A DNA stretch of 42,011 nucleotides from assembly GCA_964414825.1 (NCBI GenBank), contig CAYPZM010000001.1:1-42011 (forward strand), in the 5' to 3' direction. The notes under the pieces are model-generated. The model searched no databases and was not told the DNA's origin. It saw only the letters and a list, made by a program, of their open reading frames with translations. The position numbers and the translations under genes were made by a program. This document shows, piece after piece, positions 1 to 42,011 of the stretch; the stretch's first letter is position 1, and each line of letters opens with the position of its first letter. The DNA comes from an uncultured Cytophagia bacterium (lineage in GTDB: Bacteria > Zhuqueibacterota > Zhuqueibacteria > Residuimicrobiales > Krinioviventaceae).

Positions 1-300
1 ATTGCCATTGGCAAATATTTGGGATTTGTAGTGACGCTCATTCTCGTGTTTGGTGTGGTGTTCGAATTGCCGGTATTATCCTTTTTCTTATCAAAAATCG
101 GACTGTTGACACCCGAGTTCCTGCGTTCCAAACGGCGTTATGGCATCGTGACTATTTTTATTCTGGCGGCCTTTGTTACACCACCGGATATTATGACCCA
201 ACTGATGTTGGCGGGGCCTTTGATTATTCTGTACGAAATCAGCATTTGGGTATCCGCTGTTGTGGTGCGCAAAAAAATTGAACAAGAAGAAGAGGATTAG
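1..300 (+). CDS. tatC: Twin-arginine translocase subunit TatC, C-terminal part (5' end outside window)
   Basis: Frame 1 is open from base 1, and the track ORF 19..300 begins at an internal TTG. It shows hydrophobic helices plus a TatC C-terminal pattern: FELPV, LRSKRRYGIV, FILAAFVTPPDIMTQ, PLIILYEIS. Confidence 0.85.
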   Translation: MAIGKYLGFVVTLILVFGVVFELPVLSFFLSKIGLLTPEFLRSKRRYGIVTIFILAAFVTPPDIMTQLMLAGPLIILYEISIWVSAVVVRKKIEQEEED

Positions 301-317
301 ATGAATAAACCCGAACA

Positions 318-1187
318 GTGGATGCGGTTATGAATCGTCCTTCCACTGTTGATTTACATATCCACTCTACATTTTCCGATGGGCTGTTGTCACCCCAAGA
401 AATTGTCGATATTGCCGTAACCCGTAATATTGCCGCAATTGCGCTGACCGACCATGATACCACCGAGGGTTTGCCCGGCATTTTGAAAATCGGTCAAACT
501 GCGGGCATTGAGGTTGTGCCCGGAATTGAAATCAGTGTGTCGTTTCAGGGGTGTGAAGCGCATCTGCTGGGGTATTTTATCGATCACCGGAGCTCGATAC
601 TGGAGCGATATGTTACGTTACTGAATGAATACCGCATTCAGCGCGCAAAAGATATTTTGCACATTCTCAAGAGTTATGGAATCAATATTCCGTTCGAACT
701 GGTGCAGGGAAAAGCGAACGGATCCCCAATCGGTCGTCCGCACATTGCCGAGGTGATGATGGAGGAGGGGCATGTGTTTTCCATGTATGAGGCGTTTGAC
801 AAATATTTGGGTGAAGACAAGCCGGGTGATGTGCCCAAGATGAACATTACGCCGGAAAAAGGCGTGGAAATCATCAAAGAGGCTGGGGGATTGGCATTTT
901 TGGCGCATCCGGCAACGATCTCCAATTGTGATGAATTGCTCTCCCGGCTTTTGGAGATCGATTTGGCTGGCATTGAAACCATTCATCCCAAACATAATCC
1001 CGAAAACGTGCGGCGATTTCGAACCCTTGTGCAGCAATACGGTTTGTTGGAATCCGGTGGTTCCGATTGCCATGGCGGCCGCCACGGAACCATTCTTATC
1101 GGAGCCCTGGATGTACCAACGGCGTTTCTACAACGGATGAAAGAAAAACATGCACAGGTGGTTGCTTCTCAGCTAGAAAATGCCTGA
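318..1187 (+). CDS. PHP-domain phosphoesterase (TrpH/YciV-like)
   Basis: PHP-fold metal-binding motifs are present: DLHIHSTFSDG, LTDHDT, AHP and GGSDCHG. The start is GTG 318 or, more likely, ATG 330 (MNRPSTVDLHIH). Confidence 0.85.
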   Translation: MDAVMNRPSTVDLHIHSTFSDGLLSPQEIVDIAVTRNIAAIALTDHDTTEGLPGILKIGQTAGIEVVPGIEISVSFQGCEAHLLGYFIDHRSSILERYVTLLNEYRIQRAKDILHILKSYGINIPFELVQGKANGSPIGRPHIAEVMMEEGHVFSMYEAFDKYLGEDKPGDVPKMNITPEKGVEIIKEAGGLAFLAHPATISNCDELLSRLLEIDLAGIETIHPKHNPENVRRFRTLVQQYGLLESGGSDCHGGRHGTILIGALDVPTAFLQRMKEKHAQVVASQLENA

Positions 1188-1449
1188 TTCCGTCTTTTCA
1201 GTCGTATCGTATTGGGGCATTCAAGCTTTTGTACTCATTCTATAAAGTATCTCTTTTCATAAATTTGGTGACGTGTTTATTTGTACCTTGGGGTTTTTAA
1301 AACAAATGGCTATGAATGATAACGGTTAGACAATTGAATCTCTCAGGCAAACTTTTTAAAGAAAATTTGCTCACAGCTTTATCCTCAGGACATTTCAGGA
1401 ATAATTGTCATATGCCCTATGTTTAGACAAAGTGAATTTTAAGAGATGC

Positions 1450-1496
1450 AAAAAAAAGGTGGTTGTATGTGTAGCCTCCCTCCTGCAACAACCACC
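1450..1496 (-). terminator. Candidate intrinsic terminator read on the minus strand
   Basis: A 9-bp stem pairs GGTGGTTGT (1458-1466) with ACAACCACC (1488-1496) around a 21-nt loop. On the minus strand it is followed by U8 (A8 at 1450-1457 on plus). No annotated minus-strand gene feeds it. Confidence 0.4.
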
Positions 1497-1500
1497 TGGG

Positions 1501-1532
1501 AATGGCGAGCATTAGCTCGCCATTTCATTTTA
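1501..1532 (+). terminator. Candidate intrinsic terminator (plus strand)
   Basis: A perfect 10-bp hairpin, AATGGCGAGC atta GCTCGCCATT (1501-1524), is followed by the T-rich tail TCATTTTAT. It lies about 310 nt downstream of the PHP gene stop. Confidence 0.45.
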
Positions 1533-1590
1533 TAGCCCTTTCTATTTTATTCCACAATTTGTATATTGTCGCTCAATTGCACACAAAATT

Positions 1591-2778
1591 ATGGGGAAAT
1601 TTATGGTAAACGAAAAGATCAAACAAGCCGCAAGTATCCTTAAAGAAAAGAATATGGACATGTGGCTCACCTTTGTGCGCGAATCTTCAACCGCGCCCGA
1701 TCCCGTTTTGGAGCTGATTCTCGGAACATCGTGCACCTGGGCGTCCGCATTTATCATCACCGATGCCGGTAATGCAGTGGCCATTGTCGGCAGTTTGGAT
1801 GTTCAAAATATTAAAGATCATGCAAATTATGAGGTTATCGGATATGTTGATTCGATCAAACCCGAGCTGCTAAATACGTTGGCCAAATATGAACCAAAAC
1901 GCATCGCCATCAACTACTCCACCAATGACGTGATGGCGGATGGCTTGACGCACGGTATGTACATGATGTTGGTGGAATATCTGCACGGCACTCCATACCT
2001 TGACGCATTGGAATCGAGCGAAGAGATTGTCAGCGCACTGCGTGGACGAAAATCGCAAACCGAAGTAAATTTGATCAAAGACGCCATCAACGAAACCTTG
2101 GAAATATTTGATCAAGTGACCGAATGGGTACGTGTCGGATATTCCGAAAAAGAGGTGGCGGAGTTTATTAAATCTAAAGTCGATGAGCGTGGACTTGGCT
2201 TGGCCTGGGATGAAGCCCATTGTCCGGCCGTTTTTGCCGGCCCGGATACCGCTGGCGCGCACGCCGGACCCACCGATCGCAAAATTCAACCTGGCCATGT
2301 TATGAATATCGATTTTGGTGTCCGAAAAAATGGCTATGTCTCCGATTTGCAGCGCACCTGGTACTTTTTACGAGATGGTGAAACTAAAGCGCCCGCGGAA
2401 GTGATCGATGGCTTTATCACGATTCGCGAGGCTATCCGCAAAGCGGCGGAAGCGCTCAAACCCGGCAAGCAAGGTTGGCAAGTCGACCATGTGGCACGGC
2501 AATATATCGTGGATGCCGGATACGAAGGCTATCCTCACGGACTCGGCCACCAAGTCGGACGAAAAGCGCACGACGGCTCGGCATTGCTGTGCCCGAAATG
2601 GGATCGATATAAAAATTTGCCCTATTCGGTTGTCGAAGCCGGTCAGGTTTATACTCTCGAACCGCGGCTCACCATAGAAGGCTATGGCATTGCCACGATC
2701 GAGGAAATCGTTCAAGTAAATGAGTACGGTTGTGAATTTTTATCCACGCCACAGGAAGAGTTGATCCTCATCGCCTAA
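1591..2778 (+). CDS. M24 family metallopeptidase (Xaa-Pro aminopeptidase/prolidase-like)
   Basis: It has a creatinase-like N-domain plus the pita-bread fold. Metal ligand motifs are NIDFGVRKNGYVSD, HGLGHQVG, YTLEPR and TIEEIV. Confidence 0.85.
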   Translation: MGKFMVNEKIKQAASILKEKNMDMWLTFVRESSTAPDPVLELILGTSCTWASAFIITDAGNAVAIVGSLDVQNIKDHANYEVIGYVDSIKPELLNTLAKYEPKRIAINYSTNDVMADGLTHGMYMMLVEYLHGTPYLDALESSEEIVSALRGRKSQTEVNLIKDAINETLEIFDQVTEWVRVGYSEKEVAEFIKSKVDERGLGLAWDEAHCPAVFAGPDTAGAHAGPTDRKIQPGHVMNIDFGVRKNGYVSDLQRTWYFLRDGETKAPAEVIDGFITIREAIRKAAEALKPGKQGWQVDHVARQYIVDAGYEGYPHGLGHQVGRKAHDGSALLCPKWDRYKNLPYSVVEAGQVYTLEPRLTIEGYGIATIEEIVQVNEYGCEFLSTPQEELILIA

Positions 2779-2883
2779 AAAAGCTCTATTCTGCAAAGCC
2801 CGTTTATAGTTTGTATTTACATGAAAATTACTGCATCCATATGTAGCAATCTGTGAATCAAGCGTTAAACGGAGCGTTATGCA

Positions 2884-5067
2884 ATGAAAAAGGCTAATGT
2901 TATTTTAATCGTCATCTCGATGCTTTTATTATCCCAACTGATGGCCCAAACTTCTCCATCCGATAGTTCGGAAGCGCCGAGCCCTTCGAGCTCGGAACAC
3001 ATCCAAGCCAGTCTCTCCAAGTTGATTGATTATCAAGGATTTATAAGCGGTTCCCAGGGACAACCGATATCGGGAACCGTTTCCATCACCTTTGGCATTT
3101 GGGATGCCGCCCAGGCCGGAAACGAGCTGTGGAGCGAAACGCAAACGCTGGATGTGCATCTCGGTTATTTCACCGCACATTTGGGAGGAATAAGCGAGTT
3201 CCCGAATTCACTTTTTGCCAGCGACAGTCGCTGGATTCAGCTCCAGGTGAATGGCGAAACATTGGCGCCGCGCAAACGCATCCACAGCGTGGCCAATGCG
3301 CTGTATTCGGACCATTCTAAAACTCTGAGCGGCTATTCGATTGCGGATTTTTATACGCGCGTGCAAGCCAACGATCATTCCAAAAACGAAATCGATGCCT
3401 CGCGTTTGGGCGGCTCCGTTGCCAGCCAATTTGTAACCCAAACCCAGGGTGATTCGCGTTACGTTGTCAAAGGCATTCCCGGTACCGTGACCGGAACCAT
3501 GATCGTGGATGGTACCATTCAAAAACAGGATTTGGCGTTTGAAGTAGGATCGGGTAGCGGTTCGATCACCCGGATTGTGCCCGATGTTGGTCTCGAAGGC
3601 GGCGGCAGTAGCGGTGAGGTGTTTATCGGTTTAACGCCGGTTTTTGAAACCGGGCAGGCATACGACAACCGCTTTGTCAAGCTTGGCCAGCAAAATGCCA
3701 TCACCAGCGCCATGATTGGCGACGGCGCCGTAACGTCGATTGATATCAAAGACGGCGGCATTCAACAACAGGATTTGGCGTTTACCGCCGGGACCATTAA
3801 CCAGGTGGTGGCCGAAAACGGTCTCTCCGGCGGCGGAACTATGGGCTCGGTTACGCTGTCGCTCGCGGAATCGTATCGCAGCGGTTTGGCGTATGATGGC
3901 CGGTTCGTAAACCTCAACCAGGCCAATTCCATAACCACCGGCATGCTGCGCGATAACGAAATTACGTCAGTTGATATTCGCGACGGCACCATCCAACCGC
4001 AGGATATGAGTTTTTCCGCCGGTGATGTGACCGCCGTTACTACCTACAACGGCCTTGAAGGCGGTGGCACACAGGGCGATTTGCGCATTGGGTTACAATC
4101 CGCTCATTTTACCGGCGCGGCTTTTGACTCGCGTTTTATCAATGCCCAGGAACCTTCCAGCATCACCAGCAATATGATTGCCAATGGTACCATCCAGCAG
4201 GAAGATCTGTCATTTCCCGTTGGCGACATCACCAGCGTATGGACCAGTGGTGGAATTGTTGGTGGCGGCCTGAGCGGCGATTTAAATTTACAGCTCGAAA
4301 GCTCTTATGCCACAGGCAGCGCTTACAATAGTGTGTTTGTAAATGAAAATCAATCCGATGCCATCACCAGTATCATGATTCGCGATAGCGAAGTGCGCAG
4401 CAGCGATATTGCCGCCGGCTCGGTGACCGGATCGCACATTGCCAACGATTTTTATGTGCAACAAAGCCGCAGCAGCGGCGCGGTTATGGCGGTCAATAAT
4501 CAGTCCAGTGCAACAGGCTCCTATGGCATCGAAGGGCGCGGCACAACTGGGTTGCGCGGCGTTGGCAATAACACGGGCGTCTATGGCGAAGGCAGCCAAT
4601 ACGGCGTGTATGCCAAGTCCACCAACTCGTCTAATTGGGCGCTGTATGTTGAGGGTCGAGCCCACTGTACCAGCGGCGATTGGGGCGATTTGGCGGAATT
4701 TGTTCCTGCAACCGAGCCGCTAGAACCTGGCGATGTGGTGATTATTGATTCGAGAAGCGAAAATTCGCTGCGAAAATGTGATAAAGCGTATGATACGCGT
4801 GTTGCCGGTATCGTATCAACAGCTCCAACTATTACCGTTGGCGCGCAATCGCAGGGCGCAGGCCGCGTTCCTTTGGCGCTTGCTGGCATTGTGCCGTGCA
4901 ACGTAACCGGAGAAGCCATCATTCCTGGCGATCTTTTGACCTCATCCGACGTTCCCGGATATGCGCAAAAAGCCAGCTCGCCGCTAATCGGCACCATTAT
5001 TGGCAAAGCGCTCGAATCGTTTTCCGGAGGCGAGGGAGTGATTAAAGTATTAGTGACGCTGCAATAA
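2884..5067 (+). CDS. Secreted tail-fibre-like repeat protein with C-terminal Peptidase_G2/intramolecular-chaperone-like domain
   Basis: It starts with a signal peptide (MKKANVILIVISMLLLSQLMAQ) and a Ser/Pro linker. The N-domain is IDYQGFISGSQGQPISG...FGIWDAAQAGNELWSETQ...IQLQVNGETLAPRKRIHSVANALYSD. Four about 67-81 aa tandem repeats follow. Then come Gly-rich GVYGEG/YGVYAKS/ALYVEG motifs. The C-terminus reads GDLAEFVPA..LEPGDVVIID..TRVAGIVSTAPTITVG..LALAGIVPCNV. From memory this resembles the DYAEYFEW...GVVS..P...VGLLGK pattern of phage tailspike autochaperone domains. Confidence 0.5.
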   Translation: MKKANVILIVISMLLLSQLMAQTSPSDSSEAPSPSSSEHIQASLSKLIDYQGFISGSQGQPISGTVSITFGIWDAAQAGNELWSETQTLDVHLGYFTAHLGGISEFPNSLFASDSRWIQLQVNGETLAPRKRIHSVANALYSDHSKTLSGYSIADFYTRVQANDHSKNEIDASRLGGSVASQFVTQTQGDSRYVVKGIPGTVTGTMIVDGTIQKQDLAFEVGSGSGSITRIVPDVGLEGGGSSGEVFIGLTPVFETGQAYDNRFVKLGQQNAITSAMIGDGAVTSIDIKDGGIQQQDLAFTAGTINQVVAENGLSGGGTMGSVTLSLAESYRSGLAYDGRFVNLNQANSITTGMLRDNEITSVDIRDGTIQPQDMSFSAGDVTAVTTYNGLEGGGTQGDLRIGLQSAHFTGAAFDSRFINAQEPSSITSNMIANGTIQQEDLSFPVGDITSVWTSGGIVGGGLSGDLNLQLESSYATGSAYNSVFVNENQSDAITSIMIRDSEVRSSDIAAGSVTGSHIANDFYVQQSRSSGAVMAVNNQSSATGSYGIEGRGTTGLRGVGNNTGVYGEGSQYGVYAKSTNSSNWALYVEGRAHCTSGDWGDLAEFVPATEPLEPGDVVIIDSRSENSLRKCDKAYDTRVAGIVSTAPTITVGAQSQGAGRVPLALAGIVPCNVTGEAIIPGDLLTSSDVPGYAQKASSPLIGTIIGKALESFSGGEGVIKVLVTLQ
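3508..4430 (+). repeat. Four in-frame tandem coding repeats (243, 231, 201 nt periods plus last unit)
   Basis: The unit D-G-(T/G)-I-Q-x-(Q/E)-D-(L/M)-(A/S)-F ... GL(E/S)GGG ... (A/S)(Y/F)D(N/G/S)RF(V/I)N ... ITS(A/N)MI recurs. The conserved Ile codon falls at 3517, 3760, 3991 and 4192. Confidence 0.85.
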
Positions 5068-5087
5068 GCCAGGCAAAAGGATTTCCT

Positions 5088-5618
5088 ATGAAAAAAATAC
5101 GTTTTGTTTTTCTAAATATTGTTGTCGCTGTCTCGATTGCATTTTCCCAAGATGTCATGACATCCACAAATTATGCCGTTCGAAACGACTTGTTTGTATC
5201 GGCAGGGGGGACCTTGAAATCGGATACCCATTCCATTACTGGTAAATTTGGCGTTTCCCATTTTGGCCGCATGGAAAGTCAGCGCTTTAAAATCGGTACG
5301 TTTGTTCAACTGCCGGGATTTTCAAACCAAACTGTGCCAAGAGAATTTGATTTGGCGCAAAATTATCCAAATCCGTTTAATCAAAGCACCACCGTTGTTT
5401 ACTCACTGCCGTTTGCCAGTGACGTTCAGCTCACCTTGTATTCCATTTTGGGGCGCGAAATTGCCACGCTCGTGCAAAAAAATCAAGCGGCTGGCACGTA
5501 TGCTATCCAATTTGATGGAGCCGATGCCAATGGTCTTCCGCTGCCTAGCGGCGTCTACCTGTTGCGCCTTTCAACAAAAGGGTTTGACAAAATGATTAAA
5601 ATTGCTATCTTGCGATGA
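5088..5618 (+). CDS. Small secreted protein with T9SS type-A C-terminal sorting domain
   Basis: It has a signal peptide and an AAGGA SD. The C-terminus reads NYPNPFNQSTTVVYSLP...LTLYSILGREIATLV...GTYAIQFDG...LPSGVYLLRL. The gene starts 20 nt after the fibre-like gene stop. Confidence 0.8.
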   Translation: MKKIRFVFLNIVVAVSIAFSQDVMTSTNYAVRNDLFVSAGGTLKSDTHSITGKFGVSHFGRMESQRFKIGTFVQLPGFSNQTVPREFDLAQNYPNPFNQSTTVVYSLPFASDVQLTLYSILGREIATLVQKNQAAGTYAIQFDGADANGLPLPSGVYLLRLSTKGFDKMIKIAILR

Positions 5619-5699
5619 CAAAACGAGCAAAATTCAATTGGGAGTTTGTATAGTGAGATAACCAACATACGATGATACCAAGGTCATTCACGTTAAAAC

Positions 5700-6362
5700 A
5701 TGCAATCCCTCACAAACTTTGCTGCAAGAAACGAGGTCCCTGTGAATATCGAAACCATCATCGTAGGCCCTATCGAAGTTAATTGTTATATCGTTAGTTG
5801 TCCGAAAACCGCTGTCGCGGCTGTCATCGATCCGGGGGAGAATGCCGATGACATTCTACAATATCTTCAATCCAATACACTCGATCTAAAAACTATCCTT
5901 TTAACGCATGGACATTTTGATCACATTGGCGCTGTTGTGCCTCTAAAACAAGCCACAAATGCCACCGTTGCGATGCACAAGGCCGATCAGCCGCTTGTGG
6001 ATATCGCGCAGCAACAAAGCGCGGCGTTTGGTCTGCAACCGGTGCAGCCGTTCAAAGCGGATCACTATGTCGATGATGGCGATAGCTTGGAGGTGGGCAC
6101 GCTGCAGGCCCAAGTGATTCACACACCAGGGCATTCGCCCGGCGGGATTTCTTTTTTGTTCAAAAACGATCTATTTGCCGGCGACACGTTATTTTATGGC
6201 GGTGTGGGGCGTACCGATTTGCCCGGCGGCAGTATGTCAACTCTGGTCAACTCGATCAAGAGCAAATTGTTTACGTTACCCGAATCGGTGACTGTGTACA
6301 GCGGGCACGGCCCCACCACCACTATTGGGCGCGAGAAAAAGTATAATCCCTTTACCCATTAA
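5700..6362 (+). CDS. MBL-fold metallo-hydrolase (glyoxalase II-like)
   Basis: The HxHxDH motif is present as THGHFDHIG, followed by HTPGHSPG and GDTLF..GVGRTD. The likely true start is GTG 5742 (MNIETIIVGPIEVNCYIV), preceded by GAGG. Confidence 0.85.
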   Translation: MQSLTNFAARNEVPVNIETIIVGPIEVNCYIVSCPKTAVAAVIDPGENADDILQYLQSNTLDLKTILLTHGHFDHIGAVVPLKQATNATVAMHKADQPLVDIAQQQSAAFGLQPVQPFKADHYVDDGDSLEVGTLQAQVIHTPGHSPGGISFLFKNDLFAGDTLFYGGVGRTDLPGGSMSTLVNSIKSKLFTLPESVTVYSGHGPTTTIGREKKYNPFTH

Positions 6363-6422
6363 ATATGACTAGGAACGAAACGAAAGGCGAACCGTTTACT
6401 CAACAGGCGAAAAGAGAACTAA

Positions 6423-6713
6423 ATGTTTGTAGTATCACAAAAAAATGGTGAAACCATGGAAGAAACAGTTGGACGTAAAGATCACACCGTCATCGTCAAC
6501 GAAGACGAGTGCAAAGGGTGTGGCTTGTGTATTGATATTTGTCCCAAAGATGTATTATTTGAGTTATCTCATCTCAATCGTATGGGGTACCACCCGGCCG
6601 GTTACCGAGGTGAGGGGTGCATTGGTTGTAGTTTTTGTTTTTACGCCTGCCCGGAACCGGGTGCGATTACCGTATTAAAGAAAGGTTATGTTGAGGAAAA
6701 GGAGGGCGTTTAA
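6423..6713 (+). CDS. 2-oxoacid:ferredoxin oxidoreductase delta subunit (2x[4Fe-4S] ferredoxin)
   Basis: Two Cys clusters are present: [12 protein letters not shown] and [12 protein letters not shown]. The start may be the internal ATG 6456. The TAA stop overlaps the ATG of the alpha subunit (TAATG). Confidence 0.85.
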
Positions 6714-7762
6714 TGTCGAAACAGTTGATCAAAGGCAATGAAGCGATTGTAAAAGGTGCAATTCTCGCGGGCTGCCGATTTTTCTTTGGATATCCCATAA
6801 CGCCGGCCTCGGAAATTGCCGAAGCCGCGGCATATTATCTTCCGCCTGTGGGTGGCACGTTTTTGCAAGCCGAAAGTGAAATTGCATCCATTAACATGCT
6901 GTACGGCGCTGCCTCCGGTGGGGTGCGCGCCATGACCGCTTCGTCCAGTCCGGGTATCAGCCTCAAACAAGAAGGCATCTCGTACTGTGCTGGCGCGGAA
7001 TTGCCTGTGGTGATTGTTGACATTATGCGCGGCGGACCGGGACTCGGAAATATTGCCCCGGAACAGTCCGATTATAACCAAATGGTCAAAGGCGGTGGTC
7101 ATGGCAATTACAAACTGATTGTTTTGGCGCCCAATAGCGCCCAGGAAATGTGCGATCTGACCATGCTGGCGTTCGAACTGGCCGACAAATACCGCAATCC
7201 CGCCATTATATTGGCGGATGGTTTTATCGGCCAAATGATGGAACCGGTTGATTTTCCGGAGAGTGTCACATCGCTCGACAAAAAGGACTGGGCAATTTAC
7301 GCTGAAGGCCAGGATGATGACAAGCTCATCTGCTCCATCCTGCTTGATCCGCCGGAGCTCGAAGAGCATAACAAAATGCTGCAACAAAAATATGCGGCAA
7401 TGGAAGCCAATGAAGTACGGTATGAAGATTATTTTCTGGAAGATGCCGAGCTTGTTGTTGTGGGATACGGCGTGGTATCGCGCGTTTTGCAGTCGGTTGT
7501 CGATAACCTTCGCGAACAAGGCCACAAGGTCGGCATGCTGCGACCGATTAGTTTATTTCCGTTTCCAAAAGAGCCGCTGGTTCAGCTTGCCGAGCGCGTG
7601 AACAGTTTTCTGGTTGTTGAGCTTTCCAACGGTCAAATGGTGGATGATGTGCGCTTGGCTATACAGCATTCGACGCCGGTTCACTTTTACGGCCGCATGG
7701 GCGGCGTGGTGCCCACCACCGAAGAGATCACTGAACAAGTAATGAATTTACTAGGGGCATAG
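6713..7762 (+). CDS. 2-oxoacid:ferredoxin oxidoreductase alpha subunit
   Basis: The N-terminus is typical of KorA/VorB/PorA: [29 protein letters not shown]...[17 protein letters not shown]. An AAGGAGGG SD lies upstream. Confidence 0.9.
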
Positions 7763-7764
7763 TT

Positions 7765-9198
7765 ATGGCGACAAAAGCATATGTAAAATCCCAAAGTTTT
7801 TACGATACCTATGAACGAAAATCCGGCCTAAAAGACGTGACTCACTATTGCCCGGGATGCGGACACGGTGTGTTGCATAAATTGATCGCCGAAGCGCTCG
7901 ACGATTTTGGTTTGACCGACCGCACCATCTTAATCAGCCCGGTTGGCTGTAGTGTGTTTGCCTATTATTATTTCAAAGTTGGCAACATTCAATGCGCACA
8001 CGGACGCGCACCTGCCGTGGCTACGGGCATCAAACGCGTGCATCCGCATAGCGTGGTCATCAGTTACCAGGGCGACGGCGATTTGGCGGCCATTGGTGGC
8101 AATAATATTTTGCAGGCCGCGAATCGCGGCGAAAATATCACTGTATTTTTTGTCAATAATGCCATTTACGGCATGACCGGCGGGCAAATGGCGCCCACAA
8201 CGCTTATTGGCCAAAAAACTACGACAACGCCTTACGGCCGGCAGCAGCAAAATGAAGGGTATCCCTTGCGGGTTTGTGAACTTATTTCCGCGCTCGAGGC
8301 GCCGGTGTATATCGAACGCGTTGCCATTACCGATGCCAAACATACGACCAAAGTGCGGACAGCCGTTCGCAAGGCGCTCAAAAATCAAGTTGAAAATAAA
8401 GGTTTTTCGCTGGTTGAGGTGCTTTCCGCGTGCCCTTCGGGTTGGAAAATGGATCCGGTGCAAGCCAAAAGCTGGATCGAAGAAACCATGTTCAAGATTT
8501 TTCCGCCTGGCGTCTATAAAGATAAAACCGCCGAAATTGAAGCTGCCGAATCTGTAAAACATGTGTTTTCTACGGAAGACTTGAGCCAGAAATTGAATAT
8601 TCCGAGTGAAGAAACTATTGTGGAAAACATTCCGGATGTGCCGGATAAATATAAAAATCCGCGTATGATTTTGGCTGGATTTGGCGGACAAGGCATTTTG
8701 ATGCTCGGTGTGGCCCTATCCCAGGCTGGCATGCAAGCCGGATACAACGTGTCCTGGATTCCGTCGTACGGACCTGAAATGCGCGGCGGTACGGCCAACT
8801 GCAACGTCAACTTGTCCACCCAACGAGTAGGTTCGCCTCTGGTTTCCAGGCCCACGGTGTTGGTGGCAATGAACTTGCCGTCGCTGGACAAGTTTGAGGC
8901 GCGTCTGGTGCCTGGTGGATTGATCATGTACGACAGTTCCCTCATCAACCGCGAACCTGAACGCACGGATGTGGAAATCATGGCCATTCCGGCAACGGAA
9001 ATGGCGGACAAACTCGGAAACACCCGCGTCGCAAATATGATTATTTTAGGCGCTTATATCCAGTACACCGGTGTACTGGAAAAATCAACGGTGGTGGAGG
9101 CGCTGCCGCATTTTATAAAGCGAAAAAACCTCATTCCGCTGAACGAGCAAGCCATTGAAGCGGGAATGGAGTTTGTGAGAGAGCATTATCCCGGCTAG
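7765..9198 (+). CDS. 2-oxoacid:ferredoxin oxidoreductase beta subunit fused to gamma subunit
   Basis: The N-terminal roughly 250 aa is the TPP-binding beta subunit (YCPGCGHG, GDGD..AIGGNN, NNAIYGMTGGQ). The C-terminal roughly 180 aa is a gamma subunit (ILAGFGGQGILMLG...PSYGPEMRGGTANCNV). There is a single ORF with no internal stop. Confidence 0.85.
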   Translation: MATKAYVKSQSFYDTYERKSGLKDVTHYCPGCGHGVLHKLIAEALDDFGLTDRTILISPVGCSVFAYYYFKVGNIQCAHGRAPAVATGIKRVHPHSVVISYQGDGDLAAIGGNNILQAANRGENITVFFVNNAIYGMTGGQMAPTTLIGQKTTTTPYGRQQQNEGYPLRVCELISALEAPVYIERVAITDAKHTTKVRTAVRKALKNQVENKGFSLVEVLSACPSGWKMDPVQAKSWIEETMFKIFPPGVYKDKTAEIEAAESVKHVFSTEDLSQKLNIPSEETIVENIPDVPDKYKNPRMILAGFGGQGILMLGVALSQAGMQAGYNVSWIPSYGPEMRGGTANCNVNLSTQRVGSPLVSRPTVLVAMNLPSLDKFEARLVPGGLIMYDSSLINREPERTDVEIMAIPATEMADKLGNTRVANMIILGAYIQYTGVLEKSTVVEALPHFIKRKNLIPLNEQAIEAGMEFVREHYPG

Positions 9199-9222
9199 TC
9201 CCGGAATACAGCCATTGACTGC

Positions 9223-9256
9223 AAAAATCCTCGCCTAAACGCGGGGATTTTTTACT
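9223..9256 (+). terminator. Intrinsic terminator after the oxidoreductase operon
   Basis: The stem AAAAATCCTCGC (9223-9234) pairs with GCGGGGATTTTT (9241-9252) with one G-U pair, and runs into a T6 tract. Confidence 0.7.
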
Positions 9257-9280
9257 AGTGCTCTTGGGGTAAAGGTCTCA

Positions 9281-9318
9281 TTTTTTCACTCATTTTTTTC
9301 GATTTTTTTTTGTATATT
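9281..9318 (+). promoter_or_regulatory. Phased T-tracts plus -10-like TGTATATT (candidate promoter for the radical-SAM/rng/rplU/rpmA operon)
   Basis: T6 (9281-9286), T7 (9293-9299) and T9 (9303-9311) start 12 and 10 nt apart. TG-TATATT at 9311-9318 follows directly. No clear -35 was seen. Confidence 0.3.
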
Positions 9319-9333
9319 GAAAATCTTTAGATG

Positions 9334-9448
9334 TAACCCTGTCAAGGCTGTCGAAAAAGCTATAAACCAATTCATGCCTGGAAGGCAGGTATCTATAAAT
9401 CCTTTAAAAATTGACTCCCACCTCCGCGCAAGTGACTTGGAGGGTTTA
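9334..9448 (+). mobile_element. Internally deleted copy of a MITE-like palindromic repeat (same family as 31974-32306)
   Basis: The termini are TAACCCT...AGGGTTTA. CTGTCGAAAAAGC occurs at 9348-9360. The segment 9346-9419 aligns to the reverse complement of about 32227-32300. The segment 9413-9440 (GACTCCCACCTCCGCGCAAGTGACTTGG) aligns to the reverse complement of 32016-32040. Confidence 0.6.
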
Positions 9449-9512
9449 GGAAAAACAATAATACGGATTATCCAAAATAAAAGATTACAAAAACAAAATA
9501 TTCAACCACCTC

Positions 9513-12104
9513 TTGCCGCTGGTTAACAAACCCGGTCAGTATATTGGTAATGAAATAAATATGATTCGGAAAGACCCGAGTGCCGTGGAAGTGCGGTTTG
9601 CTCTGGTGTTTCCGGACGTTTATGAGGTCGGGATGTCCTACATGGGTTTTCCGATTCTGTATCATATTTTAAATCAAACATCGTGGATGTATGCGGAACG
9701 CGCCTTTTCTCCTTGGACCGATATGGAGCAGTTGATGCGCGAACACCAGGTTCCGCTGGTATCTTTGGAAACATTTACACCGCTGAACCAATTCGACATC
9801 ATCGGTTTTACGTTTCAATATGAACTGCACTATACCACGATGTTAAATCTCATTGATCTGGCCGGACTACCGATCCGGTCGAAGCAGCGACAAGGGTTTC
9901 CGCTGGTTATTGGTGGCGGGCCGTCGGCATTCAATCCGGAGCCGGTTGCTGACTTTTTTGACGCCATCATTTTGGGTGATGGCGAAGAAGCAGCGCTGGA
10001 ACTGGCTCAAGCGGTGCGAGAGGCAAAAGCCGCTGAAAAATCTCGCGAAAAGCTGTTGTTGCAGCTTGCGGAAATCCCCGGAATTTACGTGCCGCAGTTG
10101 TACGAGGATCGTTATGATTCAAACGGGCGATTCCTCGAACTTTTGCCCAAAAACGAGCGAATTCCCAAACGCGTGCGCACACGGACCATCTCGGAGCTAA
10201 AACCGGAGCACTATCCGGACAAGCCGCTGGTTCCGATGATCCAAACCACGCACGACCGTATTTCGTTGGAAATTGCCCGTGGCTGCTCGCGCGGTTGTCG
10301 GTTTTGTAACGCCGGAATGATTTATCGCCCGGTGCGGCAACGTTCGCCGCAAGAGCTGGTGACCCAGGCCAAACAAAACATTGCCGCTACCGGCTATCAG
10401 GAAATTTCATTGGTGTCATTGTCCACGTCCGATTACACGCAGTTGCGCGAGCTGATGCAAGCGCTGCGCACGGAATTTTTTCGAGATAATGTGAATATCT
10501 CCTTTCCTTCACTTCGACCGGAAAGTTTTACGCCGCAGGTGGCGCAGTTTGCCAAAGGCGTGCGCAAATCCGGTTTAACGCTTGCGCCGGAAGCCGGCAC
10601 GCAGCGCTTGCGTGACGTCATCAACAAAGCCACGACCGCGCAAGAACTGTTGCGCGCTGTGGATTTAGCGTTCCGCGAGGGATGGAACGTGGTCAAGCTT
10701 TATTTTATGATCGGCCATCCATCGGAAACGGATGAAGATTTGATGGGGTTGGTTGACCTCATTTCTCAAGTGCGTCAGGTTGCTGCTCAATATCGTGGCA
10801 AGCGCATCAATGTATCAGTCTCGCCGTTTATCCCCAAGCCTGTCACTCCGTTTCAATGGGTTCAACAGGATACGATGGAGGAGACGCGCCGTAAACTAAA
10901 CGTGTTGTCACATTATATCCGCTGGCGAAATGTCAAATTAAGCTGGCGCGAGCCCGATGTGGCCTATGTTGAGGGTTTACTGGCGCGCGGTGACCGCCGT
11001 GTGGGCAACGTTCTCGAACGTGTCTGGCGCAATGGGGCAACTTTGGAGGGCTGGTCGGAATGTTTTCTGTTCTCACGTTATGAACAGGCCATGCAACAGG
11101 AAGGACAGACCTTTGAGCAGTTTGTCTCCGGCTATGCACTTGAGCAGCCGTTGCCGTGGCAGCACATCGACAAGGGTGTGACGAAAAAGTTTTTGCGCGA
11201 TGAATACGCCCGCGCATTGGGAGAAGAACAGATGCCGGATTGCCGTTTCTCCGAATGCCACTCGTGTGGCTTGATGGGCGAGCATGTTTGCAAAACGCTT
11301 ATAAACTCGCAAAGCAAGGGAAAAGCTCCGGAAACGCCAATAGAGCTTGCCACCGAAGAGTGGCAGCGTTCCGAAGAAGCGGAGCCTGAGGCGCGTGGGG
11401 AAAAACAGTATGCGCGCATCCGTTACTCTCGCGGCGTGGCCGTGCGCTTTTTGTCGCATCTGGACATTTTGCGATTGTTTGAACGTGCCCTGCGGCGGGC
11501 GCATATCCCAATGGTGTTTACCGAGGGATTTAATCCGCATCCCAAAATGTCGTTTGGTCCGTCTCTCGCCACCGGGCTTACGAGCGATGCGGAGTATGTG
11601 GATATTCAATACTATGCGTCCGGGGAAATGAACATCAAGGCGCAACTGGCGCCACAGCTTCCGGAAGGTATTGAAATCCTGGAGGTGATCGAAATGTCGC
11701 AAAAAGGCAAATCGATTTCAGCTCAAATCAATCACATGGATTATGAATTTTATTTGAATGGCGAGACCAAAACGTTAGAACTAACAGATCGCGTTCAAGC
11801 GATTCTGTCACAACAAGAATTGATCGTTGAGAGAAAGAAGAAAAACAATCCCAAACTTGTGGATATCCGTCCCTTTATCGACACATTAAAAGTTTGCGAT
11901 ACGGGACTTTTCCTTCGTACCACAGTCAAAGACGGCAAATCCGTCAGACACGATGAAATTCTTTCTCTCCTGTTTTCGGACGAAACGCGCCAAAAGACGA
12001 CGCGTGTTCATCGCAAAGCCGTTTGGGTGCAAGTGGGCTCGGCACTCGGAAGCCCGATGGATCTTTCTGACCGCAAACAGCCAGGAGTGAATATGAATTT
12101 TTAA
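9513..12104 (+). CDS. B12-binding-domain radical SAM protein fused to DUF2344 (TIGR03960 + TIGR03936-like)
   Basis: The N-terminus reads LVNKPGQYIGNEIN and the radical SAM cluster motif is CSRGCRFCNAG. The C-terminal roughly 230 aa reads RIRYSRGVAVRFLSHLDILRLFERALRRAHIPMVFTEGFNPHPKMSFGP, which is typical of DUF2344. The start is TTG at 9513, the first start codon in the frame. Confidence 0.8.
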   Translation: MPLVNKPGQYIGNEINMIRKDPSAVEVRFALVFPDVYEVGMSYMGFPILYHILNQTSWMYAERAFSPWTDMEQLMREHQVPLVSLETFTPLNQFDIIGFTFQYELHYTTMLNLIDLAGLPIRSKQRQGFPLVIGGGPSAFNPEPVADFFDAIILGDGEEAALELAQAVREAKAAEKSREKLLLQLAEIPGIYVPQLYEDRYDSNGRFLELLPKNERIPKRVRTRTISELKPEHYPDKPLVPMIQTTHDRISLEIARGCSRGCRFCNAGMIYRPVRQRSPQELVTQAKQNIAATGYQEISLVSLSTSDYTQLRELMQALRTEFFRDNVNISFPSLRPESFTPQVAQFAKGVRKSGLTLAPEAGTQRLRDVINKATTAQELLRAVDLAFREGWNVVKLYFMIGHPSETDEDLMGLVDLISQVRQVAAQYRGKRINVSVSPFIPKPVTPFQWVQQDTMEETRRKLNVLSHYIRWRNVKLSWREPDVAYVEGLLARGDRRVGNVLERVWRNGATLEGWSECFLFSRYEQAMQQEGQTFEQFVSGYALEQPLPWQHIDKGVTKKFLRDEYARALGEEQMPDCRFSECHSCGLMGEHVCKTLINSQSKGKAPETPIELATEEWQRSEEAEPEARGEKQYARIRYSRGVAVRFLSHLDILRLFERALRRAHIPMVFTEGFNPHPKMSFGPSLATGLTSDAEYVDIQYYASGEMNIKAQLAPQLPEGIEILEVIEMSQKGKSISAQINHMDYEFYLNGETKTLELTDRVQAILSQQELIVERKKKNNPKLVDIRPFIDTLKVCDTGLFLRTTVKDGKSVRHDEILSLLFSDETRQKTTRVHRKAVWVQVGSALGSPMDLSDRKQPGVNMNF

Positions 12105-12112
12105 GAGGAGAA

Positions 12113-13642
12113 ATGGAAAAAAGTATCGTTATCAACGTGTCTCTGGGTGAGACACGAATAGCAATTTTAGAAGATAGAGCTCTGGTGGAGTTGTATTACG
12201 AACTTCCCGAACAAGAGCGAATGGTGGGGGATATTTATTACGGCAAAGTTGCCAAAGTGGTCAAGGGACTGCAAGCCGCGTTTATTGATATTGGCAAAAA
12301 GCAGGATGCGTTCTTGCATTTTTCGGATTTGGATGACCGCTTGATCGGTTTTGATCCGCACGCCAAAAACGGTGAGCAATTTCCAAAATATCGCCGTGGC
12401 CGTTGGGGTCACGACGAGGTGCCCATCAAGCGCGGGGATGATATTTTGGTGCAAATCACCAAAGAACCCATGGCGCAAAAGGGTGCTCGCATCACTTCCT
12501 CTATTTCTATAGCAGGACGGTTTTTGGTGCTCATCCCTAATGACAGAATGGTTGGCGTGTCACGCAAATTGCATAACCGTAAAGAAAAATATCGGTTGAA
12601 AAAAATTGGCCGAGCAATTTGTCCCGAAGGATTTGGACTGGTAATCCGTACCGTTGCCGAAGGGCGCGATGAAGAATCGCTAAAAGCGGATTTGGATTAT
12701 TTGCTGAAAAAATGGGACCTATTGGTCAAGACCATGAAAACCGTCAAACCGCCGCATTTGGTGCACAAAGAATCGGGCATGTTATCGACCGTAATTCGCG
12801 ATTTGTTCACGTCCGATATTAGCAAGCTTGTGGTGGACAGTCGCAAATTGCATCGGGAAATTGTAAAATACTTGCGCGAGGTATCACCGCAACTGGTGGA
12901 CCGGGTCATTCTGCATCAGAAAAAAGTCCCAGTGTTTGACGAGTTTAGCATCGAAGCGCAAATTACCAAAAGCTTGGCGCGCAAAGTGTGGCTCAAACGC
13001 GGCGGGTATATCTTTATTGATCATACCGAAGCGTTGACCGCTATTGATGTTAATAGCGGACGATTTAGCGGCAAAGCCAGTCACGACATCAACAGCCTAA
13101 AGATAAACTTGGACGCCGGCAAAGAGATTGCCCGCCAATTGCGACTGCGCGATATCGGTGGCATTATCATCATCGATTTTATCGATATGGTGGATGCGAG
13201 AAACCGCCAACGTTTGGTAGAAGATTTCAAACGCGAGTTGCGCAAGGATCGGTCCCAAGTCAACATTACGCCGCTGTCCGAGTTCGGCATCATTGAAATG
13301 ACCCGGGAACGCGTGCGCCCGGCGTTGTTGTATTCGATAAGCGAGCCGTGCACAGCGTGTATGGGGACAGGACGGATTATTTCCAAATCCACTATTGCTG
13401 CACGAATCGAGCGCTGGATTAAACGCTATCGCAGCGAAAGCGGTGAGCGCAGTTTGCAGCTTGTGGTGCACCCCGAGCTGGCGAAATATTTGGCGCACGG
13501 GTACCGCAGTTTGATTCGCCGCTTTAGCTGGAATTACTGGACGCGAATCAAATTGATTTCTGATGAGAACGTCAGTATGGATGAATTTCGCTTTTTCGAC
13601 AAAATGGGCGAAGAAGATATCACTGATAAATATATTTCTTGA
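12113..13642 (+). CDS. rng: Rne/Rng family ribonuclease (RNase G-like)
   Basis: The S1 domain reads GDIYYGKVAKVVKGLQAAFIDIG. The catalytic core reads GGYIFIDHTEALTAIDVNSG and GGIIIIDFIDM. A CTAC..G Zn-link-like motif is present. The 509-aa length fits RNase G, and a GAGGAG SD lies upstream. Confidence 0.9.
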   Translation: MEKSIVINVSLGETRIAILEDRALVELYYELPEQERMVGDIYYGKVAKVVKGLQAAFIDIGKKQDAFLHFSDLDDRLIGFDPHAKNGEQFPKYRRGRWGHDEVPIKRGDDILVQITKEPMAQKGARITSSISIAGRFLVLIPNDRMVGVSRKLHNRKEKYRLKKIGRAICPEGFGLVIRTVAEGRDEESLKADLDYLLKKWDLLVKTMKTVKPPHLVHKESGMLSTVIRDLFTSDISKLVVDSRKLHREIVKYLREVSPQLVDRVILHQKKVPVFDEFSIEAQITKSLARKVWLKRGGYIFIDHTEALTAIDVNSGRFSGKASHDINSLKINLDAGKEIARQLRLRDIGGIIIIDFIDMVDARNRQRLVEDFKRELRKDRSQVNITPLSEFGIIEMTRERVRPALLYSISEPCTACMGTGRIISKSTIAARIERWIKRYRSESGERSLQLVVHPELAKYLAHGYRSLIRRFSWNYWTRIKLISDENVSMDEFRFFDKMGEEDITDKYIS

Positions 13643-13708
13643 CTTTGAGTGATTTTTTCTTTAGCTTTACAAGCTTTGTAGAAAAACGAACCAGCGTGGA
13701 GAAATTTC

Positions 13709-14020
13709 ATGTACGCCATAGTGGATATAGCGGGTCAACAATTTAAAGTTACAAAAGATCAGCATGTTACGGCATTTCGCATTAAAGGCGATGCCGGCAC
13801 CGAAGTTGAATTTGATAAAATATTGCTCTTGTCAGGCGATGATGGTGTTAAGGTTGGCGCTCCGTATGTTGAGGGAGCTAAAGTGATGGCCTCTATTGTC
13901 GAGCACAAAAAAGACGATACGGTTATTGTGTTCAAGAAAAAACGGCGCAAGGGATACAAAGTGCGCAATGGACATCGCCAGCCGTTGACTACGCTGCAAA
14001 TTAAGGATATTGTCGCCTGA
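13709..14020 (+). CDS. rplU: 50S ribosomal protein L21
   Basis: The N-terminus is MYAIVDIAGQQFKV and KKKRRKGYKVRNGHRQ follows. The length of 103 aa fits. Confidence 0.95.
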   Translation: MYAIVDIAGQQFKVTKDQHVTAFRIKGDAGTEVEFDKILLLSGDDGVKVGAPYVEGAKVMASIVEHKKDDTVIVFKKKRRKGYKVRNGHRQPLTTLQIKDIVA

Positions 14021-14047
14021 ACGCTTGAATGATCAAGGAGATATCTC

Positions 14048-14299
14048 ATGGCTCATAAAAAAGGTGTTGGAAGTAGTCGCAATGGACGCGACAGCAATCC
14101 CAAAATGTTGGGTGTAAAACGATACGGTGGCGAGCGCGTAACCGCCGGCTGTATTATCGTTCGCCAACGTGGCACCCGTATTCGTCCCGGCACTAATGTC
14201 GGCATCGGTAGCGATGACACATTGTTTGCCAAAGTGGATGGTACAGTGCAATTTGAAACGCGCGGCAAAACCAAAAAATTTGTAAGTATTCTTGCCTAA
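14048..14299 (+). CDS. rpmA: 50S ribosomal protein L27
   Basis: The sequence reads [29 protein letters not shown]...IIVRQRGT...PG.NVG.G.DDTLFA. An AAGGAG SD lies upstream. Confidence 0.95.
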
Positions 14300-14302
14300 G
14301 TC

Positions 14303-14337
14303 AAAAGCGCTGTAATACTGTTGCAGCGCTTTTTTCT
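14303..14337 (+). terminator. Intrinsic terminator after rpmA
   Basis: The stem AGCGCTGTAA (14306-14315) pairs with TTGCAGCGCT (14321-14330) around a 5-nt loop and is followed by T6. Confidence 0.8.
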
Positions 14338-14457
14338 TTCCCCCCCGACAGATTCTTACCTAAATATCCAAATCCAATATTATTAAAGTATTACAAATAC
14401 GTCTTTGACTTACAAAAATGTTCCTACAAAAATTATGCCAGGTAATTTACTTTTAAC

Positions 14458-14486
14458 TTGACTCTGATTGGCTATTATTTTATATT
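14458..14486 (+). promoter_or_regulatory. Sigma-70-type promoter for the gatC-kds-lpt cluster
   Basis: TTGACT (14458-14463), a 17-nt spacer and TATATT (14481-14486) lie about 35 nt upstream of gatC. Confidence 0.55.
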
Positions 14487-14521
14487 GGCATTCGAAAATG
14501 TTTTAAAAAATGGAGTCTCGG

Positions 14522-14808
14522 ATGTCGGTTACCCTGGAACAGGTGGATACCATTGCGCGTTTGGCTAAACTTGAATTTTCTGAACAGGAAAAAGAAACAT
14601 TCGTGCAGCAGTTCAACCAAATTCTCGAATACATGGAAAAACTCAACGAGTTGAATACCGATGATGTTGAGCCGACTTATAATGTGTTGGACTTGTCCAA
14701 TGTGATGCGCCCTGATAAAGTAAAGCCCTGGCTCACCCAGGAAGAAGCGCTGGCCAACGCGCCTAAATCCAAACACGGATTTTTTAGCGTGCCCAAGGTG
14801 ATCGGTTG

Positions 14809-14809
<1 letters not shown>
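14522..14809 (+). CDS. gatC: Asp/Glu-tRNA(Asn/Gln) amidotransferase subunit C
   Basis: The sequence reads MSVTLEQVDTIARLAKLEFSEQEKE...LNELNTDDVEPT...MRPD. ATG 14522 has a GGAG SD 6 nt upstream. The track ORF starts at 14510. Confidence 0.85.
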
Positions 14810-18050
<3,241 letters not shown>

Positions 18051-18051
18051 T

Positions 18052-19062
18052 ATGATTGAAGCCAGTGTTAAAAAAATATCGTTTGCTCCGATAAAAGAAA
18101 AAGACATTCTGGAATGCGGACGAAACGTGTTGCGCATTGAAAGCCAGGCCGTAGCGCGTTTGGTCGACAGCATTGATGGCAATTTTGAAGATGCCGTCCG
18201 CACCATGTTGTCATGCGACGGCCGTGTTATCGTCACCGGAATCGGCAAATCCGGATTGATCGGCAAAAAGATCGCCGCCACGTTGAGCAGTACGGGCACT
18301 CCAGCGTTTTTCCTGCATCCGGCGGATGCGGTGCACGGCGATGTCGGTATGGTCACACCGCACGATGTGGTTCTCTGTCTGTCAAAAAGCGGCAATACCG
18401 GCGAGATCAGCACTTTGATTTCAATTCTGAAAAAGATTGGTGTGCCGATCATCACCATGACCGGCAATTTGCGCTCAGCATTGGCCGAACGTAGCGATAT
18501 TGTCTTGAATGTGGATGTGCCCGTCGAAGCGTGTCCCAATGATCTGGCGCCAACCGCCAGCACCACGGCCATGCTGGCTATGGGCGATGCCCTGGCCGTT
18601 GCTCTGCTGGAACAGCGCGATTTTAAACGCGAGGACTTTGCCTTTTTGCATCCTGCCGGCTCGCTGGGCAAAAAGCTGCAAAAAATTGACGACATTATGT
18701 TTATGGGCGCGGATATACCCATGGTTGCGGAGTGTGCCAATCTGTCCGAGGTGATTTCCGAAATTACTCGGAAACGCTTTGGCGGTACATGTGTTATAAC
18801 AAGTGATGGCACCTTGGCCGGAATCATTACCGATGGCGATTTACGACGCTTGCTGCAAACCTCTCAAGATATTTCCTCGGTGTATGCTGCCCAAATCATG
18901 AACACAACGCCCAAACTGGTTAAAGCAGGTTCGCTGGCCACCCAAGCGTTTAAGGTGATGGAACAGCACAATATTTTACAACTGGTTGTTGTGAACGAGT
19001 TTCACGTTCCGGTTGGAATGATTCATTTGCATGATTTATTAGAAGCAGGAATTTCAGTTTGA
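18052..19062 (+). CDS. kdsD: Arabinose-5-phosphate isomerase (KdsD/KpsF; SIS + 2 CBS domains)
   Basis: The SIS motif is VTGIGKSGLIGKKIAATLSSTG, followed by a C-terminal CBS pair. ATG 18052 lies 1 nt after the kdsA stop. The upstream 65 codons of track ORF 17857..19062 overlap kdsA and are not coding. Confidence 0.9.
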   Translation: MIEASVKKISFAPIKEKDILECGRNVLRIESQAVARLVDSIDGNFEDAVRTMLSCDGRVIVTGIGKSGLIGKKIAATLSSTGTPAFFLHPADAVHGDVGMVTPHDVVLCLSKSGNTGEISTLISILKKIGVPIITMTGNLRSALAERSDIVLNVDVPVEACPNDLAPTASTTAMLAMGDALAVALLEQRDFKREDFAFLHPAGSLGKKLQKIDDIMFMGADIPMVAECANLSEVISEITRKRFGGTCVITSDGTLAGIITDGDLRRLLQTSQDISSVYAAQIMNTTPKLVKAGSLATQAFKVMEQHNILQLVVVNEFHVPVGMIHLHDLLEAGISV

Positions 19063-19063
19063 T

Positions 19064-19729
19064 ATGATAGTACGCACTGGTTTACATATACTTTTTTTAT
19101 TCATTTTGTTTGTCGGCTGCAGTCAACAAGATCCAACGCAAACCCAGCCGCCTTCGAATACCGAAGTGCCTACGCAAGAGTTGTGGGATGCGCAAATTCG
19201 TAGCACCGACAAGGGCAAACTCAAAGCGGTGATCAATTTTGGTCACATGGAGCGCTATTCCAACAAATCGCTGATTTTGTTCGATCAAGGCATTGATATC
19301 GACTTTTACAACGAGGCTGGTGAAAAAAGCTCCAAGCTAACAGCCGATGGCGGTGAAATGGACGAAAATACCGAAGATGTCAAAGCTTACGGTAACGTCG
19401 TGGTGGTCTCGGATAGCGGGTTCACGCTGCATACCGACGAGCTGTATTATTATAAAAAGCCCGATAAAATCGTCTCCAACGTCAAAGTCAAAGTGACGAC
19501 CACTGAAGGCGACACTCTGCACGGCGTTGGCTTTGAGTCGGATTCGCAAATGGATTATTGGGAAATCCGCGAGCCGCACGATGGTGTGGCGCACAAGGGC
19601 GTTGATTTGTCCCTGGACCGTTTTGAGAAAACCGATGCGAAAGACAGCGTGGCCACAGACTCGACGATTGCTGTAGATTCGACAGCCACAGATTCAACGG
19701 TTTCTGCGGACAGCACTGCTGTAAAATAG
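19064..19729 (+). CDS. lptC: LptC-like LPS export protein, predicted lipoprotein
   Basis: Its position between kdsD and lptA matches the canonical order. A lipobox-like LFILFVGCSQQ is present. An LptC-type beta-jellyroll pattern is seen (GKLKAV...ILFDQGIDIDFYNEAGE..SKLTADGGEMDE...VKAYGNVVV). The C-terminal tail is DST-rich and repetitive. Confidence 0.7.
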   Translation: MIVRTGLHILFLFILFVGCSQQDPTQTQPPSNTEVPTQELWDAQIRSTDKGKLKAVINFGHMERYSNKSLILFDQGIDIDFYNEAGEKSSKLTADGGEMDENTEDVKAYGNVVVVSDSGFTLHTDELYYYKKPDKIVSNVKVKVTTTEGDTLHGVGFESDSQMDYWEIREPHDGVAHKGVDLSLDRFEKTDAKDSVATDSTIAVDSTATDSTVSADSTAVK

Positions 19730-19732
19730 CTC

Positions 19733-20950
19733 ATGTTTCGAGTGCTAACACATATTTTGACCCTATTTGTTCTTTGTCACTCTTTGCTCGCACAATCCAC
19801 CGACACCACAACGGTGGAAAAATTGCAGTTGGTACATGCCGATCGCTTACAAGGCCAAAACATGGGACAGGATAATATTCGACAGCTCATCGGCAATGTC
19901 AAGTTTCGTCAGGGCGATGCGATTTTGACCTGCAATCGCGCTACACAATACGTCGAGGCCGGCCGCACCATTTTGTATGGCGATGTGGCTTATGTGGATA
20001 TGACCAAAGCGTTGTATGGCGATAAAATCACCTATTACGAATCGACCCAAATTGCCTATGTGGAAGGCAACGTCAAACTTGTCGATTCTACCAAAACTTT
20101 GTATGCCGATCGATTGCGTTATTATGACGAGGAAGACAAGGCAGTCGCCGACGGCAATGTGCAGTTGATTGACAGCAAAGAGAACCTGAATTTGACGGGT
20201 GCCTTTGCCGAGTACCTGCAAGAATCCGAATATGCCAAAGTGACGGGGCGCCCGGTCCTCACCAAACACGACACCACGGACAGCAGCGAGCTGATCATTC
20301 GCGGAGCGGTCTTTGAAATGTTTGACGACGGCGATCGCTTCAAGGTGACTGACAGTGTGCACGTCACGCGTGGCGAAATTGAAGCGTTTTGCGACACGTT
20401 GATCTATCTGCAGAAGGCCAGCAAAATCACCCTGGCTAATTTGCCGCAGGTGCACCAGGGCGAGCAGTATCTTACCGGCAATTCAGTGTCGCTCTTGTTG
20501 GAAGAATCGGATGTCGTGGGCATAGAAATTATCGGCAAGGCCATCGCCACCTCGCGAGTGGATTCGACCGTGTACACGCGCGTCCCATACGATCTGCTGA
20601 CCGGTGAAGACATGATGGTTTACGTGACTGACGAGGTCATCGACTCCGTGCGCATTATTGGACGTGCCACGAGTTATTACCATGTCATTGAAGAAGGCAA
20701 AGAAAAGGGTTTGAACAAGGCCCTTGGTGATACGATGTTTATTGTATTTGTGGATCAGGACTTGAGCCGCGTTCGCGTCAAAAGCTCGCCCAGCGCGTCA
20801 ACCGGTGCGTTTTATCCGCCATCGCACAAAGGGATTATTGAAACGGAATTGATTGCAGAATTGCAAAAATTGGGAATAACAGTACAAGAACTTTCGAATA
20901 CGGGAGCTATGGATCTGTCGCATGGAAGAGTGGGTAACTCTAAAGAGTGA
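19733..20950 (+). CDS. lptA: LptA/OstA-family periplasmic LPS transport protein (extended, multi-repeat)
   Basis: It has a signal peptide and iterated OstA_N-type motifs (ADRL...GNVKFRQGD, YGDKITYY...GNVKLVD, YADRLRYYD...ADGNVQLID). It lies upstream of lptB. At 405 aa it is about twice the length of E. coli LptA. Confidence 0.75.
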   Translation: MFRVLTHILTLFVLCHSLLAQSTDTTTVEKLQLVHADRLQGQNMGQDNIRQLIGNVKFRQGDAILTCNRATQYVEAGRTILYGDVAYVDMTKALYGDKITYYESTQIAYVEGNVKLVDSTKTLYADRLRYYDEEDKAVADGNVQLIDSKENLNLTGAFAEYLQESEYAKVTGRPVLTKHDTTDSSELIIRGAVFEMFDDGDRFKVTDSVHVTRGEIEAFCDTLIYLQKASKITLANLPQVHQGEQYLTGNSVSLLLEESDVVGIEIIGKAIATSRVDSTVYTRVPYDLLTGEDMMVYVTDEVIDSVRIIGRATSYYHVIEEGKEKGLNKALGDTMFIVFVDQDLSRVRVKSSPSASTGAFYPPSHKGIIETELIAELQKLGITVQELSNTGAMDLSHGRVGNSKE

Positions 20951-21659
20951 ACAACTGGTCAAAGTGTACGGCAAACGTCGGGTGGTCAACAATGTCAGCG
21001 TTGAAATTCGTCAGGGCGAAACCGTAGGACTGTTGGGGCCAAATGGCGCCGGCAAAACCACCACGTTTTATATGATCGTCGGCATGATTCGCCCGAACAG
21101 CGGTCGCATTTTTTTTGGCGATCAAAACGTAACCAAGCTGCCCATGTACCGTCGTGCCCGTAAAGGTGTGGCTTATCTGGCGCAGGAAGCGTCGGTGTTT
21201 CGACAGTTAACGGTTGAGCAGAATCTGCTGGCCATTTTGGAAGCCACGCCGATGTCAAGAAAAGAGCGTTATGACAAAGCCTACTCGCTCATGGATGAGC
21301 TCAACATTACGCGGCTGGCAAAAAATAAAGCGTCCACACTGTCTGGCGGCGAGCGCCGGCGTGTGGAAATCTGTCGCGCTATGGTGACCGATCCAAAATT
21401 TATTCTCTTGGATGAGCCGTTTGCCGGAGTAGATCCGATTGCGGTGGAAGATATTCAAAAAATAGTTGCCGGACTGCAAGACCGTGGCATCGGTGTGCTG
21501 ATCACGGATCATAATGTGCATGAAACCTTATCCATCACCGATCGTGCCTATTTGCTGTTTGAAGGCACCGTGCTCAAATCCGGCACCGCGGAATATTTGG
21601 CCAACGATCCGGAGGCCCGGCGATTGTATTTAGGAGACAATTTTAGACTAGATCGATGA
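20922..21659 (+). CDS. lptB: LPS export ABC transporter ATP-binding protein
   Basis: Motifs are YGKRRVVNNVSVEIRQGETVGLLGPNGAGKTT, LSGGERRRVEI, ILLDEPFAGVDP and ITDHNV. It overlaps lptA by 29 nt. Confidence 0.93.
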   Translation: MEEWVTLKSEQLVKVYGKRRVVNNVSVEIRQGETVGLLGPNGAGKTTTFYMIVGMIRPNSGRIFFGDQNVTKLPMYRRARKGVAYLAQEASVFRQLTVEQNLLAILEATPMSRKERYDKAYSLMDELNITRLAKNKASTLSGGERRRVEICRAMVTDPKFILLDEPFAGVDPIAVEDIQKIVAGLQDRGIGVLITDHNVHETLSITDRAYLLFEGTVLKSGTAEYLANDPEARRLYLGDNFRLDR

Positions 21660-21722
21660 ATAGACCTCTTGGATGAAGGGTGATGTTCGGAGATATTACA
21701 GAGGTTAGGGAGTTATAAAGAA

Positions 21723-23150
21723 ATGGTAAAATTAGGTCAACATCTTAGCTTGCAAATGCGGCAATCACCACAGCAGGTGTTGCTATCGTCTTTACTGCAG
21801 CTTCCGATTATGAGTTTGGAACAGCGTCTATCAACCGAGCTTGAAATGAATCCATTGTTGGAATTGGATCAGGAGCAAGAACTCGAGCAAGAAATGGAAG
21901 AGATGCAGGATCAAAAACTTGAAGAAGAGGAAGTGGACGAAGACGAGGTTGCGGAAAAAGAGCAGGAACAGGAAAAAGATGAAATCGATTGGGATGAAAT
22001 TCTCAACGATGAGGATAATTACGAATTCCGATTGCCGCGCGATAAAAATGAAGAGGAAAATGAGCGCGTCGAAGTGTATCAGGAAAGCTTGACCGATCAT
22101 TTGTTAACCCAGTTGCACACGGCCGGTTTGTCGCCAGCCGAAGTGGTGGTGGGAGAATATATTATTTGGAATATCAATAACGTTGGTTATCTGGTAGCCG
22201 ACGTTGACACCATTGCCGAAAACCTGGAAGAAGACGTCGAAATTGTGGAACGGGTTCTGTGCGTCATTCAGACGTTTGATCCTCCGGGAATTGGCGCGCG
22301 CAATTTGCAAGAATGTTTGCTCATTCAACTGCTGCAACAAAATCCACAACACGAACTGGCCTCTCGTATGATTGCCGAGCATTTTGATGATTTCAAAAAC
22401 AGACGTTTCGAGCGCCTCTCCAAAGATATGATGATCGATCTGGATGCCGTCAAACGCACCATGGATTATATCACCAAACTCAATCCCAAACCTGGCGAAG
22501 GCTACTTGACGTTTGACAATCATTATATTGTGCCTGATATTGAAGTTCGAAAAGAAGATGGCGAGTTTAAAATTTCCATGCATGATTTTAATGTGCCGCA
22601 ACTTCGCATCAACAACCAATACAAAAAACTGATGCTCGATAAAAAGAACTCCAATGACGAGGCGCGCAAATATATCCGTCAAAAATTAGAGCAGGCGCGT
22701 TGGCTCATCAATTCCATTCATCAACGCCGCGCCACTATTTTGCGCACTATGGAAGCGATTATTGAAAAACAATACAACTTTTTCGACAAGGGTCCCGAGC
22801 ATCTCAAGCCCATGATTCTAAAGGATATTGCGGATGACATTGGCATGGATATTTCCACCATCAGCCGCGTGACCAATGGCAAATACGTGCAAACCGAATA
22901 TGGCGTGTTTGAACTGAAATATTTCTTTAGTGAAAAATACACGACCGATGAAGGAGAAGACGTTTCCAACAAAGCCGTAAAAGCCTTGATCAAAGAGATG
23001 ATCGATGCCGAACCGCCGAAAAAGCCGCTGAACGATCAAAAAATTTCCGAGATGCTCAAAGAAAAGGGTTACCCCGTGGCGCGGCGCACCGTGGCCAAAT
23101 ACCGAGAGCAAATGTCCATTCCGGTCGCTCGATTACGCCGACAAATTTAA
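21723..23150 (+). CDS. rpoN: RNA polymerase sigma-54 factor
   Basis: Region I is Gln/Leu-rich and region II is acidic. The C-terminus has an HTH and the RpoN box ARRTVAKYR. The canonical position after lptB also supports the call. Confidence 0.95.
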
Positions 23151-23161
23151 AGGATTTGAAC

Positions 23162-23695
23162 ATGCAGCAATTTCACGCCACTACCGTTTTGGGTTTGCGC
23201 CATAAAGGCAAAGTGGTTATGGCTGGGGATGGCCAGGTTACATATGGCGAAACCATCTTGAAATCCGGTGCCCGCAAAGTACGCAAATTGTACAATGGAA
23301 AAGTGCTGGCCGGATTTGCCGGCGCTGCCGCTGACGCATTTACCCTGTTTGAACGCTTTGAAGAAAAATTAGAGTCGTTTAACGGCAACCTTAGTCGTGC
23401 TGCGGTCGAACTGGCCAAGGACTGGCGCATGGACCGCTATTTGCGCCGCCTCGAAGCCGTGCTCGCGGTGTTGGATGACAAGCATATTTTTCTCATCTCC
23501 GGAACCGGCGATGTCATTGAGCCCGACGACAGTGTGATCGCCATTGGCTCTGGTGGCGAATTTGCCCTGGTGGCCGCACGCGCACTGATGAAGCACTCCA
23601 AGCTGGAAGCCGTACAAATTGCCAAAGAAGCCATGTTGTTGGCTGCCCAAGTTTGTATTTATACCAACGATTCCATTGCGGTTGAGGAACTCTAA
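23162..23695 (+). CDS. hslV: ATP-dependent protease subunit HslV (CodW-like N-terminus)
   Basis: The N-terminus reads [30 protein letters not shown] 23162 has an AAAGGA SD. The track ORF starts at TTG 23156. Confidence 0.93.
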
Positions 23696-23821
23696 GCGGA
23701 ACGTGACCTTGAATTTCTTCCGAAACTTTTCATTTTAAATTAGCATTCCTTTATTTGTTCATCGGAAGGCATGTTTAGCTTTGCGGAACGTGAACTTTTC
23801 AGGTTACATATAGGAACTTTT

Positions 23822-25180
23822 ATGAATATGACCCCACAAGAAATTGTCAGAGAACTGGATAAATACATCATCGGCCAGGATGCGGCGAAAAAGTCCGTGG
23901 CCATTGCCTTGCGTAATCGCTGGCGCCGTCAGCAGGTGCCGCCCGAACTGCGCGAAGAAATTATGCCGAACAATATTATTTTGATTGGCCCCACGGGCGT
24001 CGGTAAAACCGAAATTGCCCGTCGCCTCGCCAAACTCGATCATTCGCCTTTTGTTAAAGTTGAGGCGTCCAAATTTACCGAAGTCGGTTATGTGGGCCGT
24101 GATGTCGAATCCATTATCCGCGATCTGGTAGACCAGGCCGTGAACATGGTGCGCTCCGAAAACGTGGAGATTGTGCAAGAACGCGCCGCTGAATTGGCCG
24201 AAGAGCAGCTCCTCGATCTGCTGCTGCCGGTGCCCGGTTCGTCAAAAAAGCCGCGCACTGCCGAGGAAAAGGAAAAACAGGCCGAGCGTGAGGAAAAACG
24301 CAAACGCAATCGCGAGAAAATGCGCAAACAACTGCGCGACGGCAAGCTCGATGATCGCATGATTGAGCTCGATGTGCCGGTTGAACCCTCCGCTATGATG
24401 CAGGTGTTTTCGCCCATAGGTCTCGAAGAAATGGGCCTCAATGTGCAGGATATTTTCGGCCCCATGATGCCACAAAAAAGCAAGCGCCGGCGCATGAGCG
24501 TTTCCGAGGCGCTCATCGTGTTGCATCAGGAGGAAACGCAAAAGCTCATTGATATGGATGACGTGGTGAGCGATGCCATCAACCGGGTTGAGGAAAATGG
24601 AATTGTGTTTCTCGATGAAATCGATAAAATTGCTGGCGAAGACACCGGCAACGGTCCCGATGTTTCCCGCGAAGGCGTGCAACGCGATTTGCTGCCGGTG
24701 ATCGAAGGCACCAACGTCATCACCAAATACGGCATGGTGCGCACCGATCATATTCTGTTCATCGCCTCCGGCGCCTTTCATGTGTCCAAGCCATCCGATT
24801 TGATTCCCGAACTGCAAGGTCGCTTTCCTATTCGCGTGGAGCTGCAAAGCCTGTCATCCAACGATTTTGAACGCATTCTCACCGAACCGGAAAACGCGCT
24901 GCTGAAGCAGTATACCGCTCTGATAGAGACCGAGAACGTATCTCTCAAATTCACCGAGGGTGCCGTGAAAGAAGTGGCAAAAATTGCTTCCGAAGTGAAC
25001 CAGCAAAGCGAAAACATCGGCGCCCGCCGCTTGCACACCATTATGAGCAACTTGCTGGAAGACATCTTGTACGAGCTGCCGAAAACAGATATTACAAATA
25101 TCAAAATTTCCCAAAAAACCGTGCGCGAAAAGTTGAGAGAAATTATCCAGGACGAAGACTTGAGCCAATACATTCTGTAA
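23822..25180 (+). CDS. hslU: ATP-dependent protease ATPase subunit HslU
   Basis: The N-terminus reads [17 protein letters not shown], Walker A is [15 protein letters not shown], and Walker B is [13 protein letters not shown] 23822 or 23828 is the likely start. The track ORF starts at 23771. Confidence 0.95.
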
Positions 25181-25191
25181 CGGAGGACGAT

Positions 25192-26106
25192 GTGAAACGA
25201 GATTTTCTGCAGATCACTGATTTTGAACGCCAAGAGCTAATCGAAACGCTGGGCTTGTGCGCCGATTTAAAAGTCAAAACCAAAAATCGCGATCCGCACC
25301 CGCTGCTCAACGGGCAAACCCTGGCTATGCTGTTTCAAAAACCCTCTACGCGTACGCGTATTTCGTTTGAAGTCGGCATGTATCAACTGGGCGGCCATGC
25401 GCTCTATTTGAGCCCCAACGAAGTTGGCGTCGGCAAACGCGAGTCCGTGGCCGATGTGGCGCGCGTTCTGTCTCGTTTTAACGATGGCATTATGGCGCGC
25501 GTGTTTGGTCACGACATTGTGGAAGGCCTGGCTGAATACGCTTCGGTGCCGGTGATCAATGGCCTTTCCGATCTCACACATCCCTGCCAAATTTTGGGCG
25601 ATATTTTTACGGTGTTTGAACACAAGGGCCGTTATGAGGATTTGAAAATCGCTTATATTGGCGATGGCAACAATGTCACCAACTCCTGGATCAATTTGGC
25701 GGCGCGCTTTAACCTCGATTTACGCGTCGGTTGCCCCAAAGGCTATGAGCCGAATATGGATTTGGTGAAAAAAGCGCAAGCTAACGGCAACAGCGAGATC
25801 AACGTTTATAACGACCCGTTTGAAGCGGCAAAGGATGCGGATGTCGTCTACACCGACGTATGGGCGAGTATGGGCCAGGAAGAAGAGGCCGAAGCGCGAA
25901 AAAAGATTTTCAAGCCGTTTCAGGTGAATGAAAAACTGGTCGCCGCTGCGGACAAAGACTGCCTGGTACTACACTGTCTGCCGGCGCATCGGGGTGATGA
26001 GATTACCGATGAGGTCATCGACGGCCCGCATTCCGTCGTGTTCGACGAGGCCGAAAATCGGCTGCACATCCAAAAAGCCATCATGTTTCGCCTGATGGCA
26101 AAGTAA
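25192..26106 (+). CDS. argF: Ornithine carbamoyltransferase
   Basis: Motifs are STRTR, HPCQ, DVWASMG and HCLPAHRG. The start is GTG, 11 nt after the hslU stop. Confidence 0.88.
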   Translation: MKRDFLQITDFERQELIETLGLCADLKVKTKNRDPHPLLNGQTLAMLFQKPSTRTRISFEVGMYQLGGHALYLSPNEVGVGKRESVADVARVLSRFNDGIMARVFGHDIVEGLAEYASVPVINGLSDLTHPCQILGDIFTVFEHKGRYEDLKIAYIGDGNNVTNSWINLAARFNLDLRVGCPKGYEPNMDLVKKAQANGNSEINVYNDPFEAAKDADVVYTDVWASMGQEEEAEARKKIFKPFQVNEKLVAAADKDCLVLHCLPAHRGDEITDEVIDGPHSVVFDEAENRLHIQKAIMFRLMAK

Positions 26107-26145
26107 GCGCGTTTCCGTCTGTTTTTTCCTCGTTTCGCCGTTCTA

Positions 26146-26178
26146 GCGCGGAATGCAGGCCGTGCGCTCTGCGTCCAG
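26146..26178 (-). repeat. Fragment of the hairpin core of the MITE-like repeat family
   Basis: GCGCGGAATGCAGGCCGTGCGCTCTGCGTCCAG resembles the reverse complement of 32131-32169 (GCGGCGGAATGCAGTATAGGACGCTCTGCGTCCGA). Roughly 30 of 38 positions match by eye. Confidence 0.4.
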
Positions 26179-26265
26179 TCTCCTCATGATTCTTTCTTCG
26201 CGCCTCGCCTTTGCGTGAGGCGTTTGTCTTTTAAATCGAATTGAGTCCAACTATCCGGAGTTGCT

Positions 26266-27264
26266 GTGTCCATAGAAATTTTAAAATATACCGAACAATT
26301 CAAATATCCATGGGAAGAATTCGTCTGGTCTGCAAACAATGGCAATATTTTTCACACGCGGCAATTTTTATCTTATCACCCGGCGGACCGTTTTGTCGAT
26401 CACTCGCTGCTGTTTTTCAAAAATGGTCGTATCCTCGCGCTTTTTCCGGCTGTAGATTTTGACGACGACGGCACGCGTCTGCTGCTCTCACACCGCGGCG
26501 CGTCGTACGGCGGATTTGTTATCAAAGACACGCTCGCCATTCGCGAAGCGTTTGATCTTGTCGAAGCACTGATCAAATACGCACAAGCCGAAGGATTTGA
26601 CGCCATTGACATGACGCCGCCGCCGCAAATTTACCTGCGCCGCCCCAGCAATTATATTGATTTTGCTCTGGTGCAAAATGGATTCACCTACCGCAAGCGC
26701 GAAATCTCCAGCGTCATTCCTCTCGATTTTACCTCCGCCGACATTCTCAGCACGTTTAACGAAGGCTCGCGTCGTGCGGTGCGGCGCGGACAAAAACTCG
26801 GCATGGTCGTGCGCGAATCCGATGACCCCAAAGAGTATGAGAAATTTTACGCGATTTTGAAAAAAAACCTGCGCCTGCGCCACGGCGTCAATCCCACGCA
26901 CACGCTGCCCGAGCTGCTCAAAGTGAAAGATTTGTTCCCCGAGCGCGTCAAGCTCTTTGCCGCCTATACGCCGGATAATGATATGGCCGCCGGCGTCGTC
27001 ATGTTCATCTGCAATCCGCGCGTTGTCCTGGCGTTTTACATCAGTCACGATGAAGACTATCAGCAGTACCGCGGCGTTAACTGCTTGTTCCACGACATTG
27101 TCGATTGGGGCATCCGCGAGAAATATAGTTTTCTTGACTTTGGTATTTTTACGGTTAACGAAGACCCCAACTGGGGCCTGGCGCGTTTTAAAGAGAGCTT
27201 TGGCGCGCAAGGGGTTTTTCGGGATAGTTTGAGATTGACTTTAAGTAGCAAGGATACATTTTGA
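26266..27264 (+). CDS. FemAB-like / GNAT-fold acyl- or aminoacyl-transferase (uncharacterised)
   Basis: The call rests on overall resemblance to the Acetyltransf_6/FemAB-type two-GNAT-lobe family. The N-terminus reads W..FV....NGNIFHTRQFL.YH and the C-terminus reads VNCLF...V.W......FLDFG...ED.N.GL..FKESFGA. The start is GTG with a GGAG SD. Confidence 0.45.
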   Translation: MSIEILKYTEQFKYPWEEFVWSANNGNIFHTRQFLSYHPADRFVDHSLLFFKNGRILALFPAVDFDDDGTRLLLSHRGASYGGFVIKDTLAIREAFDLVEALIKYAQAEGFDAIDMTPPPQIYLRRPSNYIDFALVQNGFTYRKREISSVIPLDFTSADILSTFNEGSRRAVRRGQKLGMVVRESDDPKEYEKFYAILKKNLRLRHGVNPTHTLPELLKVKDLFPERVKLFAAYTPDNDMAAGVVMFICNPRVVLAFYISHDEDYQQYRGVNCLFHDIVDWGIREKYSFLDFGIFTVNEDPNWGLARFKESFGAQGVFRDSLRLTLSSKDTF

Positions 27265-27265
27265 A

Positions 27266-27297
27266 CGCCCGGCATATCCATGCCGGCGCATTTTTTT
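27266..27297 (+). terminator. Intrinsic terminator
   Basis: The stem CCGGCAT (27269-27275) pairs with ATGCCGG (27280-27286) around the loop ATCC. It can be extended with a bulge. T7 follows at 27291-27297. Confidence 0.7.
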
Positions 27298-27392
27298 CTA
27301 AAGATATTGAGTTTCTCTATTATTGCTCGACACGCTCGTTGGGTTTTTTTATGCTTGAGGCCTAATCAGCCTAATTCAACTTAAAAATATGT

Positions 27393-27438
27393 TTGACACT
27401 CAATAGTTTATTATTTATGTTCTAGACAGACTAGACAC
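27393..27438 (+). promoter_or_regulatory. Sigma-70-type promoter with operator-like direct repeat for the phd/vapC module
   Basis: TTGACA (27393-27398), a 17-nt spacer and TATGTT (27416-27421) are followed directly by the direct repeat CTAGACA-GA-CTAGACA (27422-27437). A GAGGTGAG SD and ATG 27455 follow. Confidence 0.5.
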
Positions 27439-27454
27439 AAAGCTGAGGTGAGAT

Positions 27455-27709
27455 ATGTCAAACAATACGTGGCAATTACAGGATGCTAAAAATCGGTTTA
27501 GCAAATTAGTGGAAAAAGCGAAAAATAGCGGTCCACAGATAGTAACAAAACACGGTGAAGCGGCTGTTGTCGTATTATCTATTTCCGAGTATAGAAAATT
27601 ACTAAAGCCTGAACAGAATCTTGTTCGATTTTTTCAGGACTCGCCATTGTCCGATGCTGATATTGATTTGGAAAGAAAGAAGGAATTTCCACGCGAGGTT
27701 TCTCTATGA
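27455..27709 (+). CDS. Type II antitoxin, Phd/YefM family
   Basis: The sequence WQLQDAKNRFSKLVEKAKNSGPQIVTKHGEAAVVVLSISEYRKL is typical of Phd-type antitoxins partnered with VapC. Its stop overlaps the toxin ATG (ATGA). Confidence 0.85.
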   Translation: MSNNTWQLQDAKNRFSKLVEKAKNSGPQIVTKHGEAAVVVLSISEYRKLLKPEQNLVRFFQDSPLSDADIDLERKKEFPREVSL

Positions 27710-27984
27710 ACTATCTTTTGGACACATGTGTGGTTTCAGAATTGTTAAAAAAAGAGCCAGATAGAAACGTTCAAAAGTGGATTTCCGAAACGGATGAAAC
27801 GTCACTTTACCTCAGTGTCTTGACATTTGGCGAAATTCATAAAGGCATTGAAAAATTACCGGAGAGTAGAAAAAAAGATCAACTGCGCAAATGGGTTAAC
27901 TTTGATTTACGGGATAGATTCAAGAATAGAATAGACCGAATCTGCTTCCGGATATTTGTAATTCCACGTGTTGCCGACCTGTAA
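27706..27984 (+). pseudogene. vapC: Truncated VapC (PIN-domain) toxin
   Basis: The N-terminal 76 aa fit the PIN/VapC family (MNYLLDTCVVSELLKKEPD...LYLSVLTFGEI..GI..L..S.KK..L..W....L.DRF.NRI). The expected continuation (LPFD... plus the two distal acidic residues) is absent. After about 27933 the frame reads unrelated sequence and stops at 27984. Full-length relatives are about 130-140 aa. Confidence 0.7.
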
Positions 27985-28071
27985 TGGAAACCAGGTTTCT
28001 GTTTGGATTTCTTTGGCGGGCAGTTTTATGGCGGCAAAAATCATCAAAATGATAAAGGCGAGTTTTTGCAT
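27907..28071 (-). pseudogene. N-terminal remnant of a secreted protein, truncated against the vapC remnant
   Basis: MQKLAFIILMIFAAIKLPA is a signal peptide, followed by KEIQTETWFPLQVGNTWNYKYPEADSV. The frame then runs antisense into vapC sequence and stops at 27907. Confidence 0.4.
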
Positions 28072-28476
28072 TGTAGATTCCCTAAAATTATGCAATCGTA
28101 TTTGTAGCACACCTAAAGGTGTACCACAAATGCTTGCAAGAATAGCGCCAATAGTAAAACATTAAAAAACAACGGCATTGTGCGAGCTCGAACATCCTCA
28201 CCGATTTTATTTCATTGTGAATGCATTATTTACCTGTTTTAGCTGATAATTTTAGCGAGTACGGGAATCATCGAGTATGTACCTTTTAGTTCCTACTCAA
28301 GTCGGATGAATATCCGTACCCATTGTCCGTCCGGGGTGCACATCCCGGACGATCTTGTGTTAAATTCTGTCCAATCCGAAAAAACCGTTTTGTTTCATTC
28401 TTTAAATCAATCCTTGCACCCGACCATCTGGATATGTATTTTTGAAAACGTTCCAACACAAACCAAATGCGGAAAG

Positions 28477-30105
28477 ATGCCATTTAGAAATATAAAGGAT
28501 GCTATCGTGCGATTCTCTCTTCTCTTTTTATCACTCTTTTTGACAACGTCTCTTTTTGCCGACCCGTCCATTGTCTCCACCATGACCAGCCAGGCGCAGC
28601 ACCGCGGCGTCTATGAAATTGTGCTGGAAACACCTGTTGACAACCGCAATCCCTATTTTGATGTGGAGGTCGATGTGCTGTTTATTCGTCCGGACGAAAC
28701 GCAGGTTTCTGTGGATGCTTTTTTTGATGGCGACACCACATTCAAAGCGCGTGCCTATTGCGACCAAATTGGCAAATGGTTCTGGGTGTCTATTTCGAAT
28801 GTGGACGGCTTGAACCAAAAACGCGGTCAGTTTGAGGTGGTTGACTCCGAATTGCCCGGCAAGTTGCGAAAACATCCGCAGGACTCGCATCAACTGGCCT
28901 ACGATAACGGCGACTGGTTTCTGCACATTGGCGACACGGGCTACCGTTACGTCACCGTCACCGAGCCGTTGTGGCAGCCGTACATTGATCAAGCGGCGCA
29001 GGCCGGTTTTAACAAAATCCGCACCTGGTTTTGCCAGGGCCGCGGCGATGTGCAGATTTTATTCGGTCCGAATCGCGAAACCATAAACCTGGAATATTGG
29101 CATGAAATGGATCGTCGGCTGCTTTACGCGCTGGAAAAATATCCGCATATCATTTTTCAGTTGCTGCCGTATGGCGAAGATACGCCGGAAATCATCCGCT
29201 ACGGCGAGGGTGACCGCGCGTCAATTTTTGTTGGTGAATACGCGCAGGCGCGCTTTTCCGCATTGCCGAATATCTACTGGTCGTTCACCAACGATCGGCA
29301 CATTGTTTCGCGTTTGCCCATGGGCGACCGCGATGCGTCGCCCTATGTCATCAACAAAATGGGCCGCGATTTTGCCAACCGCGAACCGTGGGGCACGCTG
29401 CTCACCAATCATCAGCAGCGCTTTCAAGGGTATTATTTTCTCGATTCGGAATGGTCGGATATTGTCACGCTGGAAGACCGCGATCAAGTGGATGGACGGT
29501 TGATTCTTTTGTATCGCCAGCTATCCGATGATCCGGTGATTATGGATGAAGACCGCTACGAGCTTTACTTGTCCCCAGAATTTCCACGATATTTTTTTCG
29601 AAGATTAATGTGGGCCAATCTGTTCTCCGGCGGCTCGGCGACGTATGGCGGACTCAAAACTTACGAGCCCTACAACGGCGAGATTTCCGGCGTGCAGGGT
29701 TATTATGATGCTGTCAAAGAAGGAAAACTCGTGGGTGGCGCCGCGGATTTTAATCACATTCACACATTTTTCGAGGACATCGGAATCACCCTCGTCAACA
29801 TGACGCCGCAAGATGAGCTGGCCGGGTACGACCCGTATTTATCTAAATGCATCCTCAATGATCAGCACATTTTGGTTTATCTGCAAAATGCCGATTCCCG
29901 TGATCCGCAGGCGGCGAATGTGCGCGACACCAACGCTGTCGTCAAGCTGCATCTTCCGCAAGGTATGTTTGGCATCCGCTGGTTTAATCCCCGCAACGGC
30001 GAGTGGACCCTGGACGACAACGTGCCGCGCATCAGCGGCGGTTACGAGCGCGAGCTCACGTGCCCGTTTGCAGGCGACGCAGTGCTGGTTTTGACAAAGG
30101 AGTAA
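28477..30105 (+). CDS. Secreted putative glycoside hydrolase (DUF5060 Ig-like N-domain + DUF4038/GH140-like TIM barrel)
   Basis: The signal peptide is RFSLLFLSLFLTTSLFA. The DUF5060-like segment reads GVYEIVLETPVDNRNPYFDVEVDVLF..PDE..V.VDAFFDGD..FKAR....IGKWFW. The DUF4038-like segment reads LAYDNGDWFLHIGDTGYRY....W..YIDQAAQAGFNKIRTW. The start is ATG 28477 or GTG 28507. The track ORF 28306 extension is unsupported. Confidence 0.5.
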   Translation: MPFRNIKDAIVRFSLLFLSLFLTTSLFADPSIVSTMTSQAQHRGVYEIVLETPVDNRNPYFDVEVDVLFIRPDETQVSVDAFFDGDTTFKARAYCDQIGKWFWVSISNVDGLNQKRGQFEVVDSELPGKLRKHPQDSHQLAYDNGDWFLHIGDTGYRYVTVTEPLWQPYIDQAAQAGFNKIRTWFCQGRGDVQILFGPNRETINLEYWHEMDRRLLYALEKYPHIIFQLLPYGEDTPEIIRYGEGDRASIFVGEYAQARFSALPNIYWSFTNDRHIVSRLPMGDRDASPYVINKMGRDFANREPWGTLLTNHQQRFQGYYFLDSEWSDIVTLEDRDQVDGRLILLYRQLSDDPVIMDEDRYELYLSPEFPRYFFRRLMWANLFSGGSATYGGLKTYEPYNGEISGVQGYYDAVKEGKLVGGAADFNHIHTFFEDIGITLVNMTPQDELAGYDPYLSKCILNDQHILVYLQNADSRDPQAANVRDTNAVVKLHLPQGMFGIRWFNPRNGEWTLDDNVPRISGGYERELTCPFAGDAVLVLTKE

Positions 30106-30318
30106 GAGTGCCTTGCTTGTTCAGCTCTCGACAAAAATTGTGAATACCAGCCTGTTGCCAAGTTCGTTTATTTAAACGTAAAGAACGCAATGAGCGCAGA
30201 GAAACACCGGCTAATTTTTTTTACATCTCGATAAAAATCTCTTTTCTTTTTCCTCAGCGATCTCTGCGTTTTTACTTTTTGAGGCGATTAAAAAACTGAC
30301 GACTCGTAAAAAGGAGAA

Positions 30319-31965
30319 ATGATGCTCAATTTGAATCGAAACGCCAAACTTGCCCTGTCATTACTGTTTGTTTTAATCACTTTCGCGTCCTCCCCTGCCC
30401 AGCAATCGGTGTATATCGATCCCACAAACAAAGACGATCCCTCGGAAAACGGCACGCTCGATCATCCCTATGATTCCTGGAACGACGTGCGGTTTGTTAA
30501 TGGCCGTAGTTACCTGCAAAAATGCGGCACCATCGACACGATTCGCGCCATCGAGTACAATGTCGATAATCTCACCTTTGGTTCGTACGGCAGCGGCGCC
30601 AAACCCAAGATTTTTTGTCAAACAAAATCGGGAGAACATGCCTTTAAAGGGTACAGCAAAGACAATATCACGTTTCGAAATCTGGAAATTTTTACCAACG
30701 GCAATGGCGTGAGCTGTATCTATTTTAACGCCAACTGCACCGGCGGTGTGGTGGATAGCTGTATTTTGCACAGCGCGTCGTGGGGCATCCGCATCACCAG
30801 TGGCGGTAACCGGAATCATCTCATCCAAAATACGGAAATTTATGACATCAAAGATGACGGCATATTTGTCCAGGACGCCACGGATATTGAAATCGCAAAT
30901 TGCTACATTCATCATGTGAATCAGAATTGGCAGCCGCCCAACACCCCGGAGAGCAGCGCGGCCGGCGATGGCATTCAGTTCGATCGCACGACGGATTGGT
31001 ACGTGCATCATAATCTCATCGACCGCAGCGATTCAGGCAATAAATTTTGTATTGTCGCTAATAATGAAAACCAAGATGGCTGCGTGCTGGAACACAATGT
31101 GTTCATTGGACCGCTAAAATCCCAACATGGCGGTGCGTGCGTTTATTTTGGCGATGGCCGCAATTTGATCGTTCGGTACAACACGTTTAAAGAAACCGAG
31201 CTTACCGGTCTTTATTATCACGCTGCTAATGTATCGATCTATGGGAATGTTTTTGACAATTTGGAGACCGCCATCTACTGCGGCACCACATCCGGGTGTG
31301 AGGTTTATCACAATGTATTTCAAGAGGTTAACCGGGCCATAATTGGCAATAATATCGTTGTAAAAAACAATATTTTTGATGTGGATGCCAGCAAAAGTTC
31401 TCTATTGCGCGTGTCCAAATTGGAGGACAGCCACAACCACTTTACTTTTGGCGATGGCGGTGAGCACGCGACATCCGGCGATCCGCTTTTTGTCGATCCG
31501 GCTAACGGCGATTTTCATTTGCAGCCCGGATCGCCTTGCATCAATGCCGGCACCGATGTGGGAATCGAAATGGACGCGGAGGGTACGGCAATTCCCCATG
31601 GTGAGGCTCCGGACATTGGCGCGTATGAGTTCAGCGATGCCAGTGCTCTCGGCGAGTACTCTGGTGGGGTACCCGTAGGGTTTTCGCTCTCACAAAACTA
31701 TCCCAATCCGTTTAATCCTAATACCACAATTGTCTATACCGTCCCACAACTCGATTTGAACGGAGTGAGGGTGACCCTGAACGTATATGATCTCCAGGGA
31801 CGTTTTGTGTGCACGCTAGTAGACGAGCAGCAAAATGCAGGAACGTTTACAGCGGTATTTAAAAGCACCGAACTGACCTCGGGCATTTACTTTTATCAGT
31901 TGTCGATTTGGCGCGATTCTTTGCAGCTTTTTTCCGAAACGAAATCTTGTGTTTTTATGAAATGA
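30319..31965 (+). CDS. Right-handed parallel beta-helix protein with T9SS C-terminal sorting domain
   Basis: It has a signal peptide and repeated PbH1-like turns (NITFRNLEI, VVDSCILH, HLIQNTEIYD, IEIANCYIHH, VLEHNVFIG, VRYNTFKE, SIYGNVFDN, EVYHNVFQE, VVKNNIFD). The C-terminus reads NYPNPFNPNTTIVYTVP...LNVYDLQGRFV...SGIYFYQL. An AAGGAG SD lies upstream. Confidence 0.8.
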   Translation: MMLNLNRNAKLALSLLFVLITFASSPAQQSVYIDPTNKDDPSENGTLDHPYDSWNDVRFVNGRSYLQKCGTIDTIRAIEYNVDNLTFGSYGSGAKPKIFCQTKSGEHAFKGYSKDNITFRNLEIFTNGNGVSCIYFNANCTGGVVDSCILHSASWGIRITSGGNRNHLIQNTEIYDIKDDGIFVQDATDIEIANCYIHHVNQNWQPPNTPESSAAGDGIQFDRTTDWYVHHNLIDRSDSGNKFCIVANNENQDGCVLEHNVFIGPLKSQHGGACVYFGDGRNLIVRYNTFKETELTGLYYHAANVSIYGNVFDNLETAIYCGTTSGCEVYHNVFQEVNRAIIGNNIVVKNNIFDVDASKSSLLRVSKLEDSHNHFTFGDGGEHATSGDPLFVDPANGDFHLQPGSPCINAGTDVGIEMDAEGTAIPHGEAPDIGAYEFSDASALGEYSGGVPVGFSLSQNYPNPFNPNTTIVYTVPQLDLNGVRVTLNVYDLQGRFVCTLVDEQQNAGTFTAVFKSTELTSGIYFYQLSIWRDSLQLFSETKSCVFMK

Positions 31966-31973
31966 GCTTGATC

Positions 31974-32306
31974 AAACCTCAGGAGGCTGTCGAAAAAGTC
32001 CCAAAAGCACGTTTCCCAAGTCACTCCCGCGGAGGTGGGCGTTGCAGATTCAAACGACACTCTCTCGTTCCCCCGCTCTGCGGGGGAATTGCAGCATGGA
32101 CGCTCGGCGTCCAGCACTTGTTGCGAGTTTCGGACGCAGAGCGTCCTATACTGCATTCCGCCGCGGGAGCGGCGGAATGAGAATGCTTGGACGGCCGATT
32201 CTGCAACAGCCTGGGAGGCGGGAGTCTATTTTTAGAGGAGTTATGGATGCCTGCCTCCGCAGGCCTGACTTGGCTTTTAGCTTTTTCGACAGTCTCCAGG
32301 GGTTTA
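31974..32306. mobile_element. Full-length MITE-like palindromic element with GC-rich four-hairpin core
   Basis: The arms are imperfect terminal inverted repeats of about 60 nt. A perfect 12-nt core, CTGTCGAAAAAG (31987-31998), pairs with CTTTTTCGACAG (32281-32292). The shared arm motif is CCAAGTCA...GCGGAGG..GGC. An inner pair is GTTGCAGATTC (32041-32051) with GATTCTGCAAC (32197-32207). Perfect stem-loops lie at 32068-32088, 32098-32112, 32132-32146 and 32155-32178. There is no convincing ORF. Related copies are at 9334-9448 and 26146-26178. Confidence 0.65.
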
Positions 32307-32321
32307 TAGGTGGAGGAAGTG

Positions 32322-33359
32322 ATGTTGAATAAAACGGAGCTGAATTCCCAAATTGATATTTTGACAGACAAGCCCCCGAATCCGTTTCACGTAAAAACCG
32401 GCTCTTGTTTTGCGGTTCATCATTCTTTGAAAAAGATAAGGTGTGTATTCTTTCTGCTTCTATTTTGCACATCCGTTCGAGCCAATGAGAGAATAGTAAT
32501 CTCTGACGTCCGGGACACCAACCTGTTTCTCACTGAACAAGGCCAACGAATCTCGCTGGCGAATGTGCAAACCATTTCTATAGCCGATCCCGATTCTTTT
32601 CGACAACAATTTGCCTTTGAGGTGCTAAAAAAGGTGGAAAAACGGCTGCTGAATCATTCCTATATAATGGAACTCGAACAGCACCACGATTCCCTGTCTC
32701 TGGTACATCTCTGGCAGCCGCTGCCCTTGGGACGGCAATCTATCAATAAAGAGTTTTTGAGCAAGGGTTGGGGTAGCTTTGTTCCGCTCCGGCCCAATAA
32801 TTGGACTCGAAAGTATGAAAAGGCTGCAAAAACGGCCCAGGGAAAAAATTATGGCTTGCACAATCCCGATAGATTCAAGCCGGTTGTTTTGCCAACAGCC
32901 GCGTTTTGGATAAATAGTGGGCTCGGTATAGGGGTGGCTACCGATCATCGCCGGAGCCGGCATAACAATACGGATTGCTATCTGCTGGATCCCTCTCTCA
33001 ATATTCGCAGAAATTGGTTTGTGTGGACCGGAGGACACGCATTTTCCGCACCCTATGGATTGGGTTCAGTACATCAGATGCGAACGTGGTATGCGTTGGC
33101 AGGAAAATCATTTTACGGAAAGCACATAGAAGCGGTGCTCTCGATAGGGCCGAATATGAACAAGTGGCGGTACAATACCGAAAGCGAGCGCGGTACTGTC
33201 ACGTCAAACTGGCTTCCCGGGGCGCACGTCAAGCTGCAAATTCTGGCGCATTTACCGGTTTTTATGGGATTCGGGCTCAGCTTTGACATGAACTTGAACA
33301 AGGACATCAGCTACTACATTGTATCTTTGAATTTGATTTTTGGCGGATGGAGCGAATAA
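32322..33359 (+). CDS. Hypothetical protein: degenerate SNase/thermonuclease-like domain plus Gly/aromatic-rich C-terminal region
   Basis: The hydrophobic segment is KKIRCVFFLLLFCTSVRA. The SNase-like layout reads VISDVRD.N.F.L...GQRISLANV......DPD...Q.AFE.LKK...LLNH...MELE.....LSLVHLW......SINKEFLSKGWGSF.......KYEKAAKTAQGKNYGLH. The GIDAPE-type catalytic motif is not recognisable. The start is uncertain: GTG 32310, ATG 32322 with a GGAGGA SD, or TTG 32427 just before the hydrophobic segment. Confidence 0.45.
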   Translation: MLNKTELNSQIDILTDKPPNPFHVKTGSCFAVHHSLKKIRCVFFLLLFCTSVRANERIVISDVRDTNLFLTEQGQRISLANVQTISIADPDSFRQQFAFEVLKKVEKRLLNHSYIMELEQHHDSLSLVHLWQPLPLGRQSINKEFLSKGWGSFVPLRPNNWTRKYEKAAKTAQGKNYGLHNPDRFKPVVLPTAAFWINSGLGIGVATDHRRSRHNNTDCYLLDPSLNIRRNWFVWTGGHAFSAPYGLGSVHQMRTWYALAGKSFYGKHIEAVLSIGPNMNKWRYNTESERGTVTSNWLPGAHVKLQILAHLPVFMGFGLSFDMNLNKDISYYIVSLNLIFGGWSE

Positions 33360-33490
33360 TGGGGGTTAATAGGTCGCTTTAGTGTCTCATCCAAAATTTC
33401 CAACTCTTACGTAGAGCGGAATCGAAGGATTAACGAAACGCGTTTTTCCCCCCTCGACTCCGCCCGCGATTAAGGCCGTATTGTCGAACG

Positions 33491-33682
33491 CTAATGAAGA
33501 TATTTCTTGAGGTTGTATTTTTGCGCAACGCTCATTCGCTCTTCTTCGGGTAGCGCCGTCATATAGCCTTTCCATCCCGGACAAAAATTGATGTGCCATC
33601 GCCAAAACCAGCCGATAAATGATTTGGGATTGGTGTCGTATTTTGTCCGCATAGCGCAGTCTGCACATTTTTGCTCTTCCAT
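33491..33682 (-). CDS. Small conserved Cys-containing protein of unknown function (63 aa)
   Basis: The sequence is MEEQKCADCAMRTKYDTNPKSFIGWFWRWHINFCPGWKGYMTALPEEERMSVAQKYNLKKYLH. A strong AAGGAGAG SD precedes ATG 33682. I recall the WRWHINFCPGWK-type motif from small proteins of anaerobes, but this is unverified. Confidence 0.6.
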   Translation of the reverse strand: MEEQKCADCAMRTKYDTNPKSFIGWFWRWHINFCPGWKGYMTALPEEERMSVAQKYNLKKYLH

Positions 33683-34014
33683 GGTTCTCTCCTTTTTTTT
33701 GTTCGAAAAATCAATATACATAAAAATTTAAAAGGTTTCACTTGTTTTTCGCTTTTACCTATCAATAAAAAATCACCATAAAGCTGCAAGGGAAATGGAT
33801 TTATAAGTTAATTGAATGAATATTTACCTATTTTCAGTTGTTAGATCAATGTCATCTTTTTCACTCTTTCTCAAAAATCTGCTTTTTCATTGCACCATTC
33901 GAAATCCTTCAAAGGAGGTGATGTTCGTGCTGTTGCACTTACAGAGTCCATGATGTAAGATAGCAATGAATAAATCGCAAATTCAATTCAGGTAAATAAT
34001 GAGGAGGAAACAGC

Positions 34015-35106
34015 ATGAAGAATTGGGCATCCAAGTACTTGTTACTATTAGTTCTTTTTTTGAGTCCCGCACTGGTTAAATCTCAAGGCCTCATTGCACA
34101 TTGGAATTTTGAAGAAGGTTTGGGTTCGGTCGCGGTCGATTCCGTTAGCGGATACATCGCCGAATTTATGGTAAATGCGGATTGGGCCGGGCAGGGTAAA
34201 ATTGGCTCCAATGCCCTGTTTTTGGGCGGTGAAGGTGATTATGCACAAACTGATTTGATGGAAGATTTGCAATTTACGGATGCATTTACGGTATGCGCCT
34301 GGTTCAATACGGACGATACATTCGAAGCGCAGCACCACATCATTTGGGTAGGCGATAGTACCGGAAATGGATATGGGCCGGAACAAGAGTTTCACCTTTC
34401 CGTTGGGCATTTTAATTACGCGGACAAATTGGCCCTCAGTCATGGTGATGGTTTAGACACGGATGGTATGATCGTGAATATCATTACAGAGGAAGACTTT
34501 TTGGATACCTTTGTCTGGCACCATATCGCCGGTGTCGTCAAATATGTGGAGGGTGATACCAGTATGCTCACCATTGGAGAATTGTATCTCGATGGTGTGT
34601 GGCAAACGCCCATGGTACACGAATTTCCCACTCTCGATACGGTCTATTATGAAATCTTGCGCGATCAATGGAACAAACCCATGCGTTTTGGAGCACCAGG
34701 TGCGTTGGGCACGCGCCATTTTATTGGCATGATTGACGATGTGCAGATTTATGACCGCGCCCTTACCGCAGAAGAAATTATGACCGTAATGACCGGTGAA
34801 ACGATTGTTGGGGTCGAATCTCGGCCCAATCAATTGCCCAAGGGATACTCGTTATCGGACAATTATCCAAATCCGTTTAATCCGCAGACCAAAATATCGT
34901 ACACTCTTGCCTCGACCGATTATATCCGCTTGACGGTTTATGATCTGTTGGGTCGGCAAATTGAGCGATTGGTGAGCACTGTTCAAACGCCTGGCACTTA
35001 TACTGTTACGTTTGACGCGTCAGAGCTGCCTGGAGGAGTCTATCTTTATGAATTGCAGTTAGGAAATTCGTTCAAGGAAGTGAAAAAGATGGTTCTGATG
35101 AAATAG
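34015..35106 (+). CDS. LamG/concanavalin-A-like lectin domain protein with T9SS C-terminal sorting domain
   Basis: It has a signal peptide. The LamG_3-type pattern reads LIAHWNFEEG.GS.A.DSVSG....F......W...GKIG.NALFLGGEGDYA, FTVCAWF, HHIAGV and IDDVQIYDRALTAEEI. The C-terminus reads NYPNPFNPQTKISYTL...LTVYDLLGRQI...GTYTVTFDA..LPGGVYLYEL. Confidence 0.8.
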   Translation: MKNWASKYLLLLVLFLSPALVKSQGLIAHWNFEEGLGSVAVDSVSGYIAEFMVNADWAGQGKIGSNALFLGGEGDYAQTDLMEDLQFTDAFTVCAWFNTDDTFEAQHHIIWVGDSTGNGYGPEQEFHLSVGHFNYADKLALSHGDGLDTDGMIVNIITEEDFLDTFVWHHIAGVVKYVEGDTSMLTIGELYLDGVWQTPMVHEFPTLDTVYYEILRDQWNKPMRFGAPGALGTRHFIGMIDDVQIYDRALTAEEIMTVMTGETIVGVESRPNQLPKGYSLSDNYPNPFNPQTKISYTLASTDYIRLTVYDLLGRQIERLVSTVQTPGTYTVTFDASELPGGVYLYELQLGNSFKEVKKMVLMK

Positions 35107-35110
35107 GATC

Positions 35111-35146
35111 ATTGACCCGATCCCTCGCAGGGATCGGGTCAATTTA
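35111..35146. terminator. Bidirectional intrinsic terminator between convergent operons
   Basis: A perfect 14-bp stem pairs TTGACCCGATCCCT (35112-35125) with AGGGATCGGGTCAA (35129-35142) around a 3-nt loop. The flanks are A/T-rich on both sides. Confidence 0.75.
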
Positions 35147-35156
35147 TAACATTTGG

Positions 35157-35315
35157 TTATTGCGCTTTTTGGGGGCTAGAAGGTTTTAGCTCTTTTTGCA
35201 ATCGCTCAACCTGCTTGTGCAACGTGCTCAACCGTCTGCCGATAATAAGCATGAACAGAAACAATCCCGTCCAAATGGCGGCGTATGCTAAAAACAAAAA
35301 TGTGATATTCTCCAT
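35157..35315 (-). CDS. ccmD: Heme exporter protein CcmD (52 aa; below ORF-track cutoff)
   Basis: Hand translation gives MENITFLFLAYAAIWTGLFLFMLIIGRRLSTLHKQVERLQKELKPSSPQKAQ. It has a single TM helix with the AY..IW motif followed by a basic/coiled tail, as in the CcmD family. The ATG lies immediately after the ccmC stop codon. Confidence 0.75.
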   Translation of the reverse strand: MENITFLFLAYAAIWTGLFLFMLIIGRRLSTLHKQVERLQKELKPSSPQKAQ

Positions 35316-35996
35316 CTATATCTCGCCTTTTAAATTCTTCAAATGTTCAATTTTTTTGTGCAAACATTCGGATTGATAGCGGAACACCAAAAGCGTTGTA
35401 AACAGCACTGTAAACGCGGCAACCGACACGAGCAAAGTCTGCAGCATCTCCGGAGCCAATCCGCTCCCCGAACCACCGCCAATAACCGGCGACGGGTGCA
35501 GGGTGCGCCACCAACGAATCGAGAGGTAAACGATGGGCACATCAATAAATCCGATGATGCCGAATACGGCGGCAAAGCGGGCGCCGCGCTCCTGGTCGAC
35601 AACATAGCTGCGTAACATCAGATAGGCGATATAAATCAACCACAAAATAAACGACGTTGTGAGCCGGGCATCCCATGTCCAGTAGACGTTCCACACCGGC
35701 TTGGCCCATAATGGGCCAGTGATGAGTACCAGGGTGAGAAACAAAATTCCCACTTCGGCAGAGCTTTTTGCCAGCGTGTCCCACTTGACCGCGCCGGTTC
35801 TGAGAAACATAATGCTGGCCACACAAACCACCCCAAATGCAATAAACGACACCCATGCAGACGGCACATGGAAATAGAAAATACGCTGCACCACGCCCAT
35901 GGTGCGCTCGGTTGGCGCATATAAAAACGCCATGTAAAGCGCGATCAAAATGCCAAGGAATGAGAATATGCTCAGGTACAGATAACTTTTTTTCAC
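35316..35996 (-). CDS. ccmC: Heme exporter protein CcmC
   Basis: The WWD motif is WNVYWTWDARLTTSFILW. The conserved His residues sit in FYFHVPSAW and WWRTLHP. It is a multi-TM protein. Confidence 0.92.
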   Translation of the reverse strand: MKKSYLYLSIFSFLGILIALYMAFLYAPTERTMGVVQRIFYFHVPSAWVSFIAFGVVCVASIMFLRTGAVKWDTLAKSSAEVGILFLTLVLITGPLWAKPVWNVYWTWDARLTTSFILWLIYIAYLMLRSYVVDQERGARFAAVFGIIGFIDVPIVYLSIRWWRTLHPSPVIGGGSGSGLAPEMLQTLLVSVAAFTVLFTTLLVFRYQSECLHKKIEHLKNLKGEI

Positions 35997-36004
35997 GATT
36001 CTAT

Positions 36005-36682
36005 TTATTCCTCCAACACGTATTCGTACAATAAATAGCCGGCCACGAGAAAAATCACATCAAATGCGATTAAAATTTGCATCCACGACCAAACAACATC
36101 AAAAGTTTTGCCAGTCAATAACGCGGCTGTGCCTTTGGTCGCTGAAAGTATGATGGGAATAGCGACCGGGAACAGTAAAATGGGCAGCATCACCTCTCGT
36201 GATTTGGTGTTGGCCGAGATGGTTGAAAACAGTGTGCCCACGCCGGCGAATCCGACGGTCCCCAAAAAGAGTATCACTACCAAAGGACCAAGAACGGGTA
36301 AAATGGTTAAATCGAATAAAACAACCATAACGGGGATGGAAATGAGCTCCACAACGCATATAAAAAAAACATTGCCGATGACTTTAGCGATAAATATCGA
36401 GCTGCGATCAATAGGGCAGAGCAACAAGCCTTGCATTTTGGAATTTTCGTGCTCCCGCGTGACCGAGCGTGACAATCCGAGGTTTGCCGCAAAAATAATG
36501 GCCACCCACAAAATACCGGGCGCAGTAGTGCGGATTTGTTCGGAACCAGGATCAAAAATAAAATTAAACACGGCCACAACAATGAGCGCAAACACCAGCA
36601 TGGACAAAATCACGTCTTTGCTGCGCAACTCCATAATTAAATCTTTGCCGATTATGGCGAATATCTGTTTCAATGCCGTCAT
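36005..36682 (-). CDS. ccmB: Heme exporter permease CcmB
   Basis: It is a six-TM protein of the CcmB type (KDL..ELRSK......L.FAL......F.F....). It lies between ccmA and ccmC, and its start overlaps the ccmA stop by 4 nt. Confidence 0.85.
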   Translation of the reverse strand: MTALKQIFAIIGKDLIMELRSKDVILSMLVFALIVVAVFNFIFDPGSEQIRTTAPGILWVAIIFAANLGLSRSVTREHENSKMQGLLLCPIDRSSIFIAKVIGNVFFICVVELISIPVMVVLFDLTILPVLGPLVVILFLGTVGFAGVGTLFSTISANTKSREVMLPILLFPVAIPIILSATKGTAALLTGKTFDVVWSWMQILIAFDVIFLVAGYLLYEYVLEE

Positions 36683-37368
36683 GAAATCGACAGCGCCTCC
36701 CGCGTTTGTTCATAGGTCAAGGTGCGGGCGGATTCGTCTCTGATCAATTTGCCATTTTGAAGAACAAGCACGCGATGGGCGTTTTTGAGGGCATATTCGA
36801 TATCGTGAACCGTGAGCAGGACGGTGCTGTCTTTGGCGATGAGCTCGTCCAACAGCCGTTTGAGCATTTCCGTGGCATTGATATCCAATCCTGCAAATGG
36901 TTCATCCAAAAGCAAAATGGGTGGCGAATGCAGCATGGCGCGCGCCAGGGCCAGCCGTTGCTGCATGCCGCGCGAGAATGTGGCCACGCGATCGTAGCGG
37001 CGCGTTTGTAATCCCACTTGTGTGAGCAGATGTTCAATTCGAGATTCGCGACCCTTTACATCGTACATGCTGGCGTAAAATCGCAAATTCTCTTCAGCCG
37101 TGAGGTCGCCGTACAAAAAGCTGTCATGGCTCATGACGCCGAGGCTGCGACGAATTTCCAGCGGATTTTTTTTTGGTGAATATCCAGCAATTTGAATAGA
37201 GCCGGACGTCGGGCGCGTCAATGTAGCCAAAATTCGCGTTAACGTGGTTTTGCCAGCGCCATTGACACCGAGCAATGCCACATATTCGCCGCGCTCGATG
37301 TGAAAGGAGACATTTTCAAGCGCGTTTTTAATGCCAAAAGATTTGCAAACGTTTTCAACGTGGATCAT
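36679..37368 (-). CDS. ccmA: Heme ABC exporter ATP-binding protein CcmA
   Basis: Walker A is GVNGAGKTT, the signature is FSRGMQQRLALA, and Walker B is ILLLDEP. Operon context also supports the call. Confidence 0.88.
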   Translation of the reverse strand: MIHVENVCKSFGIKNALENVSFHIERGEYVALLGVNGAGKTTLTRILATLTRPTSGSIQIAGYSPKKNPLEIRRSLGVMSHDSFLYGDLTAEENLRFYASMYDVKGRESRIEHLLTQVGLQTRRYDRVATFSRGMQQRLALARAMLHSPPILLLDEPFAGLDINATEMLKRLLDELIAKDSTVLLTVHDIEYALKNAHRVLVLQNGKLIRDESARTLTYEQTREALSIS

Positions 37369-38516
37369 TTTTTCTTGCGAGGTTTTTTCTCGGCACGCGC
37401 TCGCCGCAACTCTATGTTTTGCAGTTCTTGCAAAAGTGCTTGACGCTCGCTGGAGGTTTTCGAGTCGCCATTTGCGGCAATGTCCATTTTTGCGATGCGT
37501 TTTACCAAATCCTTTTTCATTTCTTGCAGTTGTTGCGGATTGGTGTCACTGGCTTGAGACGCGCTGCTTTTACGTCGCGAAAAACTGTAGGACAATCCTA
37601 AAATCAACAGCAAGGCGGTCAAGGTGATGGTCAAAACCGGTGACTGCTCGGTGGGCGAGGCCCCAACTCGGCGAATGGTCACGGGAATATTTGTGCCGGC
37701 TGGCACTTCGGTTACGCCATAACGGTCGTATTCTGTGCCGCGAATGGTAAAGGCTCCGTGGTCAGTCAATTGCGGCGATGAGATTTCGATATTGTCACTA
37801 CTCACAAACAGGTCAAAGGTGCGCGTCGGATGCGTGGTACGGAGTGAGAGGTTGACGCTTTTGCCCTGCATGGGAATCTCGTAAGCAAAGCTCACGGTTT
37901 TGTTGCCGGGCAAAAATATGCCACGATCGATAACATAATGTCCGTGCGTTATCAACTCGTTGCCAACCTGCGCCGAAAGCGGCGCAAAGTTCATGGCGCC
38001 TGCTGGGAGATGAAAGCTGAAAAGTGCTTCTCCAATATGTTCTTCAACAAAAGCAGAGGTGATGGTTTTGTCTCCAGGATTATTGAGCACACGCGTTTCG
38101 CGAAATTGCAGCGCATTGCCCAAATCGTCGATAATGATATGATGCATAAACGCATCGACACCGGCGGTAGAATGAGTGGAATCGTAAACCACTACCGTCA
38201 TATCCGTTGCTTCTGCTGGAAGGTTGATCCCATCGCTAAAATAGCGCACACCATCAAAATCTGTGGCGGCAAAATAGGTGGCTTGCAGTTCCGGAGAGTC
38301 GACAGTCACTTGGAATCGGCCATTGCGGTTGGTGACGGTTTCGGTCACATCCTCGGGCATTTGCGCATCGGGAGTCATCTTTTGAAAAAGAATCATTGCC
38401 TGGCTCACCGCTGTGCTGTCGTGAGTGCCGTTTACCACACGACCAGAGATGGTGGATTGAGCCATGAGGGAGATACTCAAAAAGATCAGCAGAATGCTAT
38501 ATTTTGTAATCGCCAT
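37365..38516 (-). CDS. Uncharacterised secreted/membrane-anchored protein (CarboxypepD_reg-like N-domain, C-terminal TM helix plus basic coiled-coil tail), first gene of the ccm operon
   Basis: The signal peptide is MAITKYSILLIFLSISLMAQS, with an AAGG SD before ATG 38516. The track ORF starts at 38546. STISGRVVNG...NGRFQV is a carboxypeptidase-regulatory-like beta-sandwich. The TM helix is VLTITLTALLLILGLSYSF, followed by a Lys/Arg/Glu-rich tail. The stop overlaps the ccmA start (ATGA). Confidence 0.6.
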   Translation of the reverse strand: MAITKYSILLIFLSISLMAQSTISGRVVNGTHDSTAVSQAMILFQKMTPDAQMPEDVTETVTNRNGRFQVTVDSPELQATYFAATDFDGVRYFSDGINLPAEATDMTVVVYDSTHSTAGVDAFMHHIIIDDLGNALQFRETRVLNNPGDKTITSAFVEEHIGEALFSFHLPAGAMNFAPLSAQVGNELITHGHYVIDRGIFLPGNKTVSFAYEIPMQGKSVNLSLRTTHPTRTFDLFVSSDNIEISSPQLTDHGAFTIRGTEYDRYGVTEVPAGTNIPVTIRRVGASPTEQSPVLTITLTALLLILGLSYSFSRRKSSASQASDTNPQQLQEMKKDLVKRIAKMDIAANGDSKTSSERQALLQELQNIELRRARAEKKPRKKK

Positions 38517-38985
38517 ATTTACCTTTTCCATCTTGTAAAAACTCATAATATTAAAGCATTAAAAAATTAGCATAAAACGGGGAAGACATGATACTCAAAT
38601 CACTTTTGAAACCCGTCAAAAGTTCGAGTTATTCCAGATCATTCGTTGGCTGCTAATCCCATTCTAACGCTTAGAAAAATAGAAGCTTGCAGTGAGAAAA
38701 AAAGGATGATTTACGCCATGTCCGATGCCGCAACTGATGTTTCCCCAACACATAATTTGTCGTTTCAAGCAGCTTTGCAACTCCACATATAATCGCCCTG
38801 ATTTTCTCAAGATCGAGAAACAATATAGGCATACTCGTCTAGTTTCGCAATGAAAATAAGATAAGGGCAAGCGGTCAGATTTTTTTGCGAAATGAGTTTA
38901 ACGACTTGTTGCTTGAGAGAAAAATCTCTACTTTAAAAGAGACTCTTGAATTAAATCATAAAACATATTCGTACTTGGAGGAACC

Positions 38986-39747
38986 ATGGATATTCGTTTT
39001 GATAAAAAAGTTGCTCTTACAACCGGAGCCAGCAGTGGAATTGGTGCGGCAACGGCAGTTGAATTTGCGAAAAGCGGCGCGCGCGTCGTGGTCAACTACA
39101 ACTCGACTCCGGAAGGAGCGGAACAGGTGGTGCAGCAGATCAAAGCCTTGGGTGGAGAAGCTCTTGCCATTCAAGCGGATGTCACGGACGCGCAACAGGT
39201 GAAATCACTGATTGAGCAAACCATAAAGGCATTTGGACAAATCGATATCCTGTTTAATAATGCCGGTACCCTGATCGAACGAAAAACTTTGGAAGAGACG
39301 CCGGATGAGTTGATGCGCCAAATTCTGGATGTCAATTTTACCAGCGTGTTTTTGTGCAGCAAAGCCGTGATTCCGATTATGAAAAAACAGGGGAGAGGAC
39401 GAATCATCAATATGGGATCCATTGCGGCGCACAATGGCGGTGGCCGCGGTGCCGGACATTACAGTGCAGCCAAAGCAGCGGTGCACACGCTGACAAAAAG
39501 CCTGGCCAAAGAATTGGCTGGGACCGGAATTCAAGTCAACGCCGTGGCGCCGGGCATTATTGCGACGCGCTATCACGATATCTTTTCCAGCGACGAGATG
39601 CGTGAAAATTTCAAAAAGTCCATTCCCTTGGCACGCGAGGGCAAACCAGAAGAAGTGGCCTATGCTGTTCTGTTTTTGGCATCGGAATTTGCGGATTATA
39701 TTTTGGGTGAAACGATCGAGATCAATGGCGGTATGTTGATGGATTGA
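38986..39747 (+). CDS. SDR family oxidoreductase (FabG-like)
   Basis: Motifs are TGASSGIG, NNAG and the catalytic YSAAK, followed by PG.I.T. A GGAGGA SD lies upstream. Confidence 0.88.
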   Translation: MDIRFDKKVALTTGASSGIGAATAVEFAKSGARVVVNYNSTPEGAEQVVQQIKALGGEALAIQADVTDAQQVKSLIEQTIKAFGQIDILFNNAGTLIERKTLEETPDELMRQILDVNFTSVFLCSKAVIPIMKKQGRGRIINMGSIAAHNGGGRGAGHYSAAKAAVHTLTKSLAKELAGTGIQVNAVAPGIIATRYHDIFSSDEMRENFKKSIPLAREGKPEEVAYAVLFLASEFADYILGETIEINGGMLMD

Positions 39748-39789
39748 TTCAAGGTTCTTCCAGAATTCCATCCCTGGAAGAACCTTGGA
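39748..39789 (+). terminator. Long stem-loop after the SDR gene (possible terminator)
   Basis: A stem of about 15 bp pairs TTCAAGGTTCTTCCAG (39748-39763) with CTGGAAGAACCTTGGA (39774-39789) around a 10-nt loop. No T-run follows directly; a T7 lies about 35 nt downstream. Confidence 0.45.
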
Positions 39790-39924
39790 GCCCGGCTTGG
39801 TGTGCCAATGTTTATTGTTTTTTTGTTTCTCAATGACTGAATAGTTTCATTTTCTCGGATGAGTTCAAGGAATCTCGTGCTAAAATCAACTGTTTTGGTT
39901 AGTATAAAAATTGGAGGAAACGTC

Positions 39925-40908
39925 ATGGCAGATCAATTAAACAGACGCGAGTTTGTAAAGCGCACCGTTGCCACAACAGCGGCGTTGTCGGTTGCGGGAA
40001 CCGGATTACCGCTCGCCGCGGAAAAATATTTAGATTCCAAAGGACTTCCGACGGCCATGCTAGGCCAAAATGGCGCAACCGTGCCGCGTATGGTCATTGG
40101 CTGCGGCAGTCGCTGGTTGGCGGTCGAGGATGAGGATAAAGCTCTGGAAATAATAGAGTACGCGCTCAATCACGGGCTTTATCATTTGGATACCGCTTCA
40201 TCCTACAAAAACAAAAGTTACTTTAGCGAAGAACGATTGGGCAAAATATTGCCGTCTGTTCGCAAGCAGGTGTTTCTGTCCACCAAAGTTCATGATCGCA
40301 ATCCGGACAAGGCAAAAGTTCTGATAGAAACGAGCTTGAAACGTCTGAACACGGACTATATCGATTTGCTGCAGATTCATAACATCCAATCGGTTGAGGA
40401 TGTGGAAGAGATTCGCAAACCCGGTGGGTTGCTGGAGGTTGTCCAGCAGGCCAAAGAAGAAAAAATTGCACGATTTATTGGATTCACCGGCCACACCTCT
40501 GCCGAGGCCATGACCGAAGCAGCCAAAACCTTTGCTGCCGATACCATGCTCATCGCCCTAAACCACTATCAAAATGGTAACGAGGCGTTTGAACAAGGCG
40601 CCATTCCAGCGGCACAAGAAAACGGGCTTGGGGTGTTGGGAATGAAGGTTGTGCGTCCGCGTGAAAATAACAAAACATTAAGCGCGCCGGATTTGATCAA
40701 ATATGCCCTGTCTCTCAACCAAGTCGATGCCGTCGTGATCGGCACCGACAGTCTCGAGGTTTTAAAAGAAAACATAAATTTGTTGAAATCGTTCGAGCCG
40801 TTGCCCGAAGAGCGCATGCAGGAGATCCGAATGTCCCTGCAGCCCTACTATTTGCATAAAAATTTGGAATGGATGCATCCGTCCTATACGGATGGCGAGT
40901 GGGCTTGA
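39925..40908 (+). CDS. Aldo/keto reductase with twin-arginine (Tat) signal peptide
   Basis: MADQLNRREFVKRTVATTAALSVAGTGLPLAA is a Tat signal. AKR motifs are LDTASSY, LSTKV and IDLLQIHN. A GGAGGA SD precedes ATG 39925. The track ORF starts at 39859. Confidence 0.85.
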   Translation: MADQLNRREFVKRTVATTAALSVAGTGLPLAAEKYLDSKGLPTAMLGQNGATVPRMVIGCGSRWLAVEDEDKALEIIEYALNHGLYHLDTASSYKNKSYFSEERLGKILPSVRKQVFLSTKVHDRNPDKAKVLIETSLKRLNTDYIDLLQIHNIQSVEDVEEIRKPGGLLEVVQQAKEEKIARFIGFTGHTSAEAMTEAAKTFAADTMLIALNHYQNGNEAFEQGAIPAAQENGLGVLGMKVVRPRENNKTLSAPDLIKYALSLNQVDAVVIGTDSLEVLKENINLLKSFEPLPEERMQEIRMSLQPYYLHKNLEWMHPSYTDGEWA

Positions 40909-40933
40909 AACCGCTAACGTTCAGCGGTTTTGA
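40907..40933. terminator. Hairpin between convergent genes
   Basis: GAAACCGCT (40907-40915) pairs with AGCGGTTT (40923-40930) around a 7-nt loop. T-rich sequence follows on plus, and A-rich sequence precedes it. Confidence 0.55.
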
Positions 40934-42001
40934 TTAATAATAGTACCAGATGGTTTTATAATCGTCAATGGTTTCGCCGCGGCGTTGCAGCTCTTGCAAA
41001 TAGTCGTAAATCGGAACGTCGGTGTCGATATAGGTGTCGGCAAGAGAGAGATTCTTTTCCCATGGAAAAAATTCGTACACGCGTGAACCATCAGGAAGAA
41101 TGGTGATGAGGCTGTGATTTTGCCGGGCGCGGATGTAATTTTTTCCCAAACGCGGCACATTGTAAACCGGCTCGTCTGTTCGAACCGTGCCGGGCATAAG
41201 GCGCGCCTCTTCTTGAATCTCCTGCATCAACCGCGCTAACGGCACACGGTAATTTTGCGTCTCTTTTTTGCCTTTGGTATTAAATGTATAATAGGCGTCC
41301 ACACCAATCAGTCGTAATGTGCGCCGCAGCGCCACAAGCTCGTACCTTCTGCTGTTCTCAACCGTAAATACGGCCTGATTGTAAACAGAGATGCCCTGTT
41401 TTTTGAATTTCTGCACCGCGGCCATGGATTCGGGCGTCACTTCATAGGGATGTTCGTAATGGGTCACGAGTACAATTTCGCGCCTGCCTGGCTGGTGATA
41501 TTTGGCGATCACATTAATCAAATTATCCGTAACCCGCTGCGGCAGTACCACAGGAATTCGTGAGCCGATGCGGATGCGTACCACATGTGGAATATCCGCC
41601 ACTTGCGACAGAATAAAATCGAGCCGCCTATCATTCATCACCAGTGGATCGCCACCTGTAATCAATACCTCTTCAATGGCCTCGTGGTCTTTAATCCAAT
41701 TTATGGCTTTTTCAATATTCTCTTTGGTCGCCATGGCCTTTTCGTACAAAACATCGTCAATTTCCCAATTCCGCTGGCAATAGACACAAATTTGGCTGCA
41801 CGTGTTGTACGGTTTGAGGATGACAATACGCGGATAACGCCGTGTAATGAGATCGATGGGAGAAGTATCTTGCTCTAGCATAAAATCAAATTGACACGAA
41901 CGGTCATCGCGATTTGCCAGCATGTTTTCGACATAATTCATGGGGGGGATCACTTGAGCGCGCACGGCGTGGTCAAGTTTTCGGTGCGGTTGTTTGTCCA
42001 T
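40934..42001 (-). CDS. KamA-family radical SAM protein (lysine 2,3-aminomutase-like, divergent)
   Basis: The cluster motif is CSQICVYCQRNW (CxxxCxxC). Other motifs are ITGGDPLVM, VLVTHYEHPYEVT, VYNQAVF and AYYTFN. This layout is typical of the KamA/EpmB family. Confidence 0.75.
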   Translation of the reverse strand: MDKQPHRKLDHAVRAQVIPPMNYVENMLANRDDRSCQFDFMLEQDTSPIDLITRRYPRIVILKPYNTCSQICVYCQRNWEIDDVLYEKAMATKENIEKAINWIKDHEAIEEVLITGGDPLVMNDRRLDFILSQVADIPHVVRIRIGSRIPVVLPQRVTDNLINVIAKYHQPGRREIVLVTHYEHPYEVTPESMAAVQKFKKQGISVYNQAVFTVENSRRYELVALRRTLRLIGVDAYYTFNTKGKKETQNYRVPLARLMQEIQEEARLMPGTVRTDEPVYNVPRLGKNYIRARQNHSLITILPDGSRVYEFFPWEKNLSLADTYIDTDVPIYDYLQELQRRGETIDDYKTIWYYY

Positions 42002-42011
42002 GAGTGAGACA

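Follow-up and report, generated by a model that had tools for sequence, protein, structure and literature searches.

A modular intergenic palindrome with REP-like hairpins in DNA of a KSB1-related lineage

The 42,011-nucleotide stretch of DNA analysed here (the window) holds a long palindrome in the spacer downstream of a beta-helix/T9SS gene, and this locus raises the question whether such a sequence is a miniature transposon, a structured RNA or a repeat of another kind. The initial annotation had described it as a MITE-like element and had named a structured RNA or a REP-like module as alternatives. We compared the element with its relatives and weighed these readings against each other.

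Position, folding and parts of the element

Inspection of the sequence and an inverted-repeat scan showed that the element, which we named copy A, is a non-coding, hierarchical palindrome of 335 bp (window positions 31972-32306, + strand) and the top-ranked inverted repeat across the entire 42-kb window. It lies between two co-directional genes. The upstream beta-helix/T9SS gene ends with a stop codon at 31965, and the downstream gene likely starts with the ATG at 32313, preceded by a ribosome-binding site (GGAGG, 32302-32306). The block between them is non-coding, as had been assumed. The short open reading frames on both strands are artefacts of its GC-rich palindromic sequence, given that all six reading frames are open and that the copies do not differ from one another in a synonymous-biased manner. 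A coding role was rejected on these grounds. The minimum free energy of the predicted RNA was -192.5 kcal/mol for the + strand (z = -13.1) and -181.6 kcal/mol for the - strand (z = -13.3), and none of 100 shuffled sequences equalled the native energy. Folding as single-stranded DNA yielded -99.2 kcal/mol (z = -12.1), while the core module folded on its own gave z = -9.7 and -10.4. The structure of copy A far exceeds chance.

The arms, the long-range pair and the four hairpins that the initial annotation had listed for 31974-32306 were all recovered where it had placed them (all positions refer to the + strand). The left outer arm L1 (AAACCTCAGGAGGCTGTCGAAAAAG, 31974-31998) is 88% complementary over 25 nt to the right outer arm R1 (CTTTTTCGACAGTCTCCAGGGGTTT, 32281-32305), with which it forms an inverted repeat; R1 is conserved in the family, and an alignment of the copies showed L1 to be conserved in those at loci L021, L059 and L075. 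A second outer pair of 25 nt (32016-32040 and 32249-32273) is 80% complementary. Together, the terminal arms of copy A reach about 70 nt and are interrupted by a single asymmetric bulge, which corresponds to a spacer found in the left arm only (TCCCAAAAGCACGTTTC, 31999-32015) and amounts to about 10 nt against the right arm. Arm-against-arm alignment revealed that the four full copies all share this asymmetry. Further inwards, the frame motif CCAAGTCA (32016-32023) pairs with its partner TGACTTGG (32266-32273). The former was invariant in six of six aligned copies, and the pairs of the frame were retained in 91% of cells. The frame encloses two REP-like hairpins: REP1 (ACTCCCGC-GGAG-GTGGGC, also written ACTCCCGC-GGAG-GCGGGAGT; 32023-32040), the local pairs of which were retained in 97% of cells, and its inverted copy REP2 (ATGCCTGC-CTCC-GCAGGCCT, also written ATGCCTGC-CTCC-GCAGGCAT; 32247-32266).

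Between REP1 and REP2 lies a GC-rich core module (32041-32207; inverted repeats I1, I4, I9 and I14), the ends of which, GTTGCAGATTC (32041-32051) and GATTCTGCAAC (32197-32207), form a long-range pair matched at 10 of 11 positions. The core carries four hairpins of 15-26 nt. Hairpins 1 (TTCCCCCGC-tct-GCGGGGGAA, 32068-32088) and 4 (CATTCCGCCGC-ggga-GCGGCGGAATG, 32154-32179, with the perfect hairpin at 32155-32178) are 100% complementary, and hairpins 2 (GGACGC-tcg-GCGTCC, 32098-32112) and 3 (GGACGC-aga-GCGTCC, 32132-32146) have perfect stems. Since the hairpins also pair with each other, 1 with 4 and 2 with 3, the core is a palindrome of palindromes. Its conserved right end, GAGAAT..GCCGATT, follows hairpin 4; GAGCGGCGGAAYGAGAAT recurs in conserved form in L059 and L075, and also in a solo hairpin of L021 and next to a further copy, E. 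Downstream of the core, the 3' half of REP1 occurs a second time (GGAGGCGGGAGTC, 32214-32226, a direct repeat of 32031-32040), and the spacer module M (GGGAGTCTATTTTTAGAGGAGTTATGG, 32220-32246) is shared at 84-89% with copies B, L021 and E; L059 and L075 lack it. At the position of the REP1 3' half, GGAGG(C/T)GGGAG occurs just once in B, L021 and E, while copy A has the core between two copies of it.

Related copies and exchange of modules

The proposal that the element belongs to a dispersed family, with further copies at 9334-9448 and 26146-26178, was largely borne out, as related copies were independently recovered in four assemblies. BLAST and nhmmer (E = 3.5e-35) identified the former stretch as a genuine copy on the opposite strand. 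This copy B (115 bp, 9334-9448, - strand) is located between the terminator of a POR gene and a radical-SAM gene. It consists of the shell only, lacking the core, and has lost one outer arm to deletion. Positions 32214-32292 of A align with 9425-9348 of B at 85% identity (E = 8e-10 to 3e-19), and 32016-32039 with 9440-9417 at 92%. The stretch at 26146-26178 is indeed related, yet it is a relic that retains only core hairpins 3 and 4 in degenerate form (about 26129-26176, - strand; alignment over 50 nt), situated after an ornithine carbamoyltransferase gene. Its Smith-Waterman score of 36 compares with a maximum of 30 among 514 other tiles of the window and was reached by none of 1000 shuffles. 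A motif count found CTGTCGAAAAAG, at no more than one mismatch, five times versus 0.24 expected.

Three additional copies were detected in the candidate division KSB1 MAG Zod_Metabat.31 (JAFGKD01; a count of exact-pattern hits only) and one in a syntenic relative, and a distant relative turned up on an ENA contig. The family comprises at least seven loci of 115-335 bp in at least three to four organisms, with two copies and one relic in the 42 kb of the window and a single copy in roughly 48 kb from the L085/L094 organism. It was nearly absent from 5.8 billion predicted proteins and from a JGI metagenome scan, in which all five pattern matches were due to chance, as were all four in IMG/VR. 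No match to the element emerged from BLASTN searches of plasmids, phages and E. coli genomes, and a HMMER search of the translated element against 1.84 billion representative proteins returned a single match, a spurious protein composed of REP-like units. The family may be small, in contrast to classical REPs with hundreds of copies.

Every copy is intergenic and at a non-orthologous site, both orientations are represented, and four copies begin 7-20 nt past a stop codon. Copies from different species share 85-90% identity (up to 96% over 57 nt), compared with 74-78% for syntenic DNA, which is mostly coding. The occurrence at non-orthologous sites in three species, combined with a similarity above that of the surrounding genes, calls for ongoing propagation, horizontal spread or sequence constraint. 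Comparison with close relatives revealed presence/absence differences. In L083 (about 90% nucleotide identity), some 310 bp of copy A are missing from the orthologous site; both flanking genes are present, and the operon has a 40-nt spacer without the element. This 'empty' site retains the first 11 nt of L1 plus 2 nt of flank (TCAAACCTCAG), as well as a AGACTTGT stretch that, aligned by eye, matches the arm consensus at 15 of 17 positions. The difference may thus have arisen by deletion in L083 instead of insertion in the window, so that recent mobility is not proven. Copy B is absent from the syntenic relative L085, which possibly retains a terminal remnant at its own 'empty' site.

Alignment of six copies (alignment A2) showed that the modules L1, L2, core, M, R2 and R1 occur in differing combinations, with CCAAGTCACT..CGCG.AG invariant throughout. 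The conserved unit is the inverted doublet of REP1 and REP2 inside the CCAAGTCA...TGACTTGG frame, which is extended outward by longer inverted arms (AAACCTCnGGAGRCTGTCGAAAAAG). The spacer of the doublet is exchangeable: B, L021 and E carry a 27-nt AT-rich piece, L059 and L075 a GC-rich hairpin core, and copy A both. The four-hairpin core is thus a separable module, which the initial annotation had overlooked. It is absent in B, L021 and E, and in L059 and L075 other sequence takes its place between conserved core ends. Conservation was highest in the interior of the element and lowest at its termini. The local REP hairpins were paired in 94% of cells and the long REP1:REP2 stem in 85%. Compensatory pairs (two in REP2, one in the long stem) all stemmed from L097, the one divergent sequence to which the covariation set of five effectively amounts, and 22 of 500 shuffles reached the observed value. 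In core hairpin 4, comparison with L001 revealed an exchange of GCC/GGC for CAC/GTG.

Nature of the element and competing explanations

We consider it probable that copy A is a member of a small, non-autonomous family of extragenic palindromes of the REP or REPIN-BIME type, specific to the KSB1-related lineage. The inverted REP-like doublet in an invariant frame places the REP-like module, raised initially as an alternative, closest to the evidence, and the element is MITE-like only loosely. It is a fresh example of a well-known class of bacterial intergenic repeats, not a new class. As had been assumed, no transposase adjoins it in the window; a Y1_Tnp or other transposase domain was found neither in the window nor beside the copies, and no RAYT, other HUH gene or transposase was seen in about 150 kb of DNA from the lineage. 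No GTAG-type head was seen adjoining the hairpins. As anticipated, no known Rfam family matched at the gathering score across the window, and a search at E up to 10 over 31850-32450 returned chance-level hits only (E >= 0.1, bit scores far under the cut-offs).

The element would spread, or would have spread in the past, in trans as a single-stranded hairpin substrate. The enzyme acting on it would be the product of a gene at another site of the genome, most likely a RAYT or an IS200-IS605-like HUH tyrosine transposase. Insertion would proceed without target-site duplication and would favour intergenic DNA right after stop codons. Within an operon spacer, the element would be co-transcribed and form a very stable stem-loop, which may incidentally keep 3' exonucleases off the upstream mRNA or reduce read-through. 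Such an effect on expression would be a by-product and not the raison d'être of the element.

A rather unlikely reading is that copy A represents a classical MITE, namely a deletion derivative of an insertion sequence with a DDE transposase, moved via terminal inverted repeats of the arm consensus, with the REP-like hairpins as passenger sequence or nested insertions. This would account for the long terminal inverted arms (25 nt at 88%, extending to about 70 nt), which resemble MITE inverted repeats or ERIC more than REPINs, and it would fit the small size, the lack of coding capacity and the dispersed intergenic copies. Moreover, a different palindrome of 87 bp (L085 9655-9741), with the termini TAAAACCTCA/TGAGGTTTTA, shares the terminal 8-mer of the family and is missing from the orthologous site of the window. 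It is flanked by a direct repeat of 8-10 bp, indicating that the lineage does have MITEs of the cut-and-paste type with this end sequence. The same duplication test (direct repeat of 4 nt or more if exact, of 7 nt or more if one mismatch was allowed) was positive for this palindrome, yet it detected no target-site duplication within +/-6 nt of the termini in any of the four full copies (A, L021, L059 and L075). A 3-bp duplication in a palindromic target (AAACCT-nnn-AGGTTT) was rejected as too weak: the central base was directly repeated in three of four copies (p ~0.05). The core of copy A is bracketed by a direct repeat of 9-10 nt (GGAGGTGGG / GGAGGCGGG) that could be the duplication of a nested insertion, but these repeats do not abut the inverted ends, being off by 1 nt on the left and 6 nt on the right. 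Loss of the outer arms in B and E, with an interior conserved at 84-89%, is the opposite of what would be expected for transposase-binding ends. No partner insertion sequence was found among the fetched loci or in plasmid or phage records, and in none of the fetched loci did isolated arms bracket a transposase. In its strict sense, the MITE claim was therefore not upheld: the duplication was not found, nor, in the loci and records covered, a same-ended autonomous partner, and the interior is best conserved.

Two further readings appear improbable to us. According to the first, the copies would be decaying, immobile relics of ancient repeats, vertically inherited and eroded by deletion, with no present activity or function. 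The truncation of B and E, the mere relic at 26129-26176, the terminal remnants apparently kept at the 'empty' site of L083 and possibly at that of L085, the complementarity of the arms of just 80-88% and the rarity of the family in public data are all in line with decay. However, non-orthologous copies in three species are more alike than their surrounding genes. In addition, this scenario describes a present state that is compatible with a REP or REPIN-BIME element, and it offers no true alternative on the nature of the sequence. According to the second, the family would be more than selfish DNA: a lineage-specific element under sequence constraint in KSB1-related species (85-96% identity, against 74-78% for neighbouring genes) would have been set beside a short retained motif, TCAAACC.., by an undescribed duplication-free route. 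Its RNA or DNA structure would then have an intercistronic role behind genes that encode T9SS-secreted proteins, such as those that precede three of the four full copies.

A structured non-coding or cis-regulatory RNA under host selection, e.g., an intercistronic stability element for T9SS-cargo operons, seems highly improbable. The extreme folding (z = -13), the few compensatory pairs and the interspecies identity above that of syntenic DNA would suit such an RNA. Co-directional genes flank five of six copies, which would thus be transcribed, and in three of the four full copies the preceding gene ends with a T9SS sorting domain. On the other hand, the copies point either way relative to the flanking genes, the two strands fold equally well, and mismatches in the arms favour neither strand (14 G·U on one versus 19 on the other, 27 non-wobble), which spoke against the structured-RNA alternative of the initial annotation. 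Further evidence against an RNA came from the gain, loss or swapping of entire modules among copies, from the L083 operon, which works with its 40-nt spacer, from the ordinary terminators at other T9SS genes and from the missing Rfam match. An intrinsic terminator was dismissed because a U-tract is lacking 3' of the stem; a landing motif downstream of T9SS genes, because other such genes have ordinary terminators and the upstream genes are paralogues of 33% identity; a retron or an IS110 or IS605 guide RNA, because no reverse transcriptase, transposase or TnpB is nearby; and an integron attC site, because L083 lacks only the palindrome and keeps the flanking genes, no integrase is present, and B is flanked by syntenic housekeeping genes.

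Relation to known repeats

Interspersed palindromic repeats such as REP, REPIN, BIME, ERIC and MITE are well known in Proteobacteria. To our knowledge, REPINs have not been described in the little-studied KSB1-related lineage, and no description of such repeats in candidate phyla like KSB1 was found in a literature search on the arm motif and on KSB1 in combination with MITE. If copy A is a REP- or REPIN-BIME-type element, as we favour, REPINs provide the closest template: they consist of two inverted REPs with a variable, hairpin-forming spacer, are extragenic and show compensatory changes (Bertels & Rainey 2011; PMC3337134; PMC3116915). REPINs are mobilised by RAYTs, Y1/HUH transposases the genes of which are flanked by REPs of the same type; REP units measure about 20-60 bp and number tens to hundreds in a genome. 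The element likewise features two short, GC-rich, imperfect palindromes in inverted orientation, a spacer that varies but folds, an extragenic position without target-site duplication, and truncated singlets and relics alongside doublets; the few compensatory pairs noted above may be a further parallel. It differs from REPINs in its low known copy number, in the extra inverted arms of 25-70 nt outside the doublet and in the absence of sequence similarity to REPs of Pseudomonas or E. coli.

With the BIMEs of Enterobacteria, the element shares a mosaic of REP-type units in alternating orientation and of conserved non-palindromic motifs, in varying module combinations, and a position between cistrons or 3' of genes where it is likely transcribed; it has no sequence similarity to them, and its long outer inverted arms are lacking in BIMEs. 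ERIC/IRU sequences of Enterobacteria and Vibrio resemble it as imperfect palindromes of 100-150 bp in transcribed intergenic DNA, and their discrete internal block indels at fixed positions recall the shell-only versus shell-plus-core copies, although they are unrelated in sequence and the element has an interior of REP-like GC hairpins. Correia elements (CREE/NEMIS) of Neisseria, an example of bacterial MITEs, correspond to it in their terminal inverted repeats, their non-coding 100-350 bp dispersed near genes and their presence/absence between relatives. However, they duplicate a TA target and have defined inverted repeats of 26 bp, while no duplication was found for the element, the termini of which are its least conserved part.

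The finding is incremental. The family offers a natural example of modular assembly from REP-like hairpins, with gain and loss between close relatives. Such repeats break assemblies, yield spurious ORF calls (P0123-P0126) and can alter operon expression. Discovery of a cognate HUH enzyme would carry the REPIN-RAYT relationship into a new phylum.

The core with its four hairpins itself consists of REP-like hairpins, of a type that recurs across phyla. A solo core-type hairpin is present at L021 4636-4690, and another REP-like hairpin stands inverted beside copy E. Core-type units resemble those in the spurious repeat protein P0126 and those of a Methylococcaceae MAG, where a two-hairpin unit is collinear with core hairpins 3 and 4.

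A palindromic repeat and its dispersed family

The strongest inverted repeat of the 42-kb window was located at 31972–32306 (plus strand, copy A), 3′ of the stop codon of a gene for a beta-helix protein with a T9SS sorting domain (30319–31965; Pfam Beta_helix, Por_Secre_tail). The likely ATG of the downstream gene lies at 32313, with a GGAGG site at 32302–32306; its 348-aa ORF (32313–33359), directly 3′ of copy A, has no Pfam domain and only two homologues among 5.8 billion proteins (90% and 52% identity, short ENA contigs). All sequence features that the initial annotation listed for 31974–32306 were recovered in the sequence and an inverted-repeat scan: an outer inverted repeat (31974–31998/32281–32305, 88%), a second one (32016–32040/32249–32273, 80%), the long-range pair GTTGCAGATTC/GATTCTGCAAC (32041–51/32197–207) and four perfect hairpins in the GC-rich core (32068–88, 32098–112, 32132–46 and 32155–78). 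Since hairpins 1 and 4 complement each other, as do hairpins 2 and 3, the core is a palindrome composed of palindromes. Folding as RNA yielded –192.5 and –181.6 kcal/mol on the two strands (z = –13.1 and –13.3 against dinucleotide shuffles), and folding as single-stranded DNA –99.2 kcal/mol (z = –12.1). We consider copy A to be probably a non-autonomous extragenic palindromic repeat of the REP or REPIN-BIME type, compound in that it carries an extra core of REP hairpins in its spacer. Elements of this kind are already known, while the host lineage is little studied.

The proposal of a dispersed family was borne out by additional copies in other genomes (a KSB1 MAG and ENA contigs). Within the window, the related copy at 9334–9448 (copy B) proved genuine, lying on the opposite strand with 85% identity over 79–82 nt (E down to 3e-19). 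It lacks the entire 174-nt core: a single GGAGGTGGGAG stands against GGAGGTGGGC-[core]-...GGAGGCGGGAG in copy A. The similarity at 26146–26178 likewise exceeded chance, but what remains at the locus is only a relic, 50 nt of degenerate sequence from core hairpins 3 and 4 (about 26129–26176, minus strand; score 36 versus a null maximum of 30, reached by none of 514 tiles and none of 1000 shuffles). This relic lies about 25 nt past the stop codon of the ornithine carbamoyltransferase gene, whose terminator-like hairpin (about 26205–26235) is just downstream. The arm motif TTGTCGAAAAAG recurred with one mismatch on the minus strand at 13591–13602 and 22778–22789, both within coding regions and probably by chance; all told, the window held 5 arm-motif matches versus 0.24 expected.

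In 185,579 species genomes scanned by pattern, three matches proved real, all in the MAG of candidate division KSB1 bacterium Zod_Metabat.31, with chance matches about as numerous as estimated in advance. One of the three (L021, 150 bp) consists of the outer shell only; the others (L059, 220 bp; L075, 307 bp) carry another core, whose conserved ends are the same. Translating the single frame that is open through most copies and searching the 5.8-billion-protein collection with it for spurious ORFs recovered copy E, in the hemL–hemB spacer of ENA contigs L094–L096, and a distant relative (L097, nhmmer E = 9e-13). No family matches were found in the JGI metagenome scan, IMG/VR, plasmids, phages or E. 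coli genomes. The best named matches of the window's radical-SAM protein come from MAGs of KSB1 and Calditrichota; the closest relative is 77% identical.

All family copies are intergenic, five of six between co-directional genes, and they occur in both orientations relative to the flanking genes; four start 7–20 nt past a stop codon. Their sites are non-orthologous, the genes upstream of copy A and L075 being distant paralogues of only 33% identity. A T9SS C-terminal sorting domain (Por_Secre_tail) ends the upstream gene of three of the four full-length copies (window 30319–31965, L059 69–4202, L075 2987–5140). Other T9SS genes nearby have ordinary terminators, and the frequency of such genes in the lineage may by itself account for the association.

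Modular anatomy and REP-like hairpins

The multiple alignment of family copies revealed a modular order: L1 (AAACCTCnGGAGRCTGTCGAAAAAG plus a bulge restricted to the left arm), L2 (CCAAGTCACTCCCGCGGAG, invariant in six copies), an optional core (GTTGCAGATTC ... GGGAGCGGCGGAAYGAGAAT..GCCGATT), an optional spacer M (GGGAGTCTATTTTTA..GAGTTATGG), R2 (CCTGCCTCCGCAGGCATGACTTGG) and R1, the right outer arm. Core and M were found together in copy A only. In its variable module combinations the family resembles BIMEs, and in its shell-only and shell-plus-insert versions it resembles ERIC elements.

In the L2...R2 portion, two short imperfect palindromes of high GC content make up an inverted doublet: REP1 (ACTCCCGC-GGAG-GCGGGAGT) and REP2 (ATGCCTGC-CTCC-GCAGGCAT), within a CCAAGTCA/TGACTTGG frame. 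This anatomy fits the published description of REPINs, in which two inverted REPs enclose a spacer of variable length and sequence that nevertheless forms a hairpin, and which are extragenic, show compensatory changes and are moved in trans by RAYTs (PMC3337134; PMC3116915). Across copies A, L021, E, B and L097, the local REP hairpins had 94% of cells paired and two compensatory pairs, both in REP2, versus 85% and one compensatory pair for the alternative long REP1:REP2 stem. The compensatory signal was matched or exceeded in 22 of 500 shuffles and, with five sequences, is only suggestive.

The hairpins of the core, too, are REP-like. The unit TCTCGTTCCSCCGC...GCGGSGGAAYGAGA occurs as a solo hairpin at L021 4636–4690, inverted beside copy E, and in the window relic. 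The pair of hairpins 3 and 4 (GGACGC...GCGTCC + CATTCCnnnGC...GCnnnGGAAyGA, window 32132–32182) is collinear with a two-hairpin unit of a Methylococcaceae MAG (L001 3620–3678; 80% over 60 nt, E = 8e-5), with a compensatory replacement of GCC/GGC by CAC/GTG in a stem. A search of 1.84 billion representative proteins returned a single match, P0126, a spurious 274-aa 'protein' read from tandem units of the two-hairpin kind. A related hairpin, ATTCCCGC-GAAG-GCGG.AAT, lies in a Syntrophaceae MAG (L065, about 1590–1615). These loci suggest a cross-phylum superfamily of REP-like hairpins. An element of the REPIN type would be a hairpin substrate mobilised by an enzyme acting in trans, most likely an HUH/RAYT-like one; between cistrons it could incidentally function as a stable stem-loop.

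Gain or loss between relatives and alternative origins

An ENA contig (ERZ10759765, L083) matches window 32304–34061 and the final part of the upstream gene at about 90% identity, yet its two genes are separated by just 40 nt (gcttTCAAACCTCAGAGACTTGTAGGTGGAGG); about 310 bp of copy A are therefore absent there. The first 11 nt of copy A are kept, and the next stretch, AGACTTGT, matches the arm AAACCTCAGGAGRCTGT in 15/17 positions when aligned by eye; the right terminus and the TGACTTG of R2 are possible partners as well. What is kept may be either a target motif that survived insertion or what was left when an unstable palindrome was deleted. The syntenic contig L085, 74–78% identical to the window, lacks copy B and has a possible short terminal remnant, CTTGGGTTTGA, at its site. 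The two comparisons thus demonstrate that copies were either gained or lost between relatives.

That the element called 'MITE-like' in the initial annotation is a true DDE-type MITE appears rather unlikely. Some support for this reading comes from an 87-bp near-perfect palindrome, TAAAACCTCA...TGAGGTTTTA, directly past the POR-gene stop in L085 (9655–9741; ENA ERZ10759773 NODE_744). A direct repeat of 8–10 bp (AATGAAAT[G/T]T) flanks it, and the orthologous spacer in the window (syntenic position ~9199) lacks it, which makes a textbook MITE signature; three short contigs (L086–L088) break within it. Its terminal 8-mer is common to the copy A family, which keeps the classical MITE reading alive for the outer arms. 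However, the script that detected this duplication found none in any of the four full copies (A, L021, L059, L075), and the outer arms are the very parts missing from copies B and E, whose interiors remain 84–89% conserved.

Decay from a former element is improbable. Copies of the window organism, the L085/L094 organism (which we infer to be one because the contigs have samples in common and similar coverage) and the KSB1 MAG are 85–90% identical to each other, with one 57-nt stretch at 96%, whereas syntenic DNA of the window and L085 organisms is only 74–78% identical. Since the copies are not orthologous, such identity must stem from a constrained source that keeps propagating, from horizontal spread or from each copy being under constraint; a pure 'dead relic' reading fails above all to explain this pattern. 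Still less probable is the functional structured RNA that had been offered as an alternative: the arm-versus-arm alignments contain 14 G·U-type mismatches on one strand and 19 on the other, besides 27 non-wobble ones, and therefore favour neither strand as RNA, no U-tract follows the copy A stem and an Rfam search found nothing, all of which argues against an RNA gene or riboswitch-like element.

Further features downstream

A small minus-strand ORF is conserved in the window (33387–33668; 93 aa in its longest reading) and in L083 (1245–1436; called as 63 aa), with no Pfam match. Directly 3′ of a T9SS lectin-like gene (34015–35106), a perfect 15-bp stem at 35111–35143 (ATTGACCCGATCCCT-cgc-AGGGATCGGGTCAAT, then TTTAT) forms a hairpin of the usual intrinsic-terminator-like type, with no relation to the repeat family.
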